From positions 1 to 39,653 of the IMG/VR virus record IMGVR_UViG_3300045988_114594: 39,653 nucleotides of DNA; one strand, given 5' to 3'. The notes under the pieces were generated by a model, which saw only the letters and a program-made list of their open reading frames with translations, ran no database searches and was not told the origin of the DNA. A program made the translations under genes and the position numbers. Source of the DNA: a virus. Positions 1 through 39,653 of this stretch are shown piece by piece (position 1 is the first letter of the stretch; every line of letters begins with the position of its first letter).

Positions 1-55
1 ACGCGGCGGTGATGGACCTTGGCATGACGGATGTCGCCAAGGAGGCGGCGACGTC
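1..55. repeat. Circularisation overlap, identical to 39599-39653
   Basis: A base-by-base comparison shows 55/55 identity with the window end. Confidence 0.95.
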
Positions 56-3000
56 GACCAAGACGATTGAGGGCGCCTGGGGGAACCTTGAGGCGGCCCT
101 GACGTCCGGGGCGATGGGTATCGTCGACCAGATCAAGCCCGCCCTGACCGACTTCATGGGGAATGTCGCCACCGGGGCCGAGGCGGCTTTCGGGTGGATC
201 AACGACAAATTGGTGCCCGGCATTCAGGGCGTCTGGGACATTCTCTCCAAGGGAAAGTTTGACGGCTCCGATAAACTCTTCGGACTCGAAGAAGATTCTG
301 GTATCGTCGATTTCCTTTTCAAGATCGGGGAGTCCGCTCGCGCGGCCGGTGACTGGATTACCGGCACGCTCGTGCCCGGCCTACAGGGCGTCGCCAGCAT
401 CCTGTTCTCCGGCGACTACCAGGGGCCTGATTCACTCTTCGGCCTCGAAGAGGACAGTGGGGTCGTGGATTGGCTGTTCCGCATCCGAGATGCTGTCATC
501 GAGGTCGGCAACTGGGTCAACAACACGCTCATCCCGTCACTCCAGAGCGTCGCGTCGATCATTTTCACGGGAGATACGGACAAGCCACTCTTTGGGCTCA
601 AGCCCGATTCGGCCATCATCAGTTTCCTGGAGGGGCTGCGCGACGCCGTTGGCTGGGTAGTGGATGCTGGCCTGAAACTAAGTTCCTGGATCGTCGACAA
701 CAGAGCCCTTTTGGGCGGCCTGGCGGTCACGGTCGGCACTGCTGTCGTGGCTTTCAAGGGCATGCAGGTGGTAATGGCGGTCTCCGCCCTGGGCGGCATC
801 ACCCCGATGATTACGTCCGCTGTGACGGGCTTGATTTCGTTTGAGAGGGTGACAAACCTCGCTAAGAGCGCCCAGATCGCTTTCAACATTGTGTTGAATG
901 CGAACCCGATCATCCTTGTGGTGACGGCTATTCTCACTCTGGTCGCCGCCCTGGCGTGGTTTTTCACCCAGACGGAGACGGGTAAAAAGGCGTGGGCGGC
1001 GATCACCGAGGAGTTTCAGAAGTTCCTGGCTTGGATCGCCCCTTACTGGGATGCGACCCTGAATGCTCTCAGCTCGGCCTGGAATACGGTGTGGAACGCC
1101 GTCAGCGGATTCTTCACCTCCTATGTGGTGCCGGCTATCACGGGCGCTGTAGGCGTCCTGGGGAGCATCTGGAACGGTCTCGTGGGGATTGTGACCGGCG
1201 TCTGGTCTGGTATTCAGACTGCGGTGCAGACGGTCGCCGACTGGTTTACCACCTATGTGGTGCCGGTTTTTGAGGCCGTGTGGACCGGAATCAAGGTCGG
1301 GATCTGGGCGCTGTCCATCCCGTTCATTGTGGTGTGGACGCTTATCCAGGTCGCCGTTCAGTTGGTCGTGGACTGGTTCATGGCCTATGTCGCTCCGACG
1401 CTCGCGACGGTCTGGTCGTGGGTGGTTACCGGGGCGCAATACCTTTGGGTTGGAATTCAGGCCGTGTGGACCGGGATCATGGCCGCCGTCGGCGTGGCCG
1501 TGGATTGGTTCAACGCCTATGTGGCCCCGGTTTTGGCCGCCGTGTGGTCGGGGATCCAGGCGGGCGCGCAATTCCTGTGGAACGGCATCGTGACCATCTG
1601 GAACGGCATCAAGATGGCCGTGCAGGTCGTCGCCGATTTCTTCACGGCCTACGTCATGCCGGCCATTTCCGCAGTGTGGACCGGCATCCAGAGTGGAGCC
1701 CAGTTCCTCTGGAACGGCATCGTGACCATCTGGAACGGGATCAAGGCGACGATCAACACGGTTGTCTCATGGTTCCAGGCCTACGTGCAGCCCGTCATTT
1801 CCGCGGTGTGGAATGGCATCAAGAATGGTGCCGACCTCCTGTGGGGTGGGATCAAGACCGTCTGGAACGGCATCAAGAGCACCATTAATACGGTGGCGTC
1901 TTGGTTCCAGGACACTCTGAAGCCTATTTTTGATACGGTCACGACGAATATCAAAAAGGCTTTCGAGAATATGAAGTCCGGCATTCAGACCGTATGGGAC
2001 TCTGTTAAGGGGATCGCGGCGAAGCCGATTAACTTCATCATTAATACCGTTTACAAGAATGGTATTAAGAAGACGGCCGACAGTATTGCGGAGAAACTGG
2101 GGCTCTCGCTCCGCCTCCCGGACGTCAGCCCGATCCCCGGATACGCAACTGGTGGCGTCCTACCCGGCTACTCGCCGGGGCGGGACATCTACCACTTCTA
2201 CTCGCCGGACGGCGGTGGCGCAATCGCCCTGTCCGGCGGCGAGGCCATCATGCGGCCAGAGTGGGTGAAGGCCGTCGGCGGCCCCGCCGCCGTCCACCGG
2301 ATGAACGCCGCCGCGCGGGGTTCGAGCGGGGCGCACATCCCCGGCGGGGACACGGGCGCGAAATTCGCCGCTTTCGCCAAGGGCGGCATCTGGGACAAGA
2401 TCAAGGGAGCCGCCAGCAGCGGATGGGATGCGGCCACCGGCTGGCTCTCCAGTGCAGCGGATGCGGTCGCCTCGATCATCTCCGACCCGCTCGGGGCGGT
2501 CGAGAACCTTATCCGCATCCCCATGAATGCCGTCATGGGCGGCCTGCCCGGATCCGGCTTCTTCAAGGACATGGCGGCCGCACTGCCCGGCAAGTGGGTT
2601 GACGGTTTCGGTCAGTGGCTCAAGAGCAAGACCGCTACCATGGCCGCCAGCGACATTGTGAACGCCGCGAGGAAGGCGATCGGCGCGACCTACGTGTGGG
2701 GTGGATCCTCGATCCCGCCCGGCGTCGACTGCTCCGGTCTCGTGTACTGGGCGGCCCACCAGATGGGCTCCCAGATCCCGCGCCTGACGGCCGCCGGCTA
2801 CCAGGCAGGCAGCACGCCCGGCGGGTCACTAAATACTCCCGGCACGCTCCTGTTCTGGGGCGCTCCGGCGCACCACATCGCCATCGCCTCCGGCAACGGG
2901 ATGATGGTCGAGGCCCCCACGTTCGGGATCCCGGTCCGCGAGACCCCGATCTACGGCAGCCCGAGCACCGGGCTCTACAAGTTCGACTCCGGGGGCCTGC

Positions 3001-3209
3001 TACAGCCGGGCCTGACGACGGTCCTCAACGCCACCGGCCGGCCGGAACCAGTTTTCACCGGCGGCCAGTGGTCGAAGATCGACGACCTCCTCAGCAAGGG
3101 CGGCAACGCGCCGAGCGTGCTCGAGGTGCGCGACGTCGACGGCGAACTCGTGGGCCGGATGCGCGTCGAGGCCGAGCGTGTCGCCGTCGAGGTCTCACGC
3201 AACGACTGA
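1..3209 (+). CDS. Tape measure protein, C-terminal ~1069 codons (continues from 38917..39653 across the circular junction), with a C-terminal NlpC/P60 peptidase domain
   Basis: The frame is open from nt 3 with no upstream stop and matches the frame of 38917 after the 39,598-nt offset. It has 44-aa W/G-rich tandem repeats, a GYATGG..GGEAIM motif, and an NlpC/P60 block (YVWGG..DCSGLV..HHIAIA). Stop is TGA at 3207-3209. Confidence 0.9.
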   Translation, partial: AAVMDLGMTDVAKEAATSTKTIEGAWGNLEAALTSGAMGIVDQIKPALTDFMGNVATGAEAAFGWINDKLVPGIQGVWDILSKGKFDGSDKLFGLEEDSGIVDFLFKIGESARAAGDWITGTLVPGLQGVASILFSGDYQGPDSLFGLEEDSGVVDWLFRIRDAVIEVGNWVNNTLIPSLQSVASIIFTGDTDKPLFGLKPDSAIISFLEGLRDAVGWVVDAGLKLSSWIVDNRALLGGLAVTVGTAVVAFKGMQVVMAVSALGGITPMITSAVTGLISFERVTNLAKSAQIAFNIVLNANPIILVVTAILTLVAALAWFFTQTETGKKAWAAITEEFQKFLAWIAPYWDATLNALSSAWNTVWNAVSGFFTSYVVPAITGAVGVLGSIWNGLVGIVTGVWSGIQTAVQTVADWFTTYVVPVFEAVWTGIKVGIWALSIPFIVVWTLIQVAVQLVVDWFMAYVAPTLATVWSWVVTGAQYLWVGIQAVWTGIMAAVGVAVDWFNAYVAPVLAAVWSGIQAGAQFLWNGIVTIWNGIKMAVQVVADFFTAYVMPAISAVWTGIQSGAQFLWNGIVTIWNGIKATINTVVSWFQAYVQPVISAVWNGIKNGADLLWGGIKTVWNGIKSTINTVASWFQDTLKPIFDTVTTNIKKAFENMKSGIQTVWDSVKGIAAKPINFIINTVYKNGIKKTADSIAEKLGLSLRLPDVSPIPGYATGGVLPGYSPGRDIYHFYSPDGGGAIALSGGEAIMRPEWVKAVGGPAAVHRMNAAARGSSGAHIPGGDTGAKFAAFAKGGIWDKIKGAASSGWDAATGWLSSAADAVASIISDPLGAVENLIRIPMNAVMGGLPGSGFFKDMAAALPGKWVDGFGQWLKSKTATMAASDIVNAARKAIGATYVWGGSSIPPGVDCSGLVYWAAHQMGSQIPRLTAAGYQAGSTPGGSLNTPGTLLFWGAPAHHIAIASGNGMMVEAPTFGIPVRETPIYGSPSTGLYKFDSGGLLQPGLTTVLNATGRPEPVFTGGQWSKIDDLLSKGGNAPSVLEVRDVDGELVGRMRVEAERVAVEVSRND
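276..740 (+). repeat. Three tandem ~51-53-codon repeats inside the tape measure gene (LFGLEEDSG.VD.LF...LQ.VASI.F.GD)
   Basis: The CTCTTC/CTCTTT repeat heads at 276, 435 and 588 are spaced 159 and 153 nt apart. The peptide units are clearly similar. Confidence 0.8.
1092..2015 (+). repeat. About seven tandem 132-bp (44-codon) repeats inside the tape measure gene
   Basis: The unit is V..V.DWF.AYV.P...AVW.GI..GAQFLWNGIVTIWNGIK. A near-identical 42-mer occurs at 1572-1613 and 1704-1745, offset exactly 132 nt. Confidence 0.85.
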
Positions 3210-3224
3210 CAGAGAGGGGGCGCT

Positions 3225-3923
3225 ATGGCGCTCAAGGGCTGGATCGGCACGACGTCTGGCCTGCCGTCCCTGCTGGTGGACGGGCCAGCCACGGTGACTG
3301 CTGGTGACCGTGTGCTAGCCCGCCTCGGGGAGGGGCAGCACCTCATCGCGGATGGCCTGGCCGCGCCCGGCGTCGAGGCCACCTACAGGGCGGGGGGCGA
3401 CAGTGTGTCGCTCACCCGCCCCGTCGGGGACTGGTACGGGGTGCACGTGGCCGGCAGGGACGGCCGCTCCGCCCCTGGCCTCATCTACGTCAGCAATGAG
3501 GACCCCGTGGAGTGGTCTTCGAAGGTGAGCCATGTCGGCGGGGTGGCCCGCTGGGCGCTCCGGGATGAGCCCGAGACGGGGAGCGGCGTCATCGCCTGCC
3601 ACCCCGACGCCGAGCCCTACCTGTGGTGGGTGCTCCAGGCTCACCACCCGATCATGCTGATCCCGGCCGCCCCGACTGCTGGGGTGCCGCCGAGGACGGT
3701 CATCGTCACCGGCGTCTCCCGGAAGCGTCTCATTGATGATCTTATCGAGCTGACGGTGAAGTGGACGGCCCACGAGCCCCGCTCCGACAGTGAGCCACTG
3801 GGGGCTGTCCCGGTGACCACCTGGGGTGAGTGGCAGGACTACGGCGAGGCGCACCCGGAGACTCCGGGCTGGCAGGCGTGGTCGGCTATCGAGGTCGCCA
3901 AGCGCGTGCAGGGGATGCCATGA
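3225..3923 (+). CDS. Minor tail protein (distal tail protein candidate, by position)
   Basis: This 232-aa ORF has a GAGAGGGGG RBS and is the first gene after the tape measure gene. Its stop overlaps the next start (ATGA). Confidence 0.65.
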   Translation: MALKGWIGTTSGLPSLLVDGPATVTAGDRVLARLGEGQHLIADGLAAPGVEATYRAGGDSVSLTRPVGDWYGVHVAGRDGRSAPGLIYVSNEDPVEWSSKVSHVGGVARWALRDEPETGSGVIACHPDAEPYLWWVLQAHHPIMLIPAAPTAGVPPRTVIVTGVSRKRLIDDLIELTVKWTAHEPRSDSEPLGAVPVTTWGEWQDYGEAHPETPGWQAWSAIEVAKRVQGMP

Positions 3924-4981
3924 GGCCGGGGCCTAGCACTGAGGCACTGGCCGGGCCTGTCGCCGTCGGCGCGCGGATCGACGTCCACCTTGGGCGCACT
4001 GTGGTCGCCCTGGACGTCCCGTGCGAGGACGTGCAGATCGACTGGGCGTCCGACCGTGTCGTCCCCGGCAAGTTGTCCTACACCTGCCCGTCAGGGTGGG
4101 TGCCAGAATCGCCAGCCGACCCGCTCGCGAACTACGGGCAGCGCAGTCACGTCGTCGCCGTCCTTGAGACCCCGGCCGGCCGCGATGAGGTTGACCTGGG
4201 GTGGTGGCAGCACCAGTCCTGGGAGGAGGACACCTCCGGGAAGGTCAAGGTTGAGTGCCTGGACCTGCTTCAGGTGCTTGAGCAGGATCCGATGGCGTGG
4301 CCGTCGTCCCCGCCCCGTGGGGCGACGGTCCTGTCTGAGGCGCAGCGTCTCGCTGGGACTCTCCCGGTGGTCCTGGACCCTGGGACCCCGAATCCTCTGG
4401 TGCCCGCGTCTACTCAGTGGGGTCACTCTAGGACTGAGGCGATCCGGGACCTGTGTCACCCCAGGGGGATCAACTGGGCGGTCAAGGCGGATGGGTGCCT
4501 GCACCTGTGGGCGCAGACGACTGCCCGCAACCCGGTGGCCCGATACTCGGGCCGGGACCTGCTCGTGGAGGCGCCTCGCAAGAGCGTGGAGCGCCGCCCG
4601 AACAGGTGGGTGGCCGTCGGCAGCCCGCAGCAGACCAACGACAAGAAGCCGGCAGTGAAGTGGACCGGCACTGCGACGGCAGCCTCCTGGCCCTACGAGC
4701 CCAGCATCTACGGATGGGTTACTGAGCGCAAGGAGATCAACTCCGCTGACAGTCGTGCTGCCGTCCACAAGGCAGCGCTCACGAACATGGAGACGTCCCT
4801 GTCGGCGGCGTCGAAGAGGTCGGTGGAGATCGCCCCTGACCCCCGCTTGGAGGCTGGCGACGTGATCGCTGTCCACACCGACGCCGGGGAGGTCATCGTC
4901 GGCAAGGTGACCGCCTACAGCCTGCCGGTGGACAAGCCGGGTGGGCAGATGAGAGTCGACATGGAGGAACTGGCATGGTGA
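3920..4981 (+). CDS. Minor tail protein (tail hub / Tal position)
   Basis: ATG 3920 overlaps the upstream TGA (ATGA). The ORF is 353 aa and is the second gene after the tape measure gene. The longer ORF from 3830 was rejected because of the coupling geometry. Confidence 0.6.
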   Translation: MRPGPSTEALAGPVAVGARIDVHLGRTVVALDVPCEDVQIDWASDRVVPGKLSYTCPSGWVPESPADPLANYGQRSHVVAVLETPAGRDEVDLGWWQHQSWEEDTSGKVKVECLDLLQVLEQDPMAWPSSPPRGATVLSEAQRLAGTLPVVLDPGTPNPLVPASTQWGHSRTEAIRDLCHPRGINWAVKADGCLHLWAQTTARNPVARYSGRDLLVEAPRKSVERRPNRWVAVGSPQQTNDKKPAVKWTGTATAASWPYEPSIYGWVTERKEINSADSRAAVHKAALTNMETSLSAASKRSVEIAPDPRLEAGDVIAVHTDAGEVIVGKVTAYSLPVDKPGGQMRVDMEELAW

Positions 4982-7023
4982 GACCGAACCTGTGGATCGA
5001 TCGCAAGCCGTCGCCGCGCACCGCTGTCGCGTCGCAGCAGGCGTCCTACGGCTCCGGTAGCCAGGCGGGCACGTGGGCCACTGGCCGCGTCGTCGACGTC
5101 GAGGACGGCGGCATGGTCCGCGTCGAGCTCCCGGCCGATGACCCGGTGAGTGAGGTCGTGGCCCCGGCTGACGGCGGCGTTACCGCCATCGGTGCGGAGT
5201 GCGTGTGCCTCCAGGACGGGACGGGCCGCGTCTACCAGGTGGTCTCACCGGCCGCGCTCCCCGAGGGCAGGCAGGCGCGCGCTACGGGCGCGACGGGCCG
5301 GATCGCACTGGAGGCGGCCGGCACCAAGGCCGAGCTTGACGCCGCCAAGGCCGAGATCGAGGCCGCGCAGAAGCGCCTGGGCGAGGAGGTCAAGGCCGCC
5401 AAGGACGCCGCAGCCACCTCTGGTGAGGCGGCCGCGAACGCCCTGAAGCGGGCGATCGGCCGCGTGACGGTCGCCGGGACCTCACCCGCGGATCCCGTGG
5501 ACGGGGACCTGTGGGTGGTGACCGGCGCGGACAAGCAGGCCACCGGCGTCAAGGTGTGGTCCGGGCAGGAGAAGACCTGGCAGGACTACATGCTGGTCGC
5601 CGGCAAGGTCCTCGTCCCCGGCTCGGTGGGCGCGGTCCAGATCGCCGACGGCGCTGTCACCGCACCAAAGATCACCGCCTCGGATGAACTCTGGGCCAAG
5701 GTCGCGACCTTCGCGAAGGTGACGACGCAGATGCTCCAGGCCGGATCCGCGAAGATCACCGGGGAACTGCTGGCTGACACGATCCGTCTGTCTACGCGGA
5801 TCGTGGCCGGTGACCCCTCCGGTGACGCGGCGATCATGGACTCCACGGGGCTCCACGTGGTGAAGGCCGTCGGGAACCAGCCCACGGAGGTCGTCACGCT
5901 GGGTACCAGCGGCTCGGATTTCCTGTCGATCACCGGCACCGACGGGCTCGCCAAGGCGACCATCACCGGCGACGGCGAGGTCACGACACAGTCCCTCTCT
6001 GTCGCCGATCGGATCACGTGGCGCGGCACGGACCTGGCCGACACTCTGGCTGCCCTGCCTAGGGGTGTGATCGGCTGGGGTGAGTGTTGGTCCTGGGGAG
6101 ACAACGAGAACCATATCGTGCGCTCAGTCGACTCCATGTATGAGATCGTCGTCGACCTCGAAGCCGGGAGAATCTACCAAGCGACCACGATGCTGACATG
6201 GTACGCGAACAAGGCAAACGCCATGCTCGAGGCCCGCATGCAGGGCGAGCCAGTAGGCAACGGCGCAAAGGGCACCTTCGAGTACCGGGTGCGCCTAGTG
6301 TCGGAGAACCGGAACCAACTCCAGACGTCGCACGCGGCGTTCCAGCCGTTCACGGTAGAGGCATCAGGCACGTACCGACTCCTGTTCCTGGCCGCGTCAG
6401 CCTACGGCTCCGAGGGCGTCATGCTGACGAAGAGCGACGCATCCCTCCCGACACCCTATGTGCTGGTGCAGGACCTCGGCCTGGCCCCAGAGAAGACAGT
6501 CCAGCCGAACCACACAGTGATACTGGGCGCCCCGAAACCATCGGAGCAGCCACAACCGAAACGCAACTACGTCAAGAAGTACCGCTCGAACTGGTGGAAG
6601 GCGTACTCCAACGGCTCCCCGGATTCGTCGTGGCCGGACACTATGCCGCAGGGCCGCTACGGAAACTGGGCGTATAACTCCTTGATCGGCTTCCCGAATA
6701 TGACGGCCGACCTGGCTGGAGCCACGATCACGAATATGCGCGTCTACGCGTATGCGAAGCACTGGTACGGACAGACCGGCGTCGCTTCTATTGGCTCGCA
6801 TGGTTTCCAGTCCGCGCCCGGCTCCTACTCCGGTGGCGGCAACCGCTGGTATGAGTCCGGCGGCTGGGGTCGCGGTGACGGCCGCTGGATCCAGATCCCC
6901 CGAGACCAGTGGAACAGCTGGAAAGGTGGCTATTTCCGCGGCATTTCCTTTGAGACTAAGGGGAACGCCAGTTACGGCTACTGGTCACACGACCTGACTA
7001 TCGAAGTCTCCTACACCAAGTGA
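4975..7023 (+). CDS. Minor tail protein / tail-fibre-like (coiled-coil segment, Trp/Gly/Tyr-rich C-terminal domain)
   Basis: This 682-aa ORF overlaps the upstream stop. It has an Ala/Glu/Lys heptad-like stretch (ELDAAKAEIEAAQKRLGEEVKAAKDAA) and a C-terminal region resembling a receptor-binding domain. Confidence 0.7.
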   Translation: MVRPNLWIDRKPSPRTAVASQQASYGSGSQAGTWATGRVVDVEDGGMVRVELPADDPVSEVVAPADGGVTAIGAECVCLQDGTGRVYQVVSPAALPEGRQARATGATGRIALEAAGTKAELDAAKAEIEAAQKRLGEEVKAAKDAAATSGEAAANALKRAIGRVTVAGTSPADPVDGDLWVVTGADKQATGVKVWSGQEKTWQDYMLVAGKVLVPGSVGAVQIADGAVTAPKITASDELWAKVATFAKVTTQMLQAGSAKITGELLADTIRLSTRIVAGDPSGDAAIMDSTGLHVVKAVGNQPTEVVTLGTSGSDFLSITGTDGLAKATITGDGEVTTQSLSVADRITWRGTDLADTLAALPRGVIGWGECWSWGDNENHIVRSVDSMYEIVVDLEAGRIYQATTMLTWYANKANAMLEARMQGEPVGNGAKGTFEYRVRLVSENRNQLQTSHAAFQPFTVEASGTYRLLFLAASAYGSEGVMLTKSDASLPTPYVLVQDLGLAPEKTVQPNHTVILGAPKPSEQPQPKRNYVKKYRSNWWKAYSNGSPDSSWPDTMPQGRYGNWAYNSLIGFPNMTADLAGATITNMRVYAYAKHWYGQTGVASIGSHGFQSAPGSYSGGGNRWYESGGWGRGDGRWIQIPRDQWNSWKGGYFRGISFETKGNASYGYWSHDLTIEVSYTK

Positions 7024-7035
7024 AAGGCGAGACGA

Positions 7036-7686
7036 ATGCCAACAACCCATTGGAAGGGCGTGCCGGTCCCGGAGGCCGGGGATGACCTACTGTCCGCGTG
7101 GCCGAACGCTCTAGACGCCGCGGGGATCATCTTCCCCGCCCAGTCCGTCGCCGCCGGCAGGGAGATCCTGTCAAGGGCCGAGGCTGCCGGCCACGCCCCC
7201 ACGGCCGCCCACCCCGCCTACGTCGATGTCGGCGGCATCCTGTACCGCTCCGACGGATCCAAGAACGGCTCCACCTGGATCCTGCGCCCGATCAACGAGG
7301 TGCAGGCCGCAGAGGCCAGCGTCGTCGTCGCAAACACCCTGAAGCTCGGCAACAACCAGTACTCGGGAGCAGCCCAGGTTGACCTGGGCGTGCGCCCCTA
7401 CGACCGGATTGTCCAGGTGTCATTCACGGTATGGGGCCGTGTCAGCGCGGGCGACATTGACGCCACCGTGCTTCTCCTGGACCGCCCCTACCGGGCGCGC
7501 TTCCCCAATGACTCCACGGGCGCGTCCGTCACCGTCACCGGGATTCGCGTGGTGCCGGCCGGTCAGGACCCGAAGATTCGCTGCGGTTTTACCGGAGCGT
7601 ACGGAACAGGCGGCACATTCTCCATTAGTGGGGACTCCGCCTACTCCACCCTATTTGCAACCGCACTACCAAGGAGTATGGGCTAA
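7036..7686 (+). CDS. Minor tail protein
   Basis: This 216-aa ORF sits in the tail module and has an AAGGCGAG RBS. Confidence 0.6.
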   Translation: MPTTHWKGVPVPEAGDDLLSAWPNALDAAGIIFPAQSVAAGREILSRAEAAGHAPTAAHPAYVDVGGILYRSDGSKNGSTWILRPINEVQAAEASVVVANTLKLGNNQYSGAAQVDLGVRPYDRIVQVSFTVWGRVSAGDIDATVLLLDRPYRARFPNDSTGASVTVTGIRVVPAGQDPKIRCGFTGAYGTGGTFSISGDSAYSTLFATALPRSMG

Positions 7687-8033
7687 TGCCTGCTGGATAT
7701 CTGGACACGTCAGAACGCGGCCTCAAGGCTATGACCGACACCGACTTTAACGGCCTGGCCGAGCGAGTCTCCGTGGAATTCTCCCGCCGCGAGTACCTGC
7801 GCAACTGCAAGGAGGAGGTCGACAAGCGCGTCGACGCCTACATGCAGTCCGTCTCCGGGGAGGCGAAGGACATCAAGAGCCTCCGGCCGGACGCGATGGT
7901 GGGGCCGGGTGAGCGGATCATCGTCACCGGCAAGTACTACAAGAACGTCTCCCGCGCCTGGCTGTCGCCTTTCAAGGCCGGCCCGGTCAATTTTGCCGCC
8001 GGCTGGGAGGAGCAGCAGGGAGGCGTAGCCTAA
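7686..8033 (+). CDS. Hypothetical protein (end of tail module)
   Basis: This 115-aa ORF has its ATG overlapping the upstream TAA. Third-position GC bias is good. Confidence 0.55.
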   Translation: MPAGYLDTSERGLKAMTDTDFNGLAERVSVEFSRREYLRNCKEEVDKRVDAYMQSVSGEAKDIKSLRPDAMVGPGERIIVTGKYYKNVSRAWLSPFKAGPVNFAAGWEEQQGGVA

Positions 8034-8059
8034 ACAGCCACCCCCTCCCAACTAACAAC

Positions 8060-8086
8060 GTCCCCGCGCCGCCAGGTGACGGGGAT
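8060..8086 (+). terminator. Weak hairpin plus T-rich tail after the tail genes
   Basis: GTCCCCG-N13-CGGGGAT is followed by TTCCTATAT. Confidence 0.3.
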
Positions 8087-8116
8087 TTCCTATATCCGAA
8101 ATCAGGAGAACCAAGA

Positions 8117-8233
8117 ATGCCTGAACCCACCACACCGGAGGAGCAGCTGACCGCCGCCATGCCCCCCGCTGACCACACCCCCGCCGACGTCGGCCCCCTC
8201 CTGCCCATCAACCTGGCGGGGGTGCACGCCTGA
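8117..8233 (+). CDS. Small hypothetical protein (38 aa, Pro-rich)
   Basis: An AGGAGA RBS lies at 8104-8109, and the stop TGA overlaps the endolysin ATG (TGATG). The ORF is below the ORF-track length cutoff. Confidence 0.3.
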   Translation: MPEPTTPEEQLTAAMPPADHTPADVGPLLPINLAGVHA

Positions 8234-9174
8234 TGCCCACCGCACAGCAGGTCATGACCACCGCCTGCCAGGAGATCGGCTACACCCGCTGGGACGACCC
8301 CGAGGAGGGCAGTAAGTACGGGCGCGACTACGCCACCCGCAACGGGGCCTACTTCGGCGCGTCCGGCGTCCCCTTCTGTGCCATGTTCGTCACATGGTGC
8401 TTTCGCCAATGGGGAGCCACCCCGCCCGGCGGCGACTTCGCCTACGTCCCACACGTCATCCAGCGGGCAGCCGCAACCGGCCAACTCGTGAGCAAGTACG
8501 ACGCCCAGTTCGGGGACATCGTCTGTTTCGACTGGGACGGCGACGGCGTCGCAGACCACGTTGGCTTCGTCTACTCCAACCTAGGGTCCTACGTACAGAC
8601 CGTCGAGGGCAACACCAGCAGCGGCACTTCCGGGTCGCAGTCCAACGGTGGCGGCGTCTACTCGCGCGCCCGCGACTGGGAGGACATCTGCGCGGTTGTC
8701 CGTCCGAACTACGGAGGCGCCTCCTCCCCCACCCCCTCCGCGCCGGCGAGGGAGGTCAAGCCCTACACCGGCAAGAAGAACAAGAGCGACGGGCAGTCAG
8801 AACTCACACCGAACGGCGTCTTCGGCCCAGCCACCATCGCCCGCCTTCAGCAGGTCATGGGCACGGCCATCGATGGCGTCCTGGACGAGGACGGCAGCCC
8901 GGCTGTCGAGCGCTTGCAGCAGTTCCTGAACTCCGCCGTCAAGCCGGACCAGCAGCAGGCACTCAATGATTCCCCGGCGCTCGACGTCGACGGCGTCCTT
9001 GGGGCTGACACGTGGAGGACGCTCCAGTTCCTCATCATGGCCTGGCACAAGGAGTACCTGCCGGCAGGCTGGGACTTCGCTGACTGGGTAGATGGTGATG
9101 CCGGAACGGCCACGATCGGCGCTCTCCAGCGCGCACTCAACAACTCCAGGGCTGGCTCCGGCCGCCTCTGGTGA
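8233..9174 (+). CDS. Endolysin: N-terminal CHAP amidase/peptidase plus C-terminal peptidoglycan-binding repeats
   Basis: The CHAP signature is present (GVPFCAMFVTW ... DHVGFV ... EGNTS). The C-terminus has two PG_binding-like repeats (GVFGPATIARLQQ.., VDGVLGADTWRTLQ). Confidence 0.85.
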   Translation: MPTAQQVMTTACQEIGYTRWDDPEEGSKYGRDYATRNGAYFGASGVPFCAMFVTWCFRQWGATPPGGDFAYVPHVIQRAAATGQLVSKYDAQFGDIVCFDWDGDGVADHVGFVYSNLGSYVQTVEGNTSSGTSGSQSNGGGVYSRARDWEDICAVVRPNYGGASSPTPSAPAREVKPYTGKKNKSDGQSELTPNGVFGPATIARLQQVMGTAIDGVLDEDGSPAVERLQQFLNSAVKPDQQQALNDSPALDVDGVLGADTWRTLQFLIMAWHKEYLPAGWDFADWVDGDAGTATIGALQRALNNSRAGSGRLW

Positions 9175-9200
9175 CCGCCACCCATCTAGGAAGGATCATT

Positions 9201-9503
9201 ATGGGAAAGCATGAGGCTACCGCCTCCCAGGTAATTCATCCGTCGCGCGCCGTCATCCGGACGGTCTTCCAGGCCCTCGTGGGCCTGTGCGCCCTGGCTC
9301 CGGTGGTCTACACGGCCGCCAGCCAGCAGGACCCGGCTGTCGCCACTGGCGCTGCCGCTGGTGTCCTCGCCATCACGGGTGCGGTCACCCGCATTATGGC
9401 CCTGCCTGGCGTGGACGCCTGGCTGCGCATCTACGTGCCGTGGCTGGCCGCCGCCCCGGCTGAGACGCAGCAGCCCGCTACCAGCGAGCCTGAGGCGTCC
9501 TGA
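9201..9503 (+). CDS. Holin-like membrane protein (2 predicted TM helices)
   Basis: A GGAAGGA RBS precedes the ATG. Hydrophobic segments are VFQALVGLCALAPVVY and AAAGVLAITGAVTRIMAL. The gene lies immediately after the endolysin. Confidence 0.6.
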   Translation: MGKHEATASQVIHPSRAVIRTVFQALVGLCALAPVVYTAASQQDPAVATGAAAGVLAITGAVTRIMALPGVDAWLRIYVPWLAAAPAETQQPATSEPEAS

Positions 9504-10015
9504 TGGGCCTGGGCCGCCGCATCTGGGGGACCCTCCATGAGCCCCGTGTCGTCACCGCCCTGATGGTGGCGACGTATGGGGTCGTGGCGGCCGCCATGGC
9601 CCTCATCCTCACCAGCCCGCACGTCCAGCCCTGGGACGTCACCCTAGGGTGTGTCGTCACCATCATCGGGTGCCTGCTGGGCGCCCCGTCCGCGTGGCTG
9701 GGCTGGTGGGGAGTCGAGGGGCCAGCGGCGGCCCTCACCGCCCTCGGCCTCCTCGCCGTCGCCGTCGAGGACACTCTGCGCGCGCTCACCACTGACCGGT
9801 GGCCGGGATGGCCGCTCCTCATCATCATCGCTCTCCTCCTCATGATCGCCCAGCGGATGGCCCGCACCTGGGGCCGCGCGTGGGAGCCCGGCCGCGAGCC
9901 GGACACCCCGCTCCGTCGGGCACAGATCGGCGTGACCGTCGCGAAAGCTCGCGAGGCTGACGCGGCGGCCCGCGCCGCAGAGAGAGGAGATACGGGATGC
10001 GAGCAGCCGACCTGA
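9503..10015 (+). CDS. Membrane protein (about 4 TM), lysis-cassette associated
   Basis: The ATG overlaps the upstream TGA. There are four long hydrophobic stretches and an Arg/Ala-rich tail. Confidence 0.55.
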   Translation: MGLGRRIWGTLHEPRVVTALMVATYGVVAAAMALILTSPHVQPWDVTLGCVVTIIGCLLGAPSAWLGWWGVEGPAAALTALGLLAVAVEDTLRALTTDRWPGWPLLIIIALLLMIAQRMARTWGRAWEPGREPDTPLRRAQIGVTVAKAREADAAARAAERGDTGCEQPT

Positions 10016-10260
10016 TCGCCGTCGTCATCACGAGCGGCCTCGCCGCTACCCTGGTCGGGCAGATCGGATCCGCTATCCGCGCTCTCTGGCACGCCCGTCA
10101 GGGGCGGGAGACGGAGGTGCAGGCCGCCCGTAGAGAGGCCGCCCAGTGGGAGATGGTCGCGCGTAGGACGCGCGCGATCGCCCTCGACCGTGGGGCGCCC
10201 CTGGGGGACCTGCCGCGCGGCCCTGGGGAGTCTCCGATCGGGGACCTCGCTGACGACTGA
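9997..10260 (+). CDS. Membrane-anchored coiled-coil protein, lysis-cassette associated
   Basis: A GGAGA RBS is present. The N-terminal TM segment is LIAVVITSGLAATLVGQIG, followed by a charged helix. This is the last + strand gene before the bidirectional terminator. Confidence 0.5.
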   Translation: MRAADLIAVVITSGLAATLVGQIGSAIRALWHARQGRETEVQAARREAAQWEMVARRTRAIALDRGAPLGDLPRGPGESPIGDLADD

Positions 10261-10278
10261 GAGGCCTCTATAGAGCCT

Positions 10279-10319
10279 AGGCGCCCCCGCTACCTACCCG
10301 GGTAGTGGGGGCGCCTTTC
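10279..10319. terminator. Bidirectional intrinsic terminator between convergent genes
   Basis: A 15-bp GC-rich stem (10280-10294 pairs with 10301-10315, one G-U) has a 6-nt loop and is followed by TTTCGTCTTC. Confidence 0.75.
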
Positions 10320-10326
10320 GTCTTCT

Positions 10327-10827
10327 CTAGGCGGCGTTGAAGTTGATGGGCTTCTTCCCCTTGCGGGCGCGGCGCTCGTTGATGAGGTCGCCGGTGGTCT
10401 TCTGCCACCACTTCTTCGGCTCTGGTGCGGCATCCTCGGCCGGCTCGGGCGTGGGTGCCTCGGCTTCCTTCGCGGCGTACTCCTGGCCTCGGGCGACGGC
10501 GACCTTGGCTCGCTTGACGAAGGCCAGTGCCTCACGGTGGCGCTTCGCGTTGATCTCGAAGACGTGCATATTGTCGGTGGTCTCGATGATGATGAACTTG
10601 GTGGCGTCGATCTTCTTCTTGATGGCGAGGGCGAAGATGCCGACGGCGGCGACGCGGGCGGCGGTGACTCGCTTGCTGGCTTCCTTCCCGTCTTCGACGG
10701 CGATGTCGACGACGTCGGTGGCTGGGATGTCTGGGGTGAGGAGGCCGGGGAGGCCGATGGTCCCGTTCGGGGCGACGTGGATGGTGCCGTCGTCGGTCTT
10801 GATGCAGGCGGCGTCGAGGAGTGACAT
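10327..10827 (-). CDS. Hypothetical protein; minus-strand moron between the lysis cassette and attP/int
   Basis: This 166-aa ORF has an AGAAAGG RBS and good GC3. It has one hydrophobic segment (VAAVGIFALAI) and a basic C-terminus. I do not recognise its family. Confidence 0.7.
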   Translation of the reverse strand: MSLLDAACIKTDDGTIHVAPNGTIGLPGLLTPDIPATDVVDIAVEDGKEASKRVTAARVAAVGIFALAIKKKIDATKFIIIETTDNMHVFEINAKRHREALAFVKRAKVAVARGQEYAAKEAEAPTPEPAEDAAPEPKKWWQKTTGDLINERRARKGKKPINFNAA

Positions 10828-10888
10828 GGCCGTGGCCTTTCTGGGGAGTTTTCGTTGTGGTTGCTGGGGTTGTGGGGTGTCTCCGCGA

Positions 10889-10910
10889 GATTGCTATCTG
10901 ATTGCTATCT
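10889..10910 (+). repeat. Tandem direct repeat GATTGCTATCT x2 (candidate integrase arm-type sites)
   Basis: Two perfect 11-mers lie back to back. Confidence 0.55.
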
Positions 10911-11070
10911 CGGGTGCCTCGTGACCACCATGGTGCCGCATGATTCTGGGGCTGTCAACCCCTCTCAAGCAGTTATCATGAAGAACTGATTCAAGGGGTA
11001 GGATGGGTTCGAGCGTGGTGCAAAACCGCGCCATTCCGCCAAAACCATCACACCCAACGTGTGCCCTCAT

Positions 11071-11121
11071 GGGCTATCCTGGGCTACACACTGCTATCCA
11101 AACTGCTATCCACTGCTACCC
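11071..11121 (+). repeat. Cluster of (G/C)TGCTATCC-like direct repeats (candidate integrase arm-type sites)
   Basis: The cluster reads GGGCTATCC, GGGCTACAC, ACTGCTATCCA (11089-11099), ACTGCTATCCA (11102-11112) and CTGCTACCC. It shares the TGCTATC core with 10889-10910. Confidence 0.55.
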
Positions 11122-11133
11122 GAGGAGGCCCCC

Positions 11134-12393
11134 ATGGCATACGGAGAAGGCAGCATCTACCAGCGCAAGGACGGGAAGTGGGTCGCCGCCCTCCCCGTCG
11201 GCTACACCCGCTCGGGTGGGCTCAAGAGAGCCACCCGGATCCGCAAGACCGAGGCCGAGGCCAAGCGCGCCCTGAGGCAGTTGCGCCGCGACCATGCCGC
11301 CGGGCAGACCCAGGGTGCGAGCCCGAGGACCACGCTCAAGGCGTGGTGCGACCAGTGGAAGGCTGCCGCCGCCGCGCGTCTGCGCCCCACGAGCCTCGAC
11401 GTCTCCTCCCGGATGATCGACCTCTGGATCGTCCCCACGATCGGCTCCAAGCGCCTCACCGACCTCAACCCAGCCGACCTGAGAACCCTCGATCGGGCGC
11501 ACGAGAAGGCCGGGTCCAGCCCGACAACGGCGCACAGGTGCCGCGCCATCCTCCTCAAGGTCCTCCGAGACGCCCGCACCGAGGGGCACACTGTGCCGCA
11601 GGTCGTCTTCGACGTCCCCCTCCCCAGGAAGGCCCCCAACCGCCGCCGGGCCATCCCCGCCGCCGACGCCGCCACCCTCCTCAAGACGGCGACCGAGCCC
11701 GACGCCTGGCCCACCCTCGACGTCGACGCCAGCAAGCGCGAGCGCAACGCGAGACGCCTCGCCGGCGAGCACGACGCCTCCCGGTGGGTGGCCGCCCTCC
11801 TCCAGGGCCTACGCCAGGGGGAGGCCCTGGGGCTCACCTGGGACCGCGTTGACCTCGCCGCCGGGACGCTCACCATCGACCGCCAGCTCCAGGCCATCCC
11901 CAAGCGGGCACGTGACGCTGGCCTGCCTGGCTGGTATGACGCCGTGCACCTGACCGGCTCCTATCACCTCGTGCCGACGAAGACGGCGGCCGGATCCCGC
12001 GTGCTGCCGATCGTGCCGTGGATGGCGGCCGCTCTCGCCGCCTGGCAGGACCGCTGCCCTGAGTCCCCCTATGGGCTGGTGTGGCCGCGCCCTGACGGCG
12101 GCCCGTGGTCTGCCAGCGACGATATGGAGGCGTGGCACGGCCTCCAGGATGCCGCTGGCATCCACAAGGCCGGCGGCGGCACCGCTGATGACCCGTGGGT
12201 CTACTTTGTGACTCACGAGGCCCGCCACTCGACGGCGACGCTCCTCATGGCCGCTGGCGTCCCCGCCGCCGTCATCATCGCCCTCATGGGGCACACGACC
12301 GTCACAACCACCATGGGCTACCAGCACGCCGACCTCGAGCAGGCTAGGGCGGCGCTCGAGGCTGTGGCTCCCCGCCTCGGCCTGACCGCCTGA
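11134..12393 (+). CDS. int: Tyrosine integrase
   Basis: A GAGGAGG RBS lies at 11122-11128. The N-terminus is MAYGEGSIYQRKDGKWVA (arm-binding type). The C-terminus carries the catalytic signature HEARHSTATLL...GHTTVTTTMGYQH. Confidence 0.9.
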   Translation: MAYGEGSIYQRKDGKWVAALPVGYTRSGGLKRATRIRKTEAEAKRALRQLRRDHAAGQTQGASPRTTLKAWCDQWKAAAAARLRPTSLDVSSRMIDLWIVPTIGSKRLTDLNPADLRTLDRAHEKAGSSPTTAHRCRAILLKVLRDARTEGHTVPQVVFDVPLPRKAPNRRRAIPAADAATLLKTATEPDAWPTLDVDASKRERNARRLAGEHDASRWVAALLQGLRQGEALGLTWDRVDLAAGTLTIDRQLQAIPKRARDAGLPGWYDAVHLTGSYHLVPTKTAAGSRVLPIVPWMAAALAAWQDRCPESPYGLVWPRPDGGPWSASDDMEAWHGLQDAAGIHKAGGGTADDPWVYFVTHEARHSTATLLMAAGVPAAVIIALMGHTTVTTTMGYQHADLEQARAALEAVAPRLGLTA

Positions 12394-12466
12394 CCAATAT
12401 CGTGACCGTGTCGAGACCGCACGACCGGCCGCCGCCACCGACAATCGTCGGTGAGGTCAGATGACT

Positions 12467-12499
12467 AGAGCCCCGCCCAGTGAATCTGGGTGGGGCTCT
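12467..12499. terminator. Bidirectional terminator between int and the repressor gene
   Basis: A 14-bp stem (AGAGCCCCGCCCAG / CTGGGTGGGGCTCT, one G-U) has a 5-nt loop and a T-rich tail. Confidence 0.7.
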
Positions 12500-12519
12500 T
12501 CGTCGTCTACGGGGCTCGG

Positions 12520-12801
12520 TCAGCAGGAGAACTGGGGGAACCGCTGCTCCTCGCGTAGGCGGTCCTCGGCGCGGGAGATGATCGTGGAGGCGCTGACTCC
12601 GAGGGCGTCAGCGAGCGCGCACAGGGGCTCGAAGGTGATGGGGCGCTCGGCCTGTAGGAGGCGGATGAGGGAGCGTTTGGGGATGCCTGAGGCGTCAGAG
12701 AGGCCGCTCACGGTCATGTGCCGCTCCTCGCGGAGCGTGCGGAGTTCGGCGGCCGCAGCGGCGTTGAGGCCGACCCCAGGATTCGTTGCTCGCGTGCTCA
12801 T
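12520..12801 (-). CDS. CI-like repressor (XRE-family HTH)
   Basis: The product is 93 aa with HTH MTVSGLSDASGIPKRSLIRLLQ. It is divergent from the cro-like gene and lies next to int. Only the last 93 codons of the 282-aa track ORF look coding. Confidence 0.8.
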   Translation of the reverse strand: MSTRATNPGVGLNAAAAAELRTLREERHMTVSGLSDASGIPKRSLIRLLQAERPITFEPLCALADALGVSASTIISRAEDRLREEQRFPQFSC

Positions 12802-12810
12802 GTCTCCACT

Positions 12811-12826
12811 GTGCCACATTGGGCAC
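12811..12826. promoter_or_regulatory. Degenerate operator (GTGCCACATTGGGCAC), 10 nt upstream of the repressor start
   Basis: It matches the GTGCCCA-NN-TGGGCAC palindrome at 13/16 positions. Confidence 0.5.
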
Positions 12827-12872
12827 CAAGATGACGGAACGGTAACGAAGTTCTGACGGGTTTCCCAGCGAC

Positions 12873-12915
12873 TTGCCAGGTGCCCAAATGGGCACCTAGG
12901 GTTGTCCACATGGAC
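12873..12915 (+). promoter_or_regulatory. Early rightward promoter with embedded operator; probably gives a leaderless cro-like transcript
   Basis: The -35 is TTGCCA (12873-78). An 18-nt spacer consists entirely of the palindrome GGTGCCCA-AA-TGGGCACC (12879-96). The -10 is TAGGGT (12897-902), and ATG 12910 lies 8 nt after it. A second palindrome, GTCCA-CA-TGGAC, is at 12904-15. Confidence 0.6.
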
Positions 12916-13131
12916 ACCAACCCGCCGCCCATCATCCGGGCGATCACCCACCAGATGGAGACCACAGGCACCAGCCTCCTCCAACTCAGCAAGGCCACAG
13001 ACATCCCCCGCTCCACCCTCCAACGCAGACTCCGAACCGGACGCGGCCTCCAACTCGACGAAATCAGCCGCATCGCCACCGCCCTCGGAACCACCCCAAC
13101 CCACCTCATCACCCAGGCAGAAGCCGCCTAA
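12910..13131 (+). CDS. Cro-like / antirepressor-side HTH regulator
   Basis: The product is 73 aa with HTH LLQLSKATDIPRSTLQRRL. The gene is divergent from the repressor. The start was chosen at ATG 12910, which has no RBS and sits adjacent to the promoter. Confidence 0.7.
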   Translation: MDTNPPPIIRAITHQMETTGTSLLQLSKATDIPRSTLQRRLRTGRGLQLDEISRIATALGTTPTHLITQAEAA

Positions 13132-13149
13132 CCCCCCAAGGAAACCCCC

Positions 13150-13458
13150 ATGTGCCACCCCACCACACAGCGCCCCATCAGCGAGGCCATGCCCCTCGTG
13201 AACGCCCTCATCGCCGAGGCCGAGCGCAACTGCATCGACATCCACAAGATCGAAGCCTTCGCCTACCTGAACAACCATTTCCGCATCGACATCGTCGCCT
13301 ACGACGGCGGAGCGCAGGCCCTCGCAGACCTCCTCGACCTCCGTCCAGACGTCGCCTTCACCTCCCAAGGGATGACCTTCCAGGGCGTCACCCGCACCGT
13401 CGGCCGCTGGACCGTCGAGTCCTACTACCCCCTCGACGTCGAGGAGGCCGCGGCATGA
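13150..13458 (+). CDS. Hypothetical protein
   Basis: This 102-aa ORF has an AAGGAAA RBS and an ATGA overlap with the next ORF. Confidence 0.55.
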   Translation: MCHPTTQRPISEAMPLVNALIAEAERNCIDIHKIEAFAYLNNHFRIDIVAYDGGAQALADLLDLRPDVAFTSQGMTFQGVTRTVGRWTVESYYPLDVEEAAA

Positions 13459-13619
13459 CCACCTACACGCTCGGAGCCGCCGCAGCCGCCACCATCCTCA
13501 CCGAGGCCGCCCTCACCACCACGCTCGGCCACCACACGGGCGTCCTCCTCCTCGCCATCACCCTCACCGCAGTACTCGCAGCCCACACCATCCGCACCGA
13601 AAAGGAGCCCCGCCGATGA
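13455..13619 (+). CDS. Small membrane protein (54 aa)
   Basis: ATGA overlaps occur at both ends. Two Ala/Thr/Leu-rich hydrophobic stretches are present. Confidence 0.4.
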   Translation: MTTYTLGAAAAATILTEAALTTTLGHHTGVLLLAITLTAVLAAHTIRTEKEPRR

Positions 13620-13804
13620 CCGTCGCCATCGCCTACAACCTCCAGCGCGCAAGCGAACTGACGGGCTTGTCTGTCGACTTCCTCCGCCGCGCCATCAAAG
13701 CAACCGACCCCGACCGCCACCTCCCCGCCCGCCTCGCCGGCAGCCGCTACGTCATCCTCGCCTCCGACCTGGAGGAATGGATGCGCAGCCGCCCCGAAGC
13801 CTAA
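13616..13804 (+). CDS. xis: Excisionase-family / MerR-like HTH DNA-binding protein
   Basis: The 62-aa product has the pattern LQRASELTGLSVDFLRRAIKA...AGSRYVILASDLEEWM, which is typical of excisionase-type HTH proteins. Confidence 0.65.
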   Translation: MTVAIAYNLQRASELTGLSVDFLRRAIKATDPDRHLPARLAGSRYVILASDLEEWMRSRPEA

Positions 13805-13831
13805 CCCTCGACTCCCCAGAAAGGACCCCTC

Positions 13832-14125
13832 GTGAAAACCCCTCTCACCATGCTCACGCCACTAGGGCGTGGCGAGTACGCCTTCCGCTGGCAGATGCTC
13901 GCCGCCGTCCCCGTCGTCCACCAGAAGTGCGAGGCCATCGCCGACCTGATGGACCTCCTCAGGACGCTCGGCATGGTCCTCGCCAGCGAGCCCCGCGCCA
14001 CCGTCAAGCACGGTGTCGCGCCCGTCCTCGCCCTGGAGTTCCGCGCCCGCTACGCCACCGACACCGAAGCCCAGCAACTCCAGCAGCCCCCACACCCCAC
14101 CCACAAGGAAGAGACCGCAGCATGA
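13832..14125 (+). CDS. Hypothetical protein
   Basis: The ORF starts with GTG after an AGAAAGGA RBS, encodes 97 aa, and has an ATGA overlap downstream. Confidence 0.5.
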   Translation: MKTPLTMLTPLGRGEYAFRWQMLAAVPVVHQKCEAIADLMDLLRTLGMVLASEPRATVKHGVAPVLALEFRARYATDTEAQQLQQPPHPTHKEETAA

Positions 14126-14457
14126 CCACCGCCAGCACCATCCACCCCCGCGAGCGCGGCAGCGTCCGCGCCAACGACCCTGTCACCAGCCAGTGGGCGG
14201 CCGACTCCATCACCGACACCTTCCCCAGTCAGGCCGAGGTGCTGAGTGCTATCCGCCGCTCCGGCCGCACCACCTTCACGCTCGCCGACGTCGAGCGGTT
14301 CACGCGTGGTGTCCTGTCCCCGTCCCGTGCGCGCACCGCTGTGCGGGAGCTTCAGGACAAGGGCCTCATCGAGGAGACCGGCAAGTACGCGATCACGGCC
14401 TCCGGCCGGCGTGCCCGCCTCCTCACCCTCACCAAGCAGGGGAGGGCCGCAGCATGA
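14122..14457 (+). CDS. Winged-helix (MarR-like) DNA-binding protein
   Basis: The 111-aa product has the wHTH-like segment AEVLSAIRRSG.TTFTLADVERF....SRARTAVRELQDKGLIE. Confidence 0.5.
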   Translation: MTTASTIHPRERGSVRANDPVTSQWAADSITDTFPSQAEVLSAIRRSGRTTFTLADVERFTRGVLSPSRARTAVRELQDKGLIEETGKYAITASGRRARLLTLTKQGRAAA

Positions 14458-14729
14458 CCCGCATCCTCCTGCCGGGGCGCCTGGTGCGGCACATCGCCGA
14501 CGTCGGAGACCCTGTCCGCTACCAGGGCGGCACCTGGTACCCGCTGGTCCGGCTCTGCGGCGGCAGCAAACGCCTCGCCGGAGGCGAGTTCATCACCCAG
14601 CACTGCGAGGACGTCGAGAGCGCGTGCCTCACTGGCCCTCTCGTCTGCCCGGCCTGCCTCGCCGCCCACCAGCCCGCCGACGTCGAGGACCCCACCATGG
14701 GGACCATCCCCCTCTTCGACCTGCCATGA
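14454..14729 (+). CDS. Hypothetical Cys-rich protein
   Basis: This 91-aa ORF is coupled by ATGA at both ends. Confidence 0.5.
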   Translation: MTRILLPGRLVRHIADVGDPVRYQGGTWYPLVRLCGGSKRLAGGEFITQHCEDVESACLTGPLVCPACLAAHQPADVEDPTMGTIPLFDLP

Positions 14730-15817
14730 CGCTCAAGCTCGGAGAAATCTGTGCGGGCTATGGCGGGCTCGGCCTCGGCCTCGGGCTCCTGGCCGACGTC
14801 GACACCAGGTGGGTCGCCGACGTCGACACCGGCCCATCCAGAATCCTCGCCCACCACTGGCCCGACTCCCCCAACCTGGGGGACATCACCCGCATCGACT
14901 GGGCAACCATCGAGCCCGTCGACGTCATCGCAGGGGGCACCCCCTGCCAGGACCTATCCAACGCCGGCCACCGCGCCGGAATGAGGCCAGGCACCCGCTC
15001 AGGAATCTGGGAGGCCATGGCCCACGCAATCAAGGAGATCGCCCCGAATGTCGTCGTCTGGGAGAACGTCAGCGGCGCCCGCTCAGCGGCCGCCTATAGC
15101 CGTCTGGAACCCGGTCCGGGATGTCTGGGAGGGGGGGCAGACCGACCTGTTCTCCGGGCTCTCGGACGTGTGGTCGGAGACCTGGCCGGCCTCGGGTATG
15201 ACGCGGCGTGGGAGTCTCTACGGGCTTCCGACGTCGGAGCCCCGCACCAGCGCGAGCGGGTCTTCGTCCTCGCGTGGCGTCACGACTCTGCCGACACCCT
15301 CCGCATCCTGCGCGACCGGCCCAGGAGAGCATGGGGACGGTGGAATGAACCTACAGACAGCCGTTGCGTCACTGCTGGCGTGACGCCCACGCCTCAACTT
15401 CTCCCGACACCTGTCGTGAATGACATGGGAGAGGGCTACGACCTTGAGGGTGGGAGCGTCTGGAGGAAGAAACTGAGGGAGCGTCACGGCAATAACGGGC
15501 ACGGCCGGCCCCTGAGTATCGAGGCGCGGCGCAGCAGCGGCCACTGGGCGCAGTATGCGCCAGCGATCCACCGGTGGGAGGAGGTGACGGGGCGTGAGGC
15601 ACCGCCGCCGACGGAGACCGGCCAGCGCGGCGGGGACGTCCTCTCCCCGGCGTTCGTCGAGTGGATGATGGGCCTCCCTGCCGGGCACGTCACGGACACG
15701 CCTGGGCTCTCACGGTCGCAGGCACTCAAGGCCCTGGGGAACGGAGTCGTCCCCCAGCAGGCAGCACATGCAGTCAACCACCTAGCAGAAACGGCACTCA
15801 AGCATGGATTCGTTTAG
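14726..15817 (+). CDS. DNA (cytosine-5) methyltransferase, orphan
   Basis: Motifs present: I ICAGYGGLGLG, IV GGTPCQDLSNAG, VI ENV, VIII GAPHQRERVFVLA, X GNGVVPQQA. No adjacent restriction endonuclease gene is visible. Confidence 0.9.
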   Translation: MTLKLGEICAGYGGLGLGLGLLADVDTRWVADVDTGPSRILAHHWPDSPNLGDITRIDWATIEPVDVIAGGTPCQDLSNAGHRAGMRPGTRSGIWEAMAHAIKEIAPNVVVWENVSGARSAAAYSRLEPGPGCLGGGADRPVLRALGRVVGDLAGLGYDAAWESLRASDVGAPHQRERVFVLAWRHDSADTLRILRDRPRRAWGRWNEPTDSRCVTAGVTPTPQLLPTPVVNDMGEGYDLEGGSVWRKKLRERHGNNGHGRPLSIEARRSSGHWAQYAPAIHRWEEVTGREAPPPTETGQRGGDVLSPAFVEWMMGLPAGHVTDTPGLSRSQALKALGNGVVPQQAAHAVNHLAETALKHGFV

Positions 15818-16265
15818 TTTCTTCGTCCCCGGTGAGCCGATCACCGAAGGCTCCACCAGGGCGTTCACCTCGGGTCAGCGCGTCGTCGTCACCCACGACC
15901 GGGGGGAGTCACTCACCGCGTGGCGTCTCGCCGTCAAGGAAGCGGCCCTGAAAGCGGCCCGAGAAGCCGGATGGGAGCCCCGCTACGACGGGCCCGTCCG
16001 CGTGACCGTCACCTTCTACCTGCCCCGTCCGAAGAGCGTCCCAGAGTCCCGCTACTGGCCGCACGTCAAGCCGGATTTGGACAAGCTCCTGCGCGCTATC
16101 GGGGACGCGCTGGCCCCGTACCGGCAGGTCGGGGTGCTTCGTGAGGACTCCCGGATCGTCGAGTGGACGGCCCGGAAGCTCTACGACCAGACGCCGGGCG
16201 CCTGGGTGCGCGTCACCCGCTGCGTCCCGCCGCGTGAACTGGATCCCGAGGAGGCGGCATCATGA
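15804..16265 (+). CDS. rusA: RusA-like Holliday junction resolvase
   Basis: The 153-aa product has a RusA-like pattern: FFVPGEP..., KPDLDKLLRAIGDAL, REDSRIVEW. Confidence 0.75.
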   Translation: MDSFSFFVPGEPITEGSTRAFTSGQRVVVTHDRGESLTAWRLAVKEAALKAAREAGWEPRYDGPVRVTVTFYLPRPKSVPESRYWPHVKPDLDKLLRAIGDALAPYRQVGVLREDSRIVEWTARKLYDQTPGAWVRVTRCVPPRELDPEEAAS

Positions 16266-16714
16266 TTGAGGTGATTCACGAGAGGTCCCCCCGGTCACGG
16301 GGCCATGTCAGGTGCGATGACTGTGGCCGCCGCATCCCCGAGGGCGAGCGGTACCGCCGGTCGACGGTAGTCGACGGCGGGGCGATCTGGGAGTGGCGGG
16401 AGTGCCAGCCATGCCAGGACGCGGCCAGCCATGTCGCGATGTGGCTTGGCCCCTACTACGACGACTCAGGCTACGGCTCTGAGGACTTCCACGAGTGGGC
16501 GCGAGAGACCACGGGGCACACGCCAGTCTACGGCTACCTGTTCATGCACGAGGACGCTGGCATGTGGCGTCACTACCTGAAGGACCTCGCTGACTCTACC
16601 GCCAAGTGCGCAGCCGACGACGCCGACCCCACGCGAGCGTGGGACGACGAGGCGTGGGCGGCCTTCACCTGGCGCATGCAAACCAGCCCCGTATTTAATG
16701 CTAGGAGGAAATGA
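16262..16714 (+). CDS. Hypothetical protein with an N-terminal CxxC...CxxC zinc-ribbon-like motif
   Basis: This 150-aa ORF is ATGA-coupled. The motif is CDDCGRR...CQPCQ. Confidence 0.55.
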   Translation: MIEVIHERSPRSRGHVRCDDCGRRIPEGERYRRSTVVDGGAIWEWRECQPCQDAASHVAMWLGPYYDDSGYGSEDFHEWARETTGHTPVYGYLFMHEDAGMWRHYLKDLADSTAKCAADDADPTRAWDDEAWAAFTWRMQTSPVFNARRK

Positions 16715-16717
16715 CTG

Positions 16718-16906
16718 ATGATCGAGATGATCGCCCGTATCCGCTTCGAGTCTGATGAGATCGAACGTGAGGACCTGCTGGCGTTCGCGGCGCTGGTGCG
16801 AGCACATGAGGACGCCGTGATCTGCCTGGACTACAAGGAGAGCAGCCTGTCCACTGGGGCTTTGTCCGCTTACTGGGAGGTGACCGGCGATGACTCGCAG
16901 CAGTGA
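16718..16906 (+). CDS. Hypothetical protein
   Basis: This 62-aa ORF has an AGGAGGA RBS. Confidence 0.5.
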   Translation: MIEMIARIRFESDEIEREDLLAFAALVRAHEDAVICLDYKESSLSTGALSAYWEVTGDDSQQ

Positions 16907-17804
16907 CCGCCGCATCTGGGCGCGGATCACCGTGGACTTCGCGGACTCCCCGAAGGTCGTGGTCTTGTCGGACGCGGCGTTCCGGGCGCTGGTGGAGATG
17001 ATCCTCTGGTGCCGGCGGGGGGAGACCGATGGGGTGATCCCGAGGTCGTACGCGGACCGACGTTGGGGATACGACTCGTATACGACTCGTACTACGGATC
17101 CGGATACGACTCGTAGTACGGACCCTATTACGGAGTTGCGTACGAACCACCCTGAAAGACCCTCTTTGGAGGTGAACGCGGACGGCGACTATGTGCTGCG
17201 CGACTTCCTGGAGCACCAGGATTCCAAGGAGCAGGTAGCGAAGCGTATGGCGCGGAATTCCGCCAATATCCGCCGCCGCTGGGAGCGGCGCGATACCACT
17301 CGTACTACCACCCCGTATACGACTCGTACTACGGATCCGGATACGACTCGTACTACCAGCGGTAATACAGAGACAGAGACAGAGACAGAAAAGGAAGTAC
17401 TACGTACTTCCTCTCTCTCTCCGGCTACGCCGGAGAGTGCGCGCGCGACGACGAAGCCCCGCAAACGGCACAAGCCGACGACACCGATCCCCGACGACTG
17501 GGCACCCACGCCTGAGCACCGGGCCAGGGCCGCCGCCGCTGGCGTCGACGTCGACCACGAGGCCGAGATGTTCCGAGCCCACGCCGAAGCCAACGACCGC
17601 TGGCAGGCGTCCTGGAACGCCGCATTCACCACCTGGCTCGGCAAGTCCGCCCAGCGGGCCGCCGAGCAGCGCAGCCGCCAGGGCTACCGCAACCAGGCGC
17701 AGATCATGGCTGACATGCGCCAGCAAGCCGCAGAATCCACCATCACCATGCAGCGGGCATCCCAGGGGGACGCGCTGCGACTCATCGCCGGAGGGGCCTC
17801 ATGA
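16890..17804 (+). CDS. Replisome organizer / replication initiator-like protein (contains the candidate origin)
   Basis: The product is 304 aa. The C-terminal pattern DDWAPT..H.A.AAAAGVDVDHEAEMFRAHAEANDR...SWNAAFTTWL is typical of phage DnaD/organizer-type proteins. A Thr/Arg-rich linker is encoded by the DNA iterons. Confidence 0.6.
   Translation: MTRSSDRRIWARITVDFADSPKVVVLSDAAFRALVEMILWCRRGETDGVIPRSYADRRWGYDSYTTRTTDPDTTRSTDPITELRTNHPERPSLEVNADGDYVLRDFLEHQDSKEQVAKRMARNSANIRRRWERRDTTRTTTPYTTRTTDPDTTRTTSGNTETETETEKEVLRTSSLSPATPESARATTKPRKRHKPTTPIPDDWAPTPEHRARAAAAGVDVDHEAEMFRAHAEANDRWQASWNAAFTTWLGKSAQRAAEQRSRQGYRNQAQIMADMRQQAAESTITMQRASQGDALRLIAGGAS
17070..17115. repeat. Iteron cluster 1: three copies of the palindromic 11-mer TACGACTCGTA
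   Basis: Copies lie at 17070-80, 17081-91 and 17105-15. The 37-nt segment 17079-17115 is repeated perfectly at 17316-17352. Confidence 0.8.
17294..17352. repeat. Iteron cluster 2: TACCACTCGTA plus two copies of TACGACTCGTA
   Basis: Copies lie at 17294-304 (1 mismatch), 17318-28 and 17342-52. Confidence 0.8.
17367..17420. repeat. (ACAGAG)3 microsatellite, 9-bp-stem hairpin and (CT)5 tract next to the iterons (possible unwinding or structural element)
   Basis: The microsatellite ACAGAG x3 is at 17367-88. The hairpin AGGAAGTAC-TAC-GTACTTCCT is at 17392-17412. The CT run is at 17411-20. Confidence 0.6.
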
Positions 17805-18358
17805 TCACGCCAGCTGACGCCGCAAACGCCGTCTCGTACCTCGCCGTCGCTGGGGCTACCCCGGTCATGGACCGGCAGGGCGAGGTGTGGGCGGACTTCC
17901 TGAACCACGAGGTGGCCCCGGTGGCGGGGGAGTTGCCGGGGGCGACGCGGCGGGCGATCCGTGAGTGGGCCGCTGAGGGGCGCTCGTACCGGATCGACGT
18001 GGCCCGCCTAGCGCGGGCGATCCGCCGGGAGCGGGCGGACAGGGTTCGGGCCGAGGAGGACGCCCGCGGGGCACTCCTGCCGGCTGGGCTGGCGGGGGAG
18101 CCTGCGGTGGAGGCGGCTTGGCGTCGCGCCGCCCTGGAGGCCGTCGGTGCCGGGGCTGACCGTGGGGCTGCGGAGGCTCACGCTTGGCGGGCGATTGGGC
18201 GGACTCCGCCGCCTCCGGCGATCACGTCGACGGCGCAGTCGGGGCGTGAGCGGGCGCGGGCTGTCGTGGAGGCTCTGGCGCGTTCGTCGCATCCTGGGGG
18301 TGATGGCGGGGGCGGAAGTGCCTCGAATCGTGCACGTAAGGCCCCTAGAGCGGCCTAG
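17801..18358 (+). CDS. Hypothetical protein (Ala/Arg-rich)
   Basis: This 185-aa ORF is ATGA-coupled to the organizer gene. Confidence 0.5.
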   Translation: MITPADAANAVSYLAVAGATPVMDRQGEVWADFLNHEVAPVAGELPGATRRAIREWAAEGRSYRIDVARLARAIRRERADRVRAEEDARGALLPAGLAGEPAVEAAWRRAALEAVGAGADRGAAEAHAWRAIGRTPPPPAITSTAQSGRERARAVVEALARSSHPGGDGGGGSASNRARKAPRAA

Positions 18359-18483
18359 CGTGCGTCGACTGTGGCCTGATGCGGGTCGCGTGTTTACGGA
18401 GCGAATTCACGCGCGTTAACGCGTTGTGCGATCGGACCGTCGACCATCCTCTGTCACGAACACGTAACAGCCGCCACATCGCC

Positions 18484-18528
18484 TTGACGGTGCCCATTTG
18501 GGCACCTAGTGTTGTCCACGTGGGCCAC
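18484..18528 (+). promoter_or_regulatory. Second copy of the early promoter/operator module
   Basis: The -35 is TTGACG (18484-89). The operator GGTGCCCA-TT-TGGGCACC (18489-506) is the exact reverse complement of the 12879-96 site. The -10 is TAGTGT (18507-12). 33/40 nt are identical to 12879-12918. Confidence 0.6.
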
Positions 18529-18580
18529 ACGGGCACCCCAACCCAGCCCACCCAATCCCCAGAACAAAGGACCGTAAAAA

Positions 18581-19192
18581 ATGAGGATCGAAAACCTCTA
18601 CCCCAAGCCGGTGCGCGGCGACTTCGCCACCTGCGCCCAAGTCCGCGACGACGCGGCCGCCACCTACGGCGGCAAGGCCCGCGAACTCCTCAACCGCAGC
18701 GACGACGACGTCATCGGTGCGATCAGCCTCCTCATGCTCGCCGCCGACCAGCGCAAGGCCCAGCAGGCCGCGGATCCCAGTCTGAGCGAGCAGGCCCTCG
18801 CCCAGACCGTCCGCGAACAGCGCGACACCATCGACCAACTCAAGGGCCAGGTGGACCTCTACCGGAACCAGTGGAAGACGGCCGCCGACAATGCCGCCAG
18901 CATCCACGCCGACCTCTGCCAGCAGGAGGTCAACGCCGACCAGATCGCCCGCCTCCAAGGCATCCTCTGCGCCGTCACCAATTCCGCCAACGGTCAGGCC
19001 CGAATGTACATCGAGGACCTGCAGGTCCTCCCCGTCGGCACCGTCGTTCGCGACGAAGCCAGCCGGGCATGGACCCGCGTCGACGACGAAGACGGTGGCG
19101 TATGGGCCACCCCCAGCAGGGACGACACCCTCTCCTCCAATGACCTCGCCGAGGAGACCACCGCCTGGATGGCATGGGTGGCGGACAAGTGA
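18581..19192 (+). CDS. Hypothetical protein
   Basis: This 203-aa ORF has an AAAGGA RBS and is the first gene after the second promoter copy. Confidence 0.6.
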   Translation: MRIENLYPKPVRGDFATCAQVRDDAAATYGGKARELLNRSDDDVIGAISLLMLAADQRKAQQAADPSLSEQALAQTVREQRDTIDQLKGQVDLYRNQWKTAADNAASIHADLCQQEVNADQIARLQGILCAVTNSANGQARMYIEDLQVLPVGTVVRDEASRAWTRVDDEDGGVWATPSRDDTLSSNDLAEETTAWMAWVADK

Positions 19193-19449
19193 CCCGCCTC
19201 GACCACATCGGCGGCGACAACGTCGACGTCACCGCAGCCGCGGAGTTCCTGTGCGCCGCCGCTGACTACCAGGACGGCGAGGCGGCGGCCCTCGATGAGC
19301 GGGACCGGCAGCGGCGCGGGGCAGGTCACCTCGACGCCATCCTCCCCTGGGGTGCGATCGGCCAGCACGCCCAGCATCGGGCCAGGCTCCTCGAATCCCT
19401 GGCAACCCTCCTCCACGTCGACGCCGACGCCCTCACCAACGGTCTCTAA
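19189..19449 (+). CDS. Hypothetical protein
   Basis: A GTGA overlap gives the start. The product is 86 aa. The upstream ATG at 19174 is an alternative start. Confidence 0.45.
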   Translation: MTRLDHIGGDNVDVTAAAEFLCAAADYQDGEAAALDERDRQRRGAGHLDAILPWGAIGQHAQHRARLLESLATLLHVDADALTNGL

Positions 19450-19476
19450 CCCCCTCCTCCCCGGAAAGGACACCCC

Positions 19477-19704
19477 ATGTACCTCAACGACATAGACCCG
19501 ATCACCTACAGCCGCGAGGACGCGCAGAAGGCGCGCCGCCTCCGCCTCTACGACGTGCGATGGATCCCCACCTGGGGGCCGATCGGCCGACGCCAGGTCC
19601 GCAAGCTCCAGCGCGACGGGTGGAGCCACGTCGGCTCCCTCCAGACCGGCCTCATCCGCCGCGAGCACTGCCTCATCCGCATCACCGAGAGGGGCGAGCA
19701 GTGA
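19477..19704 (+). CDS. Hypothetical protein
   Basis: This 75-aa ORF has a GAAAGGA RBS. Confidence 0.5.
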   Translation: MYLNDIDPITYSREDAQKARRLRLYDVRWIPTWGPIGRRQVRKLQRDGWSHVGSLQTGLIRREHCLIRITERGEQ

Positions 19705-20180
19705 GCCGACACCACCATCCGCGACTGGGCGACGTCGTCGCCTACCGTGACGTGCGCGGCTGGCACGCGACGAAGGTCACCGCCAGCAACATCGAGGCCA
19801 TCGACGACTACACCGAGGTGGTCATCCTGGAAGCCACCCCCGAGCCGCCCGCGCCGTGGCCCACCAGCCCGATGATCCTCGTCGTCGACGGGGAGCGCCG
19901 CCCCACCGGGCAGCCCGGTGACCTCACTGTCACCTCGCTCAGCGGGCAGATCCTCCTCCGTACCCCCGAGGGCCACTACCGTGGCGTCCGGTCCCGGCTC
20001 GTCAAGCAGTCCAGGGGTGACCAGATCAGGAAGTGGGTCAACCTCGCCGCCGTCGAAGATAGGGCGCTCCGCGACCTCTCTGAGGCCGCACACAACGGCC
20101 CCATCAGTGACGTCTCCGACGCTATCCAGGACGTCCTCACGTCCGCGGACATGGTCAAGGACGGGAGGTACCTCCAGTGA
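19701..20180 (+). CDS. Hypothetical protein
   Basis: The start is GTG in a GTGA overlap. The product is 159 aa. Confidence 0.5.
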   Translation: MSRHHHPRLGDVVAYRDVRGWHATKVTASNIEAIDDYTEVVILEATPEPPAPWPTSPMILVVDGERRPTGQPGDLTVTSLSGQILLRTPEGHYRGVRSRLVKQSRGDQIRKWVNLAAVEDRALRDLSEAAHNGPISDVSDAIQDVLTSADMVKDGRYLQ

Positions 20181-20473
20181 AGCAGACACTCCTGGACTGG
20201 TCTCAGCCGCAGCACTGCCGCGACTGCGGGAGACGCCTCCGCCCCTCCAAGACCACGGTGGTGGACTGGCCCGGCACGCGCCTCCACCACGGGCACCGCC
20301 TCTGCCGCCCATGCAGTGAGGCCCGCCGCCGCGCTGGCATCCGAAGAGGAGATCAAGCCCAGCACAAGCCCAAACGACGCGGAAACCCTACCGTCGCCGA
20401 ACTCGCCGCACAGGGCCACCCCTGCGTCTCCCCAGCCCCCAAGCCCAGCAACGTAAGGACCTACCCGCTATGA
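20177..20473 (+). CDS. Hypothetical basic protein with a CxxC..CxxC motif
   Basis: The start is GTG in a GTGA overlap. The product is 98 aa with the motif CRDCGRR...CRPCSE. Confidence 0.5.
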   Translation: MKQTLLDWSQPQHCRDCGRRLRPSKTTVVDWPGTRLHHGHRLCRPCSEARRRAGIRRGDQAQHKPKRRGNPTVAELAAQGHPCVSPAPKPSNVRTYPL

Positions 20474-21198
20474 GCCTCCAGTTTGATGAAGCCCGCCACC
20501 GGTACAGCCTCGACGGCAAGCCCGTGACCGGGGTGACGACGATCATCGGGAAGGGGCTCCCGAAGCCTGGGCTCCCGTACTGGTCCGCGAAGGTGGTGGC
20601 CGAGGCCGCCGCCGATGAGGCGGTCACACTGGCTGCCACCATCGGGGCACAGGGCAGGGATGCGGTCGTGAGCCGGCTTAAGCGCGCCCCGTGGCAGGCC
20701 CGTGACCGGGCGGCCGTTCGCGGCACGAGGGTGCATGCCCTGGCCGAGCAGGTCGCCCTAGGGGAGGCCGTAGATGTCCCCGCGTCATTGGCCCCCTACG
20801 TTGAGGGGTACGTGGATTTCCTCGACGGGCACGACGTCGAGCCGATCCTCACCGAAGCCAGGCTGGCGAGCCGAGCCCACTGGTACGCGGGCACCGCCGA
20901 CCTCATCGCCCGCATGGGTGGGGAGACCTGGCTCCTCGACCTGAAGACCAGCAACTCTATCCACGGATCCTACGCGCTCCAGTGCGCCGCCTACGCCCGC
21001 GCAGAGTTCCACCTCGACGCCGACGGCCAGGAGGCTCCCATGCCGCCCATCGACCGGATCGGGGCCATCCACGTCCAGCCCGACGGGTGCCGGCTCGTGG
21101 AATTCCCGTCCGTCAACCACGCCTGGGGCGCTTTCCTCGCCGTGAAAGCCGTCGCCGACCTCACCATCACCATCGACTCCTGGGGAGACCACAAATGA
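20470..21198 (+). CDS. PD-(D/E)XK (RecB/Cas4-like) exonuclease
   Basis: The 242-aa product has the motifs GTRVHAL, GTADLI, LLDLKTS and QCAAYA. It is paired with the RecT-like gene. Confidence 0.75.
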   Translation: MSLQFDEARHRYSLDGKPVTGVTTIIGKGLPKPGLPYWSAKVVAEAAADEAVTLAATIGAQGRDAVVSRLKRAPWQARDRAAVRGTRVHALAEQVALGEAVDVPASLAPYVEGYVDFLDGHDVEPILTEARLASRAHWYAGTADLIARMGGETWLLDLKTSNSIHGSYALQCAAYARAEFHLDADGQEAPMPPIDRIGAIHVQPDGCRLVEFPSVNHAWGAFLAVKAVADLTITIDSWGDHK

Positions 21199-21905
21199 CC
21201 GAGCTCGCCACCACACAGCCCGCGAGCGCCGACCTCGCGCCCATGCCACTCCCGACGCCCGCCGTCGTCGCCACGGGGGAGGCCAGTGCCGCCCAGGCCA
21301 GCCTCCGCTCCTGGGCGCTCGCCATGGCCGACGCCCGCACCATCGCACAGGTCATATGCCAGACCGGGTTCGCGCCCGCCCACCTGCGCGGCCATGTCGA
21401 CGCCACCGCCGTGACCGTCATGAAGGGTGCGGCCCTCGGCCTCGACCCCACCGCCGCCATGGAGTCCATCTACGTCATCTCCGGCAAGCCCGCCCTCTAC
21501 TCGCGCACCATGCTGGCAGTCGTCCAGCAGGCCGGGCACGACGTCTGGGTCGACGACCAGTCCGACACGTCCGTCACCGTCTCCGGCCGGCGTAGGGGCT
21601 CCCAGCAGGTCCAGTCCTCCACCTGGACCATCGAGCGCGCCCGCCAGGCCGGGTACCTGAGCAACAAGAAGTACTCCCAGGAGCCGCAGGCCATGCTGCG
21701 CGCCAAAGCCACCGCCGAGGTGTGCCGCATGATCGCCGCCGACGCCCTCATGGGCCTCTCCTACAGTGCTGAGGAGGTCGAACTTGACGGTCTCGGAGAC
21801 GACCAGCCCACCGTCAAGGTCGCCCGCAAGCGCAAGCCCAAGGCCGAGCCGGTGGATGTGCCCGCCGCCGTCATCGACGACCTCCCAGCGGCGGCGGAGT
21901 CATGA
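21195..21905 (+). CDS. recT: RecT-like single-strand annealing protein
   Basis: The 236-aa product is ATGA-coupled to the exonuclease gene. The pattern GLDP...IYVISGKPALY...AR.AGY...Y...P.AMLRAKA matches. Confidence 0.65.
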   Translation: MTELATTQPASADLAPMPLPTPAVVATGEASAAQASLRSWALAMADARTIAQVICQTGFAPAHLRGHVDATAVTVMKGAALGLDPTAAMESIYVISGKPALYSRTMLAVVQQAGHDVWVDDQSDTSVTVSGRRRGSQQVQSSTWTIERARQAGYLSNKKYSQEPQAMLRAKATAEVCRMIAADALMGLSYSAEEVELDGLGDDQPTVKVARKRKPKAEPVDVPAAVIDDLPAAAES

Positions 21906-22123
21906 TCCAGGTCGTCCCGGTTCGGTGGGCCTACGTGTCGATGTCCTGTGACTGGGCTGGCTGTGAGGAGCGGATCGACTTCCCGGAGGGTCCCGACGAT
22001 ATGGATCGGAACATCACTCTCCTCAACGCCGCCTACTGCCTTGCCCGCCGTCTCGGCTGGGAGATCACCGACGACATGGACGGGGAAGTCGTCTGCCCCA
22101 ACCACCCGCGGGAGGCGGCATGA
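21902..22123 (+). CDS. Hypothetical Cys-rich protein
   Basis: This 73-aa ORF is ATGA-coupled. Confidence 0.5.
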   Translation: MIQVVPVRWAYVSMSCDWAGCEERIDFPEGPDDMDRNITLLNAAYCLARRLGWEITDDMDGEVVCPNHPREAA

Positions 22124-22178
22124 CCGTCCTCCTCATCACCCTCATCCTCATCACCCACACCTACCGGAAGGAACACCA

Positions 22179-22676
22179 ATGACCTGCCCATTCACTGAGA
22201 CCGCCAAGGAGATCGCCGCCTATGCGGGGCTCCTCAGCGACTCGACGCTCCACTCCGTCTCTCGCTGGCACCTACGTCTCGCCCTCATCGGGTCGGCGAT
22301 CATCGGCAAGAATGCCAACGGCGAGGTCACGCCCGAGATCAAGCGGCGCAACGTTATCACGGGGGCACTGTGTGAGATCGCCGCTGACGCGGCTTCCACC
22401 CTCTTCGATTACGGCGTCGAGGATCCGGCGGTCGCGTTCGTTGCCGAGTGGGAGCGGGCCGCCGTCAAGCACCCGGGCATGACGTTGGACTGTGACGGTC
22501 CCACCGACGAGTTGCGCTTCTACGCCCTGGCTGAGGAGGTGGGTGAGGTCGCCGCCAGCCTCACCTACGACAACGCGCAGGGGACCGGCCACGGGGCCGA
22601 CACCATCGCCGAAGTCACCCAGGTCGGGGCACTCGCCCTCGCCTGGCTCACCCGCTACCAGGACGGAGAGAACTGA
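22179..22676 (+). CDS. MazG-like nucleotide pyrophosphohydrolase
   Basis: The 165-aa product has a GGAAGGA RBS and an all-alpha pattern with LAEEVGEVAASL ... EVTQVGALALAWL. Confidence 0.55.
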   Translation: MTCPFTETAKEIAAYAGLLSDSTLHSVSRWHLRLALIGSAIIGKNANGEVTPEIKRRNVITGALCEIAADAASTLFDYGVEDPAVAFVAEWERAAVKHPGMTLDCDGPTDELRFYALAEEVGEVAASLTYDNAQGTGHGADTIAEVTQVGALALAWLTRYQDGEN

Positions 22677-22939
22677 TGAAGATCATGACAGCCTATGACA
22701 ACCCTGAGGAGCACTCTGGCCCAACCATGCGCGGAATGCCCGCCTATTGGGGTGGCTCCAAGACTGCCAATTTCCCAGTAGGGACGGTCGCCATCGACGG
22801 GGACGGGGATGCGTGGTCCCGGCGTGAAGACGGCTGGTGGTGGGCGGGGGACCGCATCAATCCGTTCCCGAGAGAAGACCTGCCCCTCCTGAACGGGCCG
22901 TTTATCGTCGTCTACGCCCCCAAAGGAGAAGATCGATGA
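22676..22939 (+). CDS. Hypothetical protein (paralog family member 1)
   Basis: The 87-aa product shares the motif V.ID.DGDAW....DGWW...GP..V.Y.PK.E with the next two genes. Confidence 0.55.
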   Translation: MKIMTAYDNPEEHSGPTMRGMPAYWGGSKTANFPVGTVAIDGDGDAWSRREDGWWWAGDRINPFPREDLPLLNGPFIVVYAPKGEDR

Positions 22940-23280
22940 GCGACAAGACCACTATCCTCGACAAGCTCAAGGAATACGAGAAGACCGGCCACTACCCTGG
23001 GGCGGTCGAAGACATCTACGCGCTCATCCACCACATCGCCGCCCTGGAGGAGGAGATCGACGATCTCAAGGAAGCCGTCCCGCGCACGGTGGAGGGAGAC
23101 GGTAGCGACCTACCCATCGATACTGTCGTCGTCGACAAGAACGGGGATGCATGGCAGCACTACGAGGCAAACGGCTGGGAACCCATTGGTGGCTGCTGCT
23201 GCATGCACCACGCACTACCTGACGACGGCGTCCCCTACACCATCGTCTGGGAGCCTAAGGAGGACACCAGTGAGCACTGA
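22936..23280 (+). CDS. Hypothetical protein (paralog family member 2)
   Basis: The 114-aa product is ATGA-coupled. It has an N-terminal coiled coil (IAALEEEIDDLKE) plus the shared C-terminal module. Confidence 0.55.
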   Translation: MSDKTTILDKLKEYEKTGHYPGAVEDIYALIHHIAALEEEIDDLKEAVPRTVEGDGSDLPIDTVVVDKNGDAWQHYEANGWEPIGGCCCMHHALPDDGVPYTIVWEPKEDTSEH

Positions 23281-23722
23281 TGATAAGCGTGCACGGGACT
23301 ACCGGGGGCAGATTCGCGCCCGAGTAGACAACTGGGCTCAGGGCCGGGAGTACGGTCCCGGAGCGTGGCGTATGGATGCCGCTGAGCATGACGTGATCGT
23401 CCTTCTCAACCAGATCGCCGACCTTGAGGAGGAGATTGCGAACCTGACTTCCGAGGCGGGCGAGGCTGCTGCCTGGCGCGGCCGCTATAACGCACTCCTC
23501 GAAGAGGCTGAGGCTAGTCGCCCGCACGTGATTGACGGCGGCGACTTGTCGCGGGGTGCGGCAGAAGGGGCGATTGTCGTAGATCGCGACGGCTACCCTT
23601 GGGTCTCATATGAGGGCGGCTGGTGGCGGCTGGTGAAAGACATTGCCTCCGGGAAGCGAAGCGAGCTTCACCCATTGCTGGGCCCGTACACCTTCGCCTA
23701 CATCCCAAAGTATGAGTCATGA
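23270..23722 (+). CDS. Hypothetical protein (paralog family member 3)
   Basis: The ORF starts with GTG after an AAGGAGGA RBS and encodes 150 aa. It has a coiled coil (IADLEEEIANLTSE) plus the shared C-terminal module. Confidence 0.55.
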   Translation: MSTDDKRARDYRGQIRARVDNWAQGREYGPGAWRMDAAEHDVIVLLNQIADLEEEIANLTSEAGEAAAWRGRYNALLEEAEASRPHVIDGGDLSRGAAEGAIVVDRDGYPWVSYEGGWWRLVKDIASGKRSELHPLLGPYTFAYIPKYES

Positions 23723-23885
23723 CCATATGTGAGAAATTCGCGGCCGGTAACGATGAGATAATGCCGATTCGCCTGATTGATTTCGACGCCTCCCTTATCG
23801 CGGAATATCTCGCCCGGCGTGTCCCGATTCGACAATACCGGCTGAAAACGCAACAATGTGACCACTCCCCAGGAAGGAAACCCAA

Positions 23886-24380
23886 TTGGCTAATGAAACC
23901 GTAATCACCGTGTGTGGTGTCCTCGGCCAGGACCCGGAACTCCGGTTCACCCCAGCCGGGAAACCCGTCGCGAACCTCTCCATCGCCTCCACGCCAAGCC
24001 GATACGACCGCAGCGCCTCCCAGTGGACGGACGGCACCACCATGTGGATGCGAGCCAGCGCATGGGGAGAAATGGCTGAGAACGTCGCCGAGTCCCTACG
24101 CAAGGGCATGTGGGTCATCGCTCAGGGTCGTCTAGGCCAGCGGGACTACACCACCCGCGAAGGCGAGAACCGCAGCGTCCTCCAGCTCGAGGTGGACCAC
24201 ATCGGCCCGGACCTGCGCCGCCAGCGCGCCCAGGTGACGAAGCAGGCCCCCACCGGCCAACAGGGCAACTTCGGCGGCCAGCCCGCACAGCCGGCGGCGT
24301 TCGGTTCGGGGAACGCCCCCACCGCGGCGCAGGACCCGTGGGGGACCGGGGGCGCCCAGCCCGGCGAGCCCCCCTTCTAA
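23886..24380 (+). CDS. ssb: Single-stranded DNA-binding protein
   Basis: The ORF starts with TTG after an AGGAAGGA RBS. The OB-fold N-terminus is VCGVLGQDPELRFT..G..VANLSIAS. A Gly/Gln/Pro linker and an acidic-aromatic tail (GEPPF) follow. Confidence 0.9.
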   Translation: MANETVITVCGVLGQDPELRFTPAGKPVANLSIASTPSRYDRSASQWTDGTTMWMRASAWGEMAENVAESLRKGMWVIAQGRLGQRDYTTREGENRSVLQLEVDHIGPDLRRQRAQVTKQAPTGQQGNFGGQPAQPAAFGSGNAPTAAQDPWGTGGAQPGEPPF

Positions 24381-24388
24381 ACCCAACG

Positions 24389-24417
24389 GCTGGCCCCGAC
24401 ACCACGCCGGGGCCAGC
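24389..24417 (+). terminator. Hairpin after ssb
   Basis: GCTGGCCCCG-N9-CGGGGCCAGC forms a 10-bp stem. Confidence 0.55.
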
Positions 24418-24462
24418 TACCACCCCAACCCACCAGAATCCCGCTCAACCCTAGGAGAACCC

Positions 24463-24600
24463 ATGAAACCCAACCCCACATTCAGTCAGCGGCTCGGATA
24501 CGCCGTCGGCCTCACCCTCGCCATGACCGCGTGCTTCGCCGTCATCAGCGTCATCCTGTGGATCATCACCGCCACCTGGCGCGCAATCATCGGAGGCTGA
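24463..24600 (+). CDS. Small membrane protein (45 aa)
   Basis: An AGGAGA RBS is present, and there is one long hydrophobic helix (LGYAVGLTLAMTACFAVISVILWIITA). Confidence 0.4.
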   Translation: MKPNPTFSQRLGYAVGLTLAMTACFAVISVILWIITATWRAIIGG

Positions 24601-24601
24601 C

Positions 24602-24808
24602 ATGGCCGTATACGACCCAGACAAGTACCGAATCCGGTGCGGCGACCACTACCTTCAACCGGAAGTGACAGTCGAATTCCATGCGGTCGGGAACAGTGAG
24701 CGACCGCACCACGTCACCCGAGTCCACTGGGGGCAAATAGCCATCATCCGCTGCAAAAAATGCGGCCACGAAACCGACACAGGCGACGTCACAATCCGAA
24801 CCCAGTAA
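24602..24808 (+). CDS. Hypothetical protein (CxxC-containing)
   Basis: This 68-aa ORF lies in a patch of lower GC. Confidence 0.5.
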   Translation: MAVYDPDKYRIRCGDHYLQPEVTVEFHAVGNSERPHHVTRVHWGQIAIIRCKKCGHETDTGDVTIRTQ

Positions 24809-24822
24809 CCCCAGGAGTAACA

Positions 24823-25527
24823 ATGACCAACAATTGGCCCGTAGCACCCCTAATCCGCATCAAGCGCGGCCTCAAGATTCAGGAGGAGATAAGGGATGAG
24901 CTCGCAATCCGAAACACGAATGGCAGCTACATGACCCAAAAGTACACCCTCTACAGCACGGGCGCGTACAACGTGATCGACGAGTGGGAGGATGTGACCC
25001 CAGTCCCCACCGCCGCGCTCAAGCACCTACGGGATGTGTTCCTTGGCGTTGAGTTGCCACTCACGCAGTTCGCCGCCATCCAGCAGGTCGTCTCCCACCT
25101 GCCCGCTGACAAGCCCAGCCCACTCGACCGGGCCGCAGACCTCGCCAGAAAGTTAAAGGGCCCGAGGGTCACGCCAGATGACACAACATCGCGTCGCCTC
25201 GCCATCCTCCTCGAAGCAATCTCCTTCACTCACGCGTCCCCCTGCAAGGAGGCTGAGCTCACTGAGATAGCCCGCACCTGCGCGGACTGGCTGTACATCA
25301 TGAACCCGAACCGCGTTGGCCTGGATGACATTGAGACCTCCGCCAGAGAGATCGACAGAATCCCTGATGATGAGGAGAATCGATACATGTCGCTAACCTA
25401 TCGCTTCGCCCAGGCAGCAACCCTGATCGGCGAGGGGGACCACGGCGGGCAGGAGATCATGGAACTGGGTGCCTACGCCCTCGCCTGGGCGGCCCAGATC
25501 ATCGAGGAGGAGGACGCCCATGACTGA
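24823..25527 (+). CDS. Hypothetical protein (C-terminus weakly MazG/all-alpha NTP-PPase-like)
   Basis: This 234-aa ORF has an AGGAG RBS. The C-terminal EIMELGAYALAWAAQI resembles the VGALALAWLTRY segment of the 22179 gene. The region has lower GC than the rest of the genome. Confidence 0.55.
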   Translation: MTNNWPVAPLIRIKRGLKIQEEIRDELAIRNTNGSYMTQKYTLYSTGAYNVIDEWEDVTPVPTAALKHLRDVFLGVELPLTQFAAIQQVVSHLPADKPSPLDRAADLARKLKGPRVTPDDTTSRRLAILLEAISFTHASPCKEAELTEIARTCADWLYIMNPNRVGLDDIETSAREIDRIPDDEENRYMSLTYRFAQAATLIGEGDHGGQEIMELGAYALAWAAQIIEEEDAHD

Positions 25528-25840
25528 CATCTCTCGCGAGGTGGCCCTATACTTCGTGGCGAAGGCGATGGCCGCTCGCATGATCGAGGGGGCGGTCACC
25601 GACATTGAGTCCGAGCACTCGACCCTCATCCCGTCCCTGACACTGGAGAACCGTCAGACCATCGCTCAGGAGATGCGAGCCATCGCTGCGAGCGTGGACT
25701 GCGAGCAGAGCCAGTACGACCTCGCTAAACGGGCGCTTGAGGGAGAGGTGCTGGCCGTCGAGCGGGCGCGAGCCGGGGTAGCCAACTTGGAGCCCGTCAG
25801 GTTCCCCGCCCACCTTATGGAGGGGCAGGACGGTGACTGA
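25520..25840 (+). CDS. Hypothetical protein
   Basis: This 106-aa ORF overlaps the upstream gene by 8 nt. Confidence 0.5.
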   Translation: MTDISREVALYFVAKAMAARMIEGAVTDIESEHSTLIPSLTLENRQTIAQEMRAIAASVDCEQSQYDLAKRALEGEVLAVERARAGVANLEPVRFPAHLMEGQDGD

Positions 25841-26600
25841 GGCCCGCTCCTGCCCGGTGACGGGGGAACCGCTAAAGGGTGACAGGTTCGTGAGCGCGAC
25901 GGCCTGCCAGCGGCTCGCAGAGGCCGCCCAGGGAATCGTGGGGCTCATGGGCGCCCTGGATGCCGCCAAGGCCGGGCTCCGGCGCGGCCAAGGCGGCGGG
26001 GGCAGCGTCACCCCATGCAGCCGCCCCCCGGTGCGGCTCGGCATCATCCAGGCCGCGAGCGCCCACGAGAGAACCCTCCTCAAATGGGCGAAATGGGCGG
26101 GAGGCGTCATCCTCGGTGGCGGCACACCCCAAACCTGGGGTGCCGTCTCCGGGATCCTCAAGCACGCCGCCCAGTACCCCGGCCGCCCCGAGCTAGCCAC
26201 CCTCATCCCCGAGGCCCTCGCCGCCATCCGGGCGATCACGGCGCTCGTGGACGTCCCCGAGGACCACCGGTTCTATGGGCGGTGCCTCACCGACCTGGGG
26301 GACCGGGGAGTGTGCGACCAGCCCATCTACGCGGCGGCGGGATCCTCGTGGGCGCGCTGCCCGGCCTGCGACACCCAGTGGGAACTCCAGCCCCTCCTCC
26401 AGTCCCACCTGGAGGCGGCCTCCGACTGGCTCGTCACCCCAGACGAAGGAGCCCGACTCCTCACACAGGCGGGCTACCCCACACGCCCCGGTACCATCCG
26501 ACTCTGGAAACACAGGGGCCACCTCACCGACACAGACGGCAGATACCACGTCGGCGACCTACTCGCCGCCGCCGCAAAACGAAAGGACAAAGCCGCATGA
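25833..26600 (+). CDS. Putative DNA-binding protein (Cys cluster plus C-terminal MerR/excisionase-like HTH)
   Basis: The ORF starts with GTG and encodes 255 aa. It has a Cys cluster (CPACDTQW) and the HTH-like segment LVTPDEGARLLTQAGYPTRPGTIRLWKHRGHL. It is the last sizeable early gene before the late region. Confidence 0.45.
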   Translation: MTEARSCPVTGEPLKGDRFVSATACQRLAEAAQGIVGLMGALDAAKAGLRRGQGGGGSVTPCSRPPVRLGIIQAASAHERTLLKWAKWAGGVILGGGTPQTWGAVSGILKHAAQYPGRPELATLIPEALAAIRAITALVDVPEDHRFYGRCLTDLGDRGVCDQPIYAAAGSSWARCPACDTQWELQPLLQSHLEAASDWLVTPDEGARLLTQAGYPTRPGTIRLWKHRGHLTDTDGRYHVGDLLAAAAKRKDKAA

Positions 26601-26812
26601 CACCCGAGGTGCTTAATCAGGCGCTCGCCATTGTCACCGAGGAAGCCGCCAAGGCGGCCGTGAAGAGAAGCCTCACCGCCGCCATGATGGGGCACGCCGC
26701 CGCCATCGGCGGCCTCGCAGCTGGACTACCAGCAGACGACGCCACCGAGGCCATAGGCCAGGTGATCGGCATGCTCATCGACTCCCGAGACGTCATCGGA
26801 GACATGAAGTGA
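26597..26812 (+). CDS. Hypothetical protein
   Basis: This 71-aa ORF is ATGA-coupled. Confidence 0.45.
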   Translation: MTPEVLNQALAIVTEEAAKAAVKRSLTAAMMGHAAAIGGLAAGLPADDATEAIGQVIGMLIDSRDVIGDMK

Positions 26813-27063
26813 GCGACATCGAGATCGTGCACCCATGGGCTGAAGCGCCCTGGGTGGCCGCGAGCGCCGAGGAACAAGCCAAGCGAGATGCAGAGGACGC
26901 CGAGTGGGACCGCCTAGCAGGCGCGATCGCACGGGTAGCCATCGCCGTCAACCGCCCCGGCAGGCTACCAGTCGAGGCTATCCCCTTCAGTCCCGGATAT
27001 GCCACCATGAGGCTCCCGGACCATCCGAGAGAGGAAGGGCCGCTACTGGTCCTCCGAACATGA
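26809..27063 (+). CDS. Hypothetical protein
   Basis: This 84-aa ORF is GTGA-coupled. It is the last gene of the rightward early operon. Confidence 0.45.
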   Translation: MSDIEIVHPWAEAPWVAASAEEQAKRDAEDAEWDRLAGAIARVAIAVNRPGRLPVEAIPFSPGYATMRLPDHPREEGPLLVLRT

Positions 27064-27064
27064 C

Positions 27065-27097
27065 GAAGGCGCCCCACCAAACCGGTGGGGCGCCTTC
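27065..27097. terminator. Bidirectional terminator between the early (+) operon and the leftward (-) operon
   Basis: A perfect 14-bp stem (GAAGGCGCCCCACC / GGTGGGGCGCCTTC) has a 5-nt loop. Confidence 0.8.
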
Positions 27098-27102
27098 CGT
27101 TC

Positions 27103-27345
27103 TCAGTACTGCTCGATCGGCAGCAGGCCACTACGGATGAGACGGTCAGTCACATAGTCTTCCTCGTCGTAGCCGACATCCGAGGTGAACCTCAGCGTCT
27201 TCGGGCCGTACACGGTCCAGCGGTGCCCGGTCAGAGTGGTCTCGCACCGGACCTCGACCTCGCGGAACTGGGCCAATTTGGGGCGGCGCGTGAGTCGGCA
27301 CACGAAGTCGGACAGGTCGACGTAGTCGTCAATGGAAACGCTCAT
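27103..27345 (-). CDS. Hypothetical protein (leftward operon A, gene 3)
   Basis: This 80-aa ORF has a GAGGA RBS. I do not recognise its family. Confidence 0.55.
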   Translation of the reverse strand: MSVSIDDYVDLSDFVCRLTRRPKLAQFREVEVRCETTLTGHRWTVYGPKTLRFTSDVGYDEEDYVTDRLIRSGLLPIEQY

Positions 27346-27378
27346 GAGTCCTCGCTAAGCGGTAGGCGTTGGGGTGGG

Positions 27379-27588
27379 TCAGTCGTCGTCTTGCTTCAGG
27401 CGGTCGATCAGCCTGCTGATCTCCACCCGGTTCATCGACTCCAGCCAGTTCTCCACGCTGCCGGAGCGTTCCCTCATCGTGGCCCCGAGGGCGGCGAACG
27501 AGGAGTTCATATACCGGGTGTCGTAGCCGGCCTCGTCGAGGAGGTAGAGGGCGTAGGCGACCTGCTTGGGGGTGGCGCTAGCGGCCAT
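27379..27588 (-). CDS. Hypothetical protein (leftward operon A, gene 2)
   Basis: This 69-aa ORF has a GGAAGGAA RBS and an acidic C-terminus (KQDDD). Confidence 0.55.
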   Translation of the reverse strand: MAASATPKQVAYALYLLDEAGYDTRYMNSSFAALGATMRERSGSVENWLESMNRVEISRLIDRLKQDDD

Positions 27589-27623
27589 GGTTGGTTCCTT
27601 CCGTGGGGTGTTTGGGTGGGTCG

Positions 27624-27665
27624 TGCCCGGCGGGGGAGTCGAACCCCCGCTGCGACCATCCGGGC
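27624..27665 (-). other. tRNA-like acceptor-stem/T-arm minihelix (not a complete tRNA)
   Basis: The minus strand reads GCCCGG-A-TGGTCGCAGC-GGGGG-TTCGACT-CCCCC-G-CCGGGC-A. It has a canonical T-arm with a TTCGA-type loop stacked on a 6-bp acceptor-like stem. The D and anticodon arms are absent. The element lies in the 88-nt gap between two minus-strand ORFs. Confidence 0.5.
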
Positions 27666-27676
27666 GGGTAGGTGGT

Positions 27677-27961
27677 TCAGTGACGCCACCTCTGACGAAG
27701 AATCTTGTGCTTGTCAGCGGCCTCGCGGATAGCGCGGTCGACAGCCCTGATGCTCGTACCGGTGAATCGTGAACGACCGCCGGAGAAGCCGCGCGGGGCC
27801 AGGAACTCGACTACGCCGCCGTGCTGGTCAGCGCGGATGATGATGGTGCACTCCGCGTCTCTGACGTTGTGGGGGTAGGCGGTGATTGCGGCGGCGGTGG
27901 CGACCTCGCCGTCCGTGTGGCGCTGGAGGGCTTCGGTGAGGCGCTGGGTGATGGTGCTCAT
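27677..27961 (-). CDS. Hypothetical protein (leftward operon A, gene 1)
   Basis: This 94-aa ORF has an AGAAAGGAA RBS that is nearly identical to the RBS of the 29186 gene. Confidence 0.55.
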   Translation of the reverse strand: MSTITQRLTEALQRHTDGEVATAAAITAYPHNVRDAECTIIIRADQHGGVVEFLAPRGFSGGRSRFTGTSIRAVDRAIREAADKHKILRQRWRH

Positions 27962-27994
27962 TTTGGGGTTCCTTTCTTTGTTCCCGATGCCTTA

Positions 27995-28024
27995 AGTGTA
28001 TGTCCACATACTCAATGGGGGCAA
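27995..28024 (-). promoter_or_regulatory. Leftward promoter P_A with palindromic operator
   Basis: On the minus strand, the -35 is TTGCCC (28024-19), the spacer is 18 nt and the -10 is TACACT (28000-27995). The palindrome GTATGT-CC-ACATAC lies at 27998-28011. The block 27959-28028 is about 75% identical to 29184-29254. Confidence 0.55.
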
Positions 28025-28028
28025 GTCT

Positions 28029-28247
28029 TTAAGATGTGCGCTGCCACACACCAAGCCAGCGGTCCAACGTCTGCCGAGTCACCCCCACCGCCAGCGCCAC
28101 CGGAGCCTTACCCTTCCCGGCACGCACCGCAGCCACCGCCGCAGCACGACGCCGCTCCTCAACCTCCTCCAGCGCCTCACGAACCGCCTCCACCTCACAA
28201 CGCAGACGATCCAACTCCAACAAGCTCGGACACTCACTCGTGCTCAC
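28029..28247 (-). CDS. Small coiled-coil plus HTH protein (candidate autoregulator of the leftward operons)
   Basis: The ORF starts with GTG at 28247 after a GGGAGGG RBS (ATG 28292 is an alternative) and encodes 72 aa. The C-terminal HTH is APVALAVGVTRQTLDRWL. Its stop abuts the -35 of P_A. Confidence 0.5.
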   Translation of the reverse strand: MSTSECPSLLELDRLRCEVEAVREALEEVEERRRAAAVAAVRAGKGKAPVALAVGVTRQTLDRWLGVWQRTS

Positions 28248-28479
28248 GACACCCTCCCTGACTCTCCAGGAGCGAATACTTCCAGGCGTCACAGATGCCT
28301 ATCATGGTGAAAGTATTGCCCTTCATGAAAACCTCATAGGCATCCACCTCACGCTCGACGTAGTCCATCGACTCCACCTGAGCCAACACCAGCCAGGACC
28401 CCAGCATGTCGCCAGGCTTCTCATCTGCCAGGTGCGCGGCCAGAGCATCCTCCAGCACCCGCTTCGTCTCGGCACTCAT
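28234..28479 (-). CDS. Hypothetical acidic protein (leftward operon B, gene 3)
   Basis: This 81-aa ORF has a GGAAGGAG RBS. Confidence 0.55.
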   Translation of the reverse strand: MSAETKRVLEDALAAHLADEKPGDMLGSWLVLAQVESMDYVEREVDAYEVFMKGNTFTMIGICDAWKYSLLESQGGCREHE

Positions 28480-28500
28480 TGTCTACTCCTTCCAGGTCAG

Positions 28501-28527
28501 GCCCGGCCCCCGACGTGAGGGCCGGGC
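28501..28527 (-). other. Intercistronic GC-rich hairpin
   Basis: GCCCGGCCC-N9-GGGCCGGGC lies between the 111-aa and 81-aa genes. Confidence 0.4.
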
Positions 28528-28537
28528 AGGTGGGTGG

Positions 28538-28873
28538 TCAGTCGTCCAGGGCATCCTGGATCATCCGGCGGTAGGCGTCGATCGCCTTCGTCACCGCCGG
28601 GGCAGGGTGACGCTCAGACGGGCCGCGATGGCCTGCATAGATCTCCTCAGGCCACTCCTCACTCGGCACGTAGACCTCCAGGTCGGGCCAGCAAGCGGGG
28701 TCCTCCGTCGTCGAGTAGGAGCCGTCAGGGTGACGCACCAAGATTGCCGCCTGGACTTCGTCGTCGATGGAGTCGAGGCAGAGGGTGATGTGCGCCCCGT
28801 CCGGGGCGTCAGCGGCGAGGACGGCACCAGGGATGTCGTAGTACTTGGCGGGGTTCCAGTTGTAGCAGGCCAT
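28538..28873 (-). CDS. Hypothetical strongly acidic protein (leftward operon B, gene 2)
   Basis: The ORF starts at ATG 28873 after a GAAAGGAA RBS and encodes 111 aa. The longer track ORF from 28945 would run through the hairpin. Confidence 0.55.
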   Translation of the reverse strand: MACYNWNPAKYYDIPGAVLAADAPDGAHITLCLDSIDDEVQAAILVRHPDGSYSTTEDPACWPDLEVYVPSEEWPEEIYAGHRGPSERHPAPAVTKAIDAYRRMIQDALDD

Positions 28874-28893
28874 GAGGGGTTCCTTTCTGGGGG

Positions 28894-28918
28894 TGCCCGC
28901 CCCTTTCCGGGGCGGGCA
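28894..28918 (-). other. Intercistronic GC-rich hairpin
   Basis: TGCCCGCCCC-TTTCC-GGGGCGGGCA lies between the 85-aa and 111-aa genes. Confidence 0.4.
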
Positions 28919-28928
28919 ACGAGGGTGT

Positions 28929-29186
28929 TCAGTTGGTGCGAGCATTGGCGAGGGCGGTAGCGATCATGCGCTCCACCACGCCGGGGAGATTGAGGAGGGT
29001 GGTGTCCTCGTAGGCGAGAGCGCAGTTCACACGGTACATCGCACCAGGGATGGGGTGGATAGTGGCGAGGCCACCAGCCCAGTGGACCTCCACCGCCTGG
29101 CCCTTGCCGCCAGGGTTGTCCTGGATGGTTACGGCGTTGCCGAAGTGCCTGATGAGGTAACTTGCTGCGACGGTGATGGGGGTCAT
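28929..29186 (-). CDS. Hypothetical protein (leftward operon B, gene 1)
   Basis: The ORF starts at ATG 29186 after an AGAAAGGAAAA RBS and encodes 85 aa. Confidence 0.55.
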   Translation of the reverse strand: MTPITVAASYLIRHFGNAVTIQDNPGGKGQAVEVHWAGGLATIHPIPGAMYRVNCALAYEDTTLLNLPGVVERMIATALANARTN

Positions 29187-29220
29187 TTCGGTTTTCCTTT
29201 CTGTCCGTTCCGATGGCTCT

Positions 29221-29250
29221 AGTGTATGCCACCATACCGAATGGACGCAA
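29221..29250 (-). promoter_or_regulatory. Leftward promoter P_B with palindromic operator
   Basis: On the minus strand, the -35 is TTGCGT (29250-45), the spacer is 18 nt and the -10 is TACACT (29226-21). The palindrome GTATG-CCAC-CATAC lies at 29224-37. Confidence 0.55.
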
Positions 29251-29256
29251 GTCTGA

Positions 29257-29440
29257 GGGGGTGCACACAAACAGTGGGGTAGGCCACAACAAAGAGGGGT
29301 GGACCTACAAAGGCGGGGCCCTATCGCAAGCACCCCACCCCCTCAAAAGCAAGGGGCACCCCCATCAAACAAGGGGGCAGGGGTAACAACACAGGGGTAG
29401 GGGGTGAACGATAAGGGGCACCCCACAACAAGCACACCCC
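29257..29440. repeat. Phased array of about nine ~20-bp units (A/C-rich CAA(A) tract followed by a GGGG run)
   Basis: G-runs start at 29257, 29276, 29296, 29315, 29353, 29373, 29394 and 29415, with spacings of 19, 20, 19, 38, 20, 21 and 21 nt. C-run variants lie at about 29333 and 29436. The region is non-coding, between P_B and the HNH gene. Confidence 0.8.
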
Positions 29441-29532
29441 AACCCTGTGATCAAACCGCAACACGCCAGCGTGCGCCACCACTTGCACACCCACACTGAA
29501 ACGCGCATCATACGAACATAGGCAAAGTGTCA

Positions 29533-29562
29533 GAGCCCAGCCACCCACAAGGTGCTGGGCTC
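29533..29562 (+). other. 9-bp-stem hairpin just upstream of the HNH start
   Basis: GAGCCCAGC-N12-GCTGGGCTC. Confidence 0.4.
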
Positions 29563-29593
29563 CACTACTGCCTACCCTTCTGGGGAGAAGGGA

Positions 29594-29992
29594 ATGGGGA
29601 GAAGCGAGGCCAGCGCCCACGCACAGCAGCGTGTGGCGCTGGCCTGCGCACACGCGCGCGAGGAGGACGACGTGGCCACCTCACGCACCGGCACCACACG
29701 CTGGCTCCACAACGCAGCAACAGCCAAGCGCAGCGCACGCGCGGCAGGACTAGAGCACTGTCCCATCTGCCACGTCCGCCTCACCTGGGACGCTGGCCTA
29801 CTGCCTAGTAGCCCTGAGGCCGACCACATCGTGCCTCACAGTCGAGGCGGAAACGACTCAATAGACAATATTCAAATCATCTGCCGAAAATGCAACCAAC
29901 GCAAAGGAAACGGCAGAAAAGCGCGGCCGCCGAAACGGAAACGTTATCAACCAGCCCGAATTCGACAGACAACCGACACCGAAACGTGGTAG
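29594..29992 (+). CDS. HNH endonuclease (terminase-associated type)
   Basis: ATG 29594 follows a GGGGAGAAGGGA RBS. The product is 132 aa with the motifs CPICH...ADHIVPHSRGGNDSIDNIQIICRKCNQRKG. The gene lies immediately upstream of TerS and TerL. Confidence 0.85.
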   Translation: MGRSEASAHAQQRVALACAHAREEDDVATSRTGTTRWLHNAATAKRSARAAGLEHCPICHVRLTWDAGLLPSSPEADHIVPHSRGGNDSIDNIQIICRKCNQRKGNGRKARPPKRKRYQPARIRQTTDTETW

Positions 29993-30103
29993 AGTAGCCG
30001 CACAAACACCAGGACAGGGGGCAATACCCTCCCGTCCCCCGTTCTCGCCCCCCCGTGGGTATAGCGGCATCTCTCCCCACTGTTTTTTCCCAAGGGGGTG
30101 CTT
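29993..30103. other. Candidate cos / packaging-initiation region
   Basis: This is the non-coding gap between the HNH and TerS genes. It contains one more CACAAACACC..GGGGG unit (30001-30024), a C7 run and a T6 run. The assignment is by analogy with HNH-dependent cos phages. Confidence 0.3.
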
Positions 30104-30403
30104 ATGAGTGCCGCGAGAAAACTCCGCGCCGTGAAGGATGGCGAGACGGCCCCCACGGCCCCTATGAGCGTCCTGGACGCAACGGAGCATGGGGACAGTA
30201 GGGACGTGATGGCGGCGATGCGTAAGCGCCTCGCAGCGTCCATCGATGACCCGAGCACCCCGGCCCGCGACCTGGCTGCCCTGTCCCGTCGCCTGCTCGA
30301 GGTGGACAAGACGATCCGGGAGATTGACCTGGCTCGAGAGGAGCATGAGCGGCAGACGGTGACTGAGGCGACGGAGGATGAGGATGGGCTCGGGGACATC
30401 TGA
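30104..30403 (+). CDS. terS: Terminase small subunit
   Basis: The product is 99 aa and the RBS is AAGGGGG. The gene lies directly upstream of TerL and overlaps it. The C-terminus is acidic. Confidence 0.65.
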   Translation: MSAARKLRAVKDGETAPTAPMSVLDATEHGDSRDVMAAMRKRLAASIDDPSTPARDLAALSRRLLEVDKTIREIDLAREEHERQTVTEATEDEDGLGDI

Positions 30404-31859
30404 GCCCCGCCTGTCCGACATCGCGAAGCACCTCATCCTGCCTGAGGGCATCACGTCCACGGGCTGGCCGCGAGTGCGCGACCGGTGCAAGCTCTTCTCG
30501 CTCGGCTTCGACCGCTGGCAGGATGGGCTGGGGCGTGGAATTCTAGCGAAGCGGGATAGTGGCCTCTATGCGGCCGGCATTGATGGCGTGCAGGTCTCGA
30601 TGCCGCGCCAGGTGGGCAAGACCTACACCTTCGGGGCGATCATCTTCGCCTTGTGCACCCTCCAGAAGGGCCTGTTCGTCCTCTGGACGGCGCACCGCAC
30701 GAGGACGGCAGATGAGACGTTCGCGGCGATGCAGGGCCTCGCCCTGAAGCCCGAGATCGCCCCGTACATCGACGGCCGACCGAGGCAGGCGAACGGCCAG
30801 CAACAGATCAAGTTCACCAACGGCAGTCGCATCCTGTTCGGCGCCCGTGAGGGCGGCTTCGGTCGCGGTTTCGCTGGCGTCGACATCATCGTCTTTGACG
30901 AGGCGCAGATTCTCGGCCAGCGCGCCCTGGATGACATGGTGCCCGCGGTCAACACCGCCCCGAACCCGCTCATCCTGCGGTTGGGGACGCCACCGCGCCC
31001 GACTGACCCTAGCGAGGCGTTCAGCGGCTTCCGCAAGGCGGCGCTCGCGGGCGAGCTGTCCGATGGCCTGTATGTCGAGGTCGGCGCGGATGACGACGCG
31101 GACCCTGACGACCGCCGCCAGTGGCGGAAGGCTAACCCGAGCTTCCCGCACCGGACGCCGGAGTCGGCGATCCTCAGGATGAAGCGCCATCTGGGGCCAG
31201 AGAGTTTCCGGCGTGAGGGTCTGGGGATCTGGGATCCGGAGGTCGCTAGCCAGGCGATTGGTCGTGAGGCGTGGAACGCGCTGACGGTGGATGAGCCGCC
31301 GTCTGGGCTGCGCTGGTGCGCCGCCGTGAGGTTCTCGGTGGACGGCTCCACGGTCGCCCTGGCCCGTGCCGGCCGGAAGCCTGAGCGTAAGAGCGAGGCG
31401 GTCTACGGCCAACTGTGCACCTCCCAGGGGGTGCGCAACATGGGCGAAGGCGTCCGCTGGATCATCGACTACCTCACCGAGCACCGGGACCGCTGGGCGC
31501 AGATCGTCGTCGACGGCAAGTCCGGCGCGGGCGACCTGGTCGACCGACTCAGGGCCGCAGGATTCAGCCCCAAGACCATCTGGACGCCGACGACAGACCA
31601 GGTCATCAGCGCTCACGCGATGATGGACGCCGCCATCCGGGACCGGTCCCTGTCGCACCCGGACGACGCCGAGCTAGAGGCTGAGGCCGCCGTCATCAGT
31701 CGCCGGAAGATCGGCGCGTCCGGCGGGTTCGGCTGGACTGCGCCGGAGGGGATGACGTCGGCGGGCATGGATGCACTGACTATGGCCCACTGGGCCGCGA
31801 AGACAACGAAGCGCAGGCCGCGCGAACTGGCCGCTAGAAGTGTGGGGGTGGTGATGTGA
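30384..31859 (+). CDS. terL: Terminase large subunit
   Basis: Walker A-like MPRQVGKTY and Walker B DIIVFDEAQ are present. The product is about 491 aa. The GGAGGA RBS favours ATG 30384 over ATG 30378. Confidence 0.9.
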   Translation: MGSGTSEPRLSDIAKHLILPEGITSTGWPRVRDRCKLFSLGFDRWQDGLGRGILAKRDSGLYAAGIDGVQVSMPRQVGKTYTFGAIIFALCTLQKGLFVLWTAHRTRTADETFAAMQGLALKPEIAPYIDGRPRQANGQQQIKFTNGSRILFGAREGGFGRGFAGVDIIVFDEAQILGQRALDDMVPAVNTAPNPLILRLGTPPRPTDPSEAFSGFRKAALAGELSDGLYVEVGADDDADPDDRRQWRKANPSFPHRTPESAILRMKRHLGPESFRREGLGIWDPEVASQAIGREAWNALTVDEPPSGLRWCAAVRFSVDGSTVALARAGRKPERKSEAVYGQLCTSQGVRNMGEGVRWIIDYLTEHRDRWAQIVVDGKSGAGDLVDRLRAAGFSPKTIWTPTTDQVISAHAMMDAAIRDRSLSHPDDAELEAEAAVISRRKIGASGGFGWTAPEGMTSAGMDALTMAHWAAKTTKRRPRELAARSVGVVM

Positions 31860-33343
31860 TGGACTTCCAGGCCTACTACAGCCCCGTCCCGACCGACGTC
31901 ATCGGCCTGGCCGAGGACGACGCCGCCCTCATGGCCCGCCTGGTCAAGCAATGGCAGGCCAAGCGCGCCCGGAACGCGCTGCGCCGCCAGTACCGGGACA
32001 TGCAGGTGAACGTCGCGTTCCTGGGCGCCTCCGTGCCCCCCTACATGAGGGACCAACTGGATATCGTGTGTGGCTGGCCTGACAAGGCGGTCACCTCCTT
32101 GGCGTCCCGGTGTATGTGGGATGGGGTGACGTCGCCGTCGGGCGAGGAGGACCCCCTGGGGGCCATGAGCCTCCTGCACGACAACCGGTTCGATCTGCTG
32201 GTGCCCGAGCTTGTGGACGCGACGCTGACCTACTGCTGCAGTTTCGTGGTGGCTCTGCCGGGGGACACGGCTGCGGGTGACCCTGACGTGGTTGTGACGG
32301 GCGCTGACGCCCTGTGGGCGACGGGCCTGTGGGACGTCAGGCGTCGTGGCCTGGAGGCCGGCTTGCTGGTGGACTCCGCTGACGATAACGGCAAGCCCAC
32401 GTCGATGCTCCTCCTCACCAGCGAGCACGTCACGCGCCTGGCCCTGGGGGATCGGGGGTGGGTGGCCGTCGCCCGCATGGATCACTCCCTGGGGCGCGTC
32501 CCGATGGAGCCGCTTCCGTACCGGCCCGCGCTCGGCCGGCCGTTTGGGCGGTCGCGCATCAGCCGCGAGGTCATGTCCATCACGGACCGCGTGGTGCGCG
32601 CCGGCTTCCGCACCGAGGTCAGTAGCGACCTGTACGCGGCCCCGGCGCTACTGTTGCTGGGCGCGGACGAGCAGATGTTCCAGAACGCCCAGGGTGAGAA
32701 GGCCCCGCTCTGGTCCTGGTACATGGGGCGCCTGAAGAGCCTGCCGAAGGATGAGGACGGGGACAAGCCTGACCTCCAGGTGATCCCGCAGCAGAGCATG
32801 GAGCCGTTCCTGGCGATGAAGCGCGCGCTCGCAGCGGAGTTCGCTTCGGCGACGTCGCTGCCGATCTCCGCGCTCGGGATCGTCCAGGACAATCCGTCCT
32901 CGGCTGAGGCGATCTACGCCGCCAAGGAGGACCTTGTCATCGAGGCGCAGAACACGACGCGATCGATCGGCTACGGCCTGAACCGGATCGTGCAGGACGC
33001 GATCTGCCTCCGTGACGGCATCCCGGTGACGGAGATGGACGATGAGGTGCGGAACCTCGCGACCCGCTGGCGCAACCCGGCGATGCCGTCCGTCGTCAGC
33101 CAGTCCGACGCCGTGGTCAAGCAGATCAGCGCGATCCCGGAGCTTGCTCAGACTGACGTGGCCCTGGAGGAACTGGGGTACAGCGCTGAGCAGATCGTCA
33201 GGATTCGGTCGCAGATCAAGCGGGCGCAGGCTGGTGGGGTGCTGGATCGTCTGCTGGCGTCCACGCCTGCCCCGGCCGCGCCTGCGCCGCAGGAGCCCGC
33301 TGAGGCCCCGGTCGAGGTGACTAGCGGTGGCGACGCGGGCTGA
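31856..33343 (+). CDS. Portal protein
   Basis: This 495-aa ORF overlaps the TerL stop. Its size and position are typical of a portal protein. Confidence 0.8.
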   Translation: MMDFQAYYSPVPTDVIGLAEDDAALMARLVKQWQAKRARNALRRQYRDMQVNVAFLGASVPPYMRDQLDIVCGWPDKAVTSLASRCMWDGVTSPSGEEDPLGAMSLLHDNRFDLLVPELVDATLTYCCSFVVALPGDTAAGDPDVVVTGADALWATGLWDVRRRGLEAGLLVDSADDNGKPTSMLLLTSEHVTRLALGDRGWVAVARMDHSLGRVPMEPLPYRPALGRPFGRSRISREVMSITDRVVRAGFRTEVSSDLYAAPALLLLGADEQMFQNAQGEKAPLWSWYMGRLKSLPKDEDGDKPDLQVIPQQSMEPFLAMKRALAAEFASATSLPISALGIVQDNPSSAEAIYAAKEDLVIEAQNTTRSIGYGLNRIVQDAICLRDGIPVTEMDDEVRNLATRWRNPAMPSVVSQSDAVVKQISAIPELAQTDVALEELGYSAEQIVRIRSQIKRAQAGGVLDRLLASTPAPAAPAPQEPAEAPVEVTSGGDAG

Positions 33344-34076
33344 CCTGGAGCGCCTGTCCCGTGGCCTGGATGAGGTCACGAGGATGGCGCTGGCGGCCCT
33401 GTCGTCGGCGTTCGGGCGCTTGGACCTGTCCGGCCCTGAGGCTGCGCGTGATGCTCTCCTGGTGGTGATGCCGGCCATCGCCGCCCAGTACGGCGACCTA
33501 GCCGCGTCCAGTGCTGCGGAGTGGTATGAGCGGCTGCGTGCTGACGCCGTTGGCGGCACCTACTCGGCCGTCCTGGCTGACGGGCCGTCCGAGGTGCAGG
33601 TGGCGCAGGCGACTCGCTGGGCGGTCGGCGGCCTGTGGGGCGCGGAACCGACTGGGGTGCAGGCCACCCTGGGGAACACGCTGGCCCGATTCATTGGGCA
33701 GCAGGGGAAGGACACGGTGCACCGGAACGTCGCCGTCGACCCTGCCCGCCCTCGGTGGGCGCGTGTGCCCGGCCCTGGTGGCTGTTGCGCCTGGTGCAGC
33801 ATGCTCGCGTCCCGTGGTTTCGTCTACGCCAGTGCTGCGACGGCCGGCAAGGGGCACGCCTACCACGATCACTGCTCGTGCGTCCCAACGCCACTATGGA
33901 AGGGGCAGAAGCCGTCGATCGACGGCTATGACCCGAAGGCCCTGCGTACCGCCTATGACAAGGCCAGGGCTGCCGTGAAGGCGTCCGGTGCCACTGTCGA
34001 TGACAAGGCTATCGCCGCCGAGATGCGCCGCCTTTCACCTGAGTCTTTCACTGACGGGGTTACCCCCGCCGAGTGA
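33327..34076 (+). CDS. MuF-like head morphogenesis / minor capsid protein
   Basis: The ORF starts with GTG and encodes 249 aa. The conserved C-terminal pattern is ARVP.PGGCCAWCSMLASRGFVY...HAYHDHCSCVP. Confidence 0.7.
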   Translation: MATRADLERLSRGLDEVTRMALAALSSAFGRLDLSGPEAARDALLVVMPAIAAQYGDLAASSAAEWYERLRADAVGGTYSAVLADGPSEVQVAQATRWAVGGLWGAEPTGVQATLGNTLARFIGQQGKDTVHRNVAVDPARPRWARVPGPGGCCAWCSMLASRGFVYASAATAGKGHAYHDHCSCVPTPLWKGQKPSIDGYDPKALRTAYDKARAAVKASGATVDDKAIAAEMRRLSPESFTDGVTPAE

Positions 34077-34158
34077 CCCAACCATACCTATGAGCCCCTG
34101 CCGCGATGGTGGGGGCTTTGTCGTGCCGCGATGGCACCTATCACCGAGGGAGAGCCCA

Positions 34159-34740
34159 ATGCGCAAGACCGTCCAGACCGCTGAGGCCGCCAGTGCCGAT
34201 GAGTCCGCGGAGCCGACCGAGGCCACCGAGACCACCGAGCAGACCAGTGGGAAGCCCGCGACGGGCGACGCCACCGACACGCTCGGAGACGCCGGCAAGA
34301 AGGCCCTAGCCGCCGAGCGCGCCGCCCGCCGAGAGGCCGAGAAGCGCGCCAACGACCTCGCAGCCCAGATCAAGGCAGCCGAGGACGCAGGCAAGACCGA
34401 AGCCCAGAAGCAGGCCGATGCGCTCGCCAGCCTCCAGGCCGACCTGGCCGCGATGCGGGCCGAGAAGGAGCGCGCCGAGGTCGCCGCCAAGACCGGTGTC
34501 CCCGTCGACATCCTCGCTGGCCCCGGCGACGACCCCGCCGCGTGGGCCGAGCAGGTCAAGGCGTGGGCCACCGAGCAGGCCAAGCCCGCCGAGGCCCCCA
34601 CCCAGCCGGTCGTCCGCCACCACGGTAACCCGCCCGGAGCGGGGGCCGCATCCCTCGATGAGCAGATCGCCGCAGCCGAAGCGGCCGGGGACCGGACACT
34701 CACGGCCTCCCTGAAGGCCCTGAAGCTCGGCTCCCACTGA
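34159..34740 (+). CDS. Scaffolding protein
   Basis: The 193-aa product is Ala/Glu/Lys-rich and coiled-coil. The gene lies directly upstream of the capsid gene. Confidence 0.75.
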   Translation: MRKTVQTAEAASADESAEPTEATETTEQTSGKPATGDATDTLGDAGKKALAAERAARREAEKRANDLAAQIKAAEDAGKTEAQKQADALASLQADLAAMRAEKERAEVAAKTGVPVDILAGPGDDPAAWAEQVKAWATEQAKPAEAPTQPVVRHHGNPPGAGAASLDEQIAAAEAAGDRTLTASLKALKLGSH

Positions 34741-34765
34741 TGAGCCATCACGAACGAAAGGAGCC

Positions 34766-35740
34766 ATGATGCCCGGCATTACCGGCATGGCAACCACCTA
34801 CAACTGCCCGAACTACGTCGGCGAGCTCTTCGCTGCGTCCCCGGAGGACACGCCGCTGCTGTCCTCCATCGGCGGCCTGACCGGCGGTGTCCCCGTCGGT
34901 GGCACCAACTTCTCCTGGTCCGGCTACGACCTACGCGACGCCGAGGACGGCCGCCAGCGCACTGAGGGCGCTACCGCCCCCGCCGCTGAGGGCCGCGCCC
35001 GCTTCGCCGCCAGCAACGTCGTCGAGGTCCGCCAGGAGAAGGTGTCCGTCTCCTACACCAAGCAGGGTGCGACCCGCCAGGTCACCCCGGCGACCGGGGC
35101 GACGACCGTCACCATCGGTGACACCGTTCTGCCCGCCGACGAACTGGCCTGGCAGATCGGCACCGAGCTGAAGCAGATCGCCCGCGACGTCGAGAAGACC
35201 TTCATCACCGGGAAGTACGCCAATCCGACGGACAACCAGACGCCCCGCAAGACCCGCGGCCTCATCGAGGCGATCACCACGAACGTGGCGACCACCACCC
35301 ACAAGGCCGCCGAACTGACCGAGGCCGACATCCTCGACCTCATCGAGAAGGTGTGGACGAACGGCGGCCTCCAGGAGGGCGAGACCCGGACCATCATCGT
35401 CAACTCGAAGATCAAGCGCGCCCTCACCCGCATCTTCATCAAGGACGCCAAGTACCAGGAGGGCACCCGCAACGTCGGTGGCGTCAACCTGAAGACCCTG
35501 GAGACCGATTTCGGGGTCATGAACGTGATGCTGAACCGGTACGTGCCGGCCGACAAGCTGATCGTGGCTTCCCTGGAGCAGCTGGCTCCGGCGTTCCTGG
35601 AGATTCCCGGCAAGGGGCATTTCTTCGCGGAGCCGCTGGCGAAGACCGGCGCGTCGGATGACGTGCAGATCTACGGGGAGATCGGCCTCCAGTACGGCAA
35701 CGAGAAGGCTCACGGTGTCCTGACCGTGGCCGCTGACTGA
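34766..35740 (+). CDS. Major capsid protein
   Basis: The 324-aa product has a GAAAGGAG RBS and the N-terminal motif NCPNYVGELF..SPEDTPLLSSIGG. A strong hairpin follows the gene. Confidence 0.85.
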   Translation: MMPGITGMATTYNCPNYVGELFAASPEDTPLLSSIGGLTGGVPVGGTNFSWSGYDLRDAEDGRQRTEGATAPAAEGRARFAASNVVEVRQEKVSVSYTKQGATRQVTPATGATTVTIGDTVLPADELAWQIGTELKQIARDVEKTFITGKYANPTDNQTPRKTRGLIEAITTNVATTTHKAAELTEADILDLIEKVWTNGGLQEGETRTIIVNSKIKRALTRIFIKDAKYQEGTRNVGGVNLKTLETDFGVMNVMLNRYVPADKLIVASLEQLAPAFLEIPGKGHFFAEPLAKTGASDDVQIYGEIGLQYGNEKAHGVLTVAAD

Positions 35741-35748
35741 CCGGCGTA

Positions 35749-35777
35749 GGGGCGCCCCGCGCACTGTGGGGCGCCCC
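35749..35777 (+). terminator. Hairpin/attenuator after the capsid gene
   Basis: GGGGCGCCCC-N9-GGGGCGCCCC forms a 10-bp stem. Each arm is itself palindromic. Confidence 0.65.
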
Positions 35778-35799
35778 GCCTGTCTGAGAGGAGGGGATC

Positions 35800-36000
35800 A
35801 TGAGGATCACCTGTGAGCGTCACCCGAATCTGCTCATCACTCACCCGCGGGTCGAGTTTGTGGACGGGGTGGCTGACGTCGATGAGGAGACCGTCACGGC
35901 CCTGTCTCCGCTCCTGGATGCGTTCGGGATTGACGCCGCCGACATCGGTGGCGAGCACGCCGAGAGCAAGGAGTCCCCGAAGCGGGGCAAGAATGGCTGA
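35800..36000 (+). CDS. Hypothetical protein (head-tail module)
   Basis: This 66-aa ORF has a GAGGAGGGG RBS. Confidence 0.5.
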   Translation: MRITCERHPNLLITHPRVEFVDGVADVDEETVTALSPLLDAFGIDAADIGGEHAESKESPKRGKNG

Positions 36001-36394
36001 CGCCTTCGCCACGGTCGAGGACCTGGAGGCGCGTTGGCGTGGCCTGTCTGAGCAGGAGCGGAAGCGGGCCGCGGTCCTCCTGGAGGATGCGACGGACCTC
36101 ATCAAGTCGTCCGCACCAAGGTGGCAGCACGCTTCCCTAGGGACGCTGAAGCGCATCGCCTGCGCGGTCGTGAAGCGGGCACTCCAGGCGGAGCAGGGGG
36201 CGGCTGATGGGCTCCCAGAGCCCAGGGGTCTCCTGTCCAGCGAGATGCACGTTACTGGCCCGTTCACCGACCAATACGCCTACAGCAACCCGGAGGGCGA
36301 TTTGTTCCTGCGGGCTGCTGAACTGAAGCAACTGGGCGGCCGACGCTCGGCGGCCTTCGAGGTGGATCTGCTGGCTCCGGCGGTGACCCCGTGA
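35993..36394 (+). CDS. Head-tail connector (gp6-like)
   Basis: The 133-aa product starts ADAFATVEDLEARWRGLSEQERKRAAVLLEDATDLI, which is typical of connector proteins. Confidence 0.65.
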   Translation: MADAFATVEDLEARWRGLSEQERKRAAVLLEDATDLIKSSAPRWQHASLGTLKRIACAVVKRALQAEQGAADGLPEPRGLLSSEMHVTGPFTDQYAYSNPEGDLFLRAAELKQLGGRRSAAFEVDLLAPAVTP

Positions 36395-36732
36395 TCGCCG
36401 CCGGGCTGGTCGCCGTGACGAGACTCAGGGCGGGCGACGGCGGCACAGATCAGTACGGTGAGGCTGTCCCCGGACCGGTCTTGGAGAGTGCCCTGCCGCC
36501 CGCCCTGTTCAACCCTGGCGGCACGTCGGAGCCGGTCACTGCCGGGTCAGCGCCGGTCGTCAGCCAGCCGACCCTGTACTGGCGCGGGAAGCACCCGGAT
36601 ATCCGCTCATCGGACCTGCTGCGCATCGCAGGCACCACGTACCGCGTCGAGGGTGCCCCGGCGCGCTGGCCCAAGGGGACCGTGGTGACGCTCCACGCCG
36701 CCACCGACCCACACCAGACGGGGGGTGCCTGA
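36391..36732 (+). CDS. Head closure / head-tail adaptor protein
   Basis: This 113-aa ORF is GTGA-coupled. The assignment is by position. Confidence 0.55.
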   Translation: MIAAGLVAVTRLRAGDGGTDQYGEAVPGPVLESALPPALFNPGGTSEPVTAGSAPVVSQPTLYWRGKHPDIRSSDLLRIAGTTYRVEGAPARWPKGTVVTLHAATDPHQTGGA

Positions 36733-36989
36733 TGGGCGTCGTGAGATTCAAGCTCGACCGCAAGGGCATCCAGGCGCTCGTGTCCTCAGATGAGGCCCAG
36801 AGCGTCGTCAACGAGGCCGCCGAGGAACTGCGAGCCCGCGCCGGGGACGGTTTCAAGGTCCACTCCTCCAACAAGGGGAAGCGCGCCCGCGCCTACGTTC
36901 ACGCCGGCACGCGGGAGGCGGGCATGGAGCAGATCAAGCATCACACCTTGGAGAGGGTGCTGGGCGGCATCGGGGGAGGTGACGGCTGA
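36732..36989 (+). CDS. Neck / tail-component protein (HK97 gp10-like position)
   Basis: This 85-aa ORF is coupled through TGATG. Confidence 0.5.
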   Translation: MGVVRFKLDRKGIQALVSSDEAQSVVNEAAEELRARAGDGFKVHSSNKGKRARAYVHAGTREAGMEQIKHHTLERVLGGIGGGDG

Positions 36990-37375
36990 TGGCCGGCATG
37001 TCTCGGGACACGAAGGCCCTGGTGATGGCCGCGTTGAAGGCGGCCTTGCCTGACGTGCAGGTCGTGTCCAGCGTCCCCTATGCGAATGGGGACCCGCCGG
37101 ATCCTCTGGTCCTGGTGATCGCTACGGGTGGGCAGGGGCAGCACCAGCGGGTCCTCTCCACCGGTCAGGTCACCATCGACAGTTTCGCTCCCACTACGGG
37201 CCAGGCAATGCGCCTGGCCCTTCGTGTTGATGCAGCGATCAACGCCCTCATGGCCGGTCACGACTGGCCGGTCACGAAGGTCACGGGGAACGCCCCATCT
37301 GAGTCGCCCGACCCGACTATCACGGCCGCCCGCGCGACGGCCACCTACCAGATCACCACACGGAACCAACCGTAA
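36989..37375 (+). CDS. Tail terminator / tail completion protein
   Basis: This 128-aa ORF lies directly upstream of the major tail gene. Confidence 0.5.
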   Translation: MAGMSRDTKALVMAALKAALPDVQVVSSVPYANGDPPDPLVLVIATGGQGQHQRVLSTGQVTIDSFAPTTGQAMRLALRVDAAINALMAGHDWPVTKVTGNAPSESPDPTITAARATATYQITTRNQP

Positions 37376-37385
37376 GGAGAAACCA

Positions 37386-37988
37386 ATGGCAGTGAATGCC
37401 GACAACGTGCTTGGCTTTGGGTCGGACGATGACTCACTTTTCCTGGGCCCCTATGACGCCGCCCTCGCCACCAAGATTCAGGGCCTCACCACCGCCGTCC
37501 CCGCCACCCTGAAGGACTGCGGATGGCTCAGTGATGACGGTATCAAGCTGACCATGGACGACTCCGTCACCAAGATCAAAGGCCACCAAGGCCATGGGGT
37601 GGTTCGCACCTTCATGGACTCCTCGGAGACCGGCCTGGAGGCCGCCCTCCTGGAGTCGCAGTTGGACATCGTGACCCGCTTCCTGAACGCGAAGGCCGAG
37701 AAGATTCAGGAGCAGATCGGGGCCGGCCCGCAGAAGACCGACGTCGCCAAACTGACGGCGAAGGCGCAGCGCACGGTGACCGTGCTCAGTGGCGTCCTCG
37801 ACGTCTTCGACACCGCCTCCACCGGGGACGCCCGCACCCGCATGCGGATCGTCTTCCCCCGCCTGGAACTGGGTGAGCGCGGCGAGGTCGCCTTCAAGGT
37901 GGGCGAACTGACGGCCTGGTCCTACAAGCTGAGCGTCCTGGGCGACTACGTCATCTACTCCAACGCGAAGTCGCTGATCCCGGCCTGA
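37386..37988 (+). CDS. Major tail protein
   Basis: This 200-aa ORF has an AAGGAGA RBS, is followed by a hairpin, and lies upstream of the chaperone pair. Confidence 0.75.
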   Translation: MAVNADNVLGFGSDDDSLFLGPYDAALATKIQGLTTAVPATLKDCGWLSDDGIKLTMDDSVTKIKGHQGHGVVRTFMDSSETGLEAALLESQLDIVTRFLNAKAEKIQEQIGAGPQKTDVAKLTAKAQRTVTVLSGVLDVFDTASTGDARTRMRIVFPRLELGERGEVAFKVGELTAWSYKLSVLGDYVIYSNAKSLIPA

Positions 37989-38008
37989 TAAGGCCCTCAT
38001 TCTCCCTG

Positions 38009-38041
38009 CCCCGGCGCGGATGGTCGGTCCCTGCGCCGGGG
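38009..38041 (+). terminator. Hairpin after the major tail gene
   Basis: CCCCGGCGC-N15-GCGCCGGGG. Confidence 0.55.
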
Positions 38042-38089
38042 TGGGGTCACCACACACCTGGGACCGCCAACCACCTGAAAGGGACCGAC

Positions 38090-38449
38090 ATGACTAGCAA
38101 GAAGACGAGCAAGACGGCCGAGCACGCCCGCGAGATTGGGGCTGCGACACCGAAGGACTTCCAGGAGGCTGAGGCCAACGGCGGCGGCGTCGTTGAGGTG
38201 ACCGTCGACGGCCTCACCATCGAGGTCGACCCGACGGCTTTCCAGTCCGACTGGGAGGTGATCGAGGCGCTGGCCGCCATGGAGGACGGTAGTGTCTCCC
38301 CTGCCGCGATGATGCGCGTGACCAAGGCGCTCCTGGGTGACGCCTACGACGAGGTGAAGGCTCACGTCCGCAAGGACGGCAAGGTGTCGGCCGACGCCAT
38401 GGGTGAGTTCCTGACGAAGGTTTTCGAGGTCCTGAACGCGGGAAACTGA
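38090..38449 (+). CDS. Tail assembly chaperone (gpG-like)
   Basis: This 119-aa ORF lies between the major tail and tape measure genes. It ends with the slippery GGGAAAC sequence. Confidence 0.75.
   Translation: MTSKKTSKTAEHAREIGAATPKDFQEAEANGGGVVEVTVDGLTIEVDPTAFQSDWEVIEALAAMEDGSVSPAAMMRVTKALLGDAYDEVKAHVRKDGKVSADAMGEFLTKVFEVLNAGN
38440..38446 (+). promoter_or_regulatory. -1 programmed ribosomal frameshift slippery heptamer G GGA AAC
   Basis: The X XXY YYZ heptamer is in the correct zero-frame phase. The -1 frame continues into ORF 38449-38850 without a stop. Confidence 0.7.
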
Positions 38450-38850
38450 TGGCCCTCCCCGCGCTCCTGCGAGAGCATGGGGAGGAGATCGAAGCCGACC
38501 TGCTCAGGGTCTATGGCGTCGACCTGCTGGACCTCTACCGGGGCCGGCTGACGCCTAGGCGGCTGCTGGTCCTCATCCGGGGCCTCCCGCCCGGCTCGGC
38601 CCTGGGTAGGGCCATGGGCGGGGACGTCGCCCTCTCAGATGAGGTCACCGCAGTCAGGATGGCCGCCTGGCAGATCTGCTGCTACATCGCCTCCGCCGTC
38701 GGAGCCAAGCAGTCCGACCTGCCGAAGCCTCCGCAGCCGCCCGAACCGGGCTGGCAGGCCAAGGCGCGGGAGGCGCAGGAGCGGCAGGACGCCAAGGCGC
38801 GCCGCTGGCTCGCCAGGCACCCAGAACTGGCCGCCCAGGCCAGCACATAA
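38449..38850 (+). CDS. Tail assembly chaperone, frameshift extension (gpT-like; expressed as a G-T fusion from 38090)
   Basis: This 133-codon ORF lies in the -1 frame relative to 38090-38449 and starts at the upstream stop. It is in the canonical position before the tape measure gene. Confidence 0.7.
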   Translation: MALPALLREHGEEIEADLLRVYGVDLLDLYRGRLTPRRLLVLIRGLPPGSALGRAMGGDVALSDEVTAVRMAAWQICCYIASAVGAKQSDLPKPPQPPEPGWQAKAREAQERQDAKARRWLARHPELAAQAST

Positions 38851-38859
38851 CCACACACG

Positions 38860-38894
38860 GGGAGGCCCCACAGCACGCCGCTGTGGGGCCTCCC
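38860..38894 (+). other. Perfect 15-bp-stem hairpin between the chaperone and tape measure genes
   Basis: GGGAGGCCCCACAGC-ACGCC-GCTGTGGGGCCTCCC. No U-tract follows. Confidence 0.5.
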
Positions 38895-38916
38895 AGCATA
38901 TAGAGGAGGGGCCGGG

Positions 38917-39653
38917 ATGGCTGGTAGCAAGCCCACGGGACACACCATTGGCACAGCCTGGATCCAGGTGGCCCTCTCCACCAAGGCTATCTCCCAGCAG
39001 CTCAAGGAGGCCCTGGGAGACGTCGACACCAAGCCGGCCGAGCGGAAGATTACGAGCGGCCTGGGCGGAGCCTTCCAGAAGGTCGGGAAGATCGCGGCCG
39101 GGGCGCTGGCTGTCACGTCCGCCGTCGGGCTCGCCGCAGGGTTCTCGGACATCGCGAAGCAGGCCATCGACGCCTCCGACGCGACGAACAAGTTCAAGAA
39201 CACGCTGGGATTCGCGGGCAAGTCCGCGGCCGACGTCGACCGACTCACGAAGTCCACGAAGGAATACGCGGACAAGACCGTCTACGGCCTTTCCGATATT
39301 CAGTCGATCACCGCCCAGTTGGCGTCAAACAACGTCCAGGGCTACGACAAGTTGGCCGAGGCGGCCGGCAACCTGAACGCCGTCGCCGGCGGAAATGCCG
39401 AGACCTTTAAGTCCGTCGGCATGGTGCTCACCCAGACCGCCGGTCAGGGGAAACTCACCACCGAGAACTTCAATCAGTTGGCTGACGCGGTTCCTGGCGC
39501 GTCAGGGAAACTCCAGCAGGCCCTCCTTGAGGCCGGTGCCTACACGGGCAATTTCCGTGAGGCGATGGAGAAGGGTGAAATCACCGCCGAGGAATTCAAC
39601 GCGGCGGTGATGGACCTTGGCATGACGGATGTCGCCAAGGAGGCGGCGACGTC
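38917..39653 (+). CDS. Tape measure protein, N-terminal part (continues at nt 1 across the circular junction)
   Basis: The ATG follows a GAGGAGGGG RBS, and there is no stop before the window end. The N-terminal TMP pattern is present (..FKSVGMVLTQTAGQGKLTTENFNQLADAVPG..). The combined ORF is about 1296 aa. Confidence 0.9.
   Translation, partial: MAGSKPTGHTIGTAWIQVALSTKAISQQLKEALGDVDTKPAERKITSGLGGAFQKVGKIAAGALAVTSAVGLAAGFSDIAKQAIDASDATNKFKNTLGFAGKSAADVDRLTKSTKEYADKTVYGLSDIQSITAQLASNNVQGYDKLAEAAGNLNAVAGGNAETFKSVGMVLTQTAGQGKLTTENFNQLADAVPGASGKLQQALLEAGAYTGNFREAMEKGEITAEEFNAAVMDLGMTDVAKEAAT
39599..39653. repeat. Circularisation overlap, identical to 1-55
   Basis: A base-by-base comparison shows 55/55 identity with the window start. 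Confidence 0.95.

What the first reader, a model, noticed from the sequence alone, without database searches (positions are those of the whole stretch)
27103..29256. Two co-regulated leftward operons of small ORFans ending in an HTH gene: candidate anti-defence (acr/aca-like) island
Seven small minus-strand ORFs (69-111 aa) run against the direction of almost every other gene and form two operons.

Promoter blocks. Each operon is preceded by a ~70-bp block. The two blocks (27959-28028 and 29184-29254) are about 75% identical (54 of 72 columns in my hand alignment). Each block has:
- a -35 of TTGCCC or TTGCGT;
- an 18-nt spacer;
- a -10 of TACACT;
- a GTATG-N4-CATAC palindrome overlapping the -10 (27998-28011 and 29224-29237);
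- an almost identical AGAAAGGAA ribosome-binding site.

Operon content. Operon B (29186 -> 28029) encodes three ORFans, two of them strongly acidic, and ends with a 72-aa coiled-coil plus HTH protein. The stop codon of that gene abuts the -35 of the second promoter.

Interpretation. A strong promoter with an inverted repeat, small acidic ORFans and a terminal HTH autoregulator is the known architecture of anti-CRISPR/aca and other phage anti-defence operons. I recognise no family for any of the seven proteins.

Two further points. P_A shares the 9-mer TGTCCACAT (28001-09) with the cro promoter (12903-11). If cos lies beside the HNH and TerS genes, this island sits at the extreme right end of the packaged DNA.
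Basis: partly seen in the sequence, partly recalled or inferred. Interest (0 to 1): 0.7.

Follow-up and report, generated by a model that had tools for sequence, protein, structure and literature searches.

The report
Self-regulated phage island with tRNA-mimic
A temperate phage from human oral metagenomes (probably an Actinomyces phage) carries two adjacent operons of small, swappable genes that appear to be switched by one tiny DNA-binding protein, the layout of phage counter-defence loci, and one operon contains an apparently undescribed miniature tRNA look-alike that recurs in many phages of actinobacteria.

Summary
Seven minus-strand ORFs (85, 111, 81, 72, 94, 69 and 80 aa) form two operons. 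Each operon sits behind a duplicated promoter block carrying a GTATG-N4-CATAC dyad over the -10.

About 40 related oral-phage contigs back this up. All 42 distinct homologous promoters keep both half-sites while N4 varies freely. A sister group has GTACA-N4-TGTAC at the same place, together with a changed recognition helix in the same HTH protein. The HTH gene (B4) is the constant element and the cargo genes are shuffled. One relative lacks operon A entirely.

The acr/aca-like architecture is therefore well supported. The anti-defence function is not. No cargo protein matches anything of known function. Relatives carry tiny membrane peptides. The HTH weakly resembles the RelI antitoxin. The 9-mer shared with the cro promoter is chance.

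The unexpected part is a 44-nt tRNA-like minihelix between A1 and A2 (27622-27665). It is a 6-bp acceptor-like stem, a conserved linker and a T-arm. It is absent from Rfam, unannotated in every GenBank record examined, and has strong covariation (8 of 12 pairs). It recurs, always in sense, in intergenic spacers of oral, Mycobacterium and Gordonia phages.

The parts
29184..29254 (-). Promoter block P_B. -35 TTGCGT at 29245-29250, 18-nt spacer, -10 TACACT at 29221-29226. Operator dyad GTATG-GTGG-CATAC at 29224-29237. Conserved leader AGAGCCATCGG. RBS AGAAAGGAA at 29194-29202.
   Evidence: Sequence. Alignment to P_A. The dyad is unique to P_A and P_B in the window. It is conserved in all 42 distinct homologous promoters found with a pattern that did not constrain the left half-site.
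28929..29186 (-). B1, 85 aa, near-neutral cargo protein. No family.
   Evidence: Present in 11 related loci and replaced by other genes in the rest.
28895..28917 (-). GC-rich intercistronic hairpin GCCCGCCCC-GGAAA-GGGGCGGGC, with no U-tract.
   Evidence: Read from the sequence. The same hairpin precedes the B2 homologue in L008 although the upstream gene differs.
28538..28873 (-). B2, 111 aa, acidic (pI 4.3). The most widely kept cargo gene.
   Evidence: Only 13 relatives among 5.8 billion proteins. About 34% identity to an unannotated ORF of Actinomyces phage LC001. The AF2 model is poor (pLDDT 61) and has no fold match.
28501..28527 (-). GC-rich intercistronic hairpin GCCCGGCCC-N8-GGGGCCGGGC.
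   Evidence: Sequence. Conserved in L008.
28234..28479 (-). B3, 81 aa, acidic (pI 4.5). Overlaps the B4 start by 14 nt.
   Evidence: Absent from many relatives, in which B4 follows B2, c12, c4 or c24 instead.
28029..28247 (-). B4, 72 aa, GTG start. A long helix (residues 9-42) followed by a C-terminal helix-turn-helix (47-54 and 58-65). Inferred dimeric repressor of P_B and P_A.
   Evidence: Pfam HTH_23 E = 2.4e-5. AF2 pLDDT 91.6. 169 close relatives, one named from Actinomyces massiliensis. It is the gene just upstream of the second promoter in nearly all two-promoter loci. Its recognition helix changes with the operator half-site.
27959..28028 (-). Promoter block P_A. -35 TTGCCC at 28019-28024, -10 TACACT at 27995-28000. 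Operator dyad GTATG-TGGA-CATAC at 27998-28011. RBS AGAAAGGAA at 27969-27977.
   Evidence: In relatives, P_A-type copies are always preceded by the 3' end of the HTH gene.
27677..27961 (-). A1, 94 aa, basic (pI 10.7). A singleton among the related loci, with a faint resemblance to cargo family c12.
   Evidence: An hmmsearch with the c12 profile scores only 9 bits.
27622..27665 (-). tRNA-like element (TLE): GCCCGG-AUGGUCGCAG-CGGGGG-UUCGACU-CCCCCG-CCGGGC-ACG. It is a 6-bp acceptor-like stem, a 10-nt conserved linker, a 6-bp T-stem with a T-loop, and an unpaired A.
   Evidence: No tRNA by ARAGORN. No Rfam family. MFE fold. Covariation in 8 of 12 pairs with 97.9% of cells paired. Covariance model hit of 72 bits, the only one in the window. 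48 IMG/VR contigs but 1 of 185,579 species genomes.
27379..27588 (-). A2, 69 aa. Member of a widespread small domain family of unknown function.
   Evidence: 128 representative clusters. The domain also occurs in larger proteins, one of them fused to TIR. It lies downstream of the TLE in the five loci that carry it.
27103..27345 (-). A3, 80 aa, acidic. No family.
   Evidence: Three related loci carry it.
27065..27097 (.). Perfect 14-bp inverted repeat with a 5-nt loop, between A3 and the convergent plus-strand gene 26809-27063. Likely a bidirectional terminator closing the island.
   Evidence: I4. Conserved in L008, where it follows the HTH gene directly. The T-run scanner does not call it.

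Best explanation
The region is a self-contained, self-repressed accessory-gene island of a temperate siphophage of oral actinobacteria (probably Actinomyces). It lies within about 0.3-0.8 kb of the packaging (HNH/TerS) end.

Regulation (inferred from comparison).
- Two host-type promoters, P_B and P_A, are each overlapped from the spacer into the -10 by a 14-bp dyad, GTATG-N4-CATAC.
- B4 is a 72-aa protein made of a long dimerisation helix and a C-terminal HTH. It is made from the P_B operon.
- B4 binds both dyads as a dimer and blocks RNA polymerase. Expression is therefore a burst followed by negative feedback on both operons.

Cargo (shown by comparison). The other genes are exchangeable cassettes, separated by GC-rich hairpins or by the tRNA-like element, and they are shuffled between related phages.

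Function (inferred by analogy only). The cargo most likely acts on the host early in infection, as counter-defence or host take-over. It is mostly small, very acidic proteins.

tRNA-like element (structure shown, role inferred). The 44-nt element between A1 and A2 is a real conserved RNA structure that mimics the acceptor/T-arm half of a tRNA. I propose that tRNA-processing enzymes (RNase P at its 5' side, a 3' tRNA-end nuclease after the unpaired A) recognise it. That would cut the polycistronic RNA, freeing a downstream mRNA that starts with a CA-rich unstructured leader, and possibly releasing a stable mini-RNA.
For: Anatomy and duplication.

Operator.
- All 42 distinct homologous promoters recovered with TACACTNNAGNCATCGG keep GTATG...CA(TAC). 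That pattern does not constrain the left half-site.
- The spacer takes about 20 different N4 sequences, and the neighbouring positions vary.
- A sister group (L037, L049, L058, L106, L133) has GTACA-N4-TGTAC in the same register. Where the HTH gene is present in the locus (L037, L049, L106, L133), its recognition helix reads VSRMSLDDWL instead of VTRQTLDRWL.

Architecture.
- The HTH gene sits directly before the second promoter in 16 of 17 multi-promoter loci.
- L008 keeps P_B, B2, the HTH gene and the terminator, but lacks B1, B3 and all of operon A.
- P. freudenreichii phage G4 shares the terminase (57%) and lacks the island.

B4 fold: pLDDT 91.6. Its nearest viral folds are small HTH proteins of actinophages.

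Regulatory independence: the window's cI/cro operators are different sequences and the dyad occurs nowhere else.

Literature: Aca repressors bind promoter inverted repeats and often control an adjacent operon as well (PMC6765145, PMC9410906, PMC13551039).

TLE. It is always co-oriented with the flanking genes and lies 10-17 nt after a stop codon. In Jovo it follows the first gene behind a promoter-like TTGACA/TAGATT pair at the extreme right genome end.
Against: - No cargo protein has detectable similarity to any known anti-defence protein. Dedicated Acr/anti-defence HMM sets were not available.
- Relatives carry 34-60 aa hydrophobic peptides in the cargo slots. These look more like exclusion or membrane effectors than inhibitors.
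- The island has its own promoters without cI operators, so it might be expressed in lysogens.
- The B4 profile weakly matches the RelI antitoxin (E = 0.0027).
- Binding of B4 to the dyad rests on one co-variation event between two clades.
- Some relatives have a 180-aa gene after the HTH gene, so the HTH gene is not always last.
- The TLE stems are nearly invariant within the oral-phage group. The covariation comes from distant phages, several of which I picked with a stem-requiring filter.
- No transcript data exist for this phage.
Confidence: 0.5

Rival explanations
1. The island is a moron-type unit expressed from the prophage. Its products serve the lysogen (superinfection exclusion, defence against other phages, or another conversion trait), and B4 merely keeps the level low.
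For: - It has its own promoters and terminator, opposite orientation to its neighbours, and is present or absent among relatives.
- No cI-type operator lies on P_A or P_B.
- Relatives carry small membrane peptides, c6/c19 and c4.
- The A2-like domain is fused to TIR in one protein.
Against: - There are no PADLOC hits.
- The cargo is mostly small acidic soluble proteins.
- The TLE of operon A occurs elsewhere in operons that hold replication genes or follow right-end promoters, as in Trine, Reedo and Jovo.
- The island lies at the packaging end rather than next to the immunity region.
Confidence: 0.22
2. B4 is the antitoxin of a type II toxin-antitoxin pair, with B3 or another neighbour as the toxin. 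The dyad is the usual TA auto-operator.
For: - The B4 profile matches the RelI antitoxin (PDB 9sdc) at E = 0.0027 over 42 residues.
- RelI is likewise a small coiled-coil plus HTH protein of actinomycetes, encoded after its toxin (PMC13284704).
- B3 and B4 overlap by 14 nt.
Against: - The gene upstream of B4 is not constant: it is B3, B2, c12, c4 or c24 in different loci.
- B3 is acidic and has no RelE/ParE/BrnT or other toxin signature.
- The same operator also drives a second, unrelated operon.
- RelI itself shows no evidence of DNA binding (PMC13284704).
Confidence: 0.07
3. These are ordinary early genes of unknown, non-conflict function (for example modulators of host metabolism or replication). 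They sit behind an early promoter with a dedicated repressor, like the non-essential right-arm genes behind Pleft in cluster A mycobacteriophages.
For: - The position and orientation are analogous to the Pleft operons (PMC5712189).
- The TLE is shared with such operons.
- Nothing ties the cargo to defence systems.
Against: The rapid cassette turnover, the extreme acidity of many cargo proteins and their very narrow distribution are typical of conflict genes rather than housekeeping phage functions.
Confidence: 0.18

Closest known systems
acr-aca (Aca-regulated anti-defence) operons, including Aca proteins that also repress a neighbouring operon (PMC6765145, PMC9410906, PMC13551039)
   Same: - Small variable ORFs lie upstream of a conserved small DNA-binding gene in one operon.
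- A strong promoter carries an inverted repeat over the core elements.
- The same repeat sits on an adjacent operon.
- The cargo is mostly small and acidic, with a narrow taxonomic range.
   Different: - No cargo gene is a known or homologous Acr or anti-defence gene.
- B4 is a long-helix plus HTH_23-like protein. It has no detectable relation to the Aca proteins with solved structures.
- There is one dyad per promoter, not two.
- The host is an actinobacterium.
- Binding and repression are untested.
Pleft early operon at the right genome end of cluster A mycobacteriophages L5, D29 and StarStuff (PMC5712189)
   Same: - A leftward promoter lies close to the right or packaging end and drives small non-essential genes.
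- It is repressor-controlled through an operator at the promoter.
- The TLE occurs in that operon in Jovo, SWU2 and L5.
- RNA from that region is reported to be processed and stable.
   Different: - Pleft is controlled by the immunity repressor and stoperators, not by a regulator encoded in the operon.
- The abundant L5 RNA is non-coding and is not the TLE itself.
RelI antitoxin / ClpC2-like HTH proteins of actinomycetes (PMC13284704; PDB 9sdc)
   Same: A protein of about 80 aa with a coiled-coil helix followed by an HTH. Restricted to actinomycetes. Borderline profile match (E = 0.0027).
   Different: There is no conserved toxin partner. B4 has a conserved dyad operator, whereas RelI has no demonstrated DNA binding.
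tRNA-like processing signals. From my own knowledge, not tested here: plant mitochondrial t-elements, MALAT1 mascRNA, and the RNase P-processed C4 and CI RNAs of phages P1 and P4. Also the tRNA-like domain of bacterial Y RNAs (PMC4201824).
   Same: An acceptor-like stem stacked on a T-arm with a UUCGAnU loop and an unpaired purine 3' of the stem, embedded in a longer transcript. The only Rfam model that aligns at all is mascRNA (E = 9.6, not significant).
   Different: - It is only 44 nt, with no D-arm or anticodon arm.
- It has its own conserved 10-nt linker, A(U/C)GGUCGCAG.
- It sits between protein-coding genes of actinophage operons, up to 10 or more copies per operon.
- Processing has not been shown.

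Membership tests
acr-aca / Aca-regulated anti-defence operon | A small DNA-binding regulator gene is encoded in the same operon as the small cargo genes. | tested here: met
   B4 hits HTH_23 and has a confident HTH model. It is kept in nearly all related loci while the cargo varies.
acr-aca / Aca-regulated anti-defence operon | An inverted repeat lies within the operon promoter. | tested here: met
   The dyad overlaps the -10 at both promoters. The half-sites are invariant in 42 distinct promoters while N4 is free. The dyad symmetry is kept with a new half-site in the sister clade.
acr-aca / Aca-regulated anti-defence operon | The regulator binds that repeat and represses transcription. | not testable with these tools
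   Only indirect evidence: the recognition helix and the half-site change together between two clades.
acr-aca / Aca-regulated anti-defence operon | At least one cargo gene is, or is homologous to, a validated anti-CRISPR or anti-defence gene. | tested here: inconclusive
   No hit in Pfam, PHROGs, NCBIfam, PDB sequences or Foldseek. The dedicated sets (dbAPIS, AntiDefenseFinder, Acr HMMs) were not available.
acr-aca / Aca-regulated anti-defence operon | The regulator belongs to a named Aca family (Aca1-14). | tested here: inconclusive
   A profile search of all PDB chains, which to my knowledge include Aca1, Aca2 and Aca10, returned none at E <= 10. No Aca HMM library was on hand for the other families.
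Type II toxin-antitoxin (RelS-RelI-like) | The antitoxin is homologous to RelI. | tested here: inconclusive
   E = 0.0027 and 21 bits over 42 residues, covering helix plus HTH.
Type II toxin-antitoxin (RelS-RelI-like) | A conserved adjacent toxin gene co-inherited with the antitoxin. | tested here: not met
   The upstream neighbour differs among loci. There is no toxin-family hit for B3 or B2.
Moron (independent transcription unit inserted in a phage genome) | Own promoter and terminator, and presence or absence between related genomes. | tested here: met
Moron (independent transcription unit inserted in a phage genome) | Expressed from the repressed prophage. | not testable with these tools
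   The only hint is that P_A and P_B carry no cI-type operator.
tRNA gene | A cloverleaf with D-arm and anticodon arm. | tested here: not met
   ARAGORN finds no tRNA in the window. The element is 44 nt.
tRNA-like acceptor/T-arm minihelix | About 12 stacked base pairs closed by a 7-nt UUCGAnU T-loop, with an unpaired nucleotide 3' of the stem. The pairing is supported by covariation. | tested here: met
   6 + 6 bp; 97.9% of cells paired; 8 of 12 pairs with changes on both sides. Slid controls give 42-62% paired. The covariance model recovers copies in nine further phage genomes.
tRNA-like acceptor/T-arm minihelix | Recognised or cleaved by RNase P and tRNA 3'-end enzymes. | not testable with these tools
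   Inference from the shape only.
Any Rfam 15 family (for the TLE) | The score reaches the family's gathering threshold. | tested here: not met
   The best match is mascRNA-menRNA at 16.4 bits against a threshold of 42.5, E = 9.6.

The most novel reading that the evidence does not exclude
The 44-nt tRNA-like element defines a new class of phage RNA punctuation. tRNA-processing enzymes excise it from early polycistronic transcripts of actinobacteriophages, with up to 10 or more copies per operon. The released mini-tRNA is itself active, for example as a decoy or competitor for tRNA-directed host enzymes or tRNA-targeting defence nucleases, or as a CCA-tailed or charged minihelix. The island that hosts it here would then be a counter-defence locus run by a new, actinobacterial Aca-type repressor family.
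Probability: 0.15. Interest if true: 0.85.

Novelty: new variant of a known kind. Interest (0 to 1): 0.62.

Why it matters
1. It gives a clean, comparatively validated promoter/operator/regulator module for phages of oral Actinomyces, a host group in which I found no described phage regulation or counter-defence (three searches of the open-access library). The 14-bp operator can be used as a search key for candidate counter-defence or host-take-over genes. About 15 cargo families were already recovered this way.

2. The tRNA-like element is a short, strongly covarying RNA motif. It is absent from Rfam, unannotated in the GenBank records I opened, and was not found in the literature searched.

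3. The element is present in cultivable model phages of M. smegmatis and Gordonia (Jovo, SWU2, L5, ObLaDi, Trine). Its role is therefore directly testable: mRNA punctuation by RNase P, RNA stabilisation, or a tRNA decoy.

4. It may also help explain the processed, stable early RNAs long seen at the right end of cluster A mycobacteriophages.

Tried and rejected
- attP or host tRNA fragment as the origin of the tRNA-like element. Rejected. The integrase is 15 kb away. There is no second copy in the window. The element occurs in 48 viral contigs but in only 1 of 185,579 species genomes. It is always in sense inside operons.
- TLE as an intrinsic terminator. It has no U-tract and is not called.
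- Link between P_A and the cro promoter through TGTCCACAT. Rejected as chance.
- One concatenated query for B1+B2+B3 in the large protein search. It worked poorly, returning only two B2 hits.
- Megablast of the island against isolated phages found nothing. tblastn of all seven proteins gave only two weak hits.
- Structure route for B2. The model was too poor (pLDDT 61) and the Foldseek hits were meaningless.
- Foldseek of B4 against the PDB gave no significant match, only generic HTH and Fis-like folds.
- A1 as a paralogue of B1 or of family c12. Only the first five codons and a 9-bit profile score support it, so this is not established.
- Locating cos from the contig ends of relatives. The ends are inconsistent, and one carries adaptor-like sequence.
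- D29 has no full TLE, so the published D29 63-64 intergenic RNA is not explained by it.
- Pfam on the large proteins that contain A2-like domains was uninformative except for one TIR fusion and one adjacent MerR HTH.
- Pfam on the 180-aa gene that follows the HTH gene in some relatives found nothing.

Full report
WHAT THE WINDOW IS.

The 39.65-kb window (66.8% G+C) is a circularly permuted, complete genome of a temperate siphophage.
- Identical DNA occurs on a 39,717-nt contig and on fragments from human oral metagenomes.
- The window carries a tyrosine integrase (11059-12393), a divergent cI-like/cro-like pair around 12800-12910 with their own palindromic operators, a C5 cytosine methylase, and an HNH endonuclease (29552-29992) followed by the small and large terminase subunits.
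- Its large terminase is 57% identical to that of Propionibacterium freudenreichii phages G4 and Doucette.
- One homologue of the island's HTH protein is named from Actinomyces massiliensis. B2 has a weak relative in a Schaalia/Actinomyces phage. The host is therefore probably an oral Actinomyces. This is an inference.

THE OBSERVATION.

- The seven minus-strand ORFs are present, and an independent gene caller called the same seven.
- The two promoter blocks share 57 of 73 aligned positions. Random 71-mers of the window give 35 +/- 3.
- Each block has a TTGCnn -35, an 18-nt spacer, a TACACT -10, a GTATG-N4-CATAC dyad reaching from the spacer into the -10, and an AGAAAGGAA ribosome-binding site.
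- In the window the dyad occurs only at these two places. The RBS 9-mer occurs only in the island, three times.
- B2 and B3 are strongly acidic (pI 4.3 and 4.5).
- B4 starts at a GTG that overlaps the end of B3 by 14 nt. It stops 4 nt before the P_A -35.
- A perfect 14-bp hairpin (27065-27097) closes the island against the convergent plus-strand gene.
- The consensus scanner does not call the promoters or this terminator. Their status rests on the comparative evidence below.

COMPARATIVE EVIDENCE FOR THE REGULATORY MODULE.

Finding relatives.
- Scanning IMG/VR with the operator pattern found 27 related contigs plus one chance hit (L019).
- That pattern fixes the half-sites, so I repeated the scan with TACACTNNAGNCATCGG. 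This second pattern constrains only the -10 and the leader.

The operator.
- Among the homologous promoters recovered this way, all 42 distinct sequences have GTATG at the left and CA completing CATAC at the right.
- The four central bases take about 20 different values. The -35 and the two bases before the dyad also vary.
- Invariant half-sites around a free spacer is the pattern expected of a site read by a protein dimer.
- A sister group of contigs has GTACA-N4-TGTAC in exactly the same register over the same TACACT -10.

The gene maps.
- The usual order is: promoter/operator, a variable set of small genes, the HTH gene, then often a second promoter/operator with another variable set.
- The HTH gene lies directly upstream of the second promoter in 16 of 17 multi-promoter loci.
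- In the GTACA clade the HTH protein is longer but alignable. Its recognition helix reads VSRMSLDDWL instead of VTRQTLDRWL. Protein and operator have thus changed together. This is a single event, so it is supportive rather than conclusive.

Presence and absence.
- L008 is about 80-86% identical in the shared parts. It has P_B with the dyad, different first genes, a B2 homologue, no B3, the HTH gene and then the terminator. Operon A is absent altogether.
- Phage G4 lacks the whole island.

The HTH protein.
- B4 models confidently (pLDDT 91.6) as one long helix followed by a two-helix HTH.
- Foldseek finds no significant PDB neighbour. The top hits are generic HTH proteins and Fis.
- In the viral library the nearest folds are small HTH proteins of Gordonia, Mycobacterium and Microbacterium phages.

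WHAT THE CARGO IS.

- Apart from B4 (HTH_23, E = 2.4e-5), none of the seven proteins has a Pfam, PHROGs, NCBIfam or PADLOC family. The profile or sequence searches I ran for B2, B3 and A2 found no relative with a solved structure.
- B2 has only 13 relatives among 5.8 billion proteins. Its model is too poor to use.
- A2 is not an ORFan. It has 128 representative clusters among 1.84 billion proteins. The domain also occurs inside larger proteins, one of them fused to a TIR domain.
- In relatives the same slots hold other small, very acidic proteins (pI 4.1-4.6), a sub-threshold GNAT-like protein, and two tiny hydrophobic peptides of 34-38 aa and 60 aa.
- The cargo therefore looks like fast-turnover conflict genes. 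Nothing identifies its targets.

HOW IT MOST LIKELY WORKS.

Shown:
- a duplicated promoter with a conserved dyad over the -10;
- a conserved small HTH gene inside the first operon;
- exchangeable cargo.

Inferred:
- B4 dimers bind both dyads and repress both operons. This is the negative-feedback logic published for Aca proteins, which bind promoter inverted repeats and often also control a neighbouring operon (PMC6765145, PMC9410906, PMC13551039).

By analogy only:
- the cargo acts in counter-defence or host take-over.

Supporting circumstance:
- the island lies next to the packaging end;
- the tRNA-like element of operon A is otherwise found in operons that contain replication genes, or that follow the right-end promoter of cluster A mycobacteriophages.

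Against:
- the membrane peptides in relatives;
- the absence of any cI-type operator on P_A and P_B, which leaves lysogenic expression open;
- the best match of the B4 profile among solved structures, the RelI antitoxin (E = 0.0027; PMC13284704).

I rate a toxin-antitoxin reading low. The gene next to B4 is not constant, and none of those neighbours looks like a toxin.

THE 9-MER AND COS.

- TGTCCACAT is shared by P_A and the cro start region. In P_A it spans the unconstrained N4 spacer, and P_B lacks it. I regard it as chance.
- The position of cos could not be fixed, because the contig ends of relatives are inconsistent.
- By analogy with G4, where the HNH gene is the last gene before the genome end, the island would lie 0.3-0.8 kb from the right end.

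THE UNEXPECTED ELEMENT.

Sequence and shape.
- Between A1 and A2, on the coding strand, lies GCCCGGAUGGUCGCAGCGGGGGUUCGACUCCCCCGCCGGGCACG (27665 down to 27622).
- It has an acceptor-like stem, a T-arm with the canonical UUCGAnU loop, and an unpaired A.
- ARAGORN finds no tRNA. Rfam has no family for it; the best match is mascRNA at E = 9.6.

Distribution.
- BLAST found the same 44 nt at 87-95% identity in unrelated phages: Gordonia phages Cafasso, ObLaDi and Morgana, and an oral Caudovirus. The match is intergenic and unannotated in each.
- A degenerate pattern finds it in 48 IMG/VR contigs but in only one of 185,579 species-representative genomes. It is therefore phage-borne, not a host att fragment.
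- Across 56 instances it is always co-oriented with the flanking genes. It lies 10-17 nt after a stop codon and 30-40 nt before the next start, followed by a CA-rich leader.
- More distant copies occur in Mycobacterium phages SWU2, Journey13, Indlulamithi, Jovo and L5, and in Gordonia phages ObLaDi, Octobien14 and Trine.

Covariation.
- On an alignment of 20 distinct copies, the 6 + 6 bp structure is paired in 97.9% of cells.
- 8 of 12 pairs change on both sides (41 cells).
- None of 500 shuffles reaches the observed values. Versions with the 3' partner slid by 1-3 columns give only 42-62% pairing.
- A few G-U pairs fit RNA rather than DNA.
- The linker A(U/C)GGUCGCAG is conserved across oral, Gordonia and Mycobacterium phage copies.
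- Caveat: several of the distant copies were collected with a filter that required stems. The BLAST-derived copies alone already show compensatory changes at five or more pairs.

Covariance model results (R1).
- The window has exactly one copy (72 bits).
- ObLaDi has 10 or more, about one per intergenic spacer of its right-arm operon of small genes.
- Trine has three in tandem. G4 has none.
- In Jovo the element follows the first gene behind a promoter-like TTGACA/TAGATT pair at the extreme right genome end.

Link to published RNA data.
- Published work on L5, D29 and StarStuff reports abundant, stable, processed early RNAs from that region but does not mention a tRNA-like structure (PMC5712189).
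- L5 has a full element between genes 89 and 88.
- L5 also has a T-arm-like hairpin in the zone where the abundant RNA is reported to end (E = 0.15, a lead only).

Prior description.
- Searches of the literature found no description of this element.

Proposed mechanism (inferred, not shown).
- tRNA-processing enzymes recognise the element, which punctuates polycistronic early RNA.
- From my own knowledge, the 5' eleven bases resemble the start of bacterial tRNA-Leu. I did not test this.

VERDICT.

- The acr/aca-like architecture is supported by comparison.
- The anti-defence function remains a reasonable but unproven analogy.
- The island is a new variant of a known kind of locus.
- The embedded tRNA-like element is the most novel item, and it is directly testable in cultivable phage-host pairs.

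Noticed in passing
window 27622-27665 (minus strand); also L178 (Gordonia phage ObLaDi) 1526-6861, L180 (Trine) 2880-3153, L175 (Jovo) 731-774, L172 (SWU2) 1547-1590, L176 (L5) 125-173: A 44-nt tRNA-like minihelix family found in intergenic spacers of actinophage operons. It is not in Rfam and is unannotated in the GenBank records opened. Covariation is strong. ObLaDi has 10 or more copies in one operon.
   Followed up: yes
window 29260-29440 (between P_B and the HNH gene): About six copies of a C-run plus TTGTTG/TGTTTG motif (for example ccccactgtttgtgtgcaccccc), conserved in relatives L008, L015, L033 and L091. They may be terminase or cos-binding repeats. The cos site itself was not located.
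   Followed up: partly
window 27379-27588 (A2); P0167, P0175: A2 belongs to a widespread small domain family that Pfam does not name (128 representative clusters). It occurs alone and inside larger proteins. One protein has it fused to a TIR domain, and one has it next to a MerR HTH.
   Followed up: partly
L176 842-858 (phage L5, record 51141-51157) and L184 11988-12004 (D29): A T-arm-like hairpin (UCGGG-UUCGAUU-CCCGA) lies in the 51,140-51,190 zone where PMC5712189 reports that about 90% of the abundant Pleft RNA ends. The covariance-model score is weak (E = 0.15).
   Followed up: partly
window 12803-12910: The divergent cI-like/cro-like intergenic region has its own palindromes (GTGCCCAAATGGGCAC and TGTCCA-CA-TGGACA). 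A TTGCCA-N-TAGGGT promoter lies only 7 nt before the cro ATG, which suggests a leaderless cro transcript.
   Followed up: no
window 14246-15817: A C5 cytosine DNA methylase (Pfam DNA_methylase, E = 1e-28). This is a candidate anti-restriction function outside the island.
   Followed up: no
L009, L026, L029, L036, L052 (first gene after P_B, 109 aa): In some relatives the first cargo gene is a very acidic, sub-threshold GNAT-like protein (Acetyltransf_7, E = 8e-5).
   Followed up: partly
L173 10230-10772; L016, L023, L035, L091: In some relatives a conserved 180-aa gene with no Pfam family follows the HTH gene on the same strand. The HTH gene is therefore not always the last gene of its operon.
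   Followed up: partly
L180 (Gordonia phage Trine) 2886-3689, annotated gp40: The annotated hypothetical CDS gp40 contains three tandem tRNA-like elements about 110 nt apart. Its 5' part is probably not coding.
   Followed up: no
L008 (GCA_015473185.1, BNJV01000072.1) 10087-10767: The B2 and HTH homologues carry frameshifts at homopolymer runs, and the structural genes are split. These look like assembly errors rather than real pseudogenes.
   Followed up: no
L178 8474-8794 (ObLaDi gene 135); BFVD hits A0A9E7TYF3 (Aleemily) and A0A3G3MA22 (Octobien14): The TLE-punctuated operon of ObLaDi and Aleemily ends with a small 'DNA binding protein' gene. Small HTH proteins of TLE-bearing Gordonia phages are among the nearest fold neighbours of B4. 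The layout of cargo, TLE and HTH gene may be a wider actinophage design.
   Followed up: no
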